Virus record (IMG/VR): IMGVR_UViG_3300020577_013187
Coordinates: 1 to 64,000 of that record
Reading direction: 5' to 3' (one strand)
From: a virus
Taxonomy: Duplodnaviria; Caudoviricetes
DNA length: 64,000 nucleotides
In this document: positions 1 through 64,000 of the stretch, in pieces
Layout: each line of letters starts with the position of its first letter
Position numbering within the stretch: the first letter of the stretch is position 1
The notes under the pieces: generated by a model
The model's input: only the letters and a program-made list of their open reading frames with translations
Databases searched by the model: none
What the model was told of the DNA's origin: nothing
Program-made: the position numbers and the translations under genes

Positions 1-73
1 TATATATATTATATATAATATATTAAAAGAGCAAGTCTCATGCCAACTTTAATAAAAAAATAGGAAATTTTTT

Positions 74-1534
74 ATGACTCAAGAAAATACAAAATTTGAT
101 GAAACTTTTTTCAAAGAAACTTTAGAAATGGTTTGTGGAAACAGCTATTGTTTTTTTCCTAAAGAAAAATTAGAAAAGAATTTTAAGCTCATCAAAGAAC
201 TAACTCAACTTTTGAGTTATGAAATTCCAGGAGCTAAGTATAATAAATTTCTTCCTGAGTATCTCAAAAGAAAAAATCTTTTTTACCAAGATAAAAAAAC
301 AGGTAATTTTTATTTTCCCACTGGTTTAATTTTTTTAGTAGTAAAACATCTTAGAGAAAATAAAATTCCATTTTTTAGAACTGATCAAAGAAAATCTCCT
401 GAAGCTAAAGAAGTTTTTAGATTTGTCTCAAGAGACATTCCTGAATTAAGAGAATACCAAAAAACCATTCTTGAAAAGTCTATTACTGATCATCGAGGAG
501 TTGTTGAGTCAGCTACTGGAACAGGTAAAACTAGAATTATCCTAGAACTTGTTAAGAGACTTAGCTTAAAAACTTTAGTGGTAGTTCCTTCAAAAGCTAT
601 TTTAAGCCAAACCACTGAGATTTTCAACAAAGCTTTTGGGAAAAGAATGGTAGGACATATTTACAATAAAACTGAAAGAGAAAAATCAATCATTATCGCT
701 AATTATCAGTCTCTAGATAAATTAGATGCTAGTTTTTGGGATACTGTAAATGTTTTGGTTATCGATGAGTTTCATCATTCAGCAGCTGAGACATTTCAAA
801 AACTTAATAGAAATTTTTTCAATAAAATTTATTACAGGTATGGTTTTACTGGAACCAATTTTAGAAATGATGGAACTGATATTGCCCTTCAAGGAGTTTT
901 AAGCCACCTGATATTTAAATACGATGCTAAGACAGCAATTGATGAAGGTTTCTTATGCAAACCTAAATTTATATCGATCCCATTCGCTGAGGTTTCGATA
1001 AGACGAGTTAATAGCTGGCAAGACGACTACAGGGAAGGGATAGTAGAGAACTCCTCCTATAATCAAATTGTGGCCCAATTAGGGATATATTTAAATAGTC
1101 AATCTACCCCTACAATCATTTTTGTAGATCAAATAGCTCACGGTGAAACACTTTTAAAGCTCATTCCTGAAGCAAAATTTGTTAATGGTACTGAAAAATC
1201 CCAATTGAATAAAAGTATTATTGACGATTTTAATAATGGTAAATTCAATGTTCTTATTGGTACATCAGTAATTGGTGAGGGTGTTGATACTGTAAGAGCT
1301 GCTTGTGGAATCATGGCTGGCGGAGGAAAAGCTAAATCAGAAATTATTCAAAAAATTGGAAGAATTTTAAGACCTTCTCCTGATAAAAAAGAAGCTTTTA
1401 TAATAGATTTTGAACATAAAAATAGATACTTTGTGGGAAGGCATTATAGAATACGAAAGGAGATTTATGAAGAATATCAATCGGATATGATTTATCTTGA
1501 AGATAGTGAAATAAAAGATATCATTAAAAAGTAA
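74..1534 (+). CDS. Superfamily 2 (DEAD/DEAH-like, UvsW-type) helicase
   Basis: Q-motif LREYQ, Walker A SATGTGKT, DEFHH, TGT motif III, C-terminal QKIGRILR motif VI. Confidence 0.93.
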   Translation: MTQENTKFDETFFKETLEMVCGNSYCFFPKEKLEKNFKLIKELTQLLSYEIPGAKYNKFLPEYLKRKNLFYQDKKTGNFYFPTGLIFLVVKHLRENKIPFFRTDQRKSPEAKEVFRFVSRDIPELREYQKTILEKSITDHRGVVESATGTGKTRIILELVKRLSLKTLVVVPSKAILSQTTEIFNKAFGKRMVGHIYNKTEREKSIIIANYQSLDKLDASFWDTVNVLVIDEFHHSAAETFQKLNRNFFNKIYYRYGFTGTNFRNDGTDIALQGVLSHLIFKYDAKTAIDEGFLCKPKFISIPFAEVSIRRVNSWQDDYREGIVENSSYNQIVAQLGIYLNSQSTPTIIFVDQIAHGETLLKLIPEAKFVNGTEKSQLNKSIIDDFNNGKFNVLIGTSVIGEGVDTVRAACGIMAGGGKAKSEIIQKIGRILRPSPDKKEAFIIDFEHKNRYFVGRHYRIRKEIYEEYQSDMIYLEDSEIKDIIKK

Positions 1535-1621
1535 AAAAAGTATTGACTTTTGTTTTAAAATATTTAAATAATGTTTCATAAACTTTAATAAAAAATTTAA
1601 AAATAAAAAAAGGAGAAAAAT

Positions 1622-2206
1622 ATGATTAAGTTAAATGTAAACAATTCAAAATTAGGTGATTTTACAATAGAATTTGATAATGCCAATGAAGTAGTAAATT
1701 TTTTAGATATTTTACCAAATCTTCGTACAAATATATCTACAGCACCTTTAACAAAAGGTGAAATTATTGAAGAAGATTTAAAAAAGAGTTTTACAGCTCA
1801 TCAAGATAGTGGCATTCATCAAAAGACATCTACACCTAAGAATTTTTATACTCCTAATCAATTAATTCATAAAAGAAATAGTAAAAAAAATGCTTTTAAA
1901 ACCACAGAAGATAAAGAAGATGCTGTACCTAGTCTACCAAAATACAAAAATGATTTCTCAAAATTAAAAGTTCTAGATTTTACTTTAGAAGCTTTAGCTA
2001 ATCATAATGGTGAATTATCGCCCTCTGTTATTGCTAAAATGATTGGACGCCATCATAGTGTGCCAATCGATCAAGGTACTAATCTTTATCGATATGTTTA
2101 TCAATCACTAATGGCCAGAGTCAAAAAAAATATTGACATCATTAAAGATGGCAACGTAATTAGACTAAAGTCTGGCTATCATACTAGTTCTAATGAGGTG
2201 AGATAG
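1622..2206 (+). CDS. Hypothetical protein, possible C-terminal winged-helix DNA-binding domain
   Basis: AGGAG RBS upstream; C-terminal helical pattern LEALANHNGELSPSVIAKMIG...YVYQSL. Confidence 0.6.
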   Translation: MIKLNVNNSKLGDFTIEFDNANEVVNFLDILPNLRTNISTAPLTKGEIIEEDLKKSFTAHQDSGIHQKTSTPKNFYTPNQLIHKRNSKKNAFKTTEDKEDAVPSLPKYKNDFSKLKVLDFTLEALANHNGELSPSVIAKMIGRHHSVPIDQGTNLYRYVYQSLMARVKKNIDIIKDGNVIRLKSGYHTSSNEVR

Positions 2207-2212
2207 TTTCTA

Positions 2213-2297
2213 GGAGGGGTGATCGAGTGGTTTATGATGTTTGGCTTGAACCCAAATGCTCTTAATTGGGCCGTGGGTTCGAATCCCACCCTCTCCT
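2213..2297 (+). tRNA. tRNA-Ser(UGA), no encoded CCA
   Basis: Acceptor GGAGGGG/CCTCTCC, D-loop GAGTGG, anticodon arm TTTGG-CTTGAAC-CCAAA, long variable arm GCTC/GGGC, T-arm GTGGG-TTCGAAT-CCCAC. Confidence 0.93.
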
Positions 2298-2307
2298 CTT
2301 TGACTTT

Positions 2308-2441
2308 ACAAGAATAGCGGTGTTGAGCTGAAACACAAGAAGGCAGCGAACTGGAGTTTAAAATGGCCAAGCTGTGTTCATGGAACTGATCACCCATAGG
2401 TCTTCCATCTCCTAGTTGGTTCGAATCCAACCTATTCTTGT
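2308..2441 (+). ncRNA. tRNA-like RNA with ~55-nt insert in place of the anticodon loop
   Basis: Terminal helix ACAAGAATAG/CTATTCTTGT, D-like hairpin GTGTT-GAGCTGA-AACAC, perfect T-arm GTTGG-TTCGAAT-CCAAC, stem GAAGGC/GTCTTC closing the insert, followed by a T run. Confidence 0.75.
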
Positions 2442-2450
2442 TTTTTTTAC

Positions 2451-2479
2451 TTGACTTCTAATATAAGAAAAATTATATT
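2451..2479 (+). promoter_or_regulatory. sigma70-type promoter
   Basis: TTGACT-17 nt-TATATT. Confidence 0.7.
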
Positions 2480-2522
2480 AAAATTGGGTAGTGACTTTAC
2501 CGAGTGGTCTTTCCAGTAATAT

Positions 2523-2577
2523 AAATAGGATTCGATTTAGATTTAATTAGGTTGGAATAAGTCGAATCCTATTTTTT
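2523..2577 (+). terminator. 13-bp hairpin plus T run (terminator or leader structure)
   Basis: AAATAGGATTCGA / TCGAATCCTATTT inverted repeat then TTT directly before the ATG at 2578. Confidence 0.55.
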
Positions 2578-2772
2578 ATGAATCAATACGTTAAAACTTA
2601 TTTGAAAATAACTCCACAAAAGTTCTTATCTCTTTCAAAAAAAGAGAAGGACAATATCGCTCAAATAGATATTATCCCTCCTAAATTAGGTAGCAAATAT
2701 TTTGGTGGATTTTTATTAAAATTAAAAAATCCAATTCCAAATATTTTCCCTTTCGGGAATAAATCTCTCTAA
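2578..2772 (+). CDS. Hypothetical protein
   Basis: 64-aa ORF downstream of the 2451 promoter, converging on the structural operon. Confidence 0.55.
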   Translation: MNQYVKTYLKITPQKFLSLSKKEKDNIAQIDIIPPKLGSKYFGGFLLKLKNPIPNIFPFGNKSL

Positions 2773-2791
2773 AAAGACAAAAATCTAACTT

Positions 2792-3094
2792 TTATTCCTT
2801 AACGGGAATATTTTGATTTTCAACTTCCCTCTCTGTAGGCTTACAATTTTTAGGATCAAATTTCTTGTTAAGATATTTTTTGAATCCATAAAGACTAAAA
2901 CTAGGTCCCCATAAAAACAATAAAACTGAAGAGTCTATTTGTCTAATCTTTAAGTTGTGTTCACCTATTTGAACTGACTCAAATAAACTAATGGTAATCA
3001 AAAATAAGCCATAAAAAAAAGAAATCCATGCAAAGGTATAGGTTCCTGACCGTTCGCCTTTAGAATCCTTTAAAAACATATTAGACTCCATCAT
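2792..3094 (-). CDS. Small two-TM membrane protein (holin-like)
   Basis: Two hydrophobic segments, charged C-terminus, last gene of the late operon. Confidence 0.55.
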   Translation of the reverse strand: MMESNMFLKDSKGERSGTYTFAWISFFYGLFLITISLFESVQIGEHNLKIRQIDSSVLLFLWGPSFSLYGFKKYLNKKFDPKNCKPTEREVENQNIPVKE

Positions 3095-3921
3095 TTAGTC
3101 TTAGATCTACCCCTTTTCTTTTTAATTTTCTCAACAGGGCTTTGATCACTTGAAATAGAATTTTCTTCACCATTTGTTAGTTCCTCATCTTTAGTAATAC
3201 TATTTGACATATCTTCACGAAGAGTATTACTATCAGGTTGAATAAAACCAGTTGTTATAATTTGATCTTCCCCTTTGTAGGAAATAGGCTCATAGATCTT
3301 GTAATTTTCAGGAATTTTAATGACAATAGGATTGTCATTGGCATATTTTACAGCACTATCTAATGCTTCTTGAGTTACCTCAAGTTTTACAAAATTGCCA
3401 TTTTCATCAGGGACTTTACAATAAAGAGCCTCTTGCTCAACTTCTTTTATACCCAAAGCATCTTTTAACTTTTTAGTAATGACTGGTTTATCAATCTTAT
3501 TTTCAGTCAAATAATTAAGTGACTCTTGATAGAAATAGTTAATATTTTTTTCTGCCAAAGCTTTATTGAGGTAAAAATTTGACTTATTGAATTGCTCAAA
3601 ATCTTCAGCTGCTAAAGCAAAATCAATCTTATGCCTTAGTCTTTTAATAGTTTTTTGTTTTAGAATTGAAAAAGGCATCAATATAGTTTCCCACTCTTGA
3701 TCATATTTTAGATTTTCAATCTTACAATCACCATCAAAATAAAGTTTACCAAAAGGCTCACCATTTTTTAGAATTTTTAAATCGAAAATACTACAAATGA
3801 TATATTCATACTGTTTAAGATTTTCAGGGATTAGATAATCATTAGGATTTATATTAAAATCTTTTGATAATATTTCTACAATTGCTGTATGATCTTCTTT
3901 TTTATAAACTCTACATTTCAT
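3091..3921 (-). CDS. Hypothetical protein
   Basis: 276-aa ORF tightly packed in the operon; acidic region then basic tail KKKRGRSKTK. Confidence 0.75.
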   Translation of the reverse strand: MKCRVYKKEDHTAIVEILSKDFNINPNDYLIPENLKQYEYIICSIFDLKILKNGEPFGKLYFDGDCKIENLKYDQEWETILMPFSILKQKTIKRLRHKIDFALAAEDFEQFNKSNFYLNKALAEKNINYFYQESLNYLTENKIDKPVITKKLKDALGIKEVEQEALYCKVPDENGNFVKLEVTQEALDSAVKYANDNPIVIKIPENYKIYEPISYKGEDQIITTGFIQPDSNTLREDMSNSITKDEELTNGEENSISSDQSPVEKIKKKRGRSKTK

Positions 3922-3923
3922 TT

Positions 3924-5831
3924 TTAAGCCCCGTAAGCACTAATTGAAAAATTAGTATCACCATGTGTATTGGTAAAATCTACTAAGTCGACAATTACAT
4001 AAGCAGAATTTTTTGTTGTTATACAGGCAGACCCAAAACCACCTTCTAATTGAGCAAATACTTGATAATCAGTCCCTGTAAAAGGTGTTGACCAATTGAC
4101 TTGAATTTGGCCTACTCCCAATAAAACTACTGAATTTATTCCAATTGAATTCGATAGTGTTGCAGAAATTCCATCATCAGCAATATATCCTCTTGCTTTT
4201 AATCCACCCTGAGAAAGAGAATATAGGTCAATTTCAATCTCTTGAAACCAATATTTATTAGGAGTAGTTCCCCACTTAATTTTCTTAATCTCTGTCATTA
4301 TAGCATCTAATGATTCTTTAAGAGTATTAAAAGACTTGTCTGAAGTAAGAAATGACTCCTTTACTGTCAAAATACTATATGAAGCTGAAGAAGTTAGTCC
4401 GATTAAAACCTCTCCAATAGTAAAAGCAACCCCGTTTTTACCATGAACAGTTAGAACTAAAGGCTGAACCTGTGTTACAACAGCAGTTGTATTAGAAGTT
4501 AAGCCCTGAACAGTTTCACCAACAAGATAATCACCGCCAGAACCCTTCCCTAAAAAAGCAAAACCATCTTGAGCTGTAGCAAAAGTGGCTATAGTATTAT
4601 TTGCGTCAACCGCTGTCAAACTACTAGGAATTATTACTTGGTTGGAAGTATTGTAAAAAGTAGGAGTAACGTATAAACTTTGTAGATTATGGTTGATATT
4701 CCAACTCAAAGAAGCTATTCCTTGATTATGAAGATACCCACCATTTAAAGAACCTTTCTTTGAAACAATAGCAAAACCTACTTGAGAAGTAGTAAAATTT
4801 ATACTAAGATTGTTAGCATTAGTGGCAGTAATAGTATTTGGAATCAGCATCACTCCAGTACCACTAAAAACACTGACATTATTATATTGATTTCCAAGAT
4901 TGTGTGCTACGTTCCAAGTAGTTGCACCCACACCTTGAGTATGTAAATAATATTCAGTAGGTTGACCAATGGTTATAAGACAATATCCAGCTTGAGGGAC
5001 AGTAAAATCAACTGTAGCTGAGTTAGCATCGAGAGTTGTAACTGTATTAGGCAAAAGAACTTGTTTATTTGTATCGTAAAAAGTAAAATGAACGTATTGA
5101 TTACTAAGATTGTGGGTAATATTCCAAGTGCTTGAAGGAGTAGGTTGGCTAAAAACAAAAGCCCCAGGACTAGCTCCTAAAGTGATTGTATGAATAGCTT
5201 CATATCTTCCCTCTACATATGAAGATTCTTTATCTCCATCATAAGGCTGACCTGTAGCTAATCGAAAAAACATATTTCTTCGATCATATATTGCTACTAT
5301 AGTACCAACGTTATTAACTTGAATTTCAGCAATGGGAATTTTTGTGCCACCAGCAAAACCACTCGTATTGACTGTAACTACTGCCTCTAAATTTTTTACT
5401 GTATCAGTAGTTTGGACAAATTCTTCACCTTGATTACTATTAGCCGTAGGGTCCCAAAAAGCTTTATTATCTGGAACATCAGTATTAACTGTCAAATCTA
5501 CTTCAATATAATTTATTGCATTAGATGTTAAAACAACTTGACTAGCTGGATAATCTTTAGGCCCTACATAAAAAGAAGGACCTGTGTTTTTAGATGAATG
5601 CATTAAAACTGATCCATCTAAACTAACATAAACAGGAGACGTTGTAGGATATAAATTTGAACCAAATTGATCCTGAGAAACAAAAAAACCTTTAACCACT
5701 AAGCTACTAGGATTGAAAAATTTCTTAGATTGTTGATGAAAATCAGCACAAACAAATTTTTCAATATTCTCAAAATCTTCTTTATCTAATCGTTGATTTT
5801 CTGAAATATTTACACTTTGTAAAACAGCCAC
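3924..5831 (-). CDS. Baseplate/tail fibre-associated protein with three WxxxHNL beta-repeats
   Basis: Follows baseplate genes; three ~60-aa repeats (STWNITHNL, TTWNVAHNL, LSWNINHNL). Confidence 0.75.
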   Translation of the reverse strand: MAVLQSVNISENQRLDKEDFENIEKFVCADFHQQSKKFFNPSSLVVKGFFVSQDQFGSNLYPTTSPVYVSLDGSVLMHSSKNTGPSFYVGPKDYPASQVVLTSNAINYIEVDLTVNTDVPDNKAFWDPTANSNQGEEFVQTTDTVKNLEAVVTVNTSGFAGGTKIPIAEIQVNNVGTIVAIYDRRNMFFRLATGQPYDGDKESSYVEGRYEAIHTITLGASPGAFVFSQPTPSSTWNITHNLSNQYVHFTFYDTNKQVLLPNTVTTLDANSATVDFTVPQAGYCLITIGQPTEYYLHTQGVGATTWNVAHNLGNQYNNVSVFSGTGVMLIPNTITATNANNLSINFTTSQVGFAIVSKKGSLNGGYLHNQGIASLSWNINHNLQSLYVTPTFYNTSNQVIIPSSLTAVDANNTIATFATAQDGFAFLGKGSGGDYLVGETVQGLTSNTTAVVTQVQPLVLTVHGKNGVAFTIGEVLIGLTSSASYSILTVKESFLTSDKSFNTLKESLDAIMTEIKKIKWGTTPNKYWFQEIEIDLYSLSQGGLKARGYIADDGISATLSNSIGINSVVLLGVGQIQVNWSTPFTGTDYQVFAQLEGGFGSACITTKNSAYVIVDLVDFTNTHGDTNFSISAYGA

Positions 5832-5895
5832 ATTAATCTCCTGGTTTCTGTTCAGAATTCTTTCTTATTATTTTACCATAAAAAGAATGATAATT

Positions 5896-8226
5896 TTAGC
5901 AATCGTCACAGCACTCAAAATTATATTCAGGATATTTTATGATCCACCTTAAAACTACTCCAACAGCTTTTAATCGAATAATTAAATCTTGAACAACTTC
6001 CATTGCTTTTTTTGTTCCAGTAATGTAAGCAGCATAATCACTTCCATCGTCTTTAGGATCATATCCCTTTGCTTCTGGAATATAATTAATTATTTCATTA
6101 GGGTTATGATCTTTAAGAAAAGTATATGCTGAATCTAAGATTAAGGTTGAATTATTTGGTCTCCCTATATAGGGAACTAAAGTTTCCTCATTATTTCTAC
6201 CAAAATCAAAAACTAAATATCCTATTTCGTTAGGAATGTCACTTGCATCATCAACTGAAATTATAACAGGATTTGCATTTGCTGTAACTGATGATTTTAA
6301 AACAGTTCTTTTTTTAGAAGGATAAAAGTTAGCTTTTGGATTATAAATAAATGAATTCAAATAGTTAGGATTCATAAATCGACCATTTGAAACTGGAGTT
6401 TTAGCAATAGCAACTTTAATTCCTGCACCCGAAAACCCCAAGTCAACTTCTATTCTATTTCTATCTAAAATTCTATAATACAGGGGCACAAAAATACTAT
6501 CACCAATATAAAAATTAAAAATAATATCTTTAGTGTTTAAATTATGTTCAACAATAAAATACTGACTCGGACTTGATTGAGTAAAAATAAAAGTAGGCTT
6601 TAAAACAGCCATATGACCAGTAATAGGAGTAAAAAGGAGTAAGTGTAAAGTATTAGCACTAGTAGCCTGAATCAAACTAGACCCACCACCATCTGTAGCA
6701 AAATAAAAATCTGTGCCTTGATAACAAGTAACAACTGGAAATTCAGTATTTAAATTATGATTAACAGTCCAGTCAGCTGACGCTATACCTTGAGTATGAA
6801 GATAGTCAGGATTAATAAAAACAATACGACCTGAAGCAGAAAAAGATAGATCAAAATCTGCTTGAGTATTGCTCAACGCTTGATAGTTAATGCTATTAAT
6901 TATCTCTAAAGGAAGTCCTGTATCAGTATAGAATCCCAAACTTAAATATTTAGCATAATTATGAGTGATAGTGTTATTCCCAATAAAAAAATCAAAATTA
7001 TATTTACTAACTCCTTTAAGAAAAACTGATAGATCCGACTCACTTTTAAAATTAACTGTTAAAATATTTTGACCAGCACCATGACTTTGGACAACTGCTT
7101 CAGCTATATCTAAACCAAATTTTTGATTGGCTAATTGATTGTTAGTAACGGTTTTAGATAGATTCTGAACCATTGATTTTCCTACGTTATCAACAGTAAA
7201 AATATTTCCTATAATGGGTGTATTTAAATGTATTGATCCTTTTAAACTTCTTCTAAGTTTTGCAACTAATCGAGGTAATTTAATGACAATTTCTCTAGGA
7301 TTGATTTCATAAATAACTGTATTAAATTGTAAAGTATCAATTGTATTTAAACTAGTAGGAAAATTCAAAATAGCATTGGCAGTCCCTCCAATAACTTGAA
7401 TTTGACCAAAAGATCCTGTTGTATTAGTTCTAAGATTGACATATCTATTTGTTGTTAAATCTTTTCTAATCTCAGAAGCCGTAGCTTTAGAGTCATTTCC
7501 ATTTAAAGCATTAGAAACTTCTTGAGCCGTAGCTGATAAAAGATTAGAAATATATTTAGGAATAACATCTAGATTAATCTGAGGATCATTATCAATTTTG
7601 ACATTTAAGACTTTAGCTACGTAGCCCCTAGCTGTTGTTGAGACCGTATCATTTAAAAACTTATCTTGAATAACTAAAGTCGTATTGTTGATAATATTTA
7701 TTATTTTTACAAAAGTGCTATTAGGTTGGCCTGTAATTTTTATATAATTTCCCACCGTTAACTCAGTAGTAAAAAGAGTTCCCACACCTGTTACTGTATT
7801 TCCATTTTTACTAAAAGTTAAAATTCCAGTAAGACCAAAATCACCACCAAAATTATAATTTTGAGCATTATTTGAATTAACATTTGCTCTGGAATAAGTA
7901 GGACCCCAAAAAACATCTAAAACATCATACATTGTCTTACGAACTTGTTTAGGAGCATAAGACATTGCATAAATCAAATCTCTATAGTAGATATCTTCCA
8001 AAGCCACATACAAAGGTCTAGGTACATCTACATTTAATCCAAGATTGGTTAGATAGCGATCTACAGCTGTAGCAACAAACAATTGCTCATTAGTATTGAC
8101 AACTTCTGTATTGATAAGCTCATCTTCTTGAGCCCAAGCTTTTACCAAAGCACCTACAAGCCTATTATTTTTAGGGTTATAGATATCCGGTAGAGTGCTA
8201 TAGTATCTTTCAAGTTTACTTGACAT
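5896..8226 (-). CDS. Baseplate wedge protein
   Basis: Directly downstream of baseplate J-like gene; N-terminal helical wedge-like region, HNL repeats, C-terminal KAVGV motif. Confidence 0.7.
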   Translation of the reverse strand: MSSKLERYYSTLPDIYNPKNNRLVGALVKAWAQEDELINTEVVNTNEQLFVATAVDRYLTNLGLNVDVPRPLYVALEDIYYRDLIYAMSYAPKQVRKTMYDVLDVFWGPTYSRANVNSNNAQNYNFGGDFGLTGILTFSKNGNTVTGVGTLFTTELTVGNYIKITGQPNSTFVKIINIINNTTLVIQDKFLNDTVSTTARGYVAKVLNVKIDNDPQINLDVIPKYISNLLSATAQEVSNALNGNDSKATASEIRKDLTTNRYVNLRTNTTGSFGQIQVIGGTANAILNFPTSLNTIDTLQFNTVIYEINPREIVIKLPRLVAKLRRSLKGSIHLNTPIIGNIFTVDNVGKSMVQNLSKTVTNNQLANQKFGLDIAEAVVQSHGAGQNILTVNFKSESDLSVFLKGVSKYNFDFFIGNNTITHNYAKYLSLGFYTDTGLPLEIINSINYQALSNTQADFDLSFSASGRIVFINPDYLHTQGIASADWTVNHNLNTEFPVVTCYQGTDFYFATDGGGSSLIQATSANTLHLLLFTPITGHMAVLKPTFIFTQSSPSQYFIVEHNLNTKDIIFNFYIGDSIFVPLYYRILDRNRIEVDLGFSGAGIKVAIAKTPVSNGRFMNPNYLNSFIYNPKANFYPSKKRTVLKSSVTANANPVIISVDDASDIPNEIGYLVFDFGRNNEETLVPYIGRPNNSTLILDSAYTFLKDHNPNEIINYIPEAKGYDPKDDGSDYAAYITGTKKAMEVVQDLIIRLKAVGVVLRWIIKYPEYNFECCDDC

Positions 8227-8228
8227 AT

Positions 8229-11200
8229 TTACCCAAAAATAATATCATTAAGAGCAATTCTAGCAATTTCATTATCAGCAATAGCTATATTTGCACTAGG
8301 AGATAAAAATTGAACATCAACTACTCCATCAACTTCCATAATTAGATCGACTATTTCATTTAATATCACATCTTCACCAACACCCAAGCTATTAATGTAA
8401 TCGCTAGTAAGGTCTGAAGCTTTATCTTGAATAAAAAGCCTATTATTCTCTTCTTGTAGAATCAATTTCATTTTTAATATCAAAGTTTTTACAATAGGAG
8501 GCAAAACTTCAATTTGAACACCAGCTGCCTTTAGACCTGGATAATTTTCAAAATCACTATCAAGTCCATCTACTGTCCATTGAACTTTCTGAAGAAGTCC
8601 GGTATAGTATTCATAGCCATCTCTTCCTTCAGCTTGCGCAGTAGAAAATTGCAACTCTAGATTAGCCAAACCATCAGTTACTTGAATTGATCCATCTGTG
8701 CCAGTCATTTTTGACGACATCTGAACTAAGGTTCCTGAATTAGATAAAGCAATATCAGCCTTAGTTGTTAAAGAACTAACAACATCGCTATTAAGATAAG
8801 TAACAACATTCTTTGACGTTACTGGTATAATATAAAACTGATCTCCTGGAGAAATAGCATTTGATAAACCCGCTACTAAAACCATTTGACCAGTAGTTGC
8901 ATTATAAGTTGAAACAAAAGAAGGCGTAAAACCTACGTTTGCTCCGCTAGTCCAAATAATTTTAAAATCTTTAAGATCATTATTGTTTGTAAATTTAAGA
9001 TTGAAATTTTGACTGATTGAATCTATATTTGCTATAAAAGTAGTATAAGGAGCAACCATATCTCCAGTTGTTACAACCCCTTTTAAACCAAAAGTAACTA
9101 TAAAAGTATTATCAGTAGGATTTTTATCAACAACTACTGTTAAAGTATCTGTCTGAATAAAATTATAAGATCCAGGATCTCCTGAAACAATATAGGCAGT
9201 ATGGCTATCATAGTTTATCGATTTACTACCATTAGCAAATCCTATATTGTTAGCTGTACCAGTAAATCCTATTATTTCGATACTACCTGAATCGCCCCAA
9301 GTATTAGTTTGAATAATAACCTTATTTCCTGCTACTGAAGCTTTTCCACCAATTATTTGTTTATTAATGGCTATCACTACCTCTAAAGCTGTAGCAGCAG
9401 CAATGCTGATAAAGTCGCCAGTATTAAAAGTTAAAATTTGATTTGATCCACCATCAAGCTTAATAGTTAAAGTATCGCCATTTGTTAAGGCAAATGGTTG
9501 TGAATTAGAAGATACTAAATAAGCTCTAGAATTAAAAGTACCTACCTCATACTTATCACCTGCAATAGCTGAAGAAGCTAATTCAATCTGTCCATTAAAT
9601 CTATTCAAAGAAAAATCTTTATTGGCACCAATGACTTCAATTGTATTAAAATTTAAAATAGCATTAGCTGACCCACCTGTAATGTGAATCTTTGAAGCAG
9701 CACTATTTTTAGTATTAGATATAATAATAATTTGATTTTGATCTGGATTAACCAGTGCTGAAGCACCTGATAAATCTAGATTAATTCTAACTGCTATTTC
9801 TTCAGCAGTAGCAGCCCCAGGAATCACAAAATCAGTAATTTGAAATGTGATTGTTTGAGGATTGACTGTTTTTCCATCTACTATAACAGTCAAGGTTTCT
9901 CCACCAATCAAATTAAAAGGTTCAGCACCAACAGATTGAACAGAAGCTGTTTGACCATCTTTATTAAGTAAAGTGATAGCACTATTTCGTGTTCTATAAA
10001 GATTAATAGTGTCAATTAGCTTTAAAGAAAAATTTAATTTATTGGCTACATTGGCACTTCCACCAAGTACCGTAATATTTTCATTGGCATCAATCTTAGG
10101 ACGCAAAACAACTCTTGTTCCACCTTCTTGAGTCCTTGCTTCAACTAGATCAGACTTTTGATTGATAGCTCTTGCGACCTCGTACCCTGTAACCTGACCA
10201 GTTTGTTTAAAATCATCAGAATTAAAAAGAATAGTTTCAAAAGAATTTCCTACAGCAACACTAAGGTCATCACCATCAATAATTTTAAAAGGCCCAACAT
10301 TCTGAGAGATGACTTGACTTTTGACAACAGGAAAATTATCTAATTGTAAAAATTGTTCTCCACCTGTAGCAGAATTTAGAATAATTTCATTTCCTACCCC
10401 ATCACTAGAAGGTTCAAGGCCAGTTCCATCATCAATAAAAAGATAAGCAATATCATCTAATGTGACTGCATCTATGATATTTGATGAAACCACTCTTTTA
10501 TTATCATCAGCTGACTCAATTCCAATAACACCACTACTTATGGCTTGTTTTGTTCCTCGACTTAAAGATTGAATCCAATTTCTAATTCTAGTTCTTAATT
10601 CTTCATCAGTTTCTCGATCTGTTCCATTGACAATAGCATAGACATTGGAAACTTTAGCAGTAGAAAAAGGCAACGTATCAAATTGACTAATTGAACCAGC
10701 CGATACGTTTGAGTCAGCTCCAGCTAGAGTAGCAATAATAGGAACACCATCAATTTGGAGCTCTCCATCAAGAATAGTAGCTGCTTGAGTTGTTAAAAAA
10801 GTAATTTCATCAGAAACATCTGAAGCAGGCACTTTAACAACAGTGCCTAAAGGAATCAGCCTATCTCCACCTTGAGATAAAACTACTATCTCATCAGTTC
10901 CATGATCATTAATCAATGATGAAGTAAGATTTATTCTTGCAAAGCTGTTAAAATTAGTTATACTAGAGTAAGCTCTTGTCTCAACATTAGAAGTTCCTCG
11001 ACCAATAATAACAGTACCAGTACTAGGGAATCCTGAAGAACTGTCTACATCAACATAATTCTGACCAGCAACAGGTCCTCTAGATATATTATAAATTTTT
11101 GTCTTGACTGGTATAATTCCATTATTAAAAAAACTAACAGTACCCGTTGCTTTCTTAGAATCTAATCGAGTAAGACCAAATTCTTTTGCTCTATTGTCAA

Positions 11201-11408
11201 GATCGGTGCCTTCAGTAGTATCCAAAATATAATTTCTTATAATTTGATACATTTGAAAATATTGTTGAGCATCCTCTTGAGAGGCAGTTTCTAAGAACGT
11301 AGTTACAACAGAACCAGGATTAATGTCATTAACCCCAGTTTCTGCTAAAAACTTAGAAACCATATCAGCTAAAATTTGCTGAAAACTTTTTAATGTAAAA
11401 CCAGCCAT
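8229..11408 (-). CDS. Baseplate J-like (T4 gp6-like) protein with a large internal repeat insertion
   Basis: N-terminal KSFQQILADM...DINPGSV, LDNRAKEFGLTR, GTDRETDEELRTRI; C-terminal LGVGEDVILNEI...VDGVVDV. Confidence 0.9.
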   Translation of the reverse strand: MAGFTLKSFQQILADMVSKFLAETGVNDINPGSVVTTFLETASQEDAQQYFQMYQIIRNYILDTTEGTDLDNRAKEFGLTRLDSKKATGTVSFFNNGIIPVKTKIYNISRGPVAGQNYVDVDSSSGFPSTGTVIIGRGTSNVETRAYSSITNFNSFARINLTSSLINDHGTDEIVVLSQGGDRLIPLGTVVKVPASDVSDEITFLTTQAATILDGELQIDGVPIIATLAGADSNVSAGSISQFDTLPFSTAKVSNVYAIVNGTDRETDEELRTRIRNWIQSLSRGTKQAISSGVIGIESADDNKRVVSSNIIDAVTLDDIAYLFIDDGTGLEPSSDGVGNEIILNSATGGEQFLQLDNFPVVKSQVISQNVGPFKIIDGDDLSVAVGNSFETILFNSDDFKQTGQVTGYEVARAINQKSDLVEARTQEGGTRVVLRPKIDANENITVLGGSANVANKLNFSLKLIDTINLYRTRNSAITLLNKDGQTASVQSVGAEPFNLIGGETLTVIVDGKTVNPQTITFQITDFVIPGAATAEEIAVRINLDLSGASALVNPDQNQIIIISNTKNSAASKIHITGGSANAILNFNTIEVIGANKDFSLNRFNGQIELASSAIAGDKYEVGTFNSRAYLVSSNSQPFALTNGDTLTIKLDGGSNQILTFNTGDFISIAAATALEVVIAINKQIIGGKASVAGNKVIIQTNTWGDSGSIEIIGFTGTANNIGFANGSKSINYDSHTAYIVSGDPGSYNFIQTDTLTVVVDKNPTDNTFIVTFGLKGVVTTGDMVAPYTTFIANIDSISQNFNLKFTNNNDLKDFKIIWTSGANVGFTPSFVSTYNATTGQMVLVAGLSNAISPGDQFYIIPVTSKNVVTYLNSDVVSSLTTKADIALSNSGTLVQMSSKMTGTDGSIQVTDGLANLELQFSTAQAEGRDGYEYYTGLLQKVQWTVDGLDSDFENYPGLKAAGVQIEVLPPIVKTLILKMKLILQEENNRLFIQDKASDLTSDYINSLGVGEDVILNEIVDLIMEVDGVVDVQFLSPSANIAIADNEIARIALNDIIFG

Positions 11409-11411
11409 ATT

Positions 11412-13454
11412 TTAAACTCGAATCGTTAAAGGTACAGGAATTAATAAATGTTTAATAATCAAATTCAAATCAATATAGATAGCACTGCCCTCTACTTTAA
11501 AGGAAAGATCTTTTATACCAGAAAATCTTGCATCTGCTAAAATAGAATTAACTAGGTCATCTCTTATATCCAAACCATCTCTTAGCTTATTTCCAATATT
11601 TAATCCTACACCAATTTGAGGATGATATTTTAAAGAACCTTTTTCATATGCAATCTTTAAGATAACAGCTTGACCAGCATTATCGCCACCTGCTATTAAT
11701 TTAAAATCATTTGTGTTGGTAATAATAAAGTCAAAATCTTTTGTGACTTTTATGTCAACACCTAGATTTCTTTCAATTTCAGTAAAATTATTAGTTATAG
11801 CTAATTCCCTAGTAAAAGGAATATTGCTTAATTCAGGAGTATTCTCCCTTGGAATTAAGATTTTGTCACCATTTCTTTTTACATCTGTCAAGCTAAGATC
11901 ATCAGAAATATAAGGAGCCTTTAAATGATTTAAGACAGCAATATCAATCCATCGCTGGGCGTCCCCTAAATATTCAGCTGCTAATGATTCTAAAGTCTGG
12001 CCATTTTGTAACAAAACTTCATCAACTGATTGAGGAAATGGAATTAAGCTAGAATCATTATATTTTGTTTGAACATCATTGACATAATCATTTAAGGTTT
12101 CACCAAATAGCTCATTAGCTGATAATATATATTGACAAGCTCTATGGGCTAACTCTAGCCCCATAAAAGCATCTAGCTCATCAGGTCGAGCTGTTCTATT
12201 TGTTCTATTGGGGCTAAATTCAGGTGTGCGACCTACAAAAATATCATAATCTGAATCTCCACCACCAGTTTTATCTGCTAAATTATCTCGACACTCTTTT
12301 AAATTAATTACTAAATCACCATAAAAACTCTTTGGCTTTAAAACAGAATCTCTAATAGCTATATTAAATAGAATTTTTTCATCATTAGTCAATTGACTTA
12401 CAGTCAAAGCTTCTTTTGCTTCTGTTGTAAGAATACTAAACGCTTTATACTTATTGGTTTGAGATTCTTTAAGAGTGTCAACAGGAAATTTTATTTCAGC
12501 AAAGCGAACATCACCTTGTCTTTTAAGTTGTTTTCCATTATCTAAAAAAGCCTTAACTGTTCTGTCTGACAACTCAAATAAAACACTCCTGGGTAGATCT
12601 ATTAAGGTATATGTAAAACCTCTTAAAGATTTAAAAGCAAGACTAGCGGTCTCAATAGGCTCTAAAATAGTTTCAACAAAATCTCTTTTAACATTTTGAA
12701 GTAATTGAGTTGAACTTAAAATTAAAACTCTAGCTCTTTGAATATAGTCAGTTACTCTATTAATTACATTGTCAATTTTATTAAATAATTCACCCAATAA
12801 ACCACCTGCAGGAGCAGGCTTCTTCATTCCTAAAACTCTTAAAGCAATCTTATAATTATAAAGAAAGGGTCCTGAAGAACTTCTATCCATTGAAAATCTT
12901 ACAGGTTCAACTATAAGATATTCGTTGTCTTTTCTATTAATAAAGTAAAGTTGAGTATTTCTTTGATTGGGATCTTTTTTTATTTCAGCATAAGATCTAA
13001 GATAATTCCTCAATTGCTGAAAATATTCATACCCTGAGACACTATTATTAGGTCTCATACCAGTTGTACCACTGATATTTAAATCTTTAAAAATTACACC
13101 ATTATGTTCTGCTATTACACCTCTTTGAGTAGGGGTAACAACAATTGAAAAAATTTCATCTTGAGTTATATTTGAAGGATTAATAGGGAGTTGAAATTCA
13201 TCAAATAAACCACCACCTGAAGGAGTGCCAACAAGTTTAAAAATACCACTTAAAGGACTATTTGATCCAAATAAAGGAGAAGAAACGCCTACTACCTTAA
13301 AACTGTAGGGAAGATTGAGCTTCCAGTTTCCAGGAATAATTCTATTGGTTACATTTTCAAATTGAGTGTAAGGGCCAGTTCTCCCCTGGCCCAAGACTCC
13401 CTCGAAAGTACCAACTACATCACTTATTGCTGATATTATTTTTCCTAATCCCAT
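11412..13454 (-). CDS. Baseplate protein: tube-initiator-like N-terminus, LysM-like domain, gp25-like C-terminus
   Basis: LPINPSNITQ...ISGTTG; QNGQTLESLAAEYLGDAQRWIDIAVLN (LysM-like); DFKLIAGGDNAGQAV...GSLKYHPQIG...DARF (gp25/XkdS-like). Confidence 0.75.
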   Translation of the reverse strand: MGLGKIISAISDVVGTFEGVLGQGRTGPYTQFENVTNRIIPGNWKLNLPYSFKVVGVSSPLFGSNSPLSGIFKLVGTPSGGGLFDEFQLPINPSNITQDEIFSIVVTPTQRGVIAEHNGVIFKDLNISGTTGMRPNNSVSGYEYFQQLRNYLRSYAEIKKDPNQRNTQLYFINRKDNEYLIVEPVRFSMDRSSSGPFLYNYKIALRVLGMKKPAPAGGLLGELFNKIDNVINRVTDYIQRARVLILSSTQLLQNVKRDFVETILEPIETASLAFKSLRGFTYTLIDLPRSVLFELSDRTVKAFLDNGKQLKRQGDVRFAEIKFPVDTLKESQTNKYKAFSILTTEAKEALTVSQLTNDEKILFNIAIRDSVLKPKSFYGDLVINLKECRDNLADKTGGGDSDYDIFVGRTPEFSPNRTNRTARPDELDAFMGLELAHRACQYILSANELFGETLNDYVNDVQTKYNDSSLIPFPQSVDEVLLQNGQTLESLAAEYLGDAQRWIDIAVLNHLKAPYISDDLSLTDVKRNGDKILIPRENTPELSNIPFTRELAITNNFTEIERNLGVDIKVTKDFDFIITNTNDFKLIAGGDNAGQAVILKIAYEKGSLKYHPQIGVGLNIGNKLRDGLDIRDDLVNSILADARFSGIKDLSFKVEGSAIYIDLNLIIKHLLIPVPLTIRV

Positions 13455-13455
13455 A

Positions 13456-14346
13456 TTAAGCAGCTGTCACAACACTAGTCAAAGAACTAAAAGTTTGACT
13501 AGGTGGTGTATTATCACTAGAATGAGTATGACTGTTTAAATAATTGACTAAATCATTACCTAAAGGTAAGGGCTGACCCCCACTACCCAAAGATACACTT
13601 GGCCCAGTGACGGAAACACCACTACCACCTGAAACAGTAGTAGCAGCAGCAGAACTTATAGTTGTTGGTCCACTTGCATTAATAGCCATAGTTCCAGTAC
13701 TATTAATTGTTGAATTTCCATCTGTACTAATAGAAGTATTGCCTTTTGTATTGATAGTTGTGTCTTTCGTTGCATTAATTGTTAAATTCCCAGTTGGGCC
13801 ATCAAATTCAATTTTATTGTCTTTAAAAATTAAAGTTAACTTTCCAGTTTTATCAATATTCCAAGCTAACCCTTGAAACTGACCCTTTAGTCTAGTTCCA
13901 TCATCTTCAGTTGCACCATATTCTTGATTATTAGGCTGAGGCCAAGCTCCTGTAATTATTGGAAAATTATAGTTACCATTCAAAAACTGAACCATGATAT
14001 GGCTACTATCAGTATCTTCTGGAGGAGTTCTATCTCCTAAATCTTTTCCTTTTAAAACTTGAGTTTTAGGTTGATAGACAACTTCATTAAAATTTTTATC
14101 TCCACCAAAACCACACATAGGAGTAATATTAGTTATAATCTCACCCTTTCTTACCCCTGAAGTTACAATAGCATCATATTCAACCCATCTTTTACTTCTA
14201 TTCTTGGGATCTCCTTTAGGATAAGATCTTAAAATAGCAGCTTTAAAAATACCATGATTCTTATACTTACTTGATGGCGTCGGCCTTTGATTCAATCTAG
14301 TATTTGAATTAAAAACATGGCCGTCTTTATAAGTTAGAGAGGACAT
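13456..14346 (-). CDS. Tail spike / baseplate assembly protein V (gp5/VgrG-like)
   Basis: OB-fold-like N-terminus, Thr/Ser/Gly beta-helix repeats, C-terminal SHTHS metal-binding tip. Confidence 0.85.
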   Translation of the reverse strand: MSSLTYKDGHVFNSNTRLNQRPTPSSKYKNHGIFKAAILRSYPKGDPKNRSKRWVEYDAIVTSGVRKGEIITNITPMCGFGGDKNFNEVVYQPKTQVLKGKDLGDRTPPEDTDSSHIMVQFLNGNYNFPIITGAWPQPNNQEYGATEDDGTRLKGQFQGLAWNIDKTGKLTLIFKDNKIEFDGPTGNLTINATKDTTINTKGNTSISTDGNSTINSTGTMAINASGPTTISSAAATTVSGGSGVSVTGPSVSLGSGGQPLPLGNDLVNYLNSHTHSSDNTPPSQTFSSLTSVVTAA

Positions 14347-15838
14347 TTCTTAATCCTTTCGCTCCCTGAGCAAGCTTATCTAGCCCTAAATTCGAACTTG
14401 TTGAGTCAAAATTTTTATCGTTTGGTCTTATATAAGAAGTAATTGGCAAACCATTTTTTTCAGTAACTTGAGTGGTAGCTGTAGAATCTACAAATTCACC
14501 TTCTTTAGTCAAACCATGAGTTACACTTAAAGTCACAACAATAGAGCTACCAAATGACCAGTCATATTGTACACCTTCTACCATAAAAATTTTATTTAAT
14601 TCTGGGACTAGATAAAAATTTCCTATTTCAAAATCATATTTTCCTCGTAATTCAATAGTCCCATTCTCCAATCTATAATAATTAAACCAATATTCAGCAA
14701 GCTCATCAACCCAAGTATATAAAATTTCACCCAATGTATTCGATTGATCGAATGCAAACTCAGTATTTCTTTCAAATCTTCTTAGTCCAAATCTTTTTAT
14801 AAGCTCTCTATTTACTCTAGGAAAATCTGCCGAACCCTTTCCTGCTAAAGCAAAAACTTTATCTTCAATTAAATCATTTGTAGGCCATAGAGCTATAAAA
14901 TTAAAAACCTCATGATCACTCGTACCTAAATTGAGATTGACCACCTTATCTAAAGATACTTGATACTTTGGATTATTTATTGTTTCATTTGCTCTTTCTA
15001 ATAATTTTTCTTTTCTTAATGGTTGCTTTCTTAATATTAGAGTTGGCTTGCCATCTCTTAAATCAAGATAAAGTTCGTTAACAACAGCATTGCATCCTTG
15101 TTGAAGAGTATTCCAAAGGCTACCACTCATAACTCTTGAGATATCTCTAGTAAAAGAATAACCTTCTTTTACATCATCATTTAATTTTTGTACCAATATG
15201 TCATAAAAGGAAACAGCCACCTGCTTTTCTCGATCTTCACCTTGTAAATCTTTATAAAGATCATAGGGGACAAAAAGACTATAAAGAAGATCTTCTAACC
15301 CTTGTTTTTTAGCATCCCCTAAAAATAAATTTAAATAACCTACAATAAAATCATAAGGAGTACCTTGAATTGCATAGCCTGCAGTCAAATGATAAAGTTG
15401 TTGAACTGACTGATCAGCATAAGGGTTATAATACATTTCTGTTTGATTAAGAACTTTTCCTATTCCACCCCCACTTACAACATATGTTCGAGTAACTGAA
15501 CCATCTTCATTTGTAGAAGTATTTAAGGCAACTCGATCAATATTTCCTATACAACGCAAACCAGTTCTATCTTTTAGGTTAATATTTTTTTCATCATCAA
15601 GATAAATCATTACCCAGTCACCTGGCTTAATTACATCAGGATAATTCATTTTAGGTTTTAAAACCATTTGAAATGTTTCAAATGGTGAACCTTTTTCTCT
15701 TCCTATGGCACATTGAATTATAGCATCATCTTCAATAAAAGATGCTGTTTTTGAACTACCTGTAAAACTAGATCTTTCTTCGTAATTATAAAATTTAGCA
15801 ACACACCGGTTTCTTGTATTTATTATTTTATCTGCCAT
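14327..15838 (-). CDS. Baseplate hub (gp27/gpD-like)
   Basis: Position between tape measure and spike; PGDWVMIY, GxIDRV, ENGTIELRG...EIGN motifs. Confidence 0.75.
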   Translation of the reverse strand: MADKIINTRNRCVAKFYNYEERSSFTGSSKTASFIEDDAIIQCAIGREKGSPFETFQMVLKPKMNYPDVIKPGDWVMIYLDDEKNINLKDRTGLRCIGNIDRVALNTSTNEDGSVTRTYVVSGGGIGKVLNQTEMYYNPYADQSVQQLYHLTAGYAIQGTPYDFIVGYLNLFLGDAKKQGLEDLLYSLFVPYDLYKDLQGEDREKQVAVSFYDILVQKLNDDVKEGYSFTRDISRVMSGSLWNTLQQGCNAVVNELYLDLRDGKPTLILRKQPLRKEKLLERANETINNPKYQVSLDKVVNLNLGTSDHEVFNFIALWPTNDLIEDKVFALAGKGSADFPRVNRELIKRFGLRRFERNTEFAFDQSNTLGEILYTWVDELAEYWFNYYRLENGTIELRGKYDFEIGNFYLVPELNKIFMVEGVQYDWSFGSSIVVTLSVTHGLTKEGEFVDSTATTQVTEKNGLPITSYIRPNDKNFDSTSSNLGLDKLAQGAKGLRNVLSNL

Positions 15839-15839
15839 A

Positions 15840-18398
15840 TTAAACTACCGTCTCAGAATGATTTAAAGCATATTGATTAATCTGAGAAATTTGACTACTA
15901 ATTACAGGTTTTTTCTTTTGTTTTTCTTGCATCATTTTTAATGTTTTGTTAAGCTCTTTTATATCAGCACCTGACATATTCATATTGTATTTATCTGAAT
16001 CGTTGTTTTCAACCTTAGATTGCTCTTTTATCTTTTGATCTTTAAACATTTCATAAGCATTTTGTAAACTTTCAACAACAGTCGTCTGCTCCTTATTGCT
16101 CTTACTTTGAATATTTGCAAATTGATTAGCTTTATTGACAATATTTCTATCATGCCAACCAACGTCTTTAGGGTCAATATATCCTTTAATTGCTTCAGAA
16201 AAATTTCCATGACGTCTTTTTAATAAATCTTTTACATATCTTGCAGCAGCATCCGATGACTTAACAGGATCTAATCTGTCAGCCTCATCCTTTAGGCCAT
16301 ACATCTTACCAGTTCCTGTAGTAAATTGAAATAAACCTTGTCCACCTGGTAAATTAACATTTTTATTCCAAGCTTTTGCACCAGCTTTCCAAGAAGATTC
16401 TTGAGTTATAATACCTCTTAAATAGTTAGGATCGATTCCATGTCTTAAAGCAGCATCAACAACAATAGGGTCATATTTTCTAAAATTCTCTATACTCTGT
16501 TTATTAAAATTTAATTTTTTTAAATCTTCATCTGATATTGGTTTAAAATTTTTATTATATGTTGCAGTAGACGGTAAATTACTAAAATCAGTATTAGAAT
16601 AACTACCAGAGCGCCCCCCCATAGTTTTACCAGCATTATATTTTGTAGGTTGAGTTCCTTTATCTAAATCATTAATAGCTCTAGAAGCAGGATCATTCCC
16701 ACCCATATAGCTAGGCATTCCACCCCCATTACCACTACTGCCCATCTGAGCTTTTTTCATTGCCTCAGCAACATCATTGCTCACAGTACCAAAAACATCA
16801 TTTAATATACCTTTACCACTGCCAAGTCCAAGAAAATCTAAAATCTTATTTAATCCAGCTACAAGACCATCAGCGATTTCTAGCTTAATATCTTGCAATA
16901 AAGAATTCATTTTTAAAAGCGTATTGTCACTGCTTTGAAGATAATCTAAGCTTGTCTTTTGTTGTTCTTGAACAACTTTTGCTTGCTCTTGTAAAAATTT
17001 TTGCCTATCAGCTTCTGTCTTTGTTAAAAAACCTTTAAACAAAGCCATAGAAGTATCATCAGATATATTTCCACCTGATTTTTTAACAAGATTAGTAAAA
17101 GCCATTGTAACTTGCTTTAACTGATCACCAGAAAGTTGGTCTAAACCACCACCAGCTTTTATTTTAGAATGTGTAGCTTGATCTAAAAAATTAGAAAGAT
17201 ATTGTTCAACTCTTTGAGGAGCATCTTGACTATTAAATAATCCTTGTCTTGATTGATATAAAAGATCTGTGGTACTTCTCCCCTGACCTTTATATAATTG
17301 AGCTAAAGATTGAACTGCTAAACCTGTTCCAGTACCTCCACCAGTAAATAAGCTATCTAGGCCACCAATTGCACCCATGGTTCTACCACTATTTTGCTGA
17401 AAATAGGAAGAACCTGACATAGTTCTCATAACTAGATCAGAAATAACTTTAGGATCAACATTGCGTGTTTGAGCTAATGTTTCTGTTTTATCTGCTATTG
17501 ACTGTAGAATTTCAATACTTCTAGATTGATCAAATCCAGCAGCAACAGCACCAGCTAAAGTATCTTTGATTAATTTAAAAGATTCTTTATTTGAGCTACC
17601 TGATTGTCGAAAACTACCTGCAGCACCAAAGAGTTGACTAGGATCTTGTCCGGTCGTCCTACTTAAAAGTTGAAAAGAATTCAAACGATCTGTACTTCCT
17701 GTAGCCCGTAGTAATTCTTCAGCATGACCTCTTGATTCATCTTTAGAAAAACCAAATTGAGATCCAGTAGCTTCAACTTCATCTAATCTCTTTTGACTTA
17801 GTCCCAAACCTCTTAAACGAATTCTACCCGAAGCAGCTTCAATAGCAGGGGCTATTAAACTAGACATTACTCGAATAGCAACACCAGTTGCCAACAACCC
17901 AGCTGTTGCTACAGTAGCTACTTTACCAAAACTACTATTTAAAAATCCACCGCCTGAATCACCACCCGAAACACTATTATTTTTGTTCTGATCTTTTACA
18001 ACCTTACTTAAATCATTTAGTCTTCTTTTTTCTTGATTATAATCTTTGACAGCAGCTTCAAGTTGACTCTTTCTAGCTTGTATATCAGTATCGCTAATTG
18101 AACTGCCAACGCCACCTTTATTGCTAGCAGTTAATCTTCTACCACTATTTATTTCTGCATTTAATTTTTTAACAAGATCAGCTTGATTTTTTAAAACATC
18201 TTGTTGAAACTTAATCTCTTTAGATAATTTTTGAGCTTCTTGAGTAGTCTTTTGAAACTCTTGAGACGCACCTTTGCCACCAACCTTAAGAGTATCTTTT
18301 GTAAGATCATTAAAGGCAGACTTCAATTGCTTGAAGCCAGACATGGCACTGCCAACATCACTAGATATTCTAATTTGGTGATCTGCCATTATTCCCAC
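15840..18398 (-). CDS. Tape measure protein with C-terminal lytic transglycosylase (SLT) domain
   Basis: Helical Ala/Gly-rich N-terminus; AALRHGIDPNYLRGIITQESSW...GLFQF...DPVKSSDAAARY. Confidence 0.9.
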   Translation of the reverse strand: MGIMADHQIRISSDVGSAMSGFKQLKSAFNDLTKDTLKVGGKGASQEFQKTTQEAQKLSKEIKFQQDVLKNQADLVKKLNAEINSGRRLTASNKGGVGSSISDTDIQARKSQLEAAVKDYNQEKRRLNDLSKVVKDQNKNNSVSGGDSGGGFLNSSFGKVATVATAGLLATGVAIRVMSSLIAPAIEAASGRIRLRGLGLSQKRLDEVEATGSQFGFSKDESRGHAEELLRATGSTDRLNSFQLLSRTTGQDPSQLFGAAGSFRQSGSSNKESFKLIKDTLAGAVAAGFDQSRSIEILQSIADKTETLAQTRNVDPKVISDLVMRTMSGSSYFQQNSGRTMGAIGGLDSLFTGGGTGTGLAVQSLAQLYKGQGRSTTDLLYQSRQGLFNSQDAPQRVEQYLSNFLDQATHSKIKAGGGLDQLSGDQLKQVTMAFTNLVKKSGGNISDDTSMALFKGFLTKTEADRQKFLQEQAKVVQEQQKTSLDYLQSSDNTLLKMNSLLQDIKLEIADGLVAGLNKILDFLGLGSGKGILNDVFGTVSNDVAEAMKKAQMGSSGNGGGMPSYMGGNDPASRAINDLDKGTQPTKYNAGKTMGGRSGSYSNTDFSNLPSTATYNKNFKPISDEDLKKLNFNKQSIENFRKYDPIVVDAALRHGIDPNYLRGIITQESSWKAGAKAWNKNVNLPGGQGLFQFTTGTGKMYGLKDEADRLDPVKSSDAAARYVKDLLKRRHGNFSEAIKGYIDPKDVGWHDRNIVNKANQFANIQSKSNKEQTTVVESLQNAYEMFKDQKIKEQSKVENNDSDKYNMNMSGADIKELNKTLKMMQEKQKKKPVISSQISQINQYALNHSETVV

Positions 18399-18774
18399 CT
18401 AAGACTTGAAATTCATCATCAAAGACAACTTCTTTTCCACTATCTTTAGAAAATTCTTCACTAAAAGCATGTTCAGGAGTATAATCTTCTCCCATAATTT
18501 GCTTAAACCATTCTTCATCTGAAGAACTATCAATTAAGTTATTTTTTATCTCAAAGTTATTAAGTTCTTGAGGATTAGCCCTATAATAATCAGTATAGTA
18601 TTCAACAATCAATTCTTCTAGAGTTTTATCTAACAATAATGGATGATTATCTGGTAGTTTGTATTTTTCTGACCACCACTGTTTTAAAAAATCCTTAAAC
18701 TCTTCTAAATCAGATACAGAATTTCTTCTGATTCTGTATCTGGCTATAGACTTTAAATTATTATAGGAAAACAT
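18370..18774 (-). CDS. Tail assembly chaperone (second)
   Basis: Between first chaperone and tape measure; WWSEKYKLPDNHPLL; TAATG overlap with the upstream gene. Confidence 0.7.
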   Translation of the reverse strand: MFSYNNLKSIARYRIRRNSVSDLEEFKDFLKQWWSEKYKLPDNHPLLLDKTLEELIVEYYTDYYRANPQELNNFEIKNNLIDSSSDEEWFKQIMGEDYTPEHAFSEEFSKDSGKEVVFDDEFQVLGGNNGRSPN

Positions 18775-19148
18775 TACTCTTTTATAACATCTTTGGGGTT
18801 ATCACCAAAAACTTTTTTTTCAAATTGATCATCAAATTCTTTACATTTATTATATATTTGAATAACAACCGATGCATCATAAAGATCTTGACCATTATTA
18901 GAGTTCTTCCACCAGTCAGGAGCTGAGATAACACAGTGTTGAAGAAAAGCTATAATAAAAAACATTCCTTTAACTTCAGAAGAAAGACCTTGAACATCTC
19001 CTATTGAACGTGCTACTGTAGTTTGAATGGCCAATTCTTTTCCTAAAGAAGGTCTCTTATAGGTAAAATTTCCTTCTAATTTTTGTTTAGTGCTTGGATC
19101 TTCAACTGAAATAAAAAAGGTTGTTTCGTTTGAAGGTAATTGGAGCAT
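18774..19148 (-). CDS. Tail assembly chaperone (first)
   Basis: Between tube and tape measure; GNFTYKRPSLG...APDWW. Confidence 0.7.
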   Translation of the reverse strand: MLQLPSNETTFFISVEDPSTKQKLEGNFTYKRPSLGKELAIQTTVARSIGDVQGLSSEVKGMFFIIAFLQHCVISAPDWWKNSNNGQDLYDASVVIQIYNKCKEFDDQFEKKVFGDNPKDVIKE

Positions 19149-19235
19149 ATTTTTTTATCCTTTAGTTTAATATGTTTTTTCTATTATAGCATATTTTTAG
19201 ATTGACATATAAGATAAAAGTGATATTGGTATTGT

Positions 19236-19315
19236 TATATTTTGCCAGATACAATTTAGCCTTGGCCAAACACCGGGTTTTGTTTGGAGGGCGGGGCAAC
19301 CCGCCTTCTTTCGTT
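19236..19315 (+). ncRNA. Candidate small RNA antisense to the tail operon direction
   Basis: TTGACA at 19202 and TG-T-TATATT at 19233-19241; hairpins CCAAACA/TGTTTGG and AGGGCGGG-GCAA-CCCGCCTT then pyrimidine tail. Confidence 0.5.
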
Positions 19316-19338
19316 ATGCAGAAACTTTATCAAAAATA

Positions 19339-19372
19339 AAATAGCCCAAAGTTAAAAAACCTTGGGCTATTT
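19339..19372 (-). terminator. Intrinsic terminator after tail tube gene
   Basis: AAATAGCCCAA/TTGGGCTATTT stem with T-rich tail on minus strand. Confidence 0.8.
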
Positions 19373-19402
19373 ATCAATAATATAAAAAATATGAAACTAT
19401 TA

Positions 19403-19816
19403 TTAAGCAGCAGATTCGTCAGAAGCTTTCAATCCAACAAAATTCCAAGTTTCAGTTGCTACGCCACGAGCATCAACAGTACCAGTACGACCGGTATTTT
19501 TGACACCAACTATACGAACAATAGTGACACCAGCAATGCGATCTTGAAGTTCAACAGTAAGCTCAGGCTGTGTTAAAATATCTTCTAGACGTGGAATAAT
19601 TCCTAATTGAATAGCTGATTTATTTGCTACTCTAAAAGTATTACAACTAAAATCAACCTTATATCCTACTTCAGCATATTCAACAGCTGCTAGATTATCA
19701 AGAACATCAATAGGTTGATGATCATGAGAAATATTATAATTAACACTTGAAGCATAAGCTACTTGAACACCCTGAATTTTAAATATAGCTCGGGCTCCGG
19801 TAAACGTTTGTGACAT
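19403..19816 (-). CDS. Tail tube protein
   Basis: 137 aa, follows sheath; FTGARAIFKIQG...ETWNFVGL pattern. Confidence 0.85.
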   Translation of the reverse strand: MSQTFTGARAIFKIQGVQVAYASSVNYNISHDHQPIDVLDNLAAVEYAEVGYKVDFSCNTFRVANKSAIQLGIIPRLEDILTQPELTVELQDRIAGVTIVRIVGVKNTGRTGTVDARGVATETWNFVGLKASDESAA

Positions 19817-19868
19817 ATTAACTCCTTAATGTTTTTTAGTATCTTAAGATTCTATGATCTTAATATCT

Positions 19869-22118
19869 TTAAGCTGTTTGACGAATAGTGTCTAAAACGA
19901 TCCTAGCAAGAACAAATTCAACACCTTGAACTGGAGTGATAGTAATATCAATATTCGCAACGTTTCCAATAACATTGACTGAAAGATTTTTCCAACCAAG
20001 ACCTTTGTTAGTATCATCACCAATTATGATATCAGCATCTAAGAATTGTTTCATGATACCAATTACAGCATTTCTAATTGTTTCAGCTGTACCAGTACGA
20101 ACCTTGTCGCCAACAAAAAGAGTTTCTAATTGCTGTCTAAGGTTATAGGCCACATAATGAGCAGCACTCAAAACATTGACACGATTTAAAACAAAGTTTG
20201 CATCATTTTGATAAGTAGTATTATGAAGAACAATTCTAATACCACCAGCACTAGGAGCTTCAATAATTGTAAGACCATTTTCAATAGCAATATTCTGATG
20301 ACCAAGATTATTGGCATCAAATAATTCAGTAGAGCTATTAGGAGCTACACCTTGTTTTTTGACATGTTTAGCACCATTAACAGCAATGTATTTATGAGTC
20401 ATAGGCAGGCCAATCTCACCACCTGCCTGCATACCTGCAACAATTGCAGCAAGCATATGAGGTTGACGCCAAACCAATGAACCATTGGTTGCTAAAATCT
20501 GAACATCTTGAAAAACTAATGAGGAAAATTCGCTATTAATTGCTTTAGCTTCATTTTGATTTTCGAGAAAAGTACCTCTATAGCCAATATAACAATTTCT
20601 TTCATTACGATTAACAGTACTACTCATCTTTTTACAATGCTCACGAGCTTGAGTATGAATAGACTCAACATCATAATTTGATGAGTTATCAGTATATCCA
20701 GGAATTTCAGCAAGATCATCACTAGCATCTTGAGAAACAAGAGGAACAATGATATTAATTCTTTTTCCTTCAAATGCTACAAATCCAAGGTTAAAAGAAG
20801 AAGTTGAAGAAGAACCTCTGGTACCGCCAGTTAAATAAGTACGAACAACAATATCAGGTAGTCCAATAAATAAAGTTCTTGAGATTTTAACTAATTGACT
20901 ATTTTGATCAAACCACTTTTGAATTTCATACGAATCAGTTTTTACCTGACCAACTTTTAAACTTGTAGTAGTAGAACAAATACCAACAGCAGATACTCTA
21001 TCTAAAACACTAGGAGGCAAACCGCCATTAGCAGTCACAGGTAATGAACATTTATAGCCAGTTTGAGAATCAATAAACTGAGCTAAATCTGCCAAAGTAG
21101 CAAAATTAGCTAGAGTTAGATTAAGATTAGATCCAGAACCACCTGTCACAGTAGTGGTCAAAGTCGTTGCAGTAATAGTCAAAGTTCCAGTTGTTCCAGT
21201 ATATCCAATTTGTAAAGCAATTCGACCACCAATTTCACCAGTCGTATCTGCAGTTGATTCATTGATTTGATCTTGCTGACGATTGATTACAATAGTTCGA
21301 GTAGCATTAGTAGCAGTCAACCCAACAACAGTAGATCCTGCAATGATAGCAGCACCCTGTTGAGGAACACTGACACCCACAAGAGTCCAATTTGCACTAG
21401 CAATAAATTCTAAACTAATACCCATACCTTCACGGTGAGTACCAGTTCCAGTAATTGCTAAATTCAAACTAATTCTATTAACAACAGTTGAAGCATAGGC
21501 AATGGCTACAGTACCCAAAGCAGTATTAATTTTTGAATTCAATTCAGTAACAGTAGCAGCTGCACTAGTACAGTTTGCAGCTGTGATAGTCACAAGAGCA
21601 CCACCATTAATCCTTAGAGTCATATCAGCACCAGGAGTATTTGTCCAATCAGCACCGAATTGAAGATTAAAGGTTTCTGCAGTGTCTTGACTAATAGTGG
21701 TATTGATAAGATTCTCATCAATACCAAAATTTTGAGAAGTGATAGTAGCCCAAGGATTAACACTATTCTGATTAATAATCAAACTAGCTTGAGTTGAATT
21801 ATTAGTTTTATAAACTAAAATTTTACTAGCACCTTGAGCAACTCTAGCATCATTTGAAGCATTAACTAAACTTCGAGCAGCATCAACAATAGGTCCGCTA
21901 CCATAGTATTCAATCAAATTAGCAAGAGTCGTACTATCATAAGTTCTAATACCACCCTCAGCTAAATTAGAACCAGGAGCACCTTTTGCAGACTCACCAA
22001 TAATACCAACAATACCAGTCTCAGCAAGAGGAAGAGCACCAATCAAATTCGTTCTCAAAGAAGAATAAGCACCAGGTATTTTTAAGCTTGCACCATTAAA
22101 AGGAATTGTAATTGCCAT
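19869..22118 (-). CDS. Tail sheath protein
   Basis: N-terminal IPGAYS...VGIIGES..G; C-terminal sheath domain ending PVQGVEFVL. Confidence 0.92.
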   Translation of the reverse strand: MAITIPFNGASLKIPGAYSSLRTNLIGALPLAETGIVGIIGESAKGAPGSNLAEGGIRTYDSTTLANLIEYYGSGPIVDAARSLVNASNDARVAQGASKILVYKTNNSTQASLIINQNSVNPWATITSQNFGIDENLINTTISQDTAETFNLQFGADWTNTPGADMTLRINGGALVTITAANCTSAAATVTELNSKINTALGTVAIAYASTVVNRISLNLAITGTGTHREGMGISLEFIASANWTLVGVSVPQQGAAIIAGSTVVGLTATNATRTIVINRQQDQINESTADTTGEIGGRIALQIGYTGTTGTLTITATTLTTTVTGGSGSNLNLTLANFATLADLAQFIDSQTGYKCSLPVTANGGLPPSVLDRVSAVGICSTTTSLKVGQVKTDSYEIQKWFDQNSQLVKISRTLFIGLPDIVVRTYLTGGTRGSSSTSSFNLGFVAFEGKRINIIVPLVSQDASDDLAEIPGYTDNSSNYDVESIHTQAREHCKKMSSTVNRNERNCYIGYRGTFLENQNEAKAINSEFSSLVFQDVQILATNGSLVWRQPHMLAAIVAGMQAGGEIGLPMTHKYIAVNGAKHVKKQGVAPNSSTELFDANNLGHQNIAIENGLTIIEAPSAGGIRIVLHNTTYQNDANFVLNRVNVLSAAHYVAYNLRQQLETLFVGDKVRTGTAETIRNAVIGIMKQFLDADIIIGDDTNKGLGWKNLSVNVIGNVANIDITITPVQGVEFVLARIVLDTIRQTA

Positions 22119-22155
22119 AAATCTCCCTATTATCTACGATAAAATTTTTATAATC

Positions 22156-22434
22156 TTAATATGACTTTAAAACATCAAACCATTTGTCCAAACTAGCTTC
22201 AAGTCCATCAATTCTTTTCTTACAAAAGACTTGAACTGCTTCAATTGTCCAAAGCTTGGCTTGAGGAAATTCTTTTAAAAATAGCCTATATGCTTGGTCA
22301 AAACCATAAACGACTTCTTCTTTTACAGTCTCAACAATATCTTCAAGAACTTCTTCGATCATATCTTTAACCCCTTTGCTTTCATTATTTTCTTGACTCA
22401 TTATATCATTTTTTGAATCATATTTTTTAGCCAT
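22156..22434 (-). CDS. Hypothetical protein
   Basis: 92-aa ORF in operon immediately upstream of sheath. Confidence 0.65.
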   Translation of the reverse strand: MAKKYDSKNDIMSQENNESKGVKDMIEEVLEDIVETVKEEVVYGFDQAYRLFLKEFPQAKLWTIEAVQVFCKKRIDGLEASLDKWFDVLKSY

Positions 22435-22467
22435 ATATCAAAAACCTCACTTTTTTTTAATTATTTT

Positions 22468-23415
22468 CTAATAATCTAAAGTTGTTTGAATAGTTAAAGT
22501 ATTCTCATCCTCTCTTTTATAAAGATCACGAGGAACTTTAATAACACCATATGTTTCACCAAGAACTGGAAGATCTTCAGCTGTCCATTGTTGTTCAATA
22601 AATTTAATTTTTAAATTAAGATCTCTTGTAAAGAGATTTTCTGGTAGATAATTTCCTCTATCAAAATCAGTTCCATAGTATGTTGAAAGTTCTACACCCC
22701 TTAAAATAAGACTCTTCTTATAAGATAAAATAATATACTTTATTATAGTGTAGAGATACTTTGTTAAAAGTGCATCTTCAGTGATAATCTTTATTTGGAT
22801 ATCTTCTGATTCTCTAGTTGCCTTAGACTTTGCACTTGTATAGCTAACATTTGATATAACATTACAATTGGTTAGGTTTACTGATGGAAACCCTGATAGG
22901 ATAAGAAAATGCTTATCACCTACTTCATCCGTTATTCCACCTGTGATAGGATAATTATCTCCATTGCCATCAACAAAAATACTATTTAATGTTATACCAT
23001 TTAAATTTGATAGAACCCCTGTTACATCTATCATTCCACTAGTAAGATCATAAGATAGAGGCGTAAAGTTTGCTTTAATAACTTGAGGTGTAATATCTGT
23101 ACTTATAGTATCTTGGTAATCTTCAAATGAAGCATAACTTTCTAACTCTTGATTATTTATCAAGTTAATTGCAATCGTAGGCTCTTTTAAATCAGTCAAT
23201 GGGTAGCCTTGAACAATACTGATAGGCTTATTCAGAATAGCATCTTTAATTCTATCAATTTCAGCTTGACCAAAATAAGTGGCCAACCAAGGATCTTTTA
23301 ATGAGCCAAAGATATCTTCTATCTTATCTGTAGAAGTATTGATTGAGCTTTTTATCATTGATAGGCCATCTCTCAATGTAGCTTCTAAAATTAATTCTGA
23401 AAGTTTGAATGACAT
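22468..23415 (-). CDS. Tail terminator / tail completion protein
   Basis: Position before sheath; ISIVQGYP...PTIAINL...E pattern. Confidence 0.6.
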   Translation of the reverse strand: MSFKLSELILEATLRDGLSMIKSSINTSTDKIEDIFGSLKDPWLATYFGQAEIDRIKDAILNKPISIVQGYPLTDLKEPTIAINLINNQELESYASFEDYQDTISTDITPQVIKANFTPLSYDLTSGMIDVTGVLSNLNGITLNSIFVDGNGDNYPITGGITDEVGDKHFLILSGFPSVNLTNCNVISNVSYTSAKSKATRESEDIQIKIITEDALLTKYLYTIIKYIILSYKKSLILRGVELSTYYGTDFDRGNYLPENLFTRDLNLKIKFIEQQWTAEDLPVLGETYGVIKVPRDLYKREDENTLTIQTTLDY

Positions 23416-23416
23416 A

Positions 23417-24130
23417 TTATAATATTGTGTTTAAGATTTTATCAACTTGCTCACTGATATAGTTTTCAAGATCAGGAAAGATTTTAGCTCCTCCAAATCC
23501 TGGATGATTCCATTTTGATCTATCTGTATTTTCAGAAACTCTTCGAAAGGTCATATAAGTGCTTTGAGTAGCTTTATCATAAGTTTTTTGATATTTTACT
23601 AATCCATTTAGCTCTTTGATGCCTGTATTGAGTAGAGTAGCTACCTTACCTTGAAGAGGTGTGCCATCAGGTCCTTTAAGAATTTTATCTAAGCCACTTT
23701 GCTGTAAAACCTGCTTAACTGCATCTCTTAATTGAGTTGATTTTTGATTTAAGGGTGCTTTAGAATACGGTCTATAGCTAAAGGGTATTGTGTTATAGAT
23801 TGTACCTTTTTTTGTGACTTTTGCTTTAGGTCCATTTAAAAAACCATCTATCATATTAAATGGAGCCCAACCATCTTCAATCGAATTTGCATGATCTCCA
23901 GTTAAACTAATAACATAAATTCCATCACCCAACCCATAAAGATTAAAAGAATTAAGATAATCTTGCTTAGTAGTTTTTAACCTCTGTTGAGCTAATCTTA
24001 CACCCTCTGAATAAGTTGCTTGAGCTATTTGACCTATTGCACCTTCTAAAATTTCTTTAGTCTGATCTGCAAGATTGTCTAATGTCTTACCTAATTCCTC
24101 AGCTCTTATTTTTAGGTTAATATCAAACAT
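23417..24130 (-). CDS. Neck / tail-completion protein
   Basis: Neck module position; IEDGWAPFNM, FRRVSE...WNHPG. Confidence 0.6.
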   Translation of the reverse strand: MFDINLKIRAEELGKTLDNLADQTKEILEGAIGQIAQATYSEGVRLAQQRLKTTKQDYLNSFNLYGLGDGIYVISLTGDHANSIEDGWAPFNMIDGFLNGPKAKVTKKGTIYNTIPFSYRPYSKAPLNQKSTQLRDAVKQVLQQSGLDKILKGPDGTPLQGKVATLLNTGIKELNGLVKYQKTYDKATQSTYMTFRRVSENTDRSKWNHPGFGGAKIFPDLENYISEQVDKILNTIL

Positions 24131-24903
24131 TATTGTTCTAGAGTATTGGTTACCACTGTTATCTTATTAGGAGCTACCGGTGCCCCCAATAGATCTTCTT
24201 TAGTTATTAGATAATCTCTTTTTATGATCCATTGTTGAGAATGTTCAACCGGATCTACTTCTACTGAAGCTGAAGTTCCAAATTGAGAAAATCTATTGAC
24301 ATGTAATGCTTTTAATGATCTAAAAGTTAAAAGATATTCATAGTGGACACTATAAGTATTATTGACCGCTGGTCTAGTAACTCCAAGCCATTGAATATCT
24401 CTAGTATCAGTTGTTAAAGTAAAATGAACGTTTTCTTGATACTCAGTGCCATTTTGATCAATTATATAGTTGACTTTTAAAGCCTTATATTTTAGTCTAT
24501 CAATATCGCCTGTTTGTCTTTGAATAAGTTCATAAAAAGTAGTCGTAAAATCTAATACTTCAATTTTGGCAAAATACTGTAAATAAAGACCTCTGACAAA
24601 ACTAGCTAAAACACTTTGATCATCAAAAACGCCCTCTACATTGAACATCTTTTCAATCTTTTGAGATTGTAGATAGGCATATCCTTCTAATGGGAGACGA
24701 TCTATAAAAAGGTTTCCATTGCACAAAGTACAGTCTATTTGATGCTCATAAGTATCTATCTTTTTGACATTAGGGCAAAGAGTAGTTTTGTATACCCTTA
24801 CTCTTACACCATGAGTTTCAATCAATTTGTCAAAAGCAATAGGATCAAGGTTTACACGAACATCAAAACCTTTTCTTGGAATTTTAGCATTGACTATTGA
24901 CAT
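24130..24903 (-). CDS. Head-closure / neck protein
   Basis: FDKLIETHG...LCP...CTLCNG motif typical of myovirus head-tail connectors. Confidence 0.65.
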   Translation of the reverse strand: MSIVNAKIPRKGFDVRVNLDPIAFDKLIETHGVRVRVYKTTLCPNVKKIDTYEHQIDCTLCNGNLFIDRLPLEGYAYLQSQKIEKMFNVEGVFDDQSVLASFVRGLYLQYFAKIEVLDFTTTFYELIQRQTGDIDRLKYKALKVNYIIDQNGTEYQENVHFTLTTDTRDIQWLGVTRPAVNNTYSVHYEYLLTFRSLKALHVNRFSQFGTSASVEVDPVEHSQQWIIKRDYLITKEDLLGAPVAPNKITVVTNTLEQ

Positions 24904-24904
24904 A

Positions 24905-25711
24905 TTACTCTAAAAAACCAACTTCAGGATCAGAAAACATAGTAGCAAGATTAAGAGCCTGAAGAACTTGACTTTTAGAAAGATAGTCAAATTTACTAAA
25001 CTGTTGCTCTACTATCTCGTCAGATTTAGATTTTTGAAGACTATCTCCAAAATCAAGATTAGTAGATTTTTCTAAGCGCTCTTTCTCACTTTTAAAAAAA
25101 TCTTCTACTTGAGGATCTAAATCATTTTTCATTTGCCATAGTGTAAAATTATCTTCCATTGAATTCTCCGACTTTATTAGTTTTATTTGAACTTGATCAG
25201 GATCATTTTGAATAATCATTGCTTTAGGATCGATTGCATCAATATAGCTTACAACTTCACAAGCCATTGTTGTCTTACGTCTTTCATTTTCAAGATCTAT
25301 CTCACTAATAGGAGGTGAAGTAGCAATATCAGGAGACATCTCATCAATCGTTTTATCAATATCATTGACCATCTGTTGATTGTAAAGGCTATCTCCAACC
25401 ATATTGACAATCCAAATATGGTCTTCATAGGCCTGGGCAACAATATCTTTTAGAGTAAAATTTCTAAAAGCTAGTACAGGAATCTCGCCATTTTGAAGAT
25501 AGATCCATCCAGTATAATGATTATCATCAACTCGAATCAAAAAGACACAATATTGATCATCAATTTCGATATGCTTTGAGTCATTGACATTCAGATTCTG
25601 AGCCTGAGATATCAAATGACTCAAGTATTTATCGTTTTCCGAAACAGGAAAATCTGACTTAAGCATCTTTTGGCCAGCTTTATTTAAAATTTCAAAAATA
25701 ACTTGATTCAT
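24905..25711 (-). CDS. Hypothetical protein, possible internal head protein
   Basis: Acidic; several hydrophobic-x-K-S motifs. Confidence 0.6.
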   Translation of the reverse strand: MNQVIFEILNKAGQKMLKSDFPVSENDKYLSHLISQAQNLNVNDSKHIEIDDQYCVFLIRVDDNHYTGWIYLQNGEIPVLAFRNFTLKDIVAQAYEDHIWIVNMVGDSLYNQQMVNDIDKTIDEMSPDIATSPPISEIDLENERRKTTMACEVVSYIDAIDPKAMIIQNDPDQVQIKLIKSENSMEDNFTLWQMKNDLDPQVEDFFKSEKERLEKSTNLDFGDSLQKSKSDEIVEQQFSKFDYLSKSQVLQALNLATMFSDPEVGFLE

Positions 25712-26511
25712 TAAGTCACCATAAGATTAAAGCCGCCACCATAATATCTTTTTGCTAATTCAAGCATACTGCCAATTAGATCTTGATATGATTGAATTCT
25801 AGCCCCATAAAGTCCTCTAGGATTATTAAATAGATTAGTTGATTGACTCAATCCATCAAGTGTGATACTTGCTCCAGAGATACCAACACCTAAAGTTGAG
25901 GTACCTAAGCTAATTAATAGAGGAATTGCACCATACATTCCAACAATCTGATTTATAAAGTAAGGTATCTTATCTTGTTCAAATCCAGCTACATATTCAA
26001 TCTCAAACAATTGAGGATACTGAGAGGCTACCCCAAGTAATTGAGGGAGATATCCTGAATTATCTAAATTAAAATAATTCAAAGCTCCACTTGTAGGAGT
26101 AACCTGAATTTGACCAATCTCACTATAAACTCTAAGCCATTCTAAAGGATACTGAATTAAAGTTTGATTCGCTTGATACTTGACTTTTACTGAATTAACC
26201 TTTATAATTGGTTTGTGGTATAAATCAATAAAACCATAATTATAATAATTATTTACAGAATAGTCTCTTTTTTCAGTATAAGTTGTTGGTGTCAAAGTAA
26301 TATTTAAAGCGTGCTCAATATAAGAAACACCTATCAAAATATAATTCTTAATTGTCTCATCATCAACTAATAAGTTTCCGTTAGAGTCAGTAAGAGGAAC
26401 ACCAACTAAGAATCTTTTTTTGAAATCTTCTACAGTCAAAAAAGTTTCAAACCTGTTGTACCCAGGATTACTAACTGAATTTGGAGGAAAAACTATATTA
26501 GTTGATATCAT
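25711..26511 (-). CDS. Head-tail adaptor protein
   Basis: IKNYILIGVSYIEHALNITL...EIEYVAGF...SITLDGLSQS. Confidence 0.75.
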   Translation of the reverse strand: MISTNIVFPPNSVSNPGYNRFETFLTVEDFKKRFLVGVPLTDSNGNLLVDDETIKNYILIGVSYIEHALNITLTPTTYTEKRDYSVNNYYNYGFIDLYHKPIIKVNSVKVKYQANQTLIQYPLEWLRVYSEIGQIQVTPTSGALNYFNLDNSGYLPQLLGVASQYPQLFEIEYVAGFEQDKIPYFINQIVGMYGAIPLLISLGTSTLGVGISGASITLDGLSQSTNLFNNPRGLYGARIQSYQDLIGSMLELAKRYYGGGFNLMVT

Positions 26512-26882
26512 TAGACAGCCACATTAAGTTTTCGAATAGCTCCAATAAGATAAGCTATTCTTATATTGCCACCTGTATCGGTCAAAACTAATCTTAAATC
26601 TCCACTAATCATTGCAGCAGTTTGAACTTTACTCAAATTAACTGTAAAGATACTAGGATCTTCAGTACTTTGAATTATATCAGCATCAGCAATAACTAAA
26701 TCAGTAGGAGTAGCCGGTATATATAAAGTTTTAGTGGTAGTATTAGGAACAGAATAAGGACATTTTCCTGTATCTCCTAATACTTGAAATTTAAGAATTC
26801 TATCTTCACCAGCATAGAATTCAAAAATATCAACACCACCAATGGCACAACTACCTAAAATCCTTAATCTATAAGATAACAT
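26511..26882 (-). CDS. Ig-like/BppU-like virion protein
   Basis: FYAGEDRILKFQV...FTVNLSKVQTA...GDLRL pattern. Confidence 0.5.
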   Translation of the reverse strand: MLSYRLRILGSCAIGGVDIFEFYAGEDRILKFQVLGDTGKCPYSVPNTTTKTLYIPATPTDLVIADADIIQSTEDPSIFTVNLSKVQTAAMISGDLRLVLTDTGGNIRIAYLIGAIRKLNVAV

Positions 26883-26885
26883 AAA

Positions 26886-27155
26886 TTAATAGTTTCGATT
26901 ATAAGAGTAAGATCTTTTCCTGTTTTTTTCAATTAACGATCTAAAATGAGACAGAGCGTCTTTAAACTTCTTTTCATTAGATTGAAGCCACTCTTCTTCC
27001 AACTTAGCGATTTGATTCTTAATATTTTGAAATACAAAAACGCATTTAAAAGAGTTGTCATCAACAATCCTGCACTCAATAAACTTTACTCCCCGAACAA
27101 ACAAAAATGTAGCAATATTCAAATTATCTGTTTCATATTCGTTTTGCACACTCAT
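26886..27155 (-). CDS. Small DUF5659-like protein
   Basis: YETDNLNIATFLFVRG...FVF; AGGAG RBS. Confidence 0.55.
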   Translation of the reverse strand: MSVQNEYETDNLNIATFLFVRGVKFIECRIVDDNSFKCVFVFQNIKNQIAKLEEEWLQSNEKKFKDALSHFRSLIEKNRKRSYSYNRNY

Positions 27156-27244
27156 TACTATCTCCTTTTTTATATTAGTATTCTTATTAAAATTATTATA
27201 TCCTATTTTTAATATTTTTTTTATAGTTTTTTAAAATAAAAAAA

Positions 27245-27269
27245 GGCCACTTATAAAAAATAAGTGGCC
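27245..27269 (-). terminator. Intrinsic terminator after the metalloprotease gene
   Basis: GGCCACTTA/TAAGTGGCC stem with T run on minus strand. Confidence 0.8.
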
Positions 27270-27295
27270 AATAACTACAGAATAAGAATTTTTTA

Positions 27296-28069
27296 TTATT
27301 TTATTTGAAGAAGATTTTTTATCATATCAACTGTTTTTTGACTGATATATTGATCGACATTAATAGAAGAATACATGATAGAATTTACGTCATCAGAATG
27401 GTTTAGATCTAAACAATGTCCAAGTTCATGAGCATACATAGTCCACATATATTTAGTTGATTCACTCACGTCAATTTTACATTGCATTTTGTCATTTTTA
27501 AATCTCACATTTGAATAGGCGCCAAAATAACCTGATTCATCTTCTTTGGGTATAACTAAAGCTTTTCTCATACAAAAAGCTATATTAATTTCTTTTTCAT
27601 TATCAATAACAAATATTTCTTTGCCTAAAGCAAAGTTCCAATAAGAAATTGCCTTTTTTATTTCTTCAATAACACGCTCATCATCAATATTTTTAGTCTG
27701 AAGAGTAATTTGAGAAAGATTAGAATAAAGTCTTTTAGAAGCAGCTGCGTCCTGAAAAGCTGTATAGCTTAAATGTTCATTTTCAAAATTAATTACTTCC
27801 ATCTTAAGCGGTTCAGCAGTCACTTTATCATATCGATCATAGTCGATTTTAACAGTTTGTTTTTGCACTGTACAAAAATTAAGATAATCCGCTTCATCAC
27901 AAGTAAAAAAAGTTTCATCGTTATCAACTAAAGGCATTTCTTTAGGATCAACTTTAGGCTCTTCACATTGAATTTTTAAATCTAAATTAGAAGATTGTTT
28001 ACGCTCGTCTTGAGTACAAGCACCAATGGAGATGAGTAGAAGAGAAGCTAAAAGAATTTTTGTTTTCAT
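27296..28069 (-). CDS. Lipoprotein with matrixin (M10/metzincin) zinc metalloprotease domain
   Basis: Signal peptide ending ISIGAC; HELGHCLDLNH zinc motif; SIMY Met-turn. Confidence 0.85.
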   Translation of the reverse strand: MKTKILLASLLLISIGACTQDERKQSSNLDLKIQCEEPKVDPKEMPLVDNDETFFTCDEADYLNFCTVQKQTVKIDYDRYDKVTAEPLKMEVINFENEHLSYTAFQDAAASKRLYSNLSQITLQTKNIDDERVIEEIKKAISYWNFALGKEIFVIDNEKEINIAFCMRKALVIPKEDESGYFGAYSNVRFKNDKMQCKIDVSESTKYMWTMYAHELGHCLDLNHSDDVNSIMYSSINVDQYISQKTVDMIKNLLQIK

Positions 28070-28265
28070 ATTTTAAAATTATTAATAAATGTGTTTATAA
28101 AAGTAAAGAAAAAGTCAGTTATAAAATAAAATAGTTTCACCGTACTTTATGTTCTATAACCGTGTTTTTCTTTACAACCATTCTTTATTTATTGCAATAA
28201 AAAGATCTTTTGTCAATTTATATTTTAAAATTGTTTTAAAATATAAATATTCAAACAACAAAAAA

Positions 28266-28287
28266 CCCCATAACTTTTGTTATGGGG
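28266..28287 (-). terminator. Intrinsic terminator after major capsid gene
   Basis: CCCCATAAC/GTTATGGGG stem with T run on minus strand. Confidence 0.85.
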
Positions 28288-28314
28288 CAGAGTAGATCTT
28301 TCTTATATTATAGA

Positions 28315-29781
28315 TTAAGAGTTTCTTCCAATATTTTCCATAATGACATTCTTTGTAGGAGTATAGACAATAGGAGTTCCATACAACATTTGCATCCAAC
28401 GATAAGCAGCTCCAGTAATGGCTAAATCCATTTTGAACAAAGGAGAAAGTTGTTTCCAATTTAAGTTATCAGACTCAACTTGCAAAAGATATCCAGTAGC
28501 TAATCCAGGCCCTTTACGACCAGCATCTCTAAAGTTAGCACCACCACCACCGACAGTAGCATTCGTATCTTTCACATACCCAATAAACAAATGACCACTA
28601 CCAGTAACACTTGAACGATAAACTGCATAATAAAGAGCACCAGCAACACCAGTAATTGTAATATTGGTACGTTGACCAGCAGCAATAGCTTGTGAAGATT
28701 CAGCAGTAGCCAATGATTCACCATCATTATTTAAAGCTGAAACTCTGTAATAATAAGTACCAGCAGCTAAAGCAGAAGTCGTATCAGCTTCAGCGGCAAT
28801 AGCACCAATCGCAGGAGTGGCAGGAGCACCAGCTAAAGCAGCAGTCAAAGGACTTTGTTTGGGGTTTAAAAACTTATCACCGACTAAACCAATTTCACCA
28901 GCTGAGCTTACAAAACTCGTTAGAACGAATCCAGCCTTACCATTGGGAATACCCATAGGATTGACACGTTCTTTATTGTAAAAAATAACACTCAAATCTT
29001 TGTGAACTCGGTGAGGAATAAAAAAATGAGTAGGATTTCCAAAATTTTCCAAAGAACGTAAACACATCTCTTCAATGTCGTCCTCAATAGGAACAGCACC
29101 ATTAAGGTTATAAACTACTGAAGTTGTTCCGCCGTACCCTTCCCAACCAGTATACTGAGCTTTAGTATCAACATTACCAGCACGAATCTGTTGCTCTAAA
29201 CCATTAAATTTTAGTGAAACAGCATGAACATCAGCAGGATCACCAGTGAAGTTACCACTAGCACCATTTTGAAAAAAACCGTTTGCTTCAAACAATTGAC
29301 GTTCTAAATGCTGAAGAATCCAAAGAGTACCACGTTTAATCTGATCAGCTATTACTGGACCATGAGCAGAACGAACTAAGGTCATTGGATGAGAAACAAC
29401 CCGAGTCGTACCGATATATCTTACTAATTGACCAGCTCGGTTATACTGAGCAGTCTCTTCAAGAGGAGCAGCACCAGCATCAGCATTAAAAAAACCACCA
29501 TTCTGACTTTCACCATGACTTGTAACTCGATTATACTCTTCATAAGTATTGTAAGCCTTATCTTTAGGAATCATAGGCCACAATTTTAAACTTTTTTCTG
29601 AAAAGGTAACTGATTTTAAACTTGCATCTAGAGATTCAACCTGAAGAGCAGTACCATTGGTTAACGTACTGGGTTGTTGATTATAGTTTCCAGCTTGTAA
29701 AGATTTTAACAATCCATCAAGCTCCTGAGGGCTGACAGAGCCGAACCCTGAAAAGTTATTAACTTTATTAAGATCAAACAT
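28315..29781 (-). CDS. Major capsid protein (HK97 fold) with inserted FN3/Ig-like domain
   Basis: KSLQAG...ALQVESLD N-terminus, LERQLFEANG, LxPLFKMDLA...LYGTP C-terminus; insert GTYYYRVSALNNDGES. Confidence 0.9.
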   Translation of the reverse strand: MFDLNKVNNFSGFGSVSPQELDGLLKSLQAGNYNQQPSTLTNGTALQVESLDASLKSVTFSEKSLKLWPMIPKDKAYNTYEEYNRVTSHGESQNGGFFNADAGAAPLEETAQYNRAGQLVRYIGTTRVVSHPMTLVRSAHGPVIADQIKRGTLWILQHLERQLFEANGFFQNGASGNFTGDPADVHAVSLKFNGLEQQIRAGNVDTKAQYTGWEGYGGTTSVVYNLNGAVPIEDDIEEMCLRSLENFGNPTHFFIPHRVHKDLSVIFYNKERVNPMGIPNGKAGFVLTSFVSSAGEIGLVGDKFLNPKQSPLTAALAGAPATPAIGAIAAEADTTSALAAGTYYYRVSALNNDGESLATAESSQAIAAGQRTNITITGVAGALYYAVYRSSVTGSGHLFIGYVKDTNATVGGGGANFRDAGRKGPGLATGYLLQVESDNLNWKQLSPLFKMDLAITGAAYRWMQMLYGTPIVYTPTKNVIMENIGRNS

Positions 29782-29819
29782 TTTTATTCTCCCTTTCTCT
29801 CAAAACATTAAAAAATAAA

Positions 29820-30650
29820 TTATTTACCACCAAAACGCTTATTTAATTCACCATTAACAATATCTCTTACACTAGGATTGCTGATTTTATTGGTTGCTTC
29901 ATATTCCATAACAATTAGGCCATCAATAGTATTAGATTTTTGAAGATCTAAAAGAACATCGAGCACTTGAGATTTTCTTAAACCTTCAACTTTACCACCT
30001 GAAGTTGTACTATTTTCAGATTTCTCAATAACTTCAGTTTGATTTAAAAGTGCCTTAGGATCTCTAGCAGGGCTTTTTCGAAGAGTCCCAATATCACCTT
30101 TAAGTTGAACAATTTCAGCACTAAGTCCTTTAACTACATCAACAAGACTAGAGACTGACTTATAGAGAGGGTTAGCCTGAGCTTTTTTAAGCTCTTCTTT
30201 TTCTTGAGCTTCTTTTTTAGCTTTAACAAGAATCTCATAATCTTCCTGAGAAACTTCAAATGACTTTTTCATATCATCTTTACCATTCTTTTTATCATCT
30301 TCTTTATCATCATCATCATCATCTTCTTTATCTTTTTTATCTTTAGCTTTTTTGGCCTTAGATTTATCATCTTCATCTTCGTCACCATCTTCAGATTTAC
30401 AATCTTTCTTCTTCTTCATACTTTCCATGTCTTGATCTTTCTTATCTTTATTTTTAATAACATCACCACCACCATTAGACTCTAAGCTAATATCAGCTCC
30501 AGCACTGGCAGCAGTGCCAATTTCATCAAAAGATTTCTTCATATCATCTTGACTTTCATTTGATTTTTGCATACTATTTTTAACCTCTTTAAAAGCATTA
30601 GTAATTAGATTATCGACTTCTTCATAAAGTTTTAAATTTTCAGTTGACAT
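29820..30650 (-). CDS. Capsid scaffolding protein (putative)
   Basis: Immediately upstream of MCP; D/K-rich low complexity, coiled coil, repeated KS motifs. Confidence 0.7.
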   Translation of the reverse strand: MSTENLKLYEEVDNLITNAFKEVKNSMQKSNESQDDMKKSFDEIGTAASAGADISLESNGGGDVIKNKDKKDQDMESMKKKKDCKSEDGDEDEDDKSKAKKAKDKKDKEDDDDDDKEDDKKNGKDDMKKSFEVSQEDYEILVKAKKEAQEKEELKKAQANPLYKSVSSLVDVVKGLSAEIVQLKGDIGTLRKSPARDPKALLNQTEVIEKSENSTTSGGKVEGLRKSQVLDVLLDLQKSNTIDGLIVMEYEATNKISNPSVRDIVNGELNKRFGGK

Positions 30651-30666
30651 TTTATGCTCCTTTATC

Positions 30667-31173
30667 TTACAGTAAACTTATGGGTAGATTTAAATATGAA
30701 AGTCTAACATAGAGGTCGCTATCACCAGCTGCACCATAAATTTCACCAGTAAGAATATGAGCAACAATGGGTGCATTTTCAACAGGAACAATAGCTGTAG
30801 AAAAATTTGAAGTTGCAAATCTAACTTGACCTGAAGTTTGATCTAAAAAACCAGTAGTTTCAACAGTGATAAGAGCAGAACCACCAGCATTAGTATATTT
30901 AAAGGTTAGATCATCATTTGCACCAACAGCATCATATGCAGCACTTCCATATTTCATTTGTACATAAGCTGATAATGGAATATTAGTATATCCAATACCA
31001 GGAGCAGGAAGAACAATAAAAGGTGTAGCATTTAAAGTTCTAACATTCGCAAAAGGAATTTGTATCGTAGTACTTAAAGGTGCAATTCCATCAAAAAGAT
31101 TAGCCAACTCAGTTCCAATTTTTCGATCACCAAGTGCATCTTTGAAAACATTTTTTTGTCTGTTTGATAACAT
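30667..31173 (-). CDS. Virion structural protein (putative)
   Basis: Gly/Ala/Thr-rich beta protein in head module. Confidence 0.55.
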   Translation of the reverse strand: MLSNRQKNVFKDALGDRKIGTELANLFDGIAPLSTTIQIPFANVRTLNATPFIVLPAPGIGYTNIPLSAYVQMKYGSAAYDAVGANDDLTFKYTNAGGSALITVETTGFLDQTSGQVRFATSNFSTAIVPVENAPIVAHILTGEIYGAAGDSDLYVRLSYLNLPISLL

Positions 31174-31244
31174 TTTAGTAACTCCTTGTAAGAATTATAA
31201 CATTATTTTAAATCTTTTTTTATAAATATTTTGATAACATTTTA

Positions 31245-31559
31245 TTATTTTTGCATCATAGAAATGGCCACTTTAGCAAAAGTACTGATAAACGTGCCAC
31301 CCGATAAAACCAATAAAGCCCAAAAAATCTTTTTTAACCAAGTAATATCATTAACACATTGATGCAAAAGAAGCTTACTTTCATTTAAATCTTCTGTATG
31401 AGTTTTCTGTACATCTCTAACATCAGATATTTCCTTATTGACAGAAACCAATTGACCAGTGATCGAAATTAATTGGCCATTATTAGCATCTGATTGATTT
31501 TTAAGATTTTTTAAGAAATCTTCATCAAAATAAAGTGATTCTTTTTTTGGTGATTGCAT
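31245..31559 (-). CDS. Coiled-coil protein with C-terminal TM helix (holin/XhlA-like)
   Basis: Heptad N-terminus followed by WLKKIFWALLVLSGGTFISTF. Confidence 0.55.
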   Translation of the reverse strand: MQSPKKESLYFDEDFLKNLKNQSDANNGQLISITGQLVSVNKEISDVRDVQKTHTEDLNESKLLLHQCVNDITWLKKIFWALLVLSGGTFISTFAKVAISMMQK

Positions 31560-31568
31560 AATGTCCTG

Positions 31569-33047
31569 TTAGAATGCTTTATATCTTAAAGTTCCTCTAA
31601 TGCTTCTACCAGTTTGATTTTGATTAGCAGCATTCATAGCAGTTTCATTATTAGGAACTGCACTCATATAATAGAAATTGACATTTCTACTATTAGAGGC
31701 TATCAATGGAGTAACAACAGTACTAATATCGCCTGTATTAGCAGCTTCACCTGAACCATAAAAACCAGTAGCAGTAGCGGCTGTTTTTGAATAAGGTGTT
31801 ACTAAAGCAAGTCCAACAGCACCAGCACCAGCAGTGCCACCAGCAACATTAACAAAATTCCAGTTAAGAGTTACAAAACCAGCTAAATCAACCATATATT
31901 CAAAAACATTAATAGAAGTATATGTAGGAGCAGTACCACCAGAAGCTACAAAAAATGAACCAGCAGTTGCACCATTTTGACCAGTAGCCATATTATACGT
32001 ACGACTACCAAAAATATCATGACATGCTTGATTTCCTATGCCACCTAAAAAAGCAAAGGTCCAGTCATCAGCTGCAGTTTTATTTAATCTAATAGCTCCA
32101 ATGGTAAAACATGAGCTATTGGCAAATGTTGCTATTTGATTTGTAGTTGTCCAAAGAATAACATTACTTTGACTTTGAGAACTTGGAGGAACATCTTTAT
32201 AGCCAATATTAGTACTAGCTCCAGTTGTAGTCGCAGCAGGATCTCGTGATAGACCTAAAATAGGGGTAGAGCCATTATAAATTAACTTAATAGCAAAAGG
32301 TAAATCATTCCAAGCAACTCCAGTACCTGTAGCAACACCAAAACTAGTACCGCCACCACCATTAAACCAACTATCAGCACTGGTCGAATCTTGAATAACA
32401 CAATTCGTAGCAGCAGTAAAAGTAGCACTTAAATATCCACCACCTGAAGGATTTGGCCATCTAAACCAAACAGGATTGGTAGATGATGGAGTATTTCCAT
32501 TATGATCTTTTAAAGAAAGAACACCTGAAGATAGGGTGAGGGTACCATTAGTAGAAAAATTTGCAGCTTGAGTAGGAGAATATAATCCAGTTACACTGAC
32601 ACCATTTTGATCATTTAGAATAACACCACTAGAATCTGGAAAAGTATAATTTCTATTTCCAGTTAATCCAGGAGTGGTAAAACTAGCAGAATTTCCACCT
32701 GTACTATTAAGAAGAAGCGTACCAAAAACACTAGCTCCATTGGTATCAACTTGAAATTTATTACTGCTTGCAATAAAATTTCTTATATAGGTAGAGCCAT
32801 CACTTATAAGATAAGTAGTACCACCAGTATCAAAATTTAACTTATTTGTTCCAACAACTAAAGGAGTGCTATTTAATACAAGACCGCCAGTTTGATCTAA
32901 AGTAATAACATCATTGCCACCCACTTGAAAAATCATTTTACCAGTAGATTCTCTTAAGCTAGTGGTCTGTCCATCATTCAAACTAATTTTTTTAGTAGTA
33001 GGAACTCTAACCGTTCCTTGTAATCTTGCATCACCATTAATATCCAT
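31569..33047 (-). CDS. Fibre-like virion protein
   Basis: Gly/Ser/Thr-rich; LTGNRNYTFPDSSG repeat related to the 1329-aa fibre. Confidence 0.7.
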   Translation of the reverse strand: MDINGDARLQGTVRVPTTKKISLNDGQTTSLRESTGKMIFQVGGNDVITLDQTGGLVLNSTPLVVGTNKLNFDTGGTTYLISDGSTYIRNFIASSNKFQVDTNGASVFGTLLLNSTGGNSASFTTPGLTGNRNYTFPDSSGVILNDQNGVSVTGLYSPTQAANFSTNGTLTLSSGVLSLKDHNGNTPSSTNPVWFRWPNPSGGGYLSATFTAATNCVIQDSTSADSWFNGGGGTSFGVATGTGVAWNDLPFAIKLIYNGSTPILGLSRDPAATTTGASTNIGYKDVPPSSQSQSNVILWTTTNQIATFANSSCFTIGAIRLNKTAADDWTFAFLGGIGNQACHDIFGSRTYNMATGQNGATAGSFFVASGGTAPTYTSINVFEYMVDLAGFVTLNWNFVNVAGGTAGAGAVGLALVTPYSKTAATATGFYGSGEAANTGDISTVVTPLIASNSRNVNFYYMSAVPNNETAMNAANQNQTGRSIRGTLRYKAF

Positions 33048-33159
33048 AATTTTTTCCTTTACATTTTATAATGAATATTTTATCATACTTTTTAATGTCT
33101 TTTTTATAAAAAACCTCTTTTATACTTTTTATTTCTTAGCATAGAATGATTATATTAAA

Positions 33160-33390
33160 TTATTTTCCTAATTCGATATTTTGGTTTCTAATCTTTATCC
33201 AATCAAGCACCTCTTGAATTTTTTTCAAAATCATTGCATTTTCTTTTTTTTCATTACTTAAATTTTCTTTAGCAATCTGTTGAGAACACCAAATAAACAC
33301 TTCATCAATACAACAACCATTAATGCCGTTTTTTTCAGGATCCCCTTCTTGTAATTTGATATTTATAAAATCTTCCATTTTATCCCCCAT
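33160..33390 (-). CDS. Tad1-like anti-defence sponge protein (divergent; probable start at 33378)
   Basis: IKLQEGDPEKNGINGCCIDEV...KENAMILKKIQEVLDWIKIR follows the Tad1 pattern IxFQxG...G...DLL...RENA.A...EEAL.W..R as recalled. Confidence 0.65.
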   Translation of the reverse strand: MGDKMEDFINIKLQEGDPEKNGINGCCIDEVFIWCSQQIAKENLSNEKKENAMILKKIQEVLDWIKIRNQNIELGK

Positions 33391-36300
33391 TAAAAATATG
33401 TGATCACCAAAACCATACCATCTCCACCCTTACCACCTGCCCCACTTATGATTTTAGTATTATTAGCAGATCCACCACCTCCACCACCACCGCCATATAA
33501 CCCACCAGCTCCACCATTCCCACCTGCAGAAGTTGTGTGGCCATAGGCACCACCTCCACCGCCACCACCGTTTGTATAAGTTGTTGCACCTGCAGTATAA
33601 CCAGCACCACCAGCAACACCGGGACCGGAACCTCCAGTAGCCCCAGAGTTATCTCCATAATAGCTTAATGTCCCACCTGCACCGCCTAGATAGCTAACAC
33701 TTGATCCATCAGTACTACCACCCCCTCCACCCCCTGAACCACCTAAAACAGCTGTGCCCCCTGGTTGACCAGCAAATGGTCCTGATAATCCACCATCTCC
33801 ACCATTATATTGTCCAGCCCCTCCAGTAGGCGTTGCTGGACTTCCCATGTTACCCCCTGCTCCTGCAGGGCCACCATTTGCTTTTAGATAGCTACCAAAA
33901 CTGGAAACCCCTCCTGACACACCTGGGTTTCCATCTGTAAATGTTGTAGTCTGACCAGCTCCCCCTGCTCCCCCAACTCCTACCGTAACAGTCACTGTTG
34001 AAGTTAGCCCAGCTGCATTAAAAACTTCTTCTGAGCTAGCACCGCCAGCGCCCCCACTACCTCCTGAATAAGTTGGCGTACCTCCTAAACGACCGCTACC
34101 ACCTCCACCACCACCGCCTATAGCTCTTACTCTAACTAATTTTGCACCAGCTGGTTTTGTCCAGGTACCGCTTGAAGTAAAGGCTTGCACATCTACCGAT
34201 ATTCCTAAAGTTCCAGAAACATCAGGTAGTGTATAGGTTCTGGTAGTAGCTGTAGAGATACCAGATAACTGAAATTTTGCCTGCTTTGTATTATCACCAT
34301 CATCCTGAAGAGTAAGATTAGTATCTTGAATAGTGATGATGTTTGTATTATTGAGTGTTTTATTAGTTAAAGTCTGGGTATTCGTATCTAAAACAACAAC
34401 ACCAGAAGCATTAGGGATGGTTAAAGTTCTGGTAGTAGCTGTAGAGATACCAGATAACTGAAACTGTAATTGTTTAGTAGCATCGCCGTCGTCTTGAAGT
34501 GTAAAAAGATTATCAGCTGTTGTAATAGTGGCTTTATACGTTCCAACAGTAACAGTACCCAATCGAGTAATATTGTCTTGAATGGTATTGGGTAGGGTGG
34601 TTAAAACTTCAACATTTCCTGTACCAGCTGTATTTCTACCTAAAACTGAAGCAGTAGCAATAGTTTGAAATTTGGCCAATGTAACCACATTATTAGCAAT
34701 AGTAGTTGACAATGAGCTACCAGCTGTGGTTACATCACCAGTCAAAGCAGGAAATTGACCAGCTTGAAGAGTACCAGTAACACCATTAGTTAAATTAACT
34801 TGGGCCCAAACAGGATTGTTATTTGTTCCTGTATTAGATAAATATCTTGTAGCATTAGTATCTTTTGTTAAGGCTGATATGGTATTGGTAGCAGAACCAT
34901 AGAGTAAATCACCTTGGGCAATAGAAGTTAGACCAGTTCCCCCTTTAGTAACTGCTATTGTTGTAGCATTCCAAGTTCCTGTTCCAATAGTTCCTAAAGT
35001 AGTGATATTGGCAGAGCCTGCCCAAGTACTTAAAGCAGTATTTTCAACATTATCTAAAGATAATAGAGTTTTTACAGCACTAGGAGTTAAAACTTCTACT
35101 GAACCAGTTCCAGCTGTAGTTCTTCCTAGTATACTATTAGTTGTAATATTTTGAATTTTAGCAAAAGTGACTGCTTGATTAGCTATAGTAGCAGCAAAAG
35201 ATCCAGTTCCTGAACCAGTAACATCACCAGTCAAAGTAATAGTTTGATCACCAGTATTTGTTCCTGAACTAGTTCCTGAAAATGTACCATTTTGAGTTGC
35301 TAAAGTACCTAAACCTAAAGTTGTTCTAGCTGTAGTATTATCAGGATCATCAATTAAAGATCTACCAAAACTAGTCAAGGTTGTAGTAGAAGCAGTTCCT
35401 GCACCTGTGTAATAAGGTAAAGCATCAGCAGCTGAAGTAGTAGTAGCTAAAGCTGATAACTCAGTATCTAAAGGCTGATATCCTGATAAATCAGAAGTTA
35501 AAGCTATCGTACCATTTGCATTAGGTAAAGTATAAGTTCTAGTGGTAGCTGTACTAATTCCAGAAGCCTGGAACTTAGCCTGTTTAGTGTTATCTCCATC
35601 ATCTTGAATGGTGAAATTAGTATCGAGTAAGGTAACATTATTAGTATTTCCTATTGTCTTATTCGTTAAAGTTTGAGCACCTGTTAAGGTTGTAACAATA
35701 CTCGTGTCAATTGATAGAGTATTACCAGTTTTTAATATACCCGTACCAGCAACAATTGACCCAGCTCCTGAAAATTGAGTAAAAGTAAGATTAGTTGAAC
35801 CTAAATTAATAGGATCAGGAGTAATAAGAACATAGCCATTATTTAAATTAGTACTACCCTCTTCGATAAAAGTATATAAACCAGAAGTTACTTTAAAAGA
35901 AGCATCTGCATCTGTAGCTCTAGTCCAAGAACCAGTTGAAACAACATAAATACCATTTTGGCTCGCAGTGCTTTGATCTTTGACTAAGACTCTATTTCCT
36001 GTAACTGTAGCTACACCATCAATGGTTTGTTCGCCTGATAGAGTAATATTAGCAGTAGTAGCAGCTCTACATGAATTTTTAAAATCTAATCCTAAAGCAA
36101 AAGCATCAACATAAGCTTTATTAGCTGCATCACTGGAACCAGTAGGATTTGACAATCCTGTTATTGTTCCACCTGTGATATTGACATTGTTTGCATTTTG
36201 TGTTGCAATAGTTCCTAAGCCAAGGTTTGTTCTAGCACCTGAAGCAGTAGTAGAACCTGTTCCACCTTTATTCAAAGCTAAAGCTGAACCACCTAAGTTA

Positions 36301-37379
36301 TTGATATCAATACCTGATTCAATAACATCGGCAATGATAGTATTGGCAACATCATTATAGGTAAAATTGATAGTAGCAGTATCAGTTAAAATACTGCCTA
36401 CGGCATCTTGAGCTTCTTCATCAGTATAAGTAGAAGTATTAACCCAAGAAGGATTAGTTCCATCAGTTCCTAAAACTCTTCCATTATTTCCTGTTTGACT
36501 AGGTAAAAGATTATTTAAGGCAGCACTAGCTGTAGTAGCATTAGTACCACCTTTATTTACAGGTAGAGTACCAGTGACATTTGTACCAGATAAAGTTATA
36601 GGATTGGCTGTAATTTGTTGACCAGCTAGAGAAAGATAATTCTCACCTACTAAAGTAACAGGATTATGAAGATCAGAAGTTAAGGCTATAGTTCCTGAAG
36701 AATCTTGAAAGGTAAAAGTTCTACTAGTTCCAGTAGAGATACCTGAAACTTGAAAGAAAATTTGCTTAGTGGGGTCACCATTATCTTGAATAGTAAAACT
36801 ATTGTCTAAAATAGCAATAGAGCCACCAGTAATGGCGACATTGCTCCCATTTTGGACAGCCATAGTTCCTAAACCAAGAGTAGTCCTTTGGGCTGCATTA
36901 TCAACATCATCTAAAATAGCTCGACCTGCAGCAGTACAAACTATTTCTTCAACAGGACCAGCACCAGCTGTCACTCGACCTAAAATTCTATCAGTAGCTG
37001 AGACATTCTGAATTTTAGAATAAGTTATTGAACTATTTTTTACATCAGCAGTTATGGCAGGAGTGGCATCATCATAGGTGAAATCTATAGTTGCTGTATC
37101 TACTAAAATACTTCCTACAGCATCTTGGGCCTCTTCATCAGTATATCCACCACCTGACCCAGTCACCCAACTAACATTAGTACCATCTGTACTAAGATAT
37201 TTTCCACTATTGCCCATTTGACTAGGCAATAAGTTATTTCTAGCACTTTGAGCCGTTGTTGCACTAGTCCCTCCTTTATCTGTTGTTAAAGGAGTACCGG
37301 CTAATGAATTAATATCAATCGTAGTAGGATCTACTGATCCCCCCCCACTACCATGACCAGAAGTCTTTCCATCACTCAT
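33390..37379 (-). CDS. Long fibre protein with internal repeats and glycine-rich C-terminal domain
   Basis: Four QDDGDxTKQxxFQxSGISTATTRT repeats, two YTDEEAQDAVG repeats, KGGTG repeats, VRAIGGGGGGGSG C-terminal domain. Confidence 0.85.
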   Translation of the reverse strand: MSDGKTSGHGSGGGSVDPTTIDINSLAGTPLTTDKGGTSATTAQSARNNLLPSQMGNSGKYLSTDGTNVSWVTGSGGGYTDEEAQDAVGSILVDTATIDFTYDDATPAITADVKNSSITYSKIQNVSATDRILGRVTAGAGPVEEIVCTAAGRAILDDVDNAAQRTTLGLGTMAVQNGSNVAITGGSIAILDNSFTIQDNGDPTKQIFFQVSGISTGTSRTFTFQDSSGTIALTSDLHNPVTLVGENYLSLAGQQITANPITLSGTNVTGTLPVNKGGTNATTASAALNNLLPSQTGNNGRVLGTDGTNPSWVNTSTYTDEEAQDAVGSILTDTATINFTYNDVANTIIADVIESGIDINNLGGSALALNKGGTGSTTASGARTNLGLGTIATQNANNVNITGGTITGLSNPTGSSDAANKAYVDAFALGLDFKNSCRAATTANITLSGEQTIDGVATVTGNRVLVKDQSTASQNGIYVVSTGSWTRATDADASFKVTSGLYTFIEEGSTNLNNGYVLITPDPINLGSTNLTFTQFSGAGSIVAGTGILKTGNTLSIDTSIVTTLTGAQTLTNKTIGNTNNVTLLDTNFTIQDDGDNTKQAKFQASGISTATTRTYTLPNANGTIALTSDLSGYQPLDTELSALATTTSAADALPYYTGAGTASTTTLTSFGRSLIDDPDNTTARTTLGLGTLATQNGTFSGTSSGTNTGDQTITLTGDVTGSGTGSFAATIANQAVTFAKIQNITTNSILGRTTAGTGSVEVLTPSAVKTLLSLDNVENTALSTWAGSANITTLGTIGTGTWNATTIAVTKGGTGLTSIAQGDLLYGSATNTISALTKDTNATRYLSNTGTNNNPVWAQVNLTNGVTGTLQAGQFPALTGDVTTAGSSLSTTIANNVVTLAKFQTIATASVLGRNTAGTGNVEVLTTLPNTIQDNITRLGTVTVGTYKATITTADNLFTLQDDGDATKQLQFQLSGISTATTRTLTIPNASGVVVLDTNTQTLTNKTLNNTNIITIQDTNLTLQDDGDNTKQAKFQLSGISTATTRTYTLPDVSGTLGISVDVQAFTSSGTWTKPAGAKLVRVRAIGGGGGGGSGRLGGTPTYSGGSGGAGGASSEEVFNAAGLTSTVTVTVGVGGAGGAGQTTTFTDGNPGVSGGVSSFGSYLKANGGPAGAGGNMGSPATPTGGAGQYNGGDGGLSGPFAGQPGGTAVLGGSGGGGGGSTDGSSVSYLGGAGGTLSYYGDNSGATGGSGPGVAGGAGYTAGATTYTNGGGGGGGAYGHTTSAGGNGGAGGLYGGGGGGGGSANNTKIISGAGGKGGDGMVLVITYF
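34237..34463. repeat. Exact 38-bp direct repeat (34237-34274 and 34426-34463)
   Basis: gttctggtagtagctgtagagataccagataactgaaa occurs twice, 189 bp apart. Confidence 0.95.
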
Positions 37380-37447
37380 AGTTAATCCACAATAAAAAGG
37401 TGAGTATATTATTCTCTTATCTTTTTATTATAGATTACTAATTGAAT

Positions 37448-37510
37448 TTAAGATGGATTTAGAACTATATAAGTAGTCTTTCCATCTTTTGAAGTAATAG
37501 AATCAGCCAT
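37448..37510 (-). CDS. 20-aa peptide MADSITSKDGKTTYIVLNPS
   Basis: ATG overlaps upstream stop (TAATG), the coupling used elsewhere in this operon. Confidence 0.35.
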   Translation of the reverse strand: MADSITSKDGKTTYIVLNPS

Positions 37511-38184
37511 TATCTGCCTCTCGTTAAAAAGATTTTACAAGAGTTAGTGGCATTGGTAGTTAATTTTTTTATTCTTACTCTATAGGGAATAATACTAGTG
37601 TCAATAAACCAAACTCCTGAACTAGTATGAGTAGCAGCTGAAGTCAAAATAGCTGTTACATCTCTCCATAGAGTTGATGGGGGATCTAAGGTAAGTCTTC
37701 CACCACTAGGCATAGGAGTATCTATAATTTGATATTTTGTTGAAGTACTTGTAGCCCCCGCTAAACCACCTACAAAAGTCATAGTTCCAGTTGCCTGGCT
37801 ATAAGCAGTAATAATTCTAGTTTGACCAATATTTCCAGGAACAACGTCATCAACAATCTTTACATGAGCACCAATCAAATCACCATCAGTATTATATCCT
37901 AAAACTGTATTTAAACCAGCATCAATAATAGTTGTGGTTGATCCAGCTCCTGAAGCAGTTCTATCTAAAACTACATCACTATAAACTTGTTGATTAGTTG
38001 CCTCAATAGTCAAAGTAGTATTCGAAATTAAATGTTCAACTGAAAAATGTCGAAACCCATCCGCTCCTACATTAAAGTAAGTATAGCTAAAAGTAGCATC
38101 AGGAGCATTAGTTTGATCAGCAATCTTACCATCAAAAATCACTGAATCTCTAGCATGTTTTTGTCTAACAGGAATTCTAGCCAT
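37510..38184 (-). CDS. Virion structural protein (putative)
   Basis: Thr/Gly-rich; contains beta-module GQTRIITAY...TGTMT also seen in baseplate J. Confidence 0.65.
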   Translation of the reverse strand: MARIPVRQKHARDSVIFDGKIADQTNAPDATFSYTYFNVGADGFRHFSVEHLISNTTLTIEATNQQVYSDVVLDRTASGAGSTTTIIDAGLNTVLGYNTDGDLIGAHVKIVDDVVPGNIGQTRIITAYSQATGTMTFVGGLAGATSTSTKYQIIDTPMPSGGRLTLDPPSTLWRDVTAILTSAATHTSSGVWFIDTSIIPYRVRIKKLTTNATNSCKIFLTRGR

Positions 38185-38194
38185 TTAAAACCTC

Positions 38195-39457
38195 TTAATC
38201 TTTTTTAGAATCTTCTTTTTTCTTCTTTTTCTTAGACTCTAAAGATTCACTTTGCATTGAAGCTCCACCAGTTAATTGACTAGGAGCTTGATTATAATTT
38301 CCAGCCTCTAAGGCCTTTTTAACACTTAAACATTCATCAATCTCATCATAGATGCTCATGACATTGTCATAAATTAGATGAATAGCTACAGTTTCAAAAA
38401 AGTTTTGAATCTTTTCTAAGTTAACTCTTATTTGCTCTTCGTTATTTGCTTCTAATGAAATCTTTAAAGCATGGCCTAGTTGAGCTAGATAGAGATAGTT
38501 TGAGTCATCATTATAGACTCTTATGATAAAATCAACCACTCTATAACCAACTGACTTCATACTAGAATATGATTTTAAAATCTTTTCACAGTTATTTAGA
38601 GTTAAAAGACTTCTTTTCCCTAATGCCCTAGCTTCATTTGCATTTAAAGGAATGGACTCACCCCATGATTTAGCTATTTTAGCATAAGCTGTAGGGGTAC
38701 CATCTGAATTAAATAACACAGGAATATGATCTCTATTAAAATATTTTACTAAAACTTTTGCTTTTCTTAAAATAGGCTTTAAGCTATTAATTTTATTTGC
38801 TTCTTCTTCTCTAGATTTTTTATAAGAGGAAGTAAGACTCAATGAAGCAGAAAAGTTTTTAGCTTGCTTAGACAGATCAAGAGCTTTTTGAACAGATTGA
38901 TTGACAATATTCATCACCTGATCTTTTGTATAAGAATCTTGTTTCAATACTTCATTCTCAGCTGTTAAAGATTTTACTAGTTCAGCATAAGTATGGGGAT
39001 TGACTGGATCTACTGTTACAGCTACTTTTTCAACTCTAGCTCCAACAATTTCTCTTCCATTAACACCACATCTTTTTAAGACTTTTCCTTCAATGCTAAA
39101 ACCCACTCTTCTTTTATCTTCGTTCTTTAATGAAGTTAAAATATTGTAAATTCCCTTAGCCTTATCAGTATTTTTAAACAGATATCCTTCGACAAAAAGA
39201 CCATCTTCATTGATTGAAGCATTATCAATTTTACCAATAATGTTTTCTGGTCCTGGTTTATGATCCCAATTAAAGAGACCTCGACCATCAGTCAAAGGCG
39301 TAATATCTAGACTATCCTGACGAATAATTTCTCCCTGTAGATCCATATGATCAGTAGACGCAATACCCTTAATACGCCACTCATCATTCTTTGCTTTTTC
39401 TAAATCTACAGGGACAAAGAAAGAAAAATTCTTTAAATTTTCTACTTGCTCAGTCAT
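38195..39457 (-). CDS. Prohead maturation protease with C-terminal extension
   Basis: IKGIASTDHMDLQGEII, FNWDH, GFSIEG, AVTVDPVNPHT. Confidence 0.9.
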   Translation of the reverse strand: MTEQVENLKNFSFFVPVDLEKAKNDEWRIKGIASTDHMDLQGEIIRQDSLDITPLTDGRGLFNWDHKPGPENIIGKIDNASINEDGLFVEGYLFKNTDKAKGIYNILTSLKNEDKRRVGFSIEGKVLKRCGVNGREIVGARVEKVAVTVDPVNPHTYAELVKSLTAENEVLKQDSYTKDQVMNIVNQSVQKALDLSKQAKNFSASLSLTSSYKKSREEEANKINSLKPILRKAKVLVKYFNRDHIPVLFNSDGTPTAYAKIAKSWGESIPLNANEARALGKRSLLTLNNCEKILKSYSSMKSVGYRVVDFIIRVYNDDSNYLYLAQLGHALKISLEANNEEQIRVNLEKIQNFFETVAIHLIYDNVMSIYDEIDECLSVKKALEAGNYNQAPSQLTGGASMQSESLESKKKKKKEDSKKD

Positions 39458-39540
39458 GTTAAAATCCTCTTGAATGTCATTTTAACACAAGAATACTATT
39501 TTTTTTATATTTTTTTGATTTGATAAAACTAGGTAAATAA

Positions 39541-39566
39541 AAAGCTCCAACTTTTATTGGAGCTTT
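39541..39566 (-). terminator. Intrinsic terminator upstream of the protease gene
   Basis: AAAGCTCCAA/TTGGAGCTTT stem. Confidence 0.75.
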
Positions 39567-39626
39567 CTTGACTACTCTATAACCTAGTGGACAACCAAGG
39601 TAATAGCTAGACTTCGCATCTGACTC

Positions 39627-40100
39627 TTAAAAAAAGTTTTCTTTGATGCCTTTACTTATAAACTTTTTTCTTACTTTACGCAAGGAATTTCTAAAATAAA
39701 GATTTGTCAAACTTAAAGTAGACACTAATAGTTCAGATATTTCTTCTAAAGTATGAGATCCATTAAGGAACAACTTTGAATAAACAAAAAAACAATAATT
39801 ACTATAACTATCTAAAACATGCCAATCACATTTAGGTGCATTAGGCTGTTCATAGATAGCATTTAAAGCTAACTCACAGGGTTTCTCTGGAAAATGAGAC
39901 AATTGCCGAGGACACCTAGAATCTAATTTTAAATGTTTAAAATAATTATTTTTTATTGATTCAATCTTTTTACTTAAATCACCTAATTCTTGGTAAAGAT
40001 CATTAAGCTCTAAATCAAAATAAAATATATTAGTATCTAAATTTTCTATTGTAGAAACTTCTTTTAACATAGTAATATTAGGACTTATAAATTTTTTCAA
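39627..40100 (-). CDS. Cys-motif protein with sigma70 region 4-like HTH
   Basis: CDWHV...NYCFFVY then HTLEEISELL...RNSLRKVRKKF. Confidence 0.6.
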   Translation of the reverse strand: MKKFISPNITMLKEVSTIENLDTNIFYFDLELNDLYQELGDLSKKIESIKNNYFKHLKLDSRCPRQLSHFPEKPCELALNAIYEQPNAPKCDWHVLDSYSNYCFFVYSKLFLNGSHTLEEISELLVSTLSLTNLYFRNSLRKVRKKFISKGIKENFF

Positions 40101-40401
40101 CTAAAGTCCCAGCAGCTTCATTTAACTTTTTATTAAGATCAGCTTTTAGGCCATCTTTTACTAAATCAAAAGATTGAAATGCCTGATCGATCTTATCACA
40201 AAATTGTTTATAGGCAATATTCAAAGAAGTTAGAATTTGATTTTTATAGTTTTCTTTATCGACTAGAGCAATAGGACTATTAGGATCTGGATTCTTTTGG
40301 GGTTCTAGTTGAGGACTAGGTATTGAGTTTTCAGGTACTTGTTGCTCTAACTCAGTTTTTTCTTGTAATGGTTCTTGAACTACTCGAAGTTTTTTTGCCA
40401 T
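40078..40401 (-). CDS. Hypothetical protein
   Basis: 107-aa ORF, Pro/Gln-rich N-terminus. Confidence 0.65.
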   Translation of the reverse strand: MAKKLRVVQEPLQEKTELEQQVPENSIPSPQLEPQKNPDPNSPIALVDKENYKNQILTSLNIAYKQFCDKIDQAFQSFDLVKDGLKADLNKKLNEAAGTLVEKIYKS

Positions 40402-40404
40402 ATC

Positions 40405-41109
40405 TTATCCTTTAAAAAATATACTATTCGTTGCATGAATTAAAAGATACTCTTGTTCGTAAGCATCTTCATTATATCGAATATTATTATAGTATCTTTT
40501 AAGGATGTCAACTATTTTTTTATAAAATAAATGATTATCTTTGCTTTCTTTGTAGAATGCAGGATAAAATAAAATACCAATCTCTTTTATTTTTTTGTAA
40601 CTTTCTTCTGTAAGACATTCAATAATTTCAACTTCGCTTCCTCCAGCATCTATTAAAAGCTTATTAACTTTTAAAGATTGAATCATATCATTAATACAAA
40701 CACAGTTAACAGGTCGATTGTGTCGACGCTTTTTTACATTGAATGAATGAAGACTTTTATCACTCTTAGTATTGATATAAAAATCTCGTGTCTTAGTATT
40801 ATCATTAATAACGGCATAAATATAGATATCTACATTATGGAGAAGATGAAACTCCTTATTCGCACTTAAAACTTCATAATTATCAAGATCTGCTTCAAAA
40901 GAATAAATATGTTCAACTTGAGAACTCGTAGTAACAACAAATCCTCCAATGAACCCACCTATCTCAAGCCACCTGTCATCTGAACTTAAATTAAGTTTTA
41001 GTTTTTTTAATCTACTGAGGATAATAGAAAGAGCTTTTTCATCATGCTCATCTCTAACAAGGAATTCTTGACGCTTTACTTCAGCGATATAAAGCTTTTT
41101 TTTTCTCAT
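40405..41109 (-). CDS. FkbM-family SAM-dependent methyltransferase
   Basis: WLEIGGFIGGF, SFEAD..NY, LLIDAGGSE (variant of KxDxEGxE). Confidence 0.8.
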   Translation of the reverse strand: MRKKKLYIAEVKRQEFLVRDEHDEKALSIILSRLKKLKLNLSSDDRWLEIGGFIGGFVVTTSSQVEHIYSFEADLDNYEVLSANKEFHLLHNVDIYIYAVINDNTKTRDFYINTKSDKSLHSFNVKKRRHNRPVNCVCINDMIQSLKVNKLLIDAGGSEVEIIECLTEESYKKIKEIGILFYPAFYKESKDNHLFYKKIVDILKRYYNNIRYNEDAYEQEYLLIHATNSIFFKG

Positions 41110-41566
41110 GGGTATTCAATTTTCTATTTATTGAATTTAGACTCTCTATGTAAAACTTATCTTCATCAAAAAAACGCTTTACGTAATGATAGCTATGGAT
41201 AGACTCAAACCACCCTATATTACGCATACTGTCTTTAATTTTTAAAAGATATTTTGAAGCACGCCGACCTAAAGAGACTATAATTCGAGGATTAATGTTT
41301 TCTATTTCTGTTTTAAGGGCTTCTAGATGTTCATCTTCTGTAATCATCCATGACTTATAAGCACAAGTAAGGTAAAAATTATCCAACTCTATTTCAGTTC
41401 TCTTTAGGTAATAATTGATAAAGAAATCAATCATTTCTCTTGTTTGTTGATTTTCTTTAGCATTTACGTATTGAGGCCAAATATCATCAACTAAAAATAT
41501 TTGCCCTTCAGTATTTCCATAACCTAAGGATTCAATAGAATTAAGAATTATCTCTACTTTATTCAT
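41081..41566 (-). CDS. Uracil-DNA glycosylase-like fold protein (degenerate)
   Basis: FYLTCAYK, EIENINPRIIVSLGRRASKYLL, IHSYHY. Confidence 0.7.
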   Translation of the reverse strand: MNKVEIILNSIESLGYGNTEGQIFLVDDIWPQYVNAKENQQTREMIDFFINYYLKRTEIELDNFYLTCAYKSWMITEDEHLEALKTEIENINPRIIVSLGRRASKYLLKIKDSMRNIGWFESIHSYHYVKRFFDEDKFYIESLNSINRKLNTHEKKKALYR

Positions 41567-42146
41567 TGCTTTGCATTTCGTTATAGACCCATTGAAAATA
41601 AAATTTATCTCTGTCTGACTGCTTCAAAACTAATTCTATGGTGTTTTTTACTATTTCTAGACCATCTACTACCCATGTAATAGAAGAAGATTGATTGGCA
41701 AAAATTGACAAACTAGAAATAGTTTTATTAATATTAATTAAAGATTCTTCCCAATTTGGTTGAAAATAAAAGTTACCAATAATCTTTTCTAAAGAGTATC
41801 CAAATATCTCTTCTAAAGTTTTTTGTCTAAATTCTGATAGGATAATATTTATCCCATTTTCTGCATTAGTGCTATAAAAGCTTCCAATATTAAAAGGATG
41901 TTCTGTAAATAAACTATCTCTTTTAACAACAAAAATCTTTCTATCTGAAATTCCCGCTACATTTAAATTCAATCTTAAAGCACAATCAAAAATTTGTTCT
42001 TCAATTTCAATAGCCTGTTGTTCTGGACTAATAAGTTCATTTGCCTTAACTTGTTGATACAAACTAGTAACAAAAGCTTTATATTGATCTTCTAGCTCTA
42101 ATTCTTTTTTTAGATTTTCACATTTTAGAAGGGTAATATTTAACAT
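41559..42146 (-). CDS. Hypothetical protein
   Basis: 195-aa ORF with AGGAG-like RBS. Confidence 0.7.
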   Translation of the reverse strand: MLNITLLKCENLKKELELEDQYKAFVTSLYQQVKANELISPEQQAIEIEEQIFDCALRLNLNVAGISDRKIFVVKRDSLFTEHPFNIGSFYSTNAENGINIILSEFRQKTLEEIFGYSLEKIIGNFYFQPNWEESLININKTISSLSIFANQSSSITWVVDGLEIVKNTIELVLKQSDRDKFYFQWVYNEMQSNE

Positions 42147-42501
42147 CCTTTTTTCTCCTTTTCTATATTTTAAAACGTTTTATAAAAAAACAATAACTAT
42201 TTTAAAATATAAAGTAAAGGAAAAAAATACTCCACTATTATAGTTGTCAATAAAAAATTAAACAAAATGTTAAAAAAATAAGTATTATTAATCAGATACA
42301 ATAATATGATTTTTTAAAATTTTTAAAATAACTTATTTAATTTTAAAAGTCAAACGAAAACACGGTGAAAAACACTCAGTATATCCTAAGCAAATTGCTT
42401 TAACTATTTAGCACTCAGATATTTTCAATTTACCTATCATAAATAGTATTTATATTTTTCTAATATATCTAATCTTCCATTAATAGAGTAGTATTTTTTT
42501 A

Positions 42502-42530
42502 TTGATTTATTTTTAAGTATGGTGTATATA
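42502..42530 (+). promoter_or_regulatory. sigma70-type promoter for the RHH gene (leaderless)
   Basis: TTGATT-17 nt-TATATA with GTG before the -10; ATG 8 nt downstream. Confidence 0.6.
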
Positions 42531-42537
42531 TAAAAGT

Positions 42538-42756
42538 ATGACTATTTACGAAATTAAATTAAATAAGAGAAAGAATAAGCCACATACTAGACCAAATAGA
42601 AAGCCTGTTCTACCAGGTGGTCATCATCGAGTCGATATTTATTTAGATGAAAATTGTGTAAAGATAGCTAAAGAATTAGGGGAAGGTAATATGAGCGCTG
42701 GGGTAAGGCGTGCTATTTATTTAGCACAAATAGAGCTAAAAACTACTGTTGCATAA
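42538..42756 (+). CDS. Ribbon-helix-helix-like transcription regulator
   Basis: RVDIYLDENCVKIAKELGEGNMSAGVRRAI; only credible plus-strand protein gene in 2.8-64 kb. Confidence 0.7.
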   Translation: MTIYEIKLNKRKNKPHTRPNRKPVLPGGHHRVDIYLDENCVKIAKELGEGNMSAGVRRAIYLAQIELKTTVA

Positions 42757-43132
42757 AGGTAAGATAAGCAGCTTCACAGCGTTGCCTTGCTGTAGCGTGA
42801 GAGGCTAAAGAAGCTAAAGTATTGTTTCCTAGTTCTATTTCACAAGCCTCTTTTATAAGCTTTATAAGATTATCATAAAATAGAAAGTTTGCTCTTTTTT
42901 GAAAAATCCTCTTCTCCATCAAATACGCATGATTAAGATCTTCGGCAGGATTAAAAAAGTTACCAGAACTTTCTGGATCGTAACCAAAGTTAACACGTTC
43001 TAAAGAATATGGATCCATACCAGGACATGAAATAACCCAATTATTAAATTGTATGTCTTTTTGCCACCTCATCACATTGATGGCAATCCACTCATTCAGT
43101 TCTTGATCTGTCATTTCTAAAACTGGTTTCAT
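42743..43132 (-). CDS. Phage ABA-sandwich domain protein
   Basis: ELNEWIAINVMRW...FNPAEDLNHAY...TARQRCEAAY. Confidence 0.65.
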   Translation of the reverse strand: MKPVLEMTDQELNEWIAINVMRWQKDIQFNNWVISCPGMDPYSLERVNFGYDPESSGNFFNPAEDLNHAYLMEKRIFQKRANFLFYDNLIKLIKEACEIELGNNTLASLASHATARQRCEAAYLTFMQQ

Positions 43133-43482
43133 TCTTTCAATCTCCTTTTCTTCTGCTCTTCAATTAGCTTTTGTTGCTCACGGTAGGCTTGGATGAGGAG
43201 AGGGAGAGCATTGCGGGATTGATTAATAAAAGCAGCATCTACTTGGGTCAAATACTCCCCATTGCCTAAATAGATTTCTGGATCAAAGACCTCACTTCCA
43301 TCAGCATAGGATTTGTCTTCTATAAGCTCAATATCCCACGGTCCAGGTGTTGCCTTCTTCTCTGTGTCTTCCCACTCTTTAAGCTGTTCTTCAGTGATCA
43401 TTTTTATTCTCCAAATCTCGTTTTCCGCTTCCGCCACATTCTTTGCAAGCGGTGTATTCAATAAAGAAAAGCGGTAAACCAT
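43129..43482 (-). CDS. Ead/Ea22-like protein
   Basis: KATPGPW...DAAFINQSRNALPLLI. Confidence 0.65.
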   Translation of the reverse strand: MVYRFSLLNTPLAKNVAEAENEIWRIKMITEEQLKEWEDTEKKATPGPWDIELIEDKSYADGSEVFDPEIYLGNGEYLTQVDAAFINQSRNALPLLIQAYREQQKLIEEQKKRRLKE

Positions 43483-43542
43483 CTCTGAATCATTTTAGTC
43501 ATAAAAATATCTTATTTGAGGATTTTAAGCCCTAAACATGGA

Positions 43543-44706
43543 CTAACCTTTTACGCATAGAATTTGCTTTAATTCAACAACTATTTCAACTAAATCATTC
43601 TGATTCTTCATTACTTGATCAATGTCTTTATAAGCTCCTGGAATTTCATCTAAAACATCCAAATCCTTTCTACACTCAACACCTAGAGTTTGATTTTCTA
43701 AGTCAAGTAATGAAAAATGTTTTTTAGCTTTGCTCCTACTCATTCTTCGACCTGCCCCATGAGAAGCACTATTAAAAGATTCAGGATTTTCCAAACCTTT
43801 TACAATATAGGATTTCGTTCCCATTGACCCAGGAATAATTCCAAACTCACCTTTTTTAGCACTAATAGCTCCTTTACGAGTAACTATTACATCTTCACCA
43901 AAATGAGTTTCCTCAGAAACATAATTATGATGGCAAGTAATCATAAAAGAAGTGGTAAGCTGAGGAAAGAATTGCTTTAAAGTTTTTATATAGAGCTCAA
44001 GCATAACTTCTCTATTTAAAAAAGCATACCTTTGAGCCCAAAAAAGATCTTTTTTATATTCAAACATTTCATAAGTTTTGGCTAAAAAAACAGCTAAATC
44101 AGGGTCAGGAAGATCTTTATTATAAATTAAATTTTTAGCTCTATTAATATGAAATTCGGCCAATGTTTTACCTATATGTCTTGATCCTGAATGTAACATT
44201 AGCCATATGATATTATTAGCATCTAGACAAAGTTCAATAAAATGATTCCCATTACCTAATGTGCCAACTTGTTTTAAAGCTTTTTCTAATAATAGCTGTA
44301 CAGGAGCATTGAGCTCTTTAAATTCACTAAATAGATCAGCTACGCCTTTAGACTGAACCATTTTCTCATGTTGATTAAAGCCAACTGGAATATTCTTTTC
44401 AATTTCACTTCTTATTGTTTTGAGATTATCAGGTAGATCTTTAGCATTTAAATTCGTTTTAATAGCTGTCATTCCACAGCCTATATCTACCCCCACAGCT
44501 GCAGGAGAAACAGCTTGTTTCATAGCTATAACTGATCCTACAGTAGCCCCTTTGCCATAATGAACATCAGGCATAACAGCTACATGATGAAAAACCCAAG
44601 GCAATGATGATATATTCTTAAGTTGATTAAGGGCTTCAGACTCTACTTCATTAATATCTGTCCAAAGTTTAATGGGAATTCCATCATATTCTATTTTAGA
44701 GATCAT
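43543..44706 (-). CDS. rtcB: RtcB-family RNA ligase
   Basis: MPDVHYG, VGVDIGCG, GTLGNGNHFIE, LHSGSR, CHHN, PGSMG, SHGAGR, DEIPGAYKDI. Confidence 0.97.
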   Translation of the reverse strand: MISKIEYDGIPIKLWTDINEVESEALNQLKNISSLPWVFHHVAVMPDVHYGKGATVGSVIAMKQAVSPAAVGVDIGCGMTAIKTNLNAKDLPDNLKTIRSEIEKNIPVGFNQHEKMVQSKGVADLFSEFKELNAPVQLLLEKALKQVGTLGNGNHFIELCLDANNIIWLMLHSGSRHIGKTLAEFHINRAKNLIYNKDLPDPDLAVFLAKTYEMFEYKKDLFWAQRYAFLNREVMLELYIKTLKQFFPQLTTSFMITCHHNYVSEETHFGEDVIVTRKGAISAKKGEFGIIPGSMGTKSYIVKGLENPESFNSASHGAGRRMSRSKAKKHFSLLDLENQTLGVECRKDLDVLDEIPGAYKDIDQVMKNQNDLVEIVVELKQILCVKG

Positions 44707-44724
44707 AAATGCCTTTATTCTATT

Positions 44725-44907
44725 TTACTTTTTATCCATAACAACTTCTACACCAACCAAACTAGTAGCATCATAGGTGTTTTCTCCATAGCCACCCATT
44801 GTTAAAACTCTTTCTAAAGCTTCAAGGTCATTGTCAATTGTAAAAAAGTCAGCTTCAACATAGCCAGAATCATACTTTCTTGATCTTTTTAAGATAAATC
44901 GTATCAT
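44725..44907 (-). CDS. Hypothetical protein
   Basis: GGAGG RBS, ATGA overlap. Confidence 0.65.
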   Translation of the reverse strand: MIRFILKRSRKYDSGYVEADFFTIDNDLEALERVLTMGGYGENTYDATSLVGVEVVMDKK

Positions 44908-45074
44908 TCCTCCTCCTTATTAATTTCTAAATCTTGATGCCCACTACCACCGCATTCATCACAAGCGGTGAAGAAACTATCTGAAGAATCAAAATTAAAT
45001 CTATAAGAAAATTTATATAGATCTTTGCCACTACCGCAGCAATTTTCACATAGTAGATCTTTTTTAGTTTTCAC
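44904..45074 (-). CDS. Small DnaJ-type zinc-finger protein (probable GTG start at 45074)
   Basis: CENCCGSG and CDECGGSG; GTGA overlap with upstream stop. Confidence 0.6.
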   Translation of the reverse strand: MKTKKDLLCENCCGSGKDLYKFSYRFNFDSSDSFFTACDECGGSGHQDLEINKEEE

Positions 45075-45493
45075 TCCTTCACCTCCACCAAATACTGAAT
45101 CGGATCGCCGTTCCTGTCGAGGGCTGGCCATTGAATTTGACCACGATCTCGGATATAATATGTTTCAGCATCCTCTTTCGATTCAAAAAGGCCGTCTGGA
45201 ACGTAAACAATTTCACTATGAATTTTTATAGCAGGACTCATCACCTTGTACTTCTTGCCATCTTTAAGGATGATGTTTGGGGGAAGAGGATCTTCGTAAA
45301 GAGACCAAAACTCACCTGACCCATCTACATTAAAAACATAGGTCTCATCTCCATTTTCTTTATGCGTACCAAACATAAAGGCATAGCCAACATATCTTAC
45401 CAAAAACCACTCATCTTTATCCCAGTTGCTTAAGCGTATCTTAGAACCAGCTAAGCTCTGATCCCAAGGCTTAATTTTTATTTTATTACTCAT
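45071..45493 (-). CDS. Hypothetical protein (paralogue of 45486-45716)
   Basis: MSNKIKIKPWDQSLAGSKIRLSNW; start trimmed from track. Confidence 0.7.
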   Translation of the reverse strand: MSNKIKIKPWDQSLAGSKIRLSNWDKDEWFLVRYVGYAFMFGTHKENGDETYVFNVDGSGEFWSLYEDPLPPNIILKDGKKYKVMSPAIKIHSEIVYVPDGLFESKEDAETYYIRDRGQIQWPALDRNGDPIQYLVEVKE

Positions 45494-45716
45494 AAATCTC
45501 CCAATATCCACTCCATTCACGTGGATTAATATAAGTACTATCCTCAATTAATTTAATTTCACCTGTCACATCTCTTGTCCTAACTTCTTGTAAAAAAAGC
45601 TTTGTTTCTCCAACAAAAGCAACTTTAGCAAAATAACCATCGGGCCAACGACTAAGACGTACCTTTTTACCAACAAGTGATTGATCATTCGGTTTAATTA
45701 TAATTTTTTTAGACAT
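45486..45716 (-). CDS. Hypothetical protein (paralogue of 45071-45493)
   Basis: MSKKIIIKPNDQSLVGKKVRLSRW; GAGGA RBS. Confidence 0.7.
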   Translation of the reverse strand: MSKKIIIKPNDQSLVGKKVRLSRWPDGYFAKVAFVGETKLFLQEVRTRDVTGEIKLIEDSTYINPREWSGYWEIYE

Positions 45717-45764
45717 TTGTATCCTCAACTTGCCATAGTTAAAATAATTTTAATCTATGCTCAT

Positions 45765-46100
45765 TTATTCGCTATATTTTTTTCTATATTCTAAAGCTTT
45801 AGTATTAGACCACTCATGGTCACTAATAAATTTGCTCGACATTATGACATCATCAGCATCTTCAAGTCTACTCAAAAGATATTTTATTGAACTTAAAAAA
45901 TCAAAAGTAAAAAGAGTGTACGAATAAGATGGTCCTTTAAATGATTTAAAAGAAAGATCATCAAACTCACCAATAAATTTTATTTCTAATTCAGAGTTTT
46001 CATTTTTTTCATGATTGAGTTGGACATTGATAAGACCACTATGACCTGAAGATTCAATTTCTTTTATGGATTTTTTTATTTGATTTAATTGTATTTTCAT
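45765..46100 (-). CDS. Hypothetical protein
   Basis: 111-aa ORF directly after the promoter at 46111-46138. Confidence 0.7.
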   Translation of the reverse strand: MKIQLNQIKKSIKEIESSGHSGLINVQLNHEKNENSELEIKFIGEFDDLSFKSFKGPSYSYTLFTFDFLSSIKYLLSRLEDADDVIMSSKFISDHEWSNTKALEYRKKYSE

Positions 46101-46110
46101 ATTTTCTGTT

Positions 46111-46138
46111 TTTATACACTACTTTATTTTATAGTCAA
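46111..46138 (-). promoter_or_regulatory. Phage early-type promoter
   Basis: TTGACT-16 nt ending AGTAGTG-TATAAA. Confidence 0.7.
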
Positions 46139-46881
46139 GTTTTATTGAACCACTTATTTAAAATCTCTACTGAAAGATTGTTAATTTTGTCATAATCTAC
46201 TTGTAGAGGTAAAGATGATTTATTATAGGCAATCTCAGCTATAGTAAATAATGCAAGAGCTTCTTTTTTTACTTGATTAAGGGTTAAACTACCCTTTTTT
46301 ATAGCTAAAAGATCTAAGACATCTTTGGTTCGAAAAACCTCTAATTGCCCTTCTCTTAAAAATTCAATAGCCATTCTCATTAATCTAATAAGATGAGCTG
46401 CATTTTTAGTATCATAGCCAAATTTTTCAACTAACTTTTTTCTCTTGTCTCCCATATAGCCTTTAAAAGCTAAATGGTTCATCTTATAAAATTGACTTTT
46501 GGCATACCCAATAAAACTATGATAGACATGTTTTCCAACAAATAAGCTTCTATTTTCTAAAAGGATTTTTGCCTCATCAGATAGATAAAGATAATGCTCG
46601 GGCCTAAGCCAGAGCATTGATAAAACATTGGGATTACCTTTTGCTAAAAGACTTATGAATTTTTTAAACTCATAAACTACTATATCCAACTCCCCTTTTT
46701 TAATTTCTTGGGTTCCTCTAGAGCCAAATTCTTTTAAACCATAATAGTACTCTTGACCTGGAATAACAATATTCATCAAGTCTTTATCATCAATAGAATT
46801 TGGATCTGAATTGGGAACATACATATTGTGGGCAATAGAACCACGATATCCAATTAAAAAACTAGTTAAATTAATATTCAT
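46135..46881 (-). CDS. Pol-beta superfamily nucleotidyltransferase (PF10127/RlaP-like)
   Basis: GYRGSIAHN...DDKD, YEFKKFISLLAKGNPNVLSMLW, KNAAHLIRL. Confidence 0.85.
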   Translation of the reverse strand: MNINLTSFLIGYRGSIAHNMYVPNSDPNSIDDKDLMNIVIPGQEYYYGLKEFGSRGTQEIKKGELDIVVYEFKKFISLLAKGNPNVLSMLWLRPEHYLYLSDEAKILLENRSLFVGKHVYHSFIGYAKSQFYKMNHLAFKGYMGDKRKKLVEKFGYDTKNAAHLIRLMRMAIEFLREGQLEVFRTKDVLDLLAIKKGSLTLNQVKKEALALFTIAEIAYNKSSLPLQVDYDKINNLSVEILNKWFNKT

Positions 46882-46892
46882 ATTTTTACTAT

Positions 46893-47153
46893 TTACTCTA
46901 AATCATATTTAAGGCCGAGTGCATTCTCTATTTCATCAATCATAAATTCAGTACTATCGTTTATTTTCCAAAAATCTTTCATTTGGTCAGGAGTATATCC
47001 TTTAATATTATCATTTAAAGGGCCACCTACACAAACAATACTAAGATTAATAGATTGGCACTCAATTAAAATTTTTTCTAAACACTTTTTTAAAAGATAA
47101 TTCTCAGTGAATAAGTCTGCTAAATCTTCTTTTGATAATAATCTATCTTCCAT
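46893..47153 (-). CDS. Hypothetical protein
   Basis: 86-aa ORF in packed operon. Confidence 0.6.
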   Translation of the reverse strand: MEDRLLSKEDLADLFTENYLLKKCLEKILIECQSINLSIVCVGGPLNDNIKGYTPDQMKDFWKINDSTEFMIDEIENALGLKYDLE

Positions 47154-47156
47154 GTG

Positions 47157-47591
47157 CTACCCCACATTTTTTAATTCTTGATCTAAATTAAAACCATCTG
47201 TCATCTTATCCTTTAATTTTTTAGCTTGATATTCTAAAAGAGCTTCTTGGCATTTGATAAAATCTTGTTCTGATTCAACTACATACTGCTTTTTTCTATC
47301 AATACCAACAAGTGAAAATTCAATACCATTATATTGATGATCAAGAGAAGACATTAACTCATAACGTTCTACTGATAAATTTATTGTAAGTTCTCCCTTA
47401 GCTAAGATAAAAAATATATTGTCTCTATAAAAATTATTTTCATAACTTATTTCCCATCCACGTTTTCTTAATTCATAGAGATTAGAATGAAAACCATTAA
47501 AATGAATAGAAGCATTAGGAGATCTAATTAAATGGTCTAAATTATAATTTTGAAATGATCGATAATGCTGAAAGTAATCAGGCAAGCTCAT
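47157..47591 (-). CDS. Hypothetical protein
   Basis: 144-aa ORF in packed operon. Confidence 0.65.
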   Translation of the reverse strand: MSLPDYFQHYRSFQNYNLDHLIRSPNASIHFNGFHSNLYELRKRGWEISYENNFYRDNIFFILAKGELTINLSVERYELMSSLDHQYNGIEFSLVGIDRKKQYVVESEQDFIKCQEALLEYQAKKLKDKMTDGFNLDQELKNVG

Positions 47592-47769
47592 TTTCTATCT
47601 CTTTTTTAAGAAGCTCATATTCATTTTTTAAATTAGCTAAAACTTTTTCAGCATTCTTAATCTGAATAATTTTTTCCTTAATCTTTGCTTTAGCCTTATC
47701 TGCGTTCTCTTTTCTAATTTCATTTTCTGCTTCTAAAAAAATAGTATTACCGATCTTAGCTACTGTCAT
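47578..47769 (-). CDS. Small coiled-coil protein
   Basis: 63 aa; AAGGA RBS. Confidence 0.6.
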   Translation of the reverse strand: MTVAKIGNTIFLEAENEIRKENADKAKAKIKEKIIQIKNAEKVLANLKNEYELLKKEIENELA

Positions 47770-47936
47770 ATTTTATCCTTTTTTGTTATTGTAATTTTCC
47801 AAGGGAGAAGCCGTCTCCAAAAAGATAGCTTTTTTTGTGAACGAATCTTTTCCTTGATTTTATTAATTTGCTCTCTTTTGTTTTCTTGTTCAATTTCTAT
47901 TTGAGCTTGCTCTATGATTCTGTGTAAAGTGCACAT
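47766..47936 (-). CDS. 56-aa coiled-coil protein (not in ORF track)
   Basis: MCTLHRIIEQAQIEIEQENKREQINKIKEKIRSQKKLSFWRRLLPWKITITKKDKI; ATGA overlap with next gene; fills a 140-bp gap. Confidence 0.55.
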   Translation of the reverse strand: MCTLHRIIEQAQIEIEQENKREQINKIKEKIRSQKKLSFWRRLLPWKITITKKDKI

Positions 47937-48652
47937 TTATTATTTATCCTATTGGTCAATAAACCAAATTGTTTTATACCCCATGCTATTGCATAACAAC
48001 ACCAAGTATAAGGGTAGGTATATTCATAAGTAGAACTTTCTTCAAAATAAGATCTTAAACTAAATCCACTACTATGCTCAAAATCAATAGCTGCCCGCCT
48101 TAAATCTTCATCAGGATGATCGCCATCTTCATATATGGCTATATCAATAAGATCTTTTAGCTTGTTGAAACAATCTTGAGACTCCTCTTTACTTTTAAAC
48201 TCATACTCTCCAAATATCTCAATAATCGTTTTTACAAAAAGATCAACTGAAAATTCATGCTCATTATAACCTTTGGCTACTAATTTTTGAGCCCAATAGC
48301 TTAGATTAACTCCTAAAGTATCTGAAGGTTTTTCTTGTGAATCTGTCTTAAAAAAGTCAAACATATCATGAAGACGCTTGAAAACATATGTATCCATATC
48401 TCCAGTAATACACAGGTGACCAGGCCAAGTAATAAGATCAAAATAATAATTTAAGGTACCTTCTTTTTTAAATCGAATATGACGATTAACATCATCAACT
48501 CGAATTATTTCCATTTTATGATCTTTAACGTCATTGAGAAAAGCAGATTCTACACATTTTTTTGACTTTAATGATTTAAAAAGTTCATCTGTAGCTATGA
48601 TCTCTTCTTCTACTTCCCCTTTTTCATTCCAATATTTAGTTTTATAATTCAT
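47912..48652 (-). CDS. Conserved phage hypothetical protein
   Basis: FLNDVKDHKMEI...DLITWPGHLCITGDM..YVFKRLHDMFDFF...YWAQKL. Confidence 0.75.
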   Translation of the reverse strand: MNYKTKYWNEKGEVEEEIIATDELFKSLKSKKCVESAFLNDVKDHKMEIIRVDDVNRHIRFKKEGTLNYYFDLITWPGHLCITGDMDTYVFKRLHDMFDFFKTDSQEKPSDTLGVNLSYWAQKLVAKGYNEHEFSVDLFVKTIIEIFGEYEFKSKEESQDCFNKLKDLIDIAIYEDGDHPDEDLRRAAIDFEHSSGFSLRSYFEESSTYEYTYPYTWCCYAIAWGIKQFGLLTNRINNKCALYTES

Positions 48653-48654
48653 TT

Positions 48655-48858
48655 TTATTTTCCTATTTTAAATATTTTATTCCACCATCTTATCTTTTTC
48701 TTTTCTAATTTCCATGTTTTTTGACAACTCCAACAAGGATAAAAAACATAAGTGTCTAAATGAAGAACAGCTTTTTTCTTTAAACAAATAGCGCATGGCA
48801 TATTATGCATTGCCCAAGGTCCACCATCAGAAACAATATTTACTTCTAACAATTTCAT
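48655..48858 (-). CDS. Small zinc-binding protein
   Basis: CAIC and CWSC pairs. Confidence 0.6.
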   Translation of the reverse strand: MKLLEVNIVSDGGPWAMHNMPCAICLKKKAVLHLDTYVFYPCWSCQKTWKLEKKKIRWWNKIFKIGK

Positions 48859-49133
48859 TCTATTCTATCCAATACGGTTTGAGTTCCCCTACCCCTACAT
48901 TTTTTGCATGGAATAGTGAAAAAAGGTTTCTCAAGAGCTCCCGATTCATACATTATTGCTATTTTCCATAGTTCCATTGAACTACCTCTAAAAACTACTT
49001 GTCCAGATTCTCCACAAGCTTTACATGGGATTTGCTTATAATGTCTTTTACGACACACATAAACCATAAAAATAATTTGAATACAAAGAATGGGAAGACC
49101 ACCTAAGAAAATAGCTAAGACGTGATTAAGCAT
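48855..49133 (-). CDS. Membrane-anchored DnaJ-type zinc-finger protein
   Basis: N-terminal TM; CKACGESG, CKKCRGRG. Confidence 0.6.
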   Translation of the reverse strand: MLNHVLAIFLGGLPILCIQIIFMVYVCRKRHYKQIPCKACGESGQVVFRGSSMELWKIAIMYESGALEKPFFTIPCKKCRGRGTQTVLDRIE

Positions 49134-49134
49134 T

Positions 49135-49377
49135 TTAAAACCTTACAGTATATCCTTTTAATGGTGCTCCGCACACTACACCTTCAACCATTTGACCTTT
49201 AATATTTTTAGCTTTAAACTTAGTAGAGTAAAAATCATCTTTACCACAAGATAAAGGAGCAAATCCACCTGTCTCAATATCACTATATCCTGAATTTTCT
49301 AAAGTTCTTCGAGACTCTAAAGGATTAGCGCAAGAACATAACCCAATAATAATTGTAATCAATAAAAATTTTTTCAT
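49135..49377 (-). CDS. Small lipoprotein
   Basis: Lipobox-like GLCSC; two further Cys (SCG...VVCG). Confidence 0.7.
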   Translation of the reverse strand: MKKFLLITIIIGLCSCANPLESRRTLENSGYSDIETGGFAPLSCGKDDFYSTKFKAKNIKGQMVEGVVCGAPLKGYTVRF

Positions 49378-49703
49378 TTATCCATCCTTTCTTCAAAAAA
49401 ATGCCAAACAAAATCACCCTGAAAAAGAGTATCTATAAATTTTAATTTCTCTATAGGCTGTAGAATGGTCATACCCGTTCCGTAGATTCTTAAAATTTTA
49501 TTCTCCATCTCAAATTCACTAGTATCTATGAGAACCCAAACTTGAGGAATTGTTTCATTATTCTGAAAACCTACTTTTAATATGGTAGAATTTTTAGGCA
49601 AAGAGATATTGACTAGATCAGATAAGAAAAAACTATATTTATAAATAGCTTTCATTTTGCTATTCCCAATCTCTTTTACAACCTTCAAAAGAAGGATAGC
49701 CAA
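49374..49703 (-). CDS. Hypothetical protein
   Basis: IYKY...LPKNSTILKVGFQ...YGTG...GDFVWHFFE; true start probably MKAIYKY. Confidence 0.65.
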   Translation of the reverse strand: MAILLLKVVKEIGNSKMKAIYKYSFFLSDLVNISLPKNSTILKVGFQNNETIPQVWVLIDTSEFEMENKILRIYGTGMTILQPIEKLKFIDTLFQGDFVWHFFEERMDK

Positions 49704-49851
49704 AATCTCTTACATGAGTGATAGTTTTTATTTCACCACAAACATCACACTTGCCTTCATGGCAAGTACAAATACGGTTTCCTTTACCATTAGCTACCTT
49801 ATTTCCACAATCAAAACAAACCCACTTAGGATAAGGTTTAAGATCGCTCAT
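49660..49851 (-). CDS. Small Cys-rich zinc-finger protein
   Basis: CFDCG, CTCH, CDVCG. Confidence 0.6.
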   Translation of the reverse strand: MSDLKPYPKWVCFDCGNKVANGKGNRICTCHEGKCDVCGEIKTITHVRDFGYPSFEGCKRDWE

Positions 49852-50230
49852 AACTTTCTCCTATAATCTTTTTGTCCCATTGAGAAAGATGATTCATCTG
49901 ACCCCTTTTTCTTAACCAAGCTTCGACTTCTAGAACAGCTCTTTCTAAATCAAAATAATAACGAGGCCAGCCGTCTTGATAGTCAACGAAAAGTTTTATT
50001 CCATCAGTAAAAACTTTAGCCAAATAATTGCCTCTATCACAATATTTTTGCCTCATTTCTATTGTAATTAAACAGTTTTTTCCATTAATAGAAAGGTATT
50101 CATTATGGTAATCTAAGGCTAATGACTTAAAATTATGGACACATTTATTCATTTTATCTTCATCATGCGATTCGATAACAACAGGTTGTTGGCCCTTTTC
50201 TAAAAATTTTAAAATACTTTTTATACTCAT
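49838..50230 (-). CDS. Hypothetical protein
   Basis: 130-aa ORF; RQKYCDRG...GWPRYYF. Confidence 0.7.
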   Translation of the reverse strand: MSIKSILKFLEKGQQPVVIESHDEDKMNKCVHNFKSLALDYHNEYLSINGKNCLITIEMRQKYCDRGNYLAKVFTDGIKLFVDYQDGWPRYYFDLERAVLEVEAWLRKRGQMNHLSQWDKKIIGESYERS

Positions 50231-50338
50231 ATACTTCCTTTATTATTATATTTTTAACTATTTTCTATTACTCACTTATATATTTGACTAACCCAACTAT
50301 TTAATTCATTATGTAATACCAACTAAAAACACTCCAAT

Positions 50339-50863
50339 TTACCTCATATTATTTTTAACTCTAGATAGAAAATCAGATAAAATGCTTACTTGATTTTTAC
50401 AATCATCTAGTGCTGTATGAGTGTTACTTTTGCCTGATTTACCATTTTTTAAATCTATCATCATTCGACACAATTCAGTTACACTTCTCATATCTCTACA
50501 ATCCCAATACTTATGAGGAAATTCTATCCTCAATCGATTAAAATTAGACTGTAAAATCATAAAATCAAAATAACCCTTACTCCAAACACACTTGGCCTGC
50601 TTAGCAAACTCAGTATATTTTAGGATAGCCTCTCTAGCTTCAATAGGATTATTCATTACATTAGATCGAGCCTGCTCTGCTTGTTTAAACCACCAAGCAA
50701 TAGTTGAATATGACACATGAGCTTCAGGATCTGGGATTAAACAAACCTCAAAAGTATTTCCTATTTGACCTGTAAAAAGTTCAAAATAACAAGCTCCTAT
50801 TTGAATGATAGCTGCATTGGGGTCTGTAGATAGTGTCTCTAAGTCAATCATTATATTATTCAT
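50339..50863 (-). CDS. DEDD 3'-5' exonuclease/exoribonuclease (Rv2179c-like)
   Basis: IMIDLETL, WSKGYFD, RDMRS, HTALDD. Confidence 0.9.
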   Translation of the reverse strand: MNNIMIDLETLSTDPNAAIIQIGACYFELFTGQIGNTFEVCLIPDPEAHVSYSTIAWWFKQAEQARSNVMNNPIEAREAILKYTEFAKQAKCVWSKGYFDFMILQSNFNRLRIEFPHKYWDCRDMRSVTELCRMMIDLKNGKSGKSNTHTALDDCKNQVSILSDFLSRVKNNMR

Positions 50864-50880
50864 TTTCTTATCCTATAAAG

Positions 50881-50936
50881 TATAATAGCCAGTATTTTTA
50901 CTGGCTATTATAGTCGAAAGAATATTTTATTGGCAA
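50881..50936 (-). promoter_or_regulatory. Promoter overlapped by a 14-bp-arm palindrome
   Basis: TTGCCA-18 nt-TATAAT; TATAATAGCCAGTA-TTTT-TACTGGCTATTATA covers the -10 and start site. Confidence 0.6.
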
Positions 50937-51065
50937 GTAAAAAAAACTAACACCACCAACGATTTATACACTTAGAAAAAATATCTAAGCCAAATAGAAT
51001 GCCAAAAAGCATTATGTTTCCCTTTCCTCTCCCCTATTTGTTTACTATAAAGTATTGCTAAATTA

Positions 51066-51341
51066 TTATTCTAACGAATAAACAAAATAATCACCCTTAA
51101 TCACTACAGGCTCTTTAATCCAACTAGTTTTATAGCCTAACCAATCATCATTCATTTTATCCATCAATTGGGCTAATTGATGATTATCAAATTCACTATT
51201 TTCATTGGAAAACATAATCAATCGATCGCAATTATTAAGCAATGCGGCATCTTCATCAGATATATCATCTAATGGAAGCAAAAACATTTCTGGCTCATAT
51301 TTTGAATCAGAAATAAAAATTAATAAAGCATGTTCTTTCAT
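51066..51341 (-). CDS. Hypothetical protein (paralogue family A)
   Basis: MKEHALLIF...EMFLLPLDDIS..D..LLNNC. Confidence 0.7.
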   Translation of the reverse strand: MKEHALLIFISDSKYEPEMFLLPLDDISDEDAALLNNCDRLIMFSNENSEFDNHQLAQLMDKMNDDWLGYKTSWIKEPVVIKGDYFVYSLE

Positions 51342-51342
51342 T

Positions 51343-51573
51343 TTATATTCTCCTATTTATTTCTTGATCAGACCATGACATTCTGATAGGTTTTTTATTT
51401 GTTTTAATAGTTTTCTCATCGATTTCAGTTAATCTTAAAAGACCTTTTTTCATTTTAGACAATGTATTAACATATAACTCACTAGCTTTAATATAATTAG
51501 TTATAGTAAAGAGTAGCTTCCAAGAATAATGGCCTTGAATAAAATAAGATTTTTCTATTTGGTAATATATCAT
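51343..51573 (-). CDS. Hypothetical protein
   Basis: 76-aa ORF in packed operon. Confidence 0.6.
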   Translation of the reverse strand: MIYYQIEKSYFIQGHYSWKLLFTITNYIKASELYVNTLSKMKKGLLRLTEIDEKTIKTNKKPIRMSWSDQEINRRI

Positions 51574-51576
51574 ATT

Positions 51577-51741
51577 TTAATCTTCAACTTCAATTGTAAT
51601 GTGAATAAGTGGTATAGATAAGCCTAGTGTAAAAGCTGATTCATGAATTTCTTGTTTGAATCTTTTAGCCTCTTCATAAGATTCAAACTTTTTATTACCA
51701 GATATACTATAATTTGATATCCATCTTACTATAAAATTCAT
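51577..51741 (-). CDS. 54-aa hypothetical protein (not in ORF track)
   Basis: MNFIVRWISNYSISGNKKFESYEEAKRFKQEIHES...; AGGAAG RBS; fills the gap. Confidence 0.55.
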   Translation of the reverse strand: MNFIVRWISNYSISGNKKFESYEEAKRFKQEIHESAFTLGLSIPLIHITIEVED

Positions 51742-51838
51742 AATGCTTCCTTTTTTCTATTAATAAATTTAGATTTAGTAAATAAAAGAAAAACAAAAAA
51801 GTAGAATAGAGAAAAAGATAAGAGTAACTAGAATTGTT

Positions 51839-52402
51839 TTAATTATTTTGAAGGTCATTATCACCCGCCCCTACAAGTCTTTTTCTTATTTTTTTTATCG
51901 TATTTTGACTTTTATCTTCTTTGTTAATTATCCATAAATGATTGTCAAATTGTTTTTGATAAGTATCAACAATTTTGGGGTCATCTAAAAAAACACAATT
52001 TTCTTCATTAAAAATTTGAGCTGCATCAGTCCAATTAAAAGATCCTGTCATTACTTCTTTTTGATCTGAAACTGCAAATTTATTATGTTGAATCTTATTT
52101 ACACTATGAATTTTTATATTTAATTTTGAGTCTATTAAGTCAATAGTCTCATCAGTATTATTATAAGCCTGCCCTCTATCAAGAAGAATTCTTACTGCCA
52201 CACCTCTAGATTGGGCTTGTTTTAATGATACTATAATATTAGTATTGTTCAACGAATACATTGCTATATCTAATTGCTTATTTGATTTATTAATTAAATC
52301 AATAGCACTCTTTTCACATTCACCATTGGGTGAAAAATAAACTTTAGTTTCAGCTAAAGCTGAAGAAGATATTAAAGATAATAAAAGCAGTTTTTTAATC
52401 AT
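51839..52402 (-). CDS. Secreted phospholipase D-family nuclease (single HKD, Nuc-like)
   Basis: Signal peptide MIKKLLLLSLISSSALA; VYFSP, HNKFAVSD...TGSFNWT...NEEN. Confidence 0.9.
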   Translation of the reverse strand: MIKKLLLLSLISSSALAETKVYFSPNGECEKSAIDLINKSNKQLDIAMYSLNNTNIIVSLKQAQSRGVAVRILLDRGQAYNNTDETIDLIDSKLNIKIHSVNKIQHNKFAVSDQKEVMTGSFNWTDAAQIFNEENCVFLDDPKIVDTYQKQFDNHLWIINKEDKSQNTIKKIRKRLVGAGDNDLQNN

Positions 52403-52406
52403 AAAA

Positions 52407-52727
52407 TTAGAAACCTTCAGCTATCTTAATTAATTCCCAAACATTAACATCAAGAGCTGAAGCAATTTTTCTTAAAATCAATATAGACGGATTAGCCTTA
52501 CCATCTAAAATTTTGTAAAAATAAGTTTTAGAAACTTCAGCTTCGTAAGCTAATTTTTCAAAGCTTTTATTATTTTCAGTTGCTAACTTCATTAAGAGCT
52601 TGCCTAAGTTAATAAAAAAATCTTTTTCTTTATCAAAATTAGCTCTTTCTTCAAGATATCCTTTTTTGAGTTCAGGATCTCTTTCAGCACGTAACCTTAA
52701 AATCTCAACTGCATTCTTGGTTTTCAT
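52407..52727 (-). CDS. XRE-family HTH protein (HigA-antitoxin-like)
   Basis: SFEKLAYEAEVSKTYFYKILDGKANPSILILRKIASAL; N-terminal AVEIL..R..RDPE. Confidence 0.8.
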   Translation of the reverse strand: MKTKNAVEILRLRAERDPELKKGYLEERANFDKEKDFFINLGKLLMKLATENNKSFEKLAYEAEVSKTYFYKILDGKANPSILILRKIASALDVNVWELIKIAEGF

Positions 52728-52870
52728 GCTCTAATCCTTCTGATAACATTTTTCTAAGATCTTCTAGAGATTTATTGATCTTTACTTGTGTTTCCTCAAG
52801 CTTAGCTAAATAATAAGTAGGTTCTTTCAAAGACTCTTCATCAACTAGTTCTTTCTTTTTTCTAGATATA

Positions 52871-53605
52871 TTATTTTACTATTTTAACCAACTTTGTTTT
52901 AACTAAAGTACCGCTCTCTTTGAATGAATCATCAGGCAATTCAATGGTATTACTATCTAAATCATTTAAAAGATGTCTAAAATTTACTGATTTAGAATTC
53001 TCTCTAAAAAATGGTCCTACACTCATCACACTCACTAGTGTACCGCCTGGCTTTAAAAAACTTAAAGCATGAACTACATGATCAATCTCTTGTTGTTTTG
53101 AAAATGGTGGATTCATAACAACTTTATCCACAGGAATGTCAACATTTATTTTTAAAAAATCACCCACAATTGGACAATAACCCTTATCTTTTAATTTTTT
53201 GGCATTATTTTCGTTCAATTCAATCACAACTTTTTTATTATCTAAGGGTAGTAGATCAAGAATAGCGCCCTGTCCAGCTGAAGGCTCAAGAATAGTATCA
53301 GTAGGCCTAATATCAGCTAGCTCTATCATTTGTTCTACAATCTTTTTAGGAGTAGGGAAAAATTGATAATCTTTGGCAATATTTATAAACTCCCCTATTG
53401 TAATCATATCATTAAATAAATCTTCAGGAGAGGATTCAAAGATATGAGCTTTAGTCTTTCTATTCCATTTGCCTCCAATTGACTCTAAGCATTCATTGAC
53501 TTTAATATAGAGCTTTCTATCAAGTGGCTTATTTGGTAAATAGACCTTATTATCTTCAATAATACACAAGTCTAATATTTGTAAAACATCAGCTGCAATC
53601 TTCAC
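52871..53605 (-). CDS. Orphan adenine DNA methyltransferase-like protein
   Basis: QFFPTP, ILEPSAGQG, VMNPPF. Confidence 0.88.
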   Translation of the reverse strand: MKIAADVLQILDLCIIEDNKVYLPNKPLDRKLYIKVNECLESIGGKWNRKTKAHIFESSPEDLFNDMITIGEFINIAKDYQFFPTPKKIVEQMIELADIRPTDTILEPSAGQGAILDLLPLDNKKVVIELNENNAKKLKDKGYCPIVGDFLKINVDIPVDKVVMNPPFSKQQEIDHVVHALSFLKPGGTLVSVMSVGPFFRENSKSVNFRHLLNDLDSNTIELPDDSFKESGTLVKTKLVKIVK

Positions 53606-53616
53606 TATCTCATCTC

Positions 53617-53883
53617 CTATATTACAAAAATATCTTCATGAATGTTAAAATTTTGTACTAAAGTATTATCTTGTACTGAAAAAATACTGTCTACAAAAGT
53701 AATAGGCAATTTTAAACCCAATATATAAAAAACAAAACAAGTAAATCCAATTTTATTCTCTTCAAATGAAAATTCATCAAGTATAGTTTCTCTATACTTT
53801 TGGAGCATAAAAATTCTTTTGGGAGTTTTATCGTAAGCTATATAATGTGCAACTATATTTTCTACTTTAGAATATAGGCTCAT
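53617..53883 (-). CDS. Hypothetical protein
   Basis: 88-aa ORF in packed operon. Confidence 0.6.
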   Translation of the reverse strand: MSLYSKVENIVAHYIAYDKTPKRIFMLQKYRETILDEFSFEENKIGFTCFVFYILGLKLPITFVDSIFSVQDNTLVQNFNIHEDIFVI

Positions 53884-54146
53884 TGTGTTGTCTCAGAAGG
53901 TCTATAAGGTAAAAATATCAATTTTTTCAATACTAAATCATCAAAATTAGGTAAACTATAAAACTCATCTTTTGATAGTTGAGAAATCCATCGATTATTA
54001 GGTTGATCACTTATCGAGCTTCTAGCAAGTTTCTCATTATAAGCAACTACTAGTTCATATTTATTATTGGGGAAAATAAAAAAATATGCCTTACATTCTT
54101 TAAGACTTTCAACATAAGGTCGTAATCTACTATTTTCTTTATTCAT
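53880..54146 (-). CDS. Hypothetical protein
   Basis: 88-aa ORF with ATGA overlap. Confidence 0.6.
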   Translation of the reverse strand: MNKENSRLRPYVESLKECKAYFFIFPNNKYELVVAYNEKLARSSISDQPNNRWISQLSKDEFYSLPNFDDLVLKKLIFLPYRPSETTQ

Positions 54147-54153
54147 ATTAAAA

Positions 54154-54187
54154 AGCTAGCAGACTTAAAAAACACAGTCTGCTAGCT
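54154..54187 (-). terminator. 12-bp hairpin, probable terminator
   Basis: AGCTAGCAGACT/AGTCTGCTAGCT. Confidence 0.7.
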
Positions 54188-54198
54188 CCATAGGAGTC

Positions 54199-54627
54199 TT
54201 ATTGAATAACTTTTGCATTAGGCAATGGTACATTTTTAATTATACCATTTTTAATAAGAAAAGCAACTAGAGTTTCAGCAATATACTCTTTCTTATTAGA
54301 AGGAATTTTTTTCTTATTGCATCCAAAACCAATCGCTAGATCATCTGCAATGGTCAAAAGATGATAAAACAAGCTGCAATATTTTTTATACTTACTTAAG
54401 TCTCTTGCAATACTAATTGATTGATAATTCCCATCAAATCCTTTTACTAGTAAAGAAAGATTAGATTCAAGAATTTGAAAATCTTTTTTACCTAAAAAAG
54501 AAAAGGTTTTATTAAAATCCTTATCAAGTTTATTTTTTTTAATTTTTGGCTGAGGAATAAGCTTAACTTTTAAAACCTTATAACTCATTGCAGTTTTCTT
54601 TTCAGCATCTTGCTTTTTCATATTCAT
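54199..54627 (-). CDS. Hypothetical basic protein
   Basis: 142-aa Lys-rich ORF; AAGGA RBS. Confidence 0.65.
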   Translation of the reverse strand: MNMKKQDAEKKTAMSYKVLKVKLIPQPKIKKNKLDKDFNKTFSFLGKKDFQILESNLSLLVKGFDGNYQSISIARDLSKYKKYCSLFYHLLTIADDLAIGFGCNKKKIPSNKKEYIAETLVAFLIKNGIIKNVPLPNAKVIQ

Positions 54628-54671
54628 CCTTTTTTTTATACAATAAGATATTTTATTGTATTTTTTTATTA

Positions 54672-54794
54672 TTACTCATCTCCATTATCTCGCTTTTCAA
54701 TGCCTAGAACTACAGCATTAAAAAATTTTGTATTCCCACAATTAATACAAATAATCATTGCTTTAGGATAAAGACTGCCGATTAAAGCATTATT
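54672..54794 (-). pseudogene. C-terminal remnant of a zinc-ribbon protein
   Basis: Frame reads LIGSLYPKAMIICINCGNTKFFNAVVLGI with only one CxxC; truncated upstream by a stop. Confidence 0.4.
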
Positions 54795-55083
54795 CCTTTA
54801 TGATCCAATCAATATGATTTTTTAACTCGTGATTAGCTTCGAGTTTAAAAATTCTTACATAAGATCCCTTACCAGAAAAATCTTTTATTCTATGAACCAT
54901 AATTTTATCTTTATAGATATAGATAGTAAGTTTGTGAGAACTAGAGGGGCCCTTAGCTGTAACAATCAATTCAGAGTTGTCGCTAGAGTCAAGCAAAGCA
55001 AAATTTATAAGATCAGTTTGATATCTTCCATTATTATCTTCAATCAGCTGATCAAACTTTGCTTTTAGTTTTTTATTAAACAT
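54790..55083 (-). CDS. Hypothetical protein
   Basis: Start trimmed to MFNKK. Confidence 0.6.
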   Translation of the reverse strand: MFNKKLKAKFDQLIEDNNGRYQTDLINFALLDSSDNSELIVTAKGPSSSHKLTIYIYKDKIMVHRIKDFSGKGSYVRIFKLEANHELKNHIDWIIKE

Positions 55084-55378
55084 AACCTGGCACGCCTCCA
55101 ATGACTACCCTATCACCTGATTGAGAAAAAAACCTATTGACTATCTGACCACGACAATCATCATAGATTTTTTTAGCTTTAATTCTATCCATTGGCTTAC
55201 TATGTGAAATAATAAACTTACTCTTACTAAAAAACTTTTTATTCCCCGTAATGACAAAATAGAATTCACTACGAGGAGACTTCTTAAGAACAATAAATCC
55301 ATCTTTAAAAATATCAAATGAAACTACATCTTTATCAACAAAATCAAAAATTAGTTCAATTGATGATTCTTCTTCCAT
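55076..55378 (-). CDS. Hypothetical protein
   Basis: AGGAGG RBS. Confidence 0.7.
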   Translation of the reverse strand: MEEESSIELIFDFVDKDVVSFDIFKDGFIVLKKSPRSEFYFVITGNKKFFSKSKFIISHSKPMDRIKAKKIYDDCRGQIVNRFFSQSGDRVVIGGVPGYV

Positions 55379-55441
55379 AAAACCTCCTATGTTTTATTTT
55401 AAAATAGTTATAAAAAATTTTAATAACGTTTTAAAATAGTG

Positions 55442-55469
55442 TTGACTATTTTTTAGAATACAGTATAGT
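55442..55469 (+). promoter_or_regulatory. Plus-strand promoter facing the 3' end of the RNA ligase gene
   Basis: TTGACT-16 nt-TATAGT; ~50-bp context resembles the minus-strand promoter at 62651-62678. Confidence 0.65.
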
Positions 55470-55489
55470 TAATCTATAAGCTGAGGGGT

Positions 55490-56566
55490 TTAATGAAAAT
55501 CAGATTGTTCCTTCAAAAGATAATCATCATTAATTAGTTTAACAAGCTTATGGCCTTCAGGAGAACGAATAACAACACCTTCTTTTACCTTTTGAGCAGA
55601 AGAAAGAACAGAATCACCTGTAGCTAATTTTTTAGCATGGGCTTCATTAAAAGGTCCCTTGTATAAAATAGGAACTAAAGGAAGGTCTCTCTCTTTACAA
55701 AATTTTTCTAAGGTTTCATGATCTTGATAAACACCATTAATCTTTAAATCAAAGATAACAAGTTTTTTTTCAAGAGTCTCACAACCATAATCATAGTTTT
55801 TTTGAACTCCTGAACCATAGACTTCACCATAAATAATTTCACCATGTTTTAACTTTTTTTCAATATCATATTTTTCAACCATTTGATTATAAATATCTTG
55901 CCTATAAAAACCTTTTTTGCCACCACCATTTTGCAGTTGAACATTATGAGAACCATAGCAAAATTGAGTTTTAGGAGCAAGACCAAAAAACTTTTTAATC
56001 TTCTTCCAAATAGTATCAGCATTATAATCGAGAATACCAGCACGCCAATTAGAACCATGGATTTTTTCAGTAATTACACATGATTCACCACTAGTAAAAA
56101 AGTTGTTAAAATTCTTATAGTTTTCAATACTAGTATATTTACTAAAATCAGGATGAACTTGTTTTTTACTGGCTTGCCTTAGATTAGATTGAGGACCTAA
56201 ATCAACAGGCGGCTCATATTTTGTAATACCTAATCTTTCTGTAACATCAGCACCTTCTTTAAATCCAATTAAATCAAGCTCTTGAAGGCTAGTAACTAAT
56301 CCTTGAGATACTAATCCTCTAATTCTTATAGTTCTAATTCTTGATTTTGATAGTTTAATTTTTGAATCAGGAGGAAAGATCTTATTCTCAAGATCTTTTG
56401 GAAGAACTGAATCAATAGGAATATAACAACATAGATCTCCTGTCTTGTAAAGATCTTTTTGAACTACACAGTTCCAACCTTTGATAACCGCTATCTCTAA
56501 TTTTTGAGCATTGGGATGCTCAATTATATTATCTATCTTTAATACTTCAACTTTTAGTGTACTCAT
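55490..56566 (-). CDS. RNA ligase, DRB0094 (Rnl5-like) family
   Basis: N-terminal OB-like domain (HPNAQKLEIA...YIPIDS), motif I TEKIHG, GEVYG, FDL, EGVV, KLIN. Confidence 0.92.
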   Translation of the reverse strand: MSTLKVEVLKIDNIIEHPNAQKLEIAVIKGWNCVVQKDLYKTGDLCCYIPIDSVLPKDLENKIFPPDSKIKLSKSRIRTIRIRGLVSQGLVTSLQELDLIGFKEGADVTERLGITKYEPPVDLGPQSNLRQASKKQVHPDFSKYTSIENYKNFNNFFTSGESCVITEKIHGSNWRAGILDYNADTIWKKIKKFFGLAPKTQFCYGSHNVQLQNGGGKKGFYRQDIYNQMVEKYDIEKKLKHGEIIYGEVYGSGVQKNYDYGCETLEKKLVIFDLKINGVYQDHETLEKFCKERDLPLVPILYKGPFNEAHAKKLATGDSVLSSAQKVKEGVVIRSPEGHKLVKLINDDYLLKEQSDFH

Positions 56567-56648
56567 GATCTTTCCTATAAGATTAGAATGTTTTTATTAT
56601 ATGAAAGATCGTGTGATATTAAATATCTTATTTTGCTGTCAATAAAAA

Positions 56649-56675
56649 ACCCAATAATTTAAAAAATTATTGGGT
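56649..56675 (-). terminator. Intrinsic terminator
   Basis: ACCCAATAATTT/AAATTATTGGGT stem plus T run on minus strand. Confidence 0.75.
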
Positions 56676-56731
56676 CAGTATCTTATTTTGAGTTGTACGA
56701 AATAATCGTACAACTAATTATTCTGCATCAC

Positions 56732-57073
56732 TCATACTATCTCATATATTTTACTAAGACAAATACCACTTAAAGCTTTATTAGACTGAATCTTATACTT
56801 TTGCCATTTTCCAGCATCCTTAGTCATATCTAAGGTAATATCACTCCAAAATTTGTTCCAATTCAAACATTCTTTATTAAACCTAGATATAATGCAAAGA
56901 AGATCTTTAGTTTTTTGCTCATGCCTTTCTTGTTTTAAAACATAAGATCCATTACATTTATTCAAAATATCTAATTCTGAAACATTTACTATATCTAAAG
57001 GAATCAAAAAAAGTTCTATTCCTCCATATCCAGGATCTACGCTGTCATAAGTAATTAGAATATGTTCTCTCAT
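56732..57073 (-). CDS. Hypothetical protein (paralogue family A)
   Basis: MREHILITY...IELFLIPLDIVNVSELDILNKC. Confidence 0.7.
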   Translation of the reverse strand: MREHILITYDSVDPGYGGIELFLIPLDIVNVSELDILNKCNGSYVLKQERHEQKTKDLLCIISRFNKECLNWNKFWSDITLDMTKDAGKWQKYKIQSNKALSGICLSKIYEIV

Positions 57074-57083
57074 ATTTTATCCA

Positions 57084-57269
57084 CTAACAATATAATTTAT
57101 ATATAGACCCAAAAGCTTCTGTAACTTCTGGATCATCAATATATTCTAACAAAAGACCATCAGCTTCTTCATGATTTAACTCAACATCTCCCCCTTCTGT
57201 GGTAGAGTCAGCTATATCTTTTAGTTTTTTGATAAGATCTTCTTTAGTCATTTTTGTTGATTGATTCAT
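57084..57269 (-). CDS. Small acidic hypothetical protein
   Basis: HEEADGLLLEYIDDPEVTEAF. Confidence 0.65.
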   Translation of the reverse strand: MNQSTKMTKEDLIKKLKDIADSTTEGGDVELNHEEADGLLLEYIDDPEVTEAFGSIYKLYC

Positions 57270-57393
57270 AATCTCCTATTCCTTGTTTTATACAAGCTTT
57301 AACTAATTCTAGTAAATTGTCAGCATCTATTAAATCAAGAGCTAGTAGGGGCTCCCTCTCATCAAAATCTTGATCTATAATCTTTTTTCTCAT
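57244..57393 (-). CDS. 49-aa hypothetical protein (not in ORF track)
   Basis: MRKKIIDQDFDEREPLLALDLIDADNLLELVKACIKQGIGDYESINKND; ATGA overlap. Confidence 0.45.
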   Translation of the reverse strand: MRKKIIDQDFDEREPLLALDLIDADNLLELVKACIKQGIGDYESINKND

Positions 57394-57599
57394 GTCTTAA
57401 AATATCTTGAATTGTAAATTGTAATAATATGCTCCCTACGCATCTTAGCTCTTTCTTTGATCCAAAACTTAAGTGACTTCTTAATGGCCCATCTTTCACA
57501 ATCTTTTAAATCTAGTTGATCCCAAGCCAAACGAGCATTATTAATTAAAACAGAATAATCCTTTTCCTGAAGCTCAAATTGTTCTTCATTAGAATTCAT
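57390..57599 (-). CDS. Hypothetical protein
   Basis: AGGGGA RBS downstream of promoter 57625-57653. Confidence 0.6.
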   Translation of the reverse strand: MNSNEEQFELQEKDYSVLINNARLAWDQLDLKDCERWAIKKSLKFWIKERAKMRREHIITIYNSRYFKT

Positions 57600-57624
57600 T
57601 TGATCCCCTTTAGATTATAATTTA

Positions 57625-57653
57625 ATTATACACTAGTCTATCTAACATTTCAA
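57625..57653 (-). promoter_or_regulatory. Phage early-type promoter
   Basis: TTGAAA-17 nt ending AGTG-TATAAT. Confidence 0.7.
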
Positions 57654-57661
57654 GTTTTTTA

Positions 57662-57823
57662 TCAGTCCCAAGAAAAATATCTAAAATAAATAATGCCAAT
57701 GACTCTTTCTTCTTCTTGAATAGAAGGAGTGAGGTCACTCATTCTTTTAGTGATAGAGTCATAGTTAAGAATTAAAACAAAACAGAGAAATAACAGGATG
57801 AGCGGAGCAATGGGGCTCTTCAT
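57662..57823 (-). CDS. 53-aa membrane protein (not in ORF track)
   Basis: MKSPIAPLILLFLCFVLILNY...; GAGGA RBS. Confidence 0.6.
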   Translation of the reverse strand: MKSPIAPLILLFLCFVLILNYDSITKRMSDLTPSIQEEERVIGIIYFRYFSWD

Positions 57824-57926
57824 AAAATCCTCAAATTAAATGGGGTTAAAAAACTAGGTAACGATATATTTCGGTGTACCACTCCAAAAAAAAATATAAT
57901 TTTTACTGTACAAATATTTTTAAGAC

Positions 57927-58067
57927 TTAAATGCTTTTGTCGTGATTTGCAAGGTTATTCAGAGCTTTAATTCTGCCCTCTTGCATCTCTTTACCTATCT
58001 CATCCAAAGTCTTTTTCTTCTTAACTTTCTCTTTGGGTTTAGGTTTAGAGTTTTCTTTCTTTTTCAT
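57927..58067 (-). CDS. 46-aa Lys-rich transposon passenger peptide
   Basis: MKKKENSKPKPKEKVKKKKTLDEIGKEMQEGRIKALNNLANHDKSI; TAATG overlap. Confidence 0.55.
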   Translation of the reverse strand: MKKKENSKPKPKEKVKKKKTLDEIGKEMQEGRIKALNNLANHDKSI

Positions 58068-58201
58068 TAGTTAGGTAGTTTGGGCTTCTTCAATAAAGGT
58101 TTTAGCATCTTTTTAAGGTCAATGTTTTTGCCCTGCTCATACTTTGCTATAAGTTCTTTATCTGTTAGCCCTTTTACTGGCTTTGGCTGCTTTGCTTTCA
58201 T
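58067..58201 (-). CDS. 44-aa Lys-rich transposon passenger peptide
   Basis: MKAKQPKPVKGLTDKELIAKYEQGKNIDLKKMLKPLLKKPKLPN; starts 1 nt after the HNH stop. Confidence 0.55.
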   Translation of the reverse strand: MKAKQPKPVKGLTDKELIAKYEQGKNIDLKKMLKPLLKKPKLPN

Positions 58202-58202
58202 C

Positions 58203-59321
58203 TTAAATGTAGTAACCTTTAAGTTTGTCAAAAGTTAATTCCAGTCCGCATTTTTTCAATGCGTCTTTTTTCTTTTCATATAGGATTTTTAACCTCTTTA
58301 TTTTTTCTTCCTCCCTGCCAAGATGAACTGCTCTGTGGCAAGTAGGGCAAAGTGAAGTTATATTTTCCTCTCTGTCAATATTTGTTGGCAGTAAAGTATC
58401 TTGAAAAGCCATTGGTATTAAATGATGGCTTTCTGAAAAGTTAATTCCTCTTTTTGTAAAGAAAGTCATGTGTCCTGCATCAATTTCACAGGCATAATCT
58501 ACCTTAGAAAGAGCAGTTTTAGCTAATCTCGAATTAGTTTTGAATGACTTTCTTCCTGCTCCTAAAACCAATACTGGTACTCTATTGTTTTGCTTATCCA
58601 ATTCACTTGCAGCAAGTGGTTTTACATTTTGAATTTTAAGTTGGTCGGTCAAATCAAAATCGTCTGCGTGTTTCTTTTGAGTGAGTAGAAATTCCTCAAC
58701 TATGGATTTAGGCACAACTCTTACAGCAGTCTTTTCAAGAAAATGAACCTCTAAAAAATAGTACCTACCAAAACAAATATCCGATAGATATTGGATAGTA
58801 CTTTGATTCTTTAATTGATATACATATTTTCCAATAAAATCACTTTCTGTACTGTAATATTTTAAGGCTTTATTTTTTGTAATAGAATGCGCTGCTTGTC
58901 TTGACCTCATAAAGTTATATTCCTTTACAAAGAATAGAACTAATGATATGTAAAAATATTCAGGATTTATATTATCCGAAAAAGTGAGAGTATTTACATC
59001 ATCAAAAATCATTTCAAGGCAGGTTTTTCTATAAGCCTTGTTGTTTTTGAACTTCACCAATGAATCTACCTGAGATGAAATATAACTCATTATTCCATCG
59101 CTTTCTTTGCCATCCGAATATTTAAAATGCTCCCCAACGAAAGTCATTACCTCTTTCTTAAATGAGGGTGTATCTGTTAGCATAGATGAACCCGCATTAT
59201 GAACAGCTTGATTGCCTATTCCTAATGGATTGAAGTCTTTGAATGCCATGAAACTACCTATGTTCATTCTTTGGGGTTCTACTATTTCTAATTCTTTAGA
59301 GGGGAAGAGATGCTCTATCAT
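58203..59321 (-). CDS. HNH endonuclease (restriction-type)
   Basis: YACE...ESHHLIPM...ENITSLCPTCHRAVH. Confidence 0.9.
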   Translation of the reverse strand: MIEHLFPSKELEIVEPQRMNIGSFMAFKDFNPLGIGNQAVHNAGSSMLTDTPSFKKEVMTFVGEHFKYSDGKESDGIMSYISSQVDSLVKFKNNKAYRKTCLEMIFDDVNTLTFSDNINPEYFYISLVLFFVKEYNFMRSRQAAHSITKNKALKYYSTESDFIGKYVYQLKNQSTIQYLSDICFGRYYFLEVHFLEKTAVRVVPKSIVEEFLLTQKKHADDFDLTDQLKIQNVKPLAASELDKQNNRVPVLVLGAGRKSFKTNSRLAKTALSKVDYACEIDAGHMTFFTKRGINFSESHHLIPMAFQDTLLPTNIDREENITSLCPTCHRAVHLGREEEKIKRLKILYEKKKDALKKCGLELTFDKLKGYYI

Positions 59322-60448
59322 AGATTCAAATACTCAATATTATTTGGCGAATATGCAAATAAATTGGTATTCTTTTCTTTAGATAGGTTTTCTATTCTTT
59401 TCTTCATTATTTTGTAAGGCTCATCATATTTTTCCACGATATAGCAACTTCTGTTTTTCTTCATTGCAACTGCAAGGGTAGTTCCACTACCTCCAAACAG
59501 GTCAATTACTAAATCATTTTCTTTTGTAGCTATATCAATAAGCCATGCTATAAGCCTTTCAGGTTTTTTAGAATCTTTAAAATCACAACCATCACCACCC
59601 TCTTTGTGTGTATTGGTTACTTCATCTGTAAAGTCTAAATCATTGCAGGGTAAAATAGGTCTGCCTGCTCCATAACTGGATTGATAATATACTCCACTTT
59701 GTCTTTTATCATTTTGAGTTTGGAACCATCTGTAACCGTTACCACCATTTTCCAAACCATTAACCTTGATTAATTTGTCGTCACCAAGTTTGCGTAAATG
59801 AGTTTCAAACCATTCTCCTGACCAATTTGCAGTCTTAATTTTACCTGCAATTATATACCTTCTTAAATCTTCTTTTGTACCCGTACCCTTTACAATTTCA
59901 TACTGCTCCTTATCGTAAATTTCTACCTCTTTACCATTCAGGATTTTTTTCACAGGGTTCTTATCCTTAATCTTTATTTTGTAGTTGAACTTCTCAATTT
60001 TAGGGTCTTTGTAATCACAATAGAAACGAGTAGTTTTTGTTTTTCTGTAAATAAGGATATATTCATAAACATCGTGGTATGTAGCATTAATCATTAGCTG
60101 CCTATCCTTGTGCCTTATTTTTATAGGGAATAATCCAACAAAATTTGCCTCTGTAAAAAAGGTATCAATTATGTTTTTAAGATTGAACAATTTCATTTGA
60201 TTAATCGAAACAGCAAGGAATCCATCATTGTCAAGCATTTCATAGCAGTCATTAATTACTTGCTCAATAAATAATGACCACAATACGTTACTGTCATTGT
60301 AATATTTTCTTGCCCCTCTATTTCTTCGTGAATTATAAGGTGGGTCAAGGTAAATCAACTTAGCTTTTTTTTCTAAGTCTTTTTTATGGGTTTTATAGAG
60401 ATTGCGGGAATCTCCTAAAATAACTTTGTATTTGTTTTTACTTTTCAT
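59318..60448 (-). CDS. Beta-class amino (N6A/N4C) DNA methyltransferase
   Basis: LIYLDPPY precedes KKPERL and DLFGGSGTT. Confidence 0.92.
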   Translation of the reverse strand: MKSKNKYKVILGDSRNLYKTHKKDLEKKAKLIYLDPPYNSRRNRGARKYYNDSNVLWSLFIEQVINDCYEMLDNDGFLAVSINQMKLFNLKNIIDTFFTEANFVGLFPIKIRHKDRQLMINATYHDVYEYILIYRKTKTTRFYCDYKDPKIEKFNYKIKIKDKNPVKKILNGKEVEIYDKEQYEIVKGTGTKEDLRRYIIAGKIKTANWSGEWFETHLRKLGDDKLIKVNGLENGGNGYRWFQTQNDKRQSGVYYQSSYGAGRPILPCNDLDFTDEVTNTHKEGGDGCDFKDSKKPERLIAWLIDIATKENDLVIDLFGGSGTTLAVAMKKNRSCYIVEKYDEPYKIMKKRIENLSKEKNTNLFAYSPNNIEYLNL

Positions 60449-61398
60449 TTTTGGATTAATTCTTTGTAGGTCAACCTATCTTCTGCATTAAGCAGGGATA
60501 AAGAAAACCTGTTACCGTCTGTCGTTTTACGAGTATTGTATCTGTATGCAAACTCATCACAGTATTTATTCAGGTGTTTTGCGCTTGCAGAATGATAGAT
60601 TCCAAAGATTCCTCTTTTCATCAAACTCCAAAAGCCTTCGATACCGTTGGTATGGAAATTATTGTCATTAATAAATTGCCCTTCGTTGTGTTTCAAAACT
60701 TCGTGTTGGTAGTCCTTGTTCAATCCGTTGTAAGCTGTCCATTCATCCGTTACCATAATTGCGCCTTTTTCTACCATAGATGCAATGATAGGCTTTAAAG
60801 TCTTTGATTTTGTATCAGGCACAACAGAAATATTAACTAAACCGCTGTTTAAAAGACCAAACACGGGAGTTTTATCTTTTGTGCTGCGCCCCTGTGATTC
60901 TTTAACCTTTTTTGAAGCGTGACGATTTTTGTTTTTCCCTCCAAAATAACTTTCATCTGCCTGTGTCGGTGTGCTACCAAATTTCACTTTAGTTTTTACC
61001 TTAAATGAATTTCTTAACCGACCTAAAACAAACCATGCAGTTTTTTGAGTAATCCCCAAATCCCTTGCAAGTTGGTGTGAAGAAATACCTTTTTTGTGTG
61101 AAGCGAAAATGTAGGTAGCAATAAACCACTTTCTAAGTGGCAAGTGCGAACCTTCAAACATAGTTCCAACGGTTACAGTAAATCGCTCCCTGCAATCCTT
61201 GCATTTTCTTAAACCCTTAAACTCACCTTTTGTTTTCAATTCGTAGTGTGCTTTGTTTTTGCTTCCGCAATGAGGACAAACTGGCTCCCCGTTCCATCTT
61301 AACTGCTCTAAAAATAATCTGCATTCTGTTTCAGTATTAAGTACTGATAACATTTCTGTGAAAGACTTGAATGCTGTGGGTTGTACTGACTTTTTCAT
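60445..61398 (-). CDS. IS1595-family (ISXO2-like) transposase
   Basis: Zn ribbon CPHC...CKDC, HTH, QADESY, MVTDEW, HTNGIEGFWS, EFAYRYN. Confidence 0.96.
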   Translation of the reverse strand: MKKSVQPTAFKSFTEMLSVLNTETECRLFLEQLRWNGEPVCPHCGSKNKAHYELKTKGEFKGLRKCKDCRERFTVTVGTMFEGSHLPLRKWFIATYIFASHKKGISSHQLARDLGITQKTAWFVLGRLRNSFKVKTKVKFGSTPTQADESYFGGKNKNRHASKKVKESQGRSTKDKTPVFGLLNSGLVNISVVPDTKSKTLKPIIASMVEKGAIMVTDEWTAYNGLNKDYQHEVLKHNEGQFINDNNFHTNGIEGFWSLMKRGIFGIYHSASAKHLNKYCDEFAYRYNTRKTTDGNRFSLSLLNAEDRLTYKELIQK

Positions 61399-61469
61399 AT
61401 ATTCGTGCTTTAATTACAGTACAAATATAAGTCAAATAATTGGTACATCCAAATATATCGTTACCAAAA

Positions 61470-61497
61470 ACTATATCAGATTTTAAGATTTTTTCAA
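61470..61497 (-). promoter_or_regulatory. Phage promoter whose -10 overlaps the transposon target site
   Basis: TTGAAA-16 nt-TATAGT; TSD (TAGTTTTT on minus) shares the last four -10 bases. Confidence 0.65.
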
Positions 61498-61505
61498 GAA
61501 GAAAA

Positions 61506-61537
61506 AGTGTCCCACTATTTAAACTTTATGGGACACT
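61506..61537 (-). terminator. Intrinsic terminator
   Basis: AGTGTCCCA/TGGGACACT stem plus TTTTT on minus strand. Confidence 0.7.
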
Positions 61538-61566
61538 AGATAGGCTAGTGTATGGTGAGCAGGACA

Positions 61567-61830
61567 CTATCTCTCTATAGCTTTACTAAAAACCATTATC
61601 AGAGCATGATTCATAATGGAAGCCTTATGACACAAAATCCAGCCCTCAGTTTGTAAAGATTTTTTAAAATCATGAGCTAGATCAATAAACTTTTCATTAA
61701 TGACAGTTATCTCACAAACATAGTGAGTTCTTGAGACATTAACATTCAGAATAATATCGTCTCGATAACTCTGAGCTCTTAATAACTCTAACATAGCCTT
61801 TATTTTGACAGGTAAAATAGAAGTATTCAT
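61567..61830 (-). CDS. Hypothetical protein
   Basis: 87-aa ORF. Confidence 0.6.
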   Translation of the reverse strand: MNTSILPVKIKAMLELLRAQSYRDDIILNVNVSRTHYVCEITVINEKFIDLAHDFKKSLQTEGWILCHKASIMNHALIMVFSKAIER

Positions 61831-61839
61831 ATAGATGAG

Positions 61840-62118
61840 CTATTCACAAACTCTTGTTTCTAGCAAGAAAAAATCACCTAAAATGCCACCCTCAATTTTT
61901 TTATTAGGATAAAGTCTAAATTCATAAAAATAATTATCAGCTATCTCTTCTTTTAATTGTGACTCCTCATCTGTAAGCTCTTCATCTTTATAAATCTTTT
62001 TAAGAAGATCGAGCTCGTCCTTATTCATTTCATTTTTAGGAATAAGATAATAATGACTTCTTAAACCATTGTCTCGTTCAACTGTCTCTCTGATTTCTAA
62101 AAAAATGTATTCTTTCAT
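61840..62118 (-). CDS. Hypothetical protein (paralogue family A, distant)
   Basis: MKEYIFLEI...YYLIPKNEMNKDELDLLKK. Confidence 0.65.
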   Translation of the reverse strand: MKEYIFLEIRETVERDNGLRSHYYLIPKNEMNKDELDLLKKIYKDEELTDEESQLKEEIADNYFYEFRLYPNKKIEGGILGDFFLLETRVCE

Positions 62119-62327
62119 ATTTTATCCTTTTTGGCAAAACCTCTTTTTATTAAATCTTCTTCTGTTTGACTAAGACTATTAAACCATTCATCTTCTTGAA
62201 TACTGCCATCGCTCATAGTCCAGATATGCCTCTGAAGAGGCAATCTGGGTTGAGTCATATCAACTTCTATTCTATAGCTTTTAAAACTATAATGAGGAAA
62301 TAGGATTTGTGGAGAAGTAAAAATCAT
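62115..62327 (-). CDS. Hypothetical protein
   Basis: 70-aa ORF with ATGA overlap. Confidence 0.6.
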   Translation of the reverse strand: MIFTSPQILFPHYSFKSYRIEVDMTQPRLPLQRHIWTMSDGSIQEDEWFNSLSQTEEDLIKRGFAKKDKI

Positions 62328-62335
62328 TGTTTTCT

Positions 62336-62611
62336 TTAATCAATATTGTTTTTAACTAATTCTCTAGTCCAATCAAAAGATCTTACTGGTCTTAAGATAC
62401 AAGCATTATATTGAGTATAGGATGGTTCCCAACCAAGGATTGAATTAATTTCATTCGCTAATTCATCAGTAGCTTTTGAGTCACAATTGCCATATCCATT
62501 ATTCTCATAATATCCAACACAAATTTTTACTTGATCACGACTAATTTCAATTGTTTGATTAATATTGAAACCTGATTTTTCCAGTAACTTTTGAATTTGT
62601 CTTGAAGTCAT
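62336..62611 (-). CDS. Hypothetical protein
   Basis: AGGAG RBS after promoter 62651-62678. Confidence 0.7.
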   Translation of the reverse strand: MTSRQIQKLLEKSGFNINQTIEISRDQVKICVGYYENNGYGNCDSKATDELANEINSILGWEPSYTQYNACILRPVRSFDWTRELVKNNID

Positions 62612-62650
62612 TTTGATATCTCCTATTTGTTGTGTTCAACTTATAAATTA

Positions 62651-62678
62651 AATATACACTATCTTAAAAATAAGTCAA
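62651..62678 (-). promoter_or_regulatory. Phage early-type promoter
   Basis: TTGACT-16 nt ending GATAGTG-TATATT. Confidence 0.75.
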
Positions 62679-62700
62679 CACTATTTTAAAATAAAAGATA

Positions 62701-62907
62701 CTATTTTTTATTTTTAGCAAAATTATTACAAATGGCAATTGCCCTATCTAATACAAAAGAAAATCCAACTTCAATAGAATGAGTGACTTCACATTTATAA
62801 ATTTTATACCCAGGGAAAGAAAACTTATTACCTTTTTGGATGCCTTTTACTTTATCAGCACAGACCCAATAATCACCATTTTGATGCAAGATATCTGATT
62901 CTTTCAT
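62701..62907 (-). CDS. Hypothetical protein
   Basis: Start trimmed to MKESDILHQNGDYWV. Confidence 0.6.
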   Translation of the reverse strand: MKESDILHQNGDYWVCADKVKGIQKGNKFSFPGYKIYKCEVTHSIEVGFSFVLDRAIAICNNFAKNKK

Positions 62908-62908
62908 A

Positions 62909-63172
62909 TTAGTTATTAGCTTTAAAGTTTGTAATTTCAAAGCTACCATTATGAAAAACTTTAATTACTTTGCCTCTTGCATGCTCTTTTAAAAAACTAT
63001 CCCATAGTCTAAAAATTATACCATCATTTGTAGAATCATAATGCCCAAACGATCCTTCTAAAGTTATATCAAAAGTACTATCATTATATTTAAAACCTTT
63101 TTTAATCAATTTATGAATTGCATTTGATAATTCTAAATTCTGACCTAATTTCTTATAAAGATAAATAATCAT
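62909..63172 (-). CDS. Hypothetical protein
   Basis: Start trimmed to MIIYLYKK with AAGGA RBS. Confidence 0.6.
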   Translation of the reverse strand: MIIYLYKKLGQNLELSNAIHKLIKKGFKYNDSTFDITLEGSFGHYDSTNDGIIFRLWDSFLKEHARGKVIKVFHNGSFEITNFKANN

Positions 63173-63221
63173 TTTCTTATCCTTTTTTTGAGTTGCTTGA
63201 TTGCCTCTCAATTATATATTA

Positions 63222-63249
63222 ACTATACACTACTTTAAAAAATAGTCAA
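63222..63249 (-). promoter_or_regulatory. Phage early-type promoter
   Basis: TTGACT-16 nt ending AGTAGTG-TATAGT. Confidence 0.75.
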
Positions 63250-63274
63250 TACATTATTTAATAAAAAGGTAAAA

Positions 63275-63841
63275 TTATTTCTTTTTTCTCCATAGAATCT
63301 CTTCATGGGCATCATATCTTTCCCAATGTACTTGTTCCCAACCATCTTTTGATAAATCTGGACTACCATCCCACATTTTTCGAGGGCCCTCAGTAATCTT
63401 ATATTTATATTCATACTCATCTTGAATTTTAATATCTTTACTTTTAAGATAATCAAGCTGACATCTTATAGAATCTAAAGCCATTTTATGAGAGTATAGG
63501 TTACTTATTTGATCTCTTAGCCTTTCAATCTCATTTTCTTGTTTTTTTATTTTTTCTTTTAGAGCTTCTTGAACCTCCATTGCAGTAGTATGAAGATTTT
63601 GCCAATGCTCTACTTCTTCTATAAGACCAGAAATTATTTGAGGGGACTCGGTAATAAGACGAGTATTTGAAAAATACTGTTTATCGGTAATTGGTAAACT
63701 TGTAATAACAGATTCGATTATAGGAACATCATCATTTGAAATAATAGTAAAGAACTTATGAGAAGGAAGTTTAAACATATCCCAAGGCCATGGGCTAATT
63801 TCTTGTAGTATCTTTTTAATTTTTTCAATTGGATAGATCAT
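63275..63841 (-). CDS. Ead/Ea22-like protein with coiled coil
   Basis: ISPWPW...TRLITESPQIISGLIEEVE; start trimmed to MIYPIEK. Confidence 0.6.
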   Translation of the reverse strand: MIYPIEKIKKILQEISPWPWDMFKLPSHKFFTIISNDDVPIIESVITSLPITDKQYFSNTRLITESPQIISGLIEEVEHWQNLHTTAMEVQEALKEKIKKQENEIERLRDQISNLYSHKMALDSIRCQLDYLKSKDIKIQDEYEYKYKITEGPRKMWDGSPDLSKDGWEQVHWERYDAHEEILWRKKK

Positions 63842-63851
63842 AGAATTTCTT

Positions 63852-64000
63852 TTATTTTTTTTGAGTTTTCTTAGATAAGCCGATGACTGAGTATTTAAAA
63901 CTACTGCCACCCAAATAGTGGGGCTCATATCCTGCATCATTAATAGCGTGCCAAATATATTTTGGCAGATTATAAACTCTACCAACATATCTAAATTTAA
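63852..64000 (-). CDS. Partial CDS entering from beyond the window
   Basis: Open frame FRYVGRVYNLPKYIWHAINDAGYEPHYLGGSSFKYSVIGLSKKTQKK* ending 11 nt before the next ATG. Confidence 0.5.
   Translation of the reverse strand, partial: KFRYVGRVYNLPKYIWHAINDAGYEPHYLGGSSFKYSVIGLSKKTQKK

Follow-up and report, generated by a model that had tools for sequence, protein, structure and literature searches.

A reduced Tad1-family protein encoded behind a glycine-rich fibre gene in the head module of a tailed phage

Introduction

The locus analysed here raises the question of whether a very short open reading frame directly behind a phage fibre gene encodes a genuine relative of Tad1, the sponge that sequesters signals of bacterial immunity, and, if so, what such a protein could do among late structural genes. 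The window, which is the whole stretch of DNA analysed, comprises the initial 64 kb of a 72,232-bp phage genome of 31.5% G+C, for which no megablast relative was found and whose major capsid protein is ~33% identical to the capsids of SPO1-like Bacillus phage and of Bacteroides phages. An earlier note had read the frame as a divergent Tad1-like sponge, truncated at both ends and coupled to the fibre gene, with an altered ligand specificity or a late, virion-linked action. The two strings that it quoted, IKLQEGDPEKNGINGCCIDEV ... KENAMILKKIQEVLDWIKIR, are present exactly in the translation of ORF 33160..33390 (minus strand).

Results and Discussion

The small gene and its translational start

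The junction between the fibre gene and the small gene displays the following features.
33390..37379, minus strand: fibre, 1329 aa, in which shaft units are repeated and the C-terminal domain is rich in glycine; upstream member of the cassette
33405..34169, minus strand: Gly_rich_2 (PF21722) domain, fibre residues 1071-1325; the part conserved with partner genes elsewhere
33383..33388, minus strand: ribosome-binding site GGGGGA, 4 nt 5' of the M5 ATG and directly 3' of the fibre stop
33160..33378, minus strand: minimal gene of the Tad1 family, with 72 codons from M5 and a stop codon
33160-33390, minus strand: the same frame read from an alternative upstream ATG at 33390, 76 aa

The first ATG of the 76-aa frame overlaps the fibre stop codon TAA by one base, while the M5 ATG, at 33378, follows the GGGGGA site; the proposed coupling to the fibre gene is thus confirmed. 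The small gene starts 8 nt past the end of the gene for the 1329-aa glycine-rich fibre. Its true start is most likely M5, leading to a 72-aa product, because a ribosome-binding site precedes this codon and the homologues P0002, P0003 and P0007, all of 72 aa, begin at the equivalent Met. Residues are therefore numbered here in the 72-aa form.

The gene displays a dN/dS of 0.06-0.16 against relatives with dS of 0.8-1.5 and is thus real and under purifying selection. Its closest homologues, referred to below as the clade, keep a length of 68-77 aa and their ribosome-binding sites across divergent phages. The extreme shortness, the AT-rich composition and the truncation at both ends relative to Tad1 might suggest a decaying remnant or a spurious ORF. 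This reading is effectively refuted by the dN/dS values, which hold at dS up to 1.5, and by the conserved length and ribosome-binding sites; the confident structure prediction described below also stands against it, and we consider its probability negligible. Only one copy is present, as neither a second copy nor a full-length Tad1 was found elsewhere in the phage genome, and about 186,000 bacterial genomes contained no prophage copies. Scans for a promoter or terminator of its own near the small ORF gave nothing above shuffled expectation.

The fibre gene ends in TAT TTT TAA (33385-33398, minus strand), with the small ORF open from the T-run onwards in the -1 frame, such that a slip at this run would join the fibre and the small protein. 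The arrangement is probably due to chance, because homologous loci do not keep this frame and their small ORF lies in frame -1, +1 or 0 relative to the fibre. Recoding into a fusion was rejected on this ground and because one junction carries a double stop and each homologous junction has its own GGAG-type site, with the small gene 8-27 nt past the fibre stop. At L018:1303-1515 and L019:3897-4109 the small ORF is in frame with the fibre, separated by TAG and three sense codons, and read-through of this TAG would yield a fibre-Tad1 fusion.

The fibre gene lies in the head module

The neighbouring genes define the genomic setting.
38195..39457, minus strand: prohead maturation protease (phrog_1028, E 3.8e-41); upstream boundary of the module
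31569..33047, minus strand: 492-aa Gly/Thr/Asn-rich protein with no family match; outside the conserved pair
29820-30650: acidic, scaffold-like gene of 276 aa
28315..29781, minus strand: major head protein (phrog_752, E 2.1e-63)

On the minus strand the order is prohead protease, a 224-aa gene, the 1329-aa fibre, the small ORF, the 492-aa fibre-like gene, genes of 104 and 168 aa, the acidic scaffold-like gene and the major head protein, with the sheath beyond. The fibre and the small ORF thus have the prohead protease on one side and the scaffold and major-capsid genes on the other, which places them in the head module rather than the tail module. The late, fibre-coupled position suggested earlier accordingly holds, with PHROG matches placing the small gene in the head module. 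The fibre itself matches tail fibre, head decoration and virion structural PHROG families, and the DUF5907 repeat and Gly_rich_2 of Pfam.

The 492-aa protein is probably a second fibre, and its gene is absent from the homologous loci L006, L012, L019 and L021. Two large fibre-like genes (33390-37379 and 31569-33047) therefore lie within the head module, and, as the first also matches head-decoration families, they may encode head fibres instead of tail fibres. Two further genes deserve mention. The gene after the major capsid (27296-28069, minus strand) has homologues in loci L004 and L008 that match Peptidase_M10, and would represent an unusual metalloprotease for a head module. In the fibre/head block of L008, a 162-aa gene (L008:7512-7997) is 36% like part of a 276-aa window gene (3091-3921) that sits near the baseplate/tail end of the phage, which suggests that fibre-related pieces have been shuffled.

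A member of the Tad1 lineage reduced to its core

Sequence and structure comparisons converge on Tad1. Used as a single phmmer query against all PDB chains, the small protein gave one match, CmTad1 8kbb (E 0.0018), with query residues 8-70 aligned to residues 56-119 of the 132-residue chain. A profile of seven clade members matched CmTad1 at E 7.6e-6, its six best PDB matches all being Tad1. Similarly, hhalign of the clade against tailed Tad1-family relatives, which retain the C-terminal tail, gave a probability of 99.6% (E 1.5e-23), and the tailed set matches CmTad1 at 1.7e-26 and CbTad1 at 4e-18. An exhaustive phmmer search of 1.8 billion representatives returned 21 proteins, among which those outside the clade display the core IxIKxQxGPIKExGVNGCQIDDV...CRENxLAITKLxEALxWLxxRxxxRxxRGVEGT after variable N-termini. 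Family profiles give a graded picture: phrog_2428 scores 1.8e-53 for Bcp1_140, a full-length protein of a Bacillus phage, and gives weak matches to the small protein (1e-3) and to P0003 (1.2e-5). The Pfam family PF24729 (Acb2_Tad1_hairpin; gathering threshold 27 bits) has no match in P0001, P0002 and P0003, is present in the tailed relatives P0009, P0011 and P0014, and is carried by the nearest ESM Atlas clusters; the named best matches in BFVD include Acb2/Tad1 hairpin proteins. A match to Pfam DUF7745 at E 0.02, under the cut-off, was treated as noise.

The AF2 model reaches a pLDDT of 89.6 with an alignment of 25 sequences that contains family members and so biases it towards the Tad1 fold; a single-sequence run (pLDDT 61) was uninformative. 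The model consists of a short strand and loop followed by helices 24-41 and 45-69, such that strand β4, the β4-α1 loop and the two long C-terminal helices are predicted to be present, as in Tad1. In Foldseek searches of the PDB the best 20 matches were all Tad1 chains, CmTad1 aligning over 66 columns with a TMq of 0.81-0.85 and an rmsd of 1.0-1.5 Å, at E-values of only ~2e-3 because the query is so short. VIA-align ranked Tad1 entries 1-8 (Z 7.0-8.1), only modestly above generic hairpins. The suggested likeness to Tad1 is therefore upheld by phmmer, profile, hhalign and Foldseek comparisons as well as by the predicted fold.

The small protein is thus a genuine member of the Tad1 lineage reduced to its core, in which β4, a GxNGC loop and a two-helix hairpin remain. 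When set against Tad1 (CmTad1, PDB 8KBB-8KBD; CbTad1, 7UAV/7UAW; phrog_2428; PF24729), β4, the GxNG loop and both long helices are homologous, and the EN motif, W60 and the equivalents of N92 and R109 are shared, as appear to be most residues of the surface that in Tad1 serves hexamer contacts and trinucleotides; both proteins are small and phage-encoded. In contrast, the small protein is about half the size, lacks the β1-β3 sheet and the RxxRGVEG lid, and has KKEN...ILKK where Tad1 has CREN...AITK. Its gene is also late and lies behind a fibre gene, whereas Tad1 is found among early or accessory genes. It is a homologue of Tad1, yet not a canonical member, because the full β-sheet and the lid were looked for and are absent, and the gcADPR pocket residues are for the most part lost.

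Truncation at the N-terminus is not peculiar to the clade. Brochothrix phage ADU4 (UKM96432, 79 aa), Bacillus phage PBC5 (PBC5_093, 82 aa) and metagenomes contain proteins of 79-90 aa made up of β4, a hairpin and a tail, P0011 and P0017 being further examples of short tailed proteins, and a short form is thus common in the Tad1 family. These short tailed proteins retain the RxxRGVEG lid and the CREN/AITK motifs that the clade lacks, match phrog_2428 at 1e-23 to 1e-27 and are located in early or accessory regions; no published assay of them was found. The clade is therefore set apart by loss of the lid, changed motifs and genomic setting. Among other Tad1-type proteins, P0018 and P0027 (182 and 191 aa) are fusions in which the N-terminal domain bears the motif YYVxYxDGYxSxSPAxAFExGY, and the remaining N-terminal extensions are mutually unrelated. 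The Tad1 family thus looks like a C-terminal module joined to a wide range of heads.

The gcADPR pocket is largely lost

In Tad1, a β1-β4 sheet and two long helices form a head-to-tail dimer in which the gcADPR pocket is walled by the β2-β3 loop, the β4-α1 loop, the C-terminal tail and the α1-α2 loop of the partner protomer, and residues 116-122 of CbTad1 shut as a lid over the ligand (10.1101/2022.05.03.490397). The small protein begins at the equivalent of CmTad1 chain residue 56, with the fibre stop directly upstream, so that strands β1-3, including the β2-β3 pocket loop (H29 in CbTad1), are missing. Similarly, RNQNIELGK takes the place of the RxxRGVEG tail, and within the clade the C-terminus ends in RNQNIELGK, SRNRE or RDQKVFSDMAK, all without a lid. 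The two truncations that had been described are thus both observed.

The gcADPR contacts of CbTad1 are H29, G55, R57, R78, F82, F87, N92, R109, R113, G120 and N122 (10.1101/2022.05.03.490397). Mapped through the phmmer and clade-profile alignments to Tad1, three of these 11 are kept and eight are lost, as follows.
CbTad1 G55: kept as G12 (backbone contact)
CbTad1 N92: kept as N47 (adenine-reading)
CbTad1 R109: kept as R64 (stacking)
CbTad1 R57: replaced by P14
CbTad1 R78: replaced by Q34
CbTad1 F82: replaced by K37
CbTad1 F87: replaced by N42
CbTad1 H29, R113, G120 and N122: no counterpart, because strands β1-3 and the lid are absent

In CbTad1 the double mutants F82A/N92A and R109A/R113A lose binding of gcADPR and 2',3'-cGAMP (10.1101/2023.11.15.567273). 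As residues of this kind are lost from the pocket, canonical gcADPR binding by the small protein appears unlikely on the residue mapping. That the protein is an ordinary Tad1, active against type I Thoeris through continued sequestration of gcADPR (3'cADPR or 2'cADPR), could be argued from its family membership, from the retention of N47 and R64 and from the inhibition of Thoeris by all ten Tad1 homologues assayed (Leavitt et al.). The eight contacts without an equivalent, the behaviour of the double mutants and the absence of the ligand-sealing lid 116-122 all speak against this, and we consider it very unlikely. As for the altered ligand specificity proposed earlier, the residue mapping fits a change of ligand, with the trinucleotide and hexamer surface better kept than the gcADPR contacts, while the sponge function itself is a prediction.

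The trinucleotide surface is partly conserved and carries a lysine cluster

On its three-fold axes the Tad1 hexamer has sites for two cyclic trinucleotides; R88 and T95, with C87, A91 and M92, form such a site in CmTad1, and the hexamer contacts are K96, Q98, E99, M102, W103 and K106 (10.1101/2023.11.15.567273). In the trinucleotide site of the small protein R88 corresponds to K45, T95 to K52, C87 to K44, A91 to A48 and M92 to M49, while in the hexamer interface K96 corresponds to K53, Q98 to Q55, E99 to E56, M102 to D59, W103 to W60 and K106 to I63. The surface of helix 2 thus displays six identical residues (A48, M49, K53, Q55, E56 and W60), and both phosphate ligands are now lysines. This results in a cluster of four lysines per protomer (K44, K45, K52 and K53) that is well conserved within the clade: K52 is invariant, and position 45 is Asp only in P0008, the most divergent member. 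The best-conserved clade positions are Q10, G12, D13, G18-C22, N39, E46-N47 and W60, which fall in the loop lining the pocket and at the beginning of helix 2. Conservation of this kind would fit retained handling of a ligand better than a fold kept merely for packing.

We therefore favour, with a probability of about 0.45, a nucleotide sponge that is expressed late, forms homo-oligomers and has changed its ligand. The protein would assemble through its hairpin into dimers, probably as a trimer of dimers, like Tad1, and would act as a sponge for small-molecule nucleotide signals. Its ligand range would have to differ from that of canonical Tad1, because the gcADPR/cyclic-dinucleotide pocket is without its β2-β3 loop, its C-terminal lid and the majority of its contact side chains. 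The most likely ligand would be a CBASS or type III CRISPR signal of the cyclic tri- or oligonucleotide type, since the three-fold site on helix 2 appears to be the best-retained surface and now presents a conserved lysine cluster. Translation of the gene would directly follow that of the glycine-rich fibre gene, at a late stage of infection and from the head-module transcript, and the two genes would be inherited together. Tad1 ancestry, the conservation of both ligand-lining and oligomer surfaces and the lysine cluster at the trinucleotide site support this reading. In addition, the tailed relatives P0011 and P0014 lie among methyltransferase, radical-SAM, ribonucleotide-reductase and UPRTase genes, and such methyltransferase and nucleotide-metabolism neighbourhoods are usual for anti-defence genes.

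Several observations weigh against a sponge. The loss of the lid and of eight of 11 gcADPR contacts may have left a fold that is unable to hold a ligand. The net charge is about -3, the clade has no PF24729 match, and within it A48/M49 vary and P0008 carries Asp at position 45. Late expression is also unusual for a sponge.

A two-gene cassette shared between unrelated phages

In all nine independent contexts the small gene lies 8-27 nt past a gene whose product ends in Gly_rich_2. The pair is found in loci L004/L005, L006/L007, L008-L011, L012/L013, L014 and L018/L019. In an all-against-all BLASTP, L008 proved to be genuinely related to the window phage, with a 74% identical capsid. In contrast, no product of L006, L012/L013 and L018/L019 other than the fibre and the small protein resembles the 72-kb genome, while the capsid, adaptor, terminase and portal genes differ from those of the window phage. 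Because the pair alone is shared while the other genes differ, comparison of these loci points to a two-gene cassette that moves between unrelated backbones, at least two in number. Fibre length varies from 351 to 1329 aa through the N-terminal part, and the C-terminal domain and the small gene remain together. When the search was started blind from the fibre side, the homologue P0034 was again followed directly by a small gene. An obligate linkage of a small Tad1 variant to a glycine-rich fibre gene was previously unreported.

The linkage has limits on the fibre side. The Gly_rich_2 domains of partner-bearing fibres are 48-72% identical to one another, whereas Gly_rich_2 proteins at 45% identity or less, among them fibres at 35-45% (P0037, found in dozens of contigs, P0045, P0057 and L020) have no Tad1-like ORF anywhere in their loci. 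The divergence of the two partners is also uncorrelated: in L008 the domain, at 72% identity, is the closest of all and the small protein, at 39%, the most divergent, and in L006 the values are 49% and 64%.

The movement of the cassette between unrelated phages makes a fibre-linked role a serious rival to the sponge. The Tad1 core could now serve the glycine-rich fibre tip as a partner, be it assembly chaperone, adaptor or retained subunit, with no sponge function. A fibre C-terminal domain transferred together with a coupled small downstream gene is the textbook pattern of a receptor-binding tip and its chaperone; in P2 H/G, Mu S/U, lambda Stf/Tfa and T4 gp37/gp38 the fibre C-terminus and the small downstream gene are swapped jointly while N-termini vary. 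By analogy with these modules, which have the same genetic architecture, a small gene that always adjoins one fibre subfamily and moves with the fibre C-terminus, as in the present cassette, would be a classic fibre-tip and chaperone signature and would count against a sponge. The adjacency in nine of nine contexts, the isolated sharing of the pair in L006, L012 and L019, the variable fibre N-termini, the recovery of a small gene by blind search from the fibre side and the loss of the lid and most pocket residues all fit such a partner. However, sequence and fold searches revealed no relation to any known fibre chaperone family (Tfa, gp38 and similar), and the family of the small protein otherwise consists of ligand sponges. 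Its best-conserved residues line the Tad1 ligand sites and not the core alone, it does not co-vary with the fibre domain, and adjacency alone could reflect hitch-hiking. The partner-less fibres indicate that glycine-rich fibres can dispense with the small gene, which, together with the missing co-variation, favours the sponge. On balance, a role as fibre partner appears rather unlikely, although it has to be taken seriously.

The two functions might also be combined in a co-adapted cassette of fibre tip and minimal Tad1, acting as trigger plus antidote or as a fibre-borne sponge, a possibility that we judge doubtful. In the first version a defence of the Thoeris/CBASS type could sense the glycine-rich domain and the linked mini-sponge could mop up the resulting signal, which would explain the joint exchange of both genes between unrelated phages. 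In the second the mini-Tad1 could dock on the fibre or head and be delivered with the virion. Linked suppression of a fibre-triggered signal is mechanistically plausible because side tail-fibre alleles, with a downstream gene, set type II Thoeris sensitivity in Pseudomonas phages (10.64898/2026.06.04.730250).

Virion-linked relatives of Tad1

PhiKZ gp184 (PDB 8Y6V chain I) sets a precedent for late, virion-linked action, as its Tad1-type domain is encoded and expressed with the head proteins. Its C-terminal 80 residues form a full Tad1-type domain with tail (profile E 3e-14). The consulted portion of the capsid structure paper presents gp184 as a minor protein of the inner capsid surface that is cleaved by the head protease and does not name it Tad1 (PMC11297242); recent papers do so, and describe a Tad1 that is injected at the next infection (10.1101/2025.11.23.690004; PMC13282480). 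A second case of a virion-associated Tad1 may be found in Bastille-like Bacillus phages, whose proteins Bc431v3 orf166 (JX094431.1 81560-81751) and Bcp1_140 (L003:2845-3225) are free-standing 126-aa members of the Tad1 family. They are annotated as 'putative structural protein' because orf166 was detected in virions by mass spectrometry, with 39% coverage in purified virions (PMC3601020). Late expression is thus no objection to a sponge in principle, given the Tad1 domain of gp184 and the detection in Bc431v3 virions.

By the same token the small protein could be a virion-borne sponge, made late so as to enter the virion, either in the head or on the fibre, and to reach the next host with it, like the Tad1 of PhiKZ. 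The two precedents and the position in the head module beside the protease are consistent with this. In contrast to gp184, which has 230 aa, an N-terminal capsid-binding part, a full tail and reported packaging and injection, the 72-aa protein has no capsid-targeting extension of that kind, and virion proteomics also picks up abundant contaminants. A virion-borne sponge is considered improbable.

Relation to Acb2 and significance

The anti-CBASS protein Acb2 (anti-CBASS 2; T4 Vs.4 type) resembles the small protein in size and helical hairpin, and Pfam groups its hairpin with that of Tad1. Acb2 is a hexamer with two three-fold sites for cyclic trinucleotides (10.1101/2023.11.15.567273). Membership of the Acb2 family was rejected, as PDB phmmer and the clade profile gave no detectable sequence match and Acb2 was absent among the fold matches listed.

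A virion-linked Tad1 was already known from PhiKZ gp184; the minimal, tail-less variant is new. The small protein would be either a sponge with a changed target, which we prefer, or a sponge fold re-used for the fibre. Sponge proteins are the main route for discovering new bacterial immune signals, and a mini-Tad1 could report a signal not yet assigned. A core of 68-77 residues that keeps the oligomerisation and trinucleotide surfaces while lacking the gcADPR pocket would define the minimal functional unit shared by Tad1 and Acb2. Its pairing with one fibre-tip domain in unrelated phages, an obligate association unreported for any sponge, would mean either that an immune trigger and its suppressor are exchanged as a cassette or that a sponge fold has been recruited into virion assembly.

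What the first reader, a model, noticed from the sequence alone, without database searches (positions are those of the whole stretch)
57849..61473. Intact IS1595 transposon delivering a methyltransferase-HNH (restriction-modification-like) cassette into a phage
Seen: 25-bp TIRs (23/25), a perfect 8-bp TSD, and one translationally coupled operon: transposase (ATGA) MTase (ATGA) HNH, then two micro-ORFs. All frames are intact, so the insertion is recent. Established: IS1595 elements make 8-bp TSDs and some carry passengers. Inference: a compact mobile R-M or defence unit now arming a phage against host DNA or competing phages, or an addiction module; a transposable R-M riding a virulent-looking phage is unusual.
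Basis: partly seen in the sequence, partly recalled or inferred. Interest (0 to 1): 0.82.

Follow-up and report, generated by a model that had tools for sequence, protein, structure and literature searches.

The report
Restriction-modification transposon inside a phage
A 3.6-kb jumping gene of the known IS1595 family sits intact in a tailed-phage genome and carries a DNA methylase and a DNA-cutting enzyme; sister copies carry other restriction systems in the same slot.

Summary
A 3,609-bp element (57857-61465) has 25-bp inverted repeats (23/25) and a perfect 8-bp duplication, AAAAACTA. It holds one minus-strand operon: IS1595 transposase, beta-class DNA methyltransferase, HNH nuclease and two micro-ORFs, with overlapping stop and start codons.

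The contig is a tailed phage (head, protease, sheath and baseplate genes).

The methylase-nuclease pair recurs as a unit, without any transposase, in unrelated bacterial contigs; one homologue lies on an archaeal contig. It is therefore captured cargo and most likely a Type II-like restriction-modification system. Activity is untested.

The transposase belongs to a Bacteroidota clade (up to 83% identity). Its members share the repeat ends and 8-bp duplications in AT-rich targets. They also share a conserved 40-53-aa micro-protein gene, so the first "micro-ORF" is backbone, not cargo.

Between the transposase stop and that gene, sister elements carry other modules: C5 methylase with a SacI-like enzyme, BcgI-like systems (one in a phage-like contig), GmrSD, or an orphan methylase.

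A 1.3-kb metagenome contig repeats the transposase-methylase junction at 85.5% identity.

A second, unrelated IS1595 cargo element lies 3.4 kb away in the same phage.

No empty site was found. The benefit to the phage is inference.

Earlier notes of this scan report similar restriction-modification-carrying IS1595 elements on other DNA. This is a new member of a known kind.

The parts
57849..57856 (.). left copy of the 8-bp target-site duplication (AAAAACTA)
   Evidence: Read. Identical to 61466-61473 and abuts the left inverted repeat.
57857..57881 (.). left terminal inverted repeat (distal to the transposase)
   Evidence: pair I2: 25 nt, 23/25 complementary to 61441-61465. 94% identical to the matching end of L196.
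57903..57917 (-). near copy of the transposase-proximal promoter-like block; on the minus strand it faces out of the element
   Evidence: family D20: 14/15 identical to 61414-61428, in direct orientation. Any function is inference.
57927..58067 (-). second micro-ORF, 46 aa, lysine-rich, no clear homologue
   Evidence: Its ATG overlaps the previous stop (TAATG). No family hit. Absent from L196, where only 38 nt separate the first micro-ORF from the repeat. Lysine-rich ORFs of similar size lie at the same place in L113 and L118, with no demonstrated homology.
58067..58201 (-). conserved backbone micro-protein gene (44 aa counted from the ATG at 58201)
   Evidence: 90% aa identical to the 43-aa ORF of L196. 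The motif KGL(T/S)D..L..KYE.G is shared with L197, L201, L113, L121 and L116. In L116 it directly follows the transposase with no cargo.
58203..59321 (-). HNH nuclease, 372 aa: a confident helical N-terminal domain (1-215) and a C-terminal HNH motif; the putative restriction enzyme of the cargo
   Evidence: PF01844, E 1e-4. Its HNH region aligns to E. coli McrA 6ghc, E 6e-4. 42 homologues, with 69 invariant columns across 33 sequences, including the HNH histidines, asparagine and CxxC. The AlphaFold model has mean pLDDT 78.6.
59318..60448 (-). beta-class N6-adenine/N4-cytosine DNA methyltransferase, 376 aa; DPPY motif near the N-terminus, FGGSG motif near the C-terminus
   Evidence: PF01555, E 1e-30. 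PADLOC Type III/II methyltransferase profiles. Nearest solved structures are Type III Mod subunits, M.MboIIA, M.PvuII and CcrM. More than 331 homologues, the best at 92%.
60445..61398 (-). IS1595-family DDE transposase with an N-terminal zinc ribbon, 317 aa, full length
   Evidence: NF033547, E 5e-59; PF12762, E 2.5e-40; PF12760, E 3e-13. Closest relatives are 83-74% identical and nearly all from Bacteroidota.
61399..61440 (-). leader between the repeat and the transposase ATG, with a conserved TTAT(A/C)TTTG block
   Evidence: The block is conserved in WIN, L113, L115, L121 and L116. The match to the Bacteroidota -7 promoter consensus is from my own knowledge and is not tested.
61441..61465 (.). 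right terminal inverted repeat (proximal to the transposase)
   Evidence: pair I2. Its first 22 nt are identical to the ends of L197 and L198.
61466..61473 (.). right copy of the 8-bp target-site duplication
61470..61497 (-). phage sigma-70-like promoter match (TTGAAA, 16 nt, TATAGT, TG-extended) reading into the element; its -10 box overlaps the duplication
   Evidence: 10 of 12. This is a consensus match only.

Best explanation
This is an intact transporter insertion sequence (tIS) of the IS1595 family. It belongs to a Bacteroidota clade and transposed into an intergenic, AT-rich site of a tailed phage genome, in the same direction as phage transcription.

The transposase, with its zinc ribbon and DDE domain, is expected to bind the 25-bp terminal repeats and to insert with an 8-bp staggered cut. 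This is inferred from the family.

Between the transposase stop codon and a conserved micro-protein gene lies a cargo slot. Here it holds a two-gene module: a beta-class DNA methyltransferase and an HNH nuclease. These most likely act as a Type II-like restriction-modification pair. The methylase would mark a specific site on resident DNA (element, phage and host). The nuclease would cut DNA lacking the mark.

The operon would be transcribed from the element's own leader and probably also from an upstream phage promoter.

For the phage, the likely consequences are self-methylation, which protects against host systems of the same specificity, and cleavage of unmethylated host or competing phage DNA. 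For the element, the pair may also stabilise its carrier by post-segregational killing.

Shown here: anatomy, family membership, phage context, conserved pairing and cargo exchange among sister elements. Inferred: enzymatic specificity, expression and benefit.
For: - Ends and duplication.
- Transposase family.
- Phage hallmark genes: major head protein, prohead protease, tail sheath, baseplate wedge.
- HNH homologues have the cognate methylase directly upstream in L027, L028, L029 and L030-32 and in a Firmicutes-like NCBI chromosome contig, with no transposase nearby.
- The two proteins diverge together: methylase/HNH identities are 75/57%, 75/67% and 55/53%.
- The methylase also occurs alone (L195), as expected for restriction-modification logic.
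- Sister elements with homologous ends and their own 8-bp duplications carry other restriction systems in the same slot: C5 methylase plus SacI-like enzyme (L196), BcgI-like IIG plus S (L197/198, L201, L115), a fused RMS protein (L118) and GmrSD (L191).
- Backbone homology to L196 stops exactly at the transposase stop and resumes at the micro-ORF ATG.
- L194 repeats the transposase-ATGA-methylase junction at 85.5% nt identity.
- Characterised IS1595 tIS have 25-bp repeats, 8-bp duplications, AT-rich targets and a circular intermediate (PMC5704250).
- Restriction-modification units with inverted repeats and 8-bp duplications, one with a transposase-like gene, were described before (PMC2853133).
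Against: - No empty-site allele or close phage relative was found, so the insertion event is inferred from the duplication alone.
- No biochemical evidence exists for the methylase or the nuclease.
- The HNH motif match is weak (E 1e-4) and its closest named relatives are Type IV enzymes.
- The HNH region of the model has low confidence.
- One HNH homologue (P0004) has no methylase gene upstream on its short contig.
- Only one other instance of this exact transposase-methylase composite was seen, and it is a 1.3-kb fragment.
- The record is estimated 62% complete, so lifestyle and host are unknown.
Confidence: 0.75

Rival explanations
1. Same anatomy, but the phage gains nothing. The element is a selfish hitchhiker that jumped from a host copy during infection. 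The restriction-modification cargo serves only the element, as addiction or defence of its usual bacterial carrier. The phage lineage carrying it may be transient or mildly impaired.
For: - IS elements are generally poorly tolerated in phages (PMC3429520).
- IS1595-like transposases occur in only 4 of 50,697 phage records.
- Most clade members sit in bacterial chromosomes.
- The insertion separates a phage promoter match from the downstream 53-aa gene.
- A second, unrelated IS1595 element lies nearby, which suggests a permissive region rather than selection for this cargo.
Against: - All genes are intact and oriented with phage transcription.
- Sister elements with restriction or methylase cargo also sit in a phage-like contig (L197/198) and in an IMG/VR viral contig (L002).
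- Phage-borne methylases and restriction systems are known to help phages (own knowledge).
Confidence: 0.3
2. The two cargo genes are not a cognate restriction-modification pair. The methylase is an anti-restriction or regulatory enzyme, and the HNH protein is a modification-dependent (Type IV, McrA-like) or non-specific nuclease.
For: - The only named similarities of the HNH region are to McrA (E 6e-4) and a PADLOC Type IV profile (E 2.6e-5).
- Other clade members carry Type IV GmrSD.
- The N-terminal domain has no recognisable fold.
Against: - The similarity to McrA covers only the catalytic HNH region (residues 245-341), not McrA's modified-base reader domain.
- The nuclease gene lies directly downstream of this methylase family in every locus where the upstream sequence could be read, with overlapping codons in L027-L029, and it co-diverges with it.
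- A nuclease that attacks the partner's product would be suicidal.
Confidence: 0.1
3. Assembly chimera: a bacterial IS copy was wrongly joined into a phage contig.
For: The contig comes from a metagenome assembly and repeats can mis-join. No read data were available.
Against: - A mis-join would not produce a perfect 8-bp duplication abutting both repeats.
- Both flanks are phage-like DNA with same-strand small ORFs.
- Removing the element and one duplication copy leaves a short intergenic spacer with a promoter match in front of the next gene.
Confidence: 0.03

Closest known systems
Transporter IS (tIS) of the IS1595 family, e.g. MTnSag1 (tISSag10) and tISCpe8 (PMC5704250; Siguier, Gagnevin and Chandler 2009, which I could not read)
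   Same: IS1595-type DDE transposase, 25-bp terminal inverted repeats, 8-bp target duplication, AT-rich targets, and passenger genes inside the repeats.
   Different: - Those elements are 1.7-2.0 kb, carry a lincosamide resistance gene and live in Firmicutes chromosomes or plasmids.
- This one is 3.6 kb, carries a methylase-nuclease pair plus a conserved micro-protein gene, belongs to a Bacteroidota clade and sits in a phage.
Transposon-like restriction-modification units with inverted repeats and 8-bp duplications (Furuta, Abe and Kobayashi 2010, PMC2853133): the Xanthomonas oryzae Type II unit, and the Neisseria gonorrhoeae Type IIG + S + transposase-motif unit
   Same: A restriction-modification system bounded by imperfect or perfect terminal inverted repeats and an 8-bp duplication. 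The Neisseria unit includes a gene with a transposase motif (COG3677).
   Different: - There the transposase-like gene was judged probably inactive, and the units lie in bacterial chromosomes.
- Here the transposase is full length, the cargo is a different enzyme family, and the target is a phage.
- Sister elements of this clade do carry the BcgI-like IIG + S arrangement.
Phage-encoded restriction-modification systems, e.g. Sau42I of Staphylococcus phage phi42 (cited in PMC2853133) and EcoP1I of P1 (own knowledge)
   Same: A phage genome that carries both a DNA methylase and a cognate nuclease.
   Different: In those phages the system is a resident phage gene set, not the cargo of an intact insertion sequence with its own transposase and target duplication.
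Type II restriction enzymes of the HNH superfamily paired with beta-class methylases (e.g. KpnI, Hpy99I; own knowledge)
   Same: An HNH catalytic motif with a CxxC zinc site, beside an adjacent, co-oriented methylase with overlapping codons.
   Different: No detectable sequence or fold similarity outside the HNH motif. The 215-residue helical N-terminal domain matched nothing in the PDB searches. No recognition site is known.

Membership tests
IS1595 family insertion sequence / tIS | DDE transposase of the IS1595 (ISXO2-like) type with an N-terminal zinc ribbon | tested here: met
   NF033547, 199.7 bits (cut-off 75). PF12762, 138 bits. PF12760, 49.9 bits.
IS1595 family insertion sequence / tIS | Terminal inverted repeats bounding the element | tested here: met
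   25 nt, 23/25. Homologous ends in at least nine sister elements.
IS1595 family insertion sequence / tIS | 8-bp target-site duplication | tested here: met
   AAAAACTA on both sides. Sister elements have 8/8 duplications of their own.
IS1595 family insertion sequence / tIS | Passenger genes inside the repeats (this defines a tIS) | tested here: met
   Methylase and HNH genes lie between the transposase and the distal repeat. The same pair occurs elsewhere without a transposase.
IS1595 family insertion sequence / tIS | Demonstrated transposition (several copies or an empty site) | tested here: inconclusive
   There is one copy in the 72-kb record. No empty site was found. One diverged copy of the same composite junction exists (L194, 85.5% nt).
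ISNwi1 subgroup of IS1595 | Subgroup assignment by transposase phylogeny and end sequence | tested here: inconclusive
   NCBI names the 74%-identical transposase of L113 'IS1595 family transposase ISNwi1'. ISfinder was not available.
Type II restriction-modification system | DNA methyltransferase with a SAM-binding motif and a catalytic (D/S)PPY motif | tested here: met
   PF01555, 107 bits. DPPY and FGGSG motifs are visible in the translation.
Type II restriction-modification system | Separate nuclease gene adjacent to the methylase and conserved as a pair | tested here: met
   Every HNH-homologue locus whose upstream sequence could be read has the methylase directly upstream.
Type II restriction-modification system | Site-specific cleavage that is blocked by the cognate methylation | not testable with these tools
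   Needs expression and cleavage assays.
Type IV (McrA-like) modification-dependent nuclease | Modified-base reader domain and a stand-alone gene without a cognate methylase | tested here: not met
   The alignment to McrA covers only the HNH region. The gene is paired with a methylase across loci. Whether the N-terminal domain shares McrA's fold remains inconclusive.
Type III restriction-modification system | A Mod methylase together with a Res helicase-nuclease subunit | tested here: not met
   The methylase resembles Mod subunits. The partner is a 372-aa HNH protein with no helicase domain, and no Res gene lies in the element.

The most novel reading that the evidence does not exclude
This Bacteroidota IS1595 clade is a dedicated vehicle for restriction and defence modules. 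It has a fixed cargo slot, bounded by the transposase stop codon and a conserved 40-53-aa micro-protein gene. Whole systems are exchanged in that slot: at least four unrelated restriction-modification types, GmrSD and orphan methylases. The clade repeatedly uses phage genomes as carriers. The phage gains self-methylation and a nuclease against host or rival DNA, and the element gains a route between cells.
Probability: 0.4. Interest if true: 0.7.

Novelty: new member of a known kind. Interest (0 to 1): 0.5.

Why it matters
How restriction-modification systems move between genomes is only partly understood, and insertion sequences are thought to be poorly tolerated in phages.

This case shows a complete methylase-nuclease pair packaged with a working-looking transposase, caught inside a phage. 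Its relatives carry other restriction systems in the same position.

That gives a concrete and testable route for the spread of such systems, and for phages to acquire them in a single step. It also flags two uncharacterised proteins worth assaying: an HNH nuclease with an unrecognised N-terminal domain, and a micro-protein conserved in the element backbone.

Tried and rejected
- **Empty site.** A 24-nt reconstruction of the uninterrupted target found nothing in viral contigs or metagenome contigs.
- **Close phage relatives.** The neighbouring RNA ligase has at most 46% identity in IMG/VR. The small flanking ORFs have no matches in those loci. No synteny-based empty site could be obtained.
- **Element DNA against isolated phages.** Only 65-90-nt methylase fragments matched.
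- **HNH protein against isolated phages.** No match.
- **Fold of the HNH protein.** Foldseek against the PDB gave nothing at E <= 0.001. The VIA-align wide search gave a best Z of 3.0. This does not show a new fold.
- **Transposase against solved structures.** No hit.
- **Other composites.** A scan of metagenome contigs with the repeat-end pattern gave 14 loci. None carries the methylase-HNH cargo.
- **Tyrosine integrase.** None in the record. The record is incomplete, so this says little about lifestyle.
- **Literature.** The 2009 IS1595 family paper is not held, so its list of passenger genes could not be checked.
- **Composition.** The contrast as evidence of foreign origin is too small to use.
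- **17-nt inverted motif outside the element** (57628-57644 and 61537-61553). It occurs only twice in the window. I considered it as the ends of a larger element and dropped the idea. The left copy overlaps a promoter match, and nothing else supports a nested element.
Full report
**1. The observation**

- Inverted repeats of 25 nt lie at 57857-57881 and 61441-61465, with 23 of 25 positions complementary.
- The octamer AAAAACTA abuts each repeat on the outside, at 57849-57856 and 61466-61473.
- The element is 3,609 bp long.
- All its long ORFs are on the minus strand:
  - transposase 61398..60445
  - methyltransferase 60448..59318
  - HNH protein 59321..58203
  - two micro-ORFs, 58231..58067 and 58067..57927
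- The transposase-methylase and methylase-HNH junctions are ATGA overlaps.
- The element is single-copy in the 72,232-bp virus record to which the window belongs.

**2. The carrier is a phage**

- PHROG profiles identify a major head protein (E 2e-63), a prohead protease, a tail sheath, a baseplate wedge protein and tail-fibre-like proteins.
- They also identify RtcB and an RNA ligase.
- The major head protein is only about 33% identical to those of SPO1-like Bacillus phages and Bacteroides DAC phages. The phage has no close cultured relative.
- No tyrosine integrase was found. The record is estimated 62% complete, so lifestyle cannot be decided.

**3. The vehicle**

- The 317-aa protein matches the NCBIfam IS1595 transposase model (E 5e-59) and both Pfam IS1595 domains.
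- Its closest relatives are 83-74% identical in the protein collection.
- In species-representative genomes they reach 74% and lie almost exclusively in Bacteroidota: Bacteroidia, Cytophagales, Mucilaginibacter, Saprospiraceae and others.
- NCBI names the 74% relative 'IS1595 family transposase ISNwi1'.
- Many relatives sit in elements with homologous GGTAA(C/T)-type ends and a perfect 8-bp duplication of an AT-rich target. These are L113, L115, L118, L119, L121, L127, L142, L143, L191, L196, L197/198, L201 and the viral contigs L002 and L018.
- This matches the characterised IS1595 tIS, MTnSag1 and tISCpe8. They have 25-bp repeats, 8-bp duplications, AT-rich targets and a circular intermediate (PMC5704250).

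**4. The cargo**

*Methyltransferase*
- It is a beta-class N6-adenine/N4-cytosine enzyme (PF01555).
- The DPPY motif is near the N-terminus and the FGGSG motif near the C-terminus.
- Its nearest solved relatives are Type III Mod subunits, M.MboIIA, M.PvuII and CcrM.

*HNH protein*
- It has a weak but family-conserved HNH motif. Its HNH region aligns to E. coli McrA.
- AlphaFold2 predicts a confident helical N-terminal domain (residues 1-215), for which neither PDB search found a match.

*The pair*
- The HNH family is small, with 42 hits.
- Wherever upstream sequence was available, the same methylase family lies directly upstream, and no transposase is nearby:
  - L027, L028 and L029, where the two genes overlap
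  - L030-32, where they are 43 nt apart
  - a Firmicutes-like NCBI chromosome contig, where they are 13 nt apart
- One HNH homologue lies on an archaeal contig, cut at its upstream end (L026).
- The two proteins diverge in parallel.
- The methylase family is larger, with more than 331 hits, and also occurs alone (L195).
- This is the pattern expected of a Type II-like restriction-modification pair captured as cargo. Enzymatic proof is lacking.

**5. A cargo slot**

- Against L196, whose transposase is 83% identical, nucleotide homology covers three stretches:
  - the proximal repeat plus the transposase, ending at its stop codon
  - a stretch that resumes exactly at the ATG at 58201
  - the distal repeat
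- Everything between is replaced in L196 by a C5 cytosine methylase and a SacI-family enzyme.
- The region that resumes encodes a 40-53-aa lysine-rich protein. It is 90% identical between the two elements.
- That protein is recognisable in L197, L201, L113, L121 and L116. In L116 it directly follows the transposase with no cargo.
- The first 'micro-ORF' is therefore a backbone gene. The second (46 aa) is not demonstrably conserved.
- Other occupants of the slot:
  - BcgI-like Type IIG enzyme plus specificity subunit, in L197/198, L201 and L115 (PADLOC PDLC03608, E 5e-171)
  - a fused version in L118
  - a methylase plus S-like protein in L113
  - GmrSD Type IV enzymes in L191 and L168
  - an orphan N6/N4 methylase in the viral contig L002
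- In the close relatives the cargo start codon overlaps or closely follows the transposase stop.

**6. The same composite elsewhere, and other phages**

- A 1,329-bp contig from an unrelated sequencing run (L194) is 85.5% identical at the nucleotide level. It covers the last 66 transposase codons, the ATGA junction and the whole methylase. The transposase-methylase fusion is therefore a lineage, not a one-off.
- The sister element in L197/198 lies among small same-strand ORFs next to a holin and an endolysin. That context is phage-like and unrelated to this phage.
- Among 50,697 isolated or deposited phage records, only four have any IS1595-like transposase. This is consistent with the reported low tolerance of phages for IS elements (PMC3429520).

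**7. Site of insertion**

- The element lies between a 53-aa ORF (57823..57662) and an 87-aa ORF (61830..61567).
- A sigma-70-like promoter match on the minus strand (61497..61470) has its -10 box overlapping the duplication. After insertion it points into the transposase operon.
- A near copy of the element's own leader block lies at 57903-57917. On the minus strand it points out of the element towards the 53-aa gene (family D20).
- Whether either signal is used is untested.

**8. What is known and what is new**

*Already known*
- Passenger-carrying IS1595 elements are an established class (PMC5704250; the 2009 family paper could not be read).
- Restriction-modification units bounded by inverted repeats and 8-bp duplications were reported in 2010. 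One included a transposase-motif gene and a Type IIG plus S pair (PMC2853133).
- Earlier notes of this scan also list IS1595 elements with restriction-modification cargo on other DNA, some of them in phages. I did not test those.

*New here*
- the phage location of an intact example
- this particular methylase-HNH family as cargo
- the sharply bounded, exchangeable cargo slot with its conserved micro-protein gene

I rate the finding a new member of a known kind, of moderate interest.

**9. Limits**

- No empty site, reads or biochemistry were available.
- Recency is suggested only by the perfect duplication and the intact frames.
- The host phylum is inferred from the relatives of the transposase.
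- The benefit to the phage is inference.

Noticed in passing
L193 3863-6270 (record coordinates 64862-67269, about 860 nt beyond the window end): A second, unrelated IS1595-family cargo element in the same phage. It is 2,408 bp long, with perfect 26-bp inverted repeats and the 8-bp duplication GATAATTG. Its 329-aa transposase is only 27% identical to the first. Its cargo includes DUF6471, a weak WYL-like ORF and a zinc-ribbon ORF. A 57-nt internal inverted repeat flanks the transposase.
   Followed up: partly
window 57628-57644 and 61537-61553: A 17-nt motif occurs only twice in the window, in inverted orientation, 213 and 72 nt outside the two ends of the element. The left copy overlaps an 11/12 sigma-70-like promoter match. 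Its meaning is unknown.
   Followed up: partly
L197 6934-10943 and L198 1561-5570: A 4,010-bp sister element (transposase 80% identical, duplication ATATTTAT) carries a BcgI-like Type IIG enzyme and a specificity subunit. It lies in a phage-like contig next to a holin and an endolysin.
   Followed up: partly
L024 5920-6452 and L018 5922-8081: Two IMG/VR viral contigs share a related repeat end. L018 is a 2,160-bp element. L024 is a 533-bp internally deleted derivative. Each has a perfect 8-bp duplication.
   Followed up: no
L191 4834-7962 and L168 near 5905-7644: IS1595 elements in Bacteroidota genomes carry a GmrSD-type (Type IV) restriction enzyme directly after the transposase.
   Followed up: no
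L026 195-1307: An HNH-family homologue (53% identical) lies on an archaeal contig next to Nop10, eIF2-alpha and ribosomal protein S27e and L44e genes. The cargo family therefore spans bacteria and archaea.
   Followed up: no
window 43543-44706 and 55490-56566: The phage encodes an RtcB-type RNA ligase and a second RNA ligase. This suggests an RNA-repair set, possibly against host anticodon nucleases.
   Followed up: no
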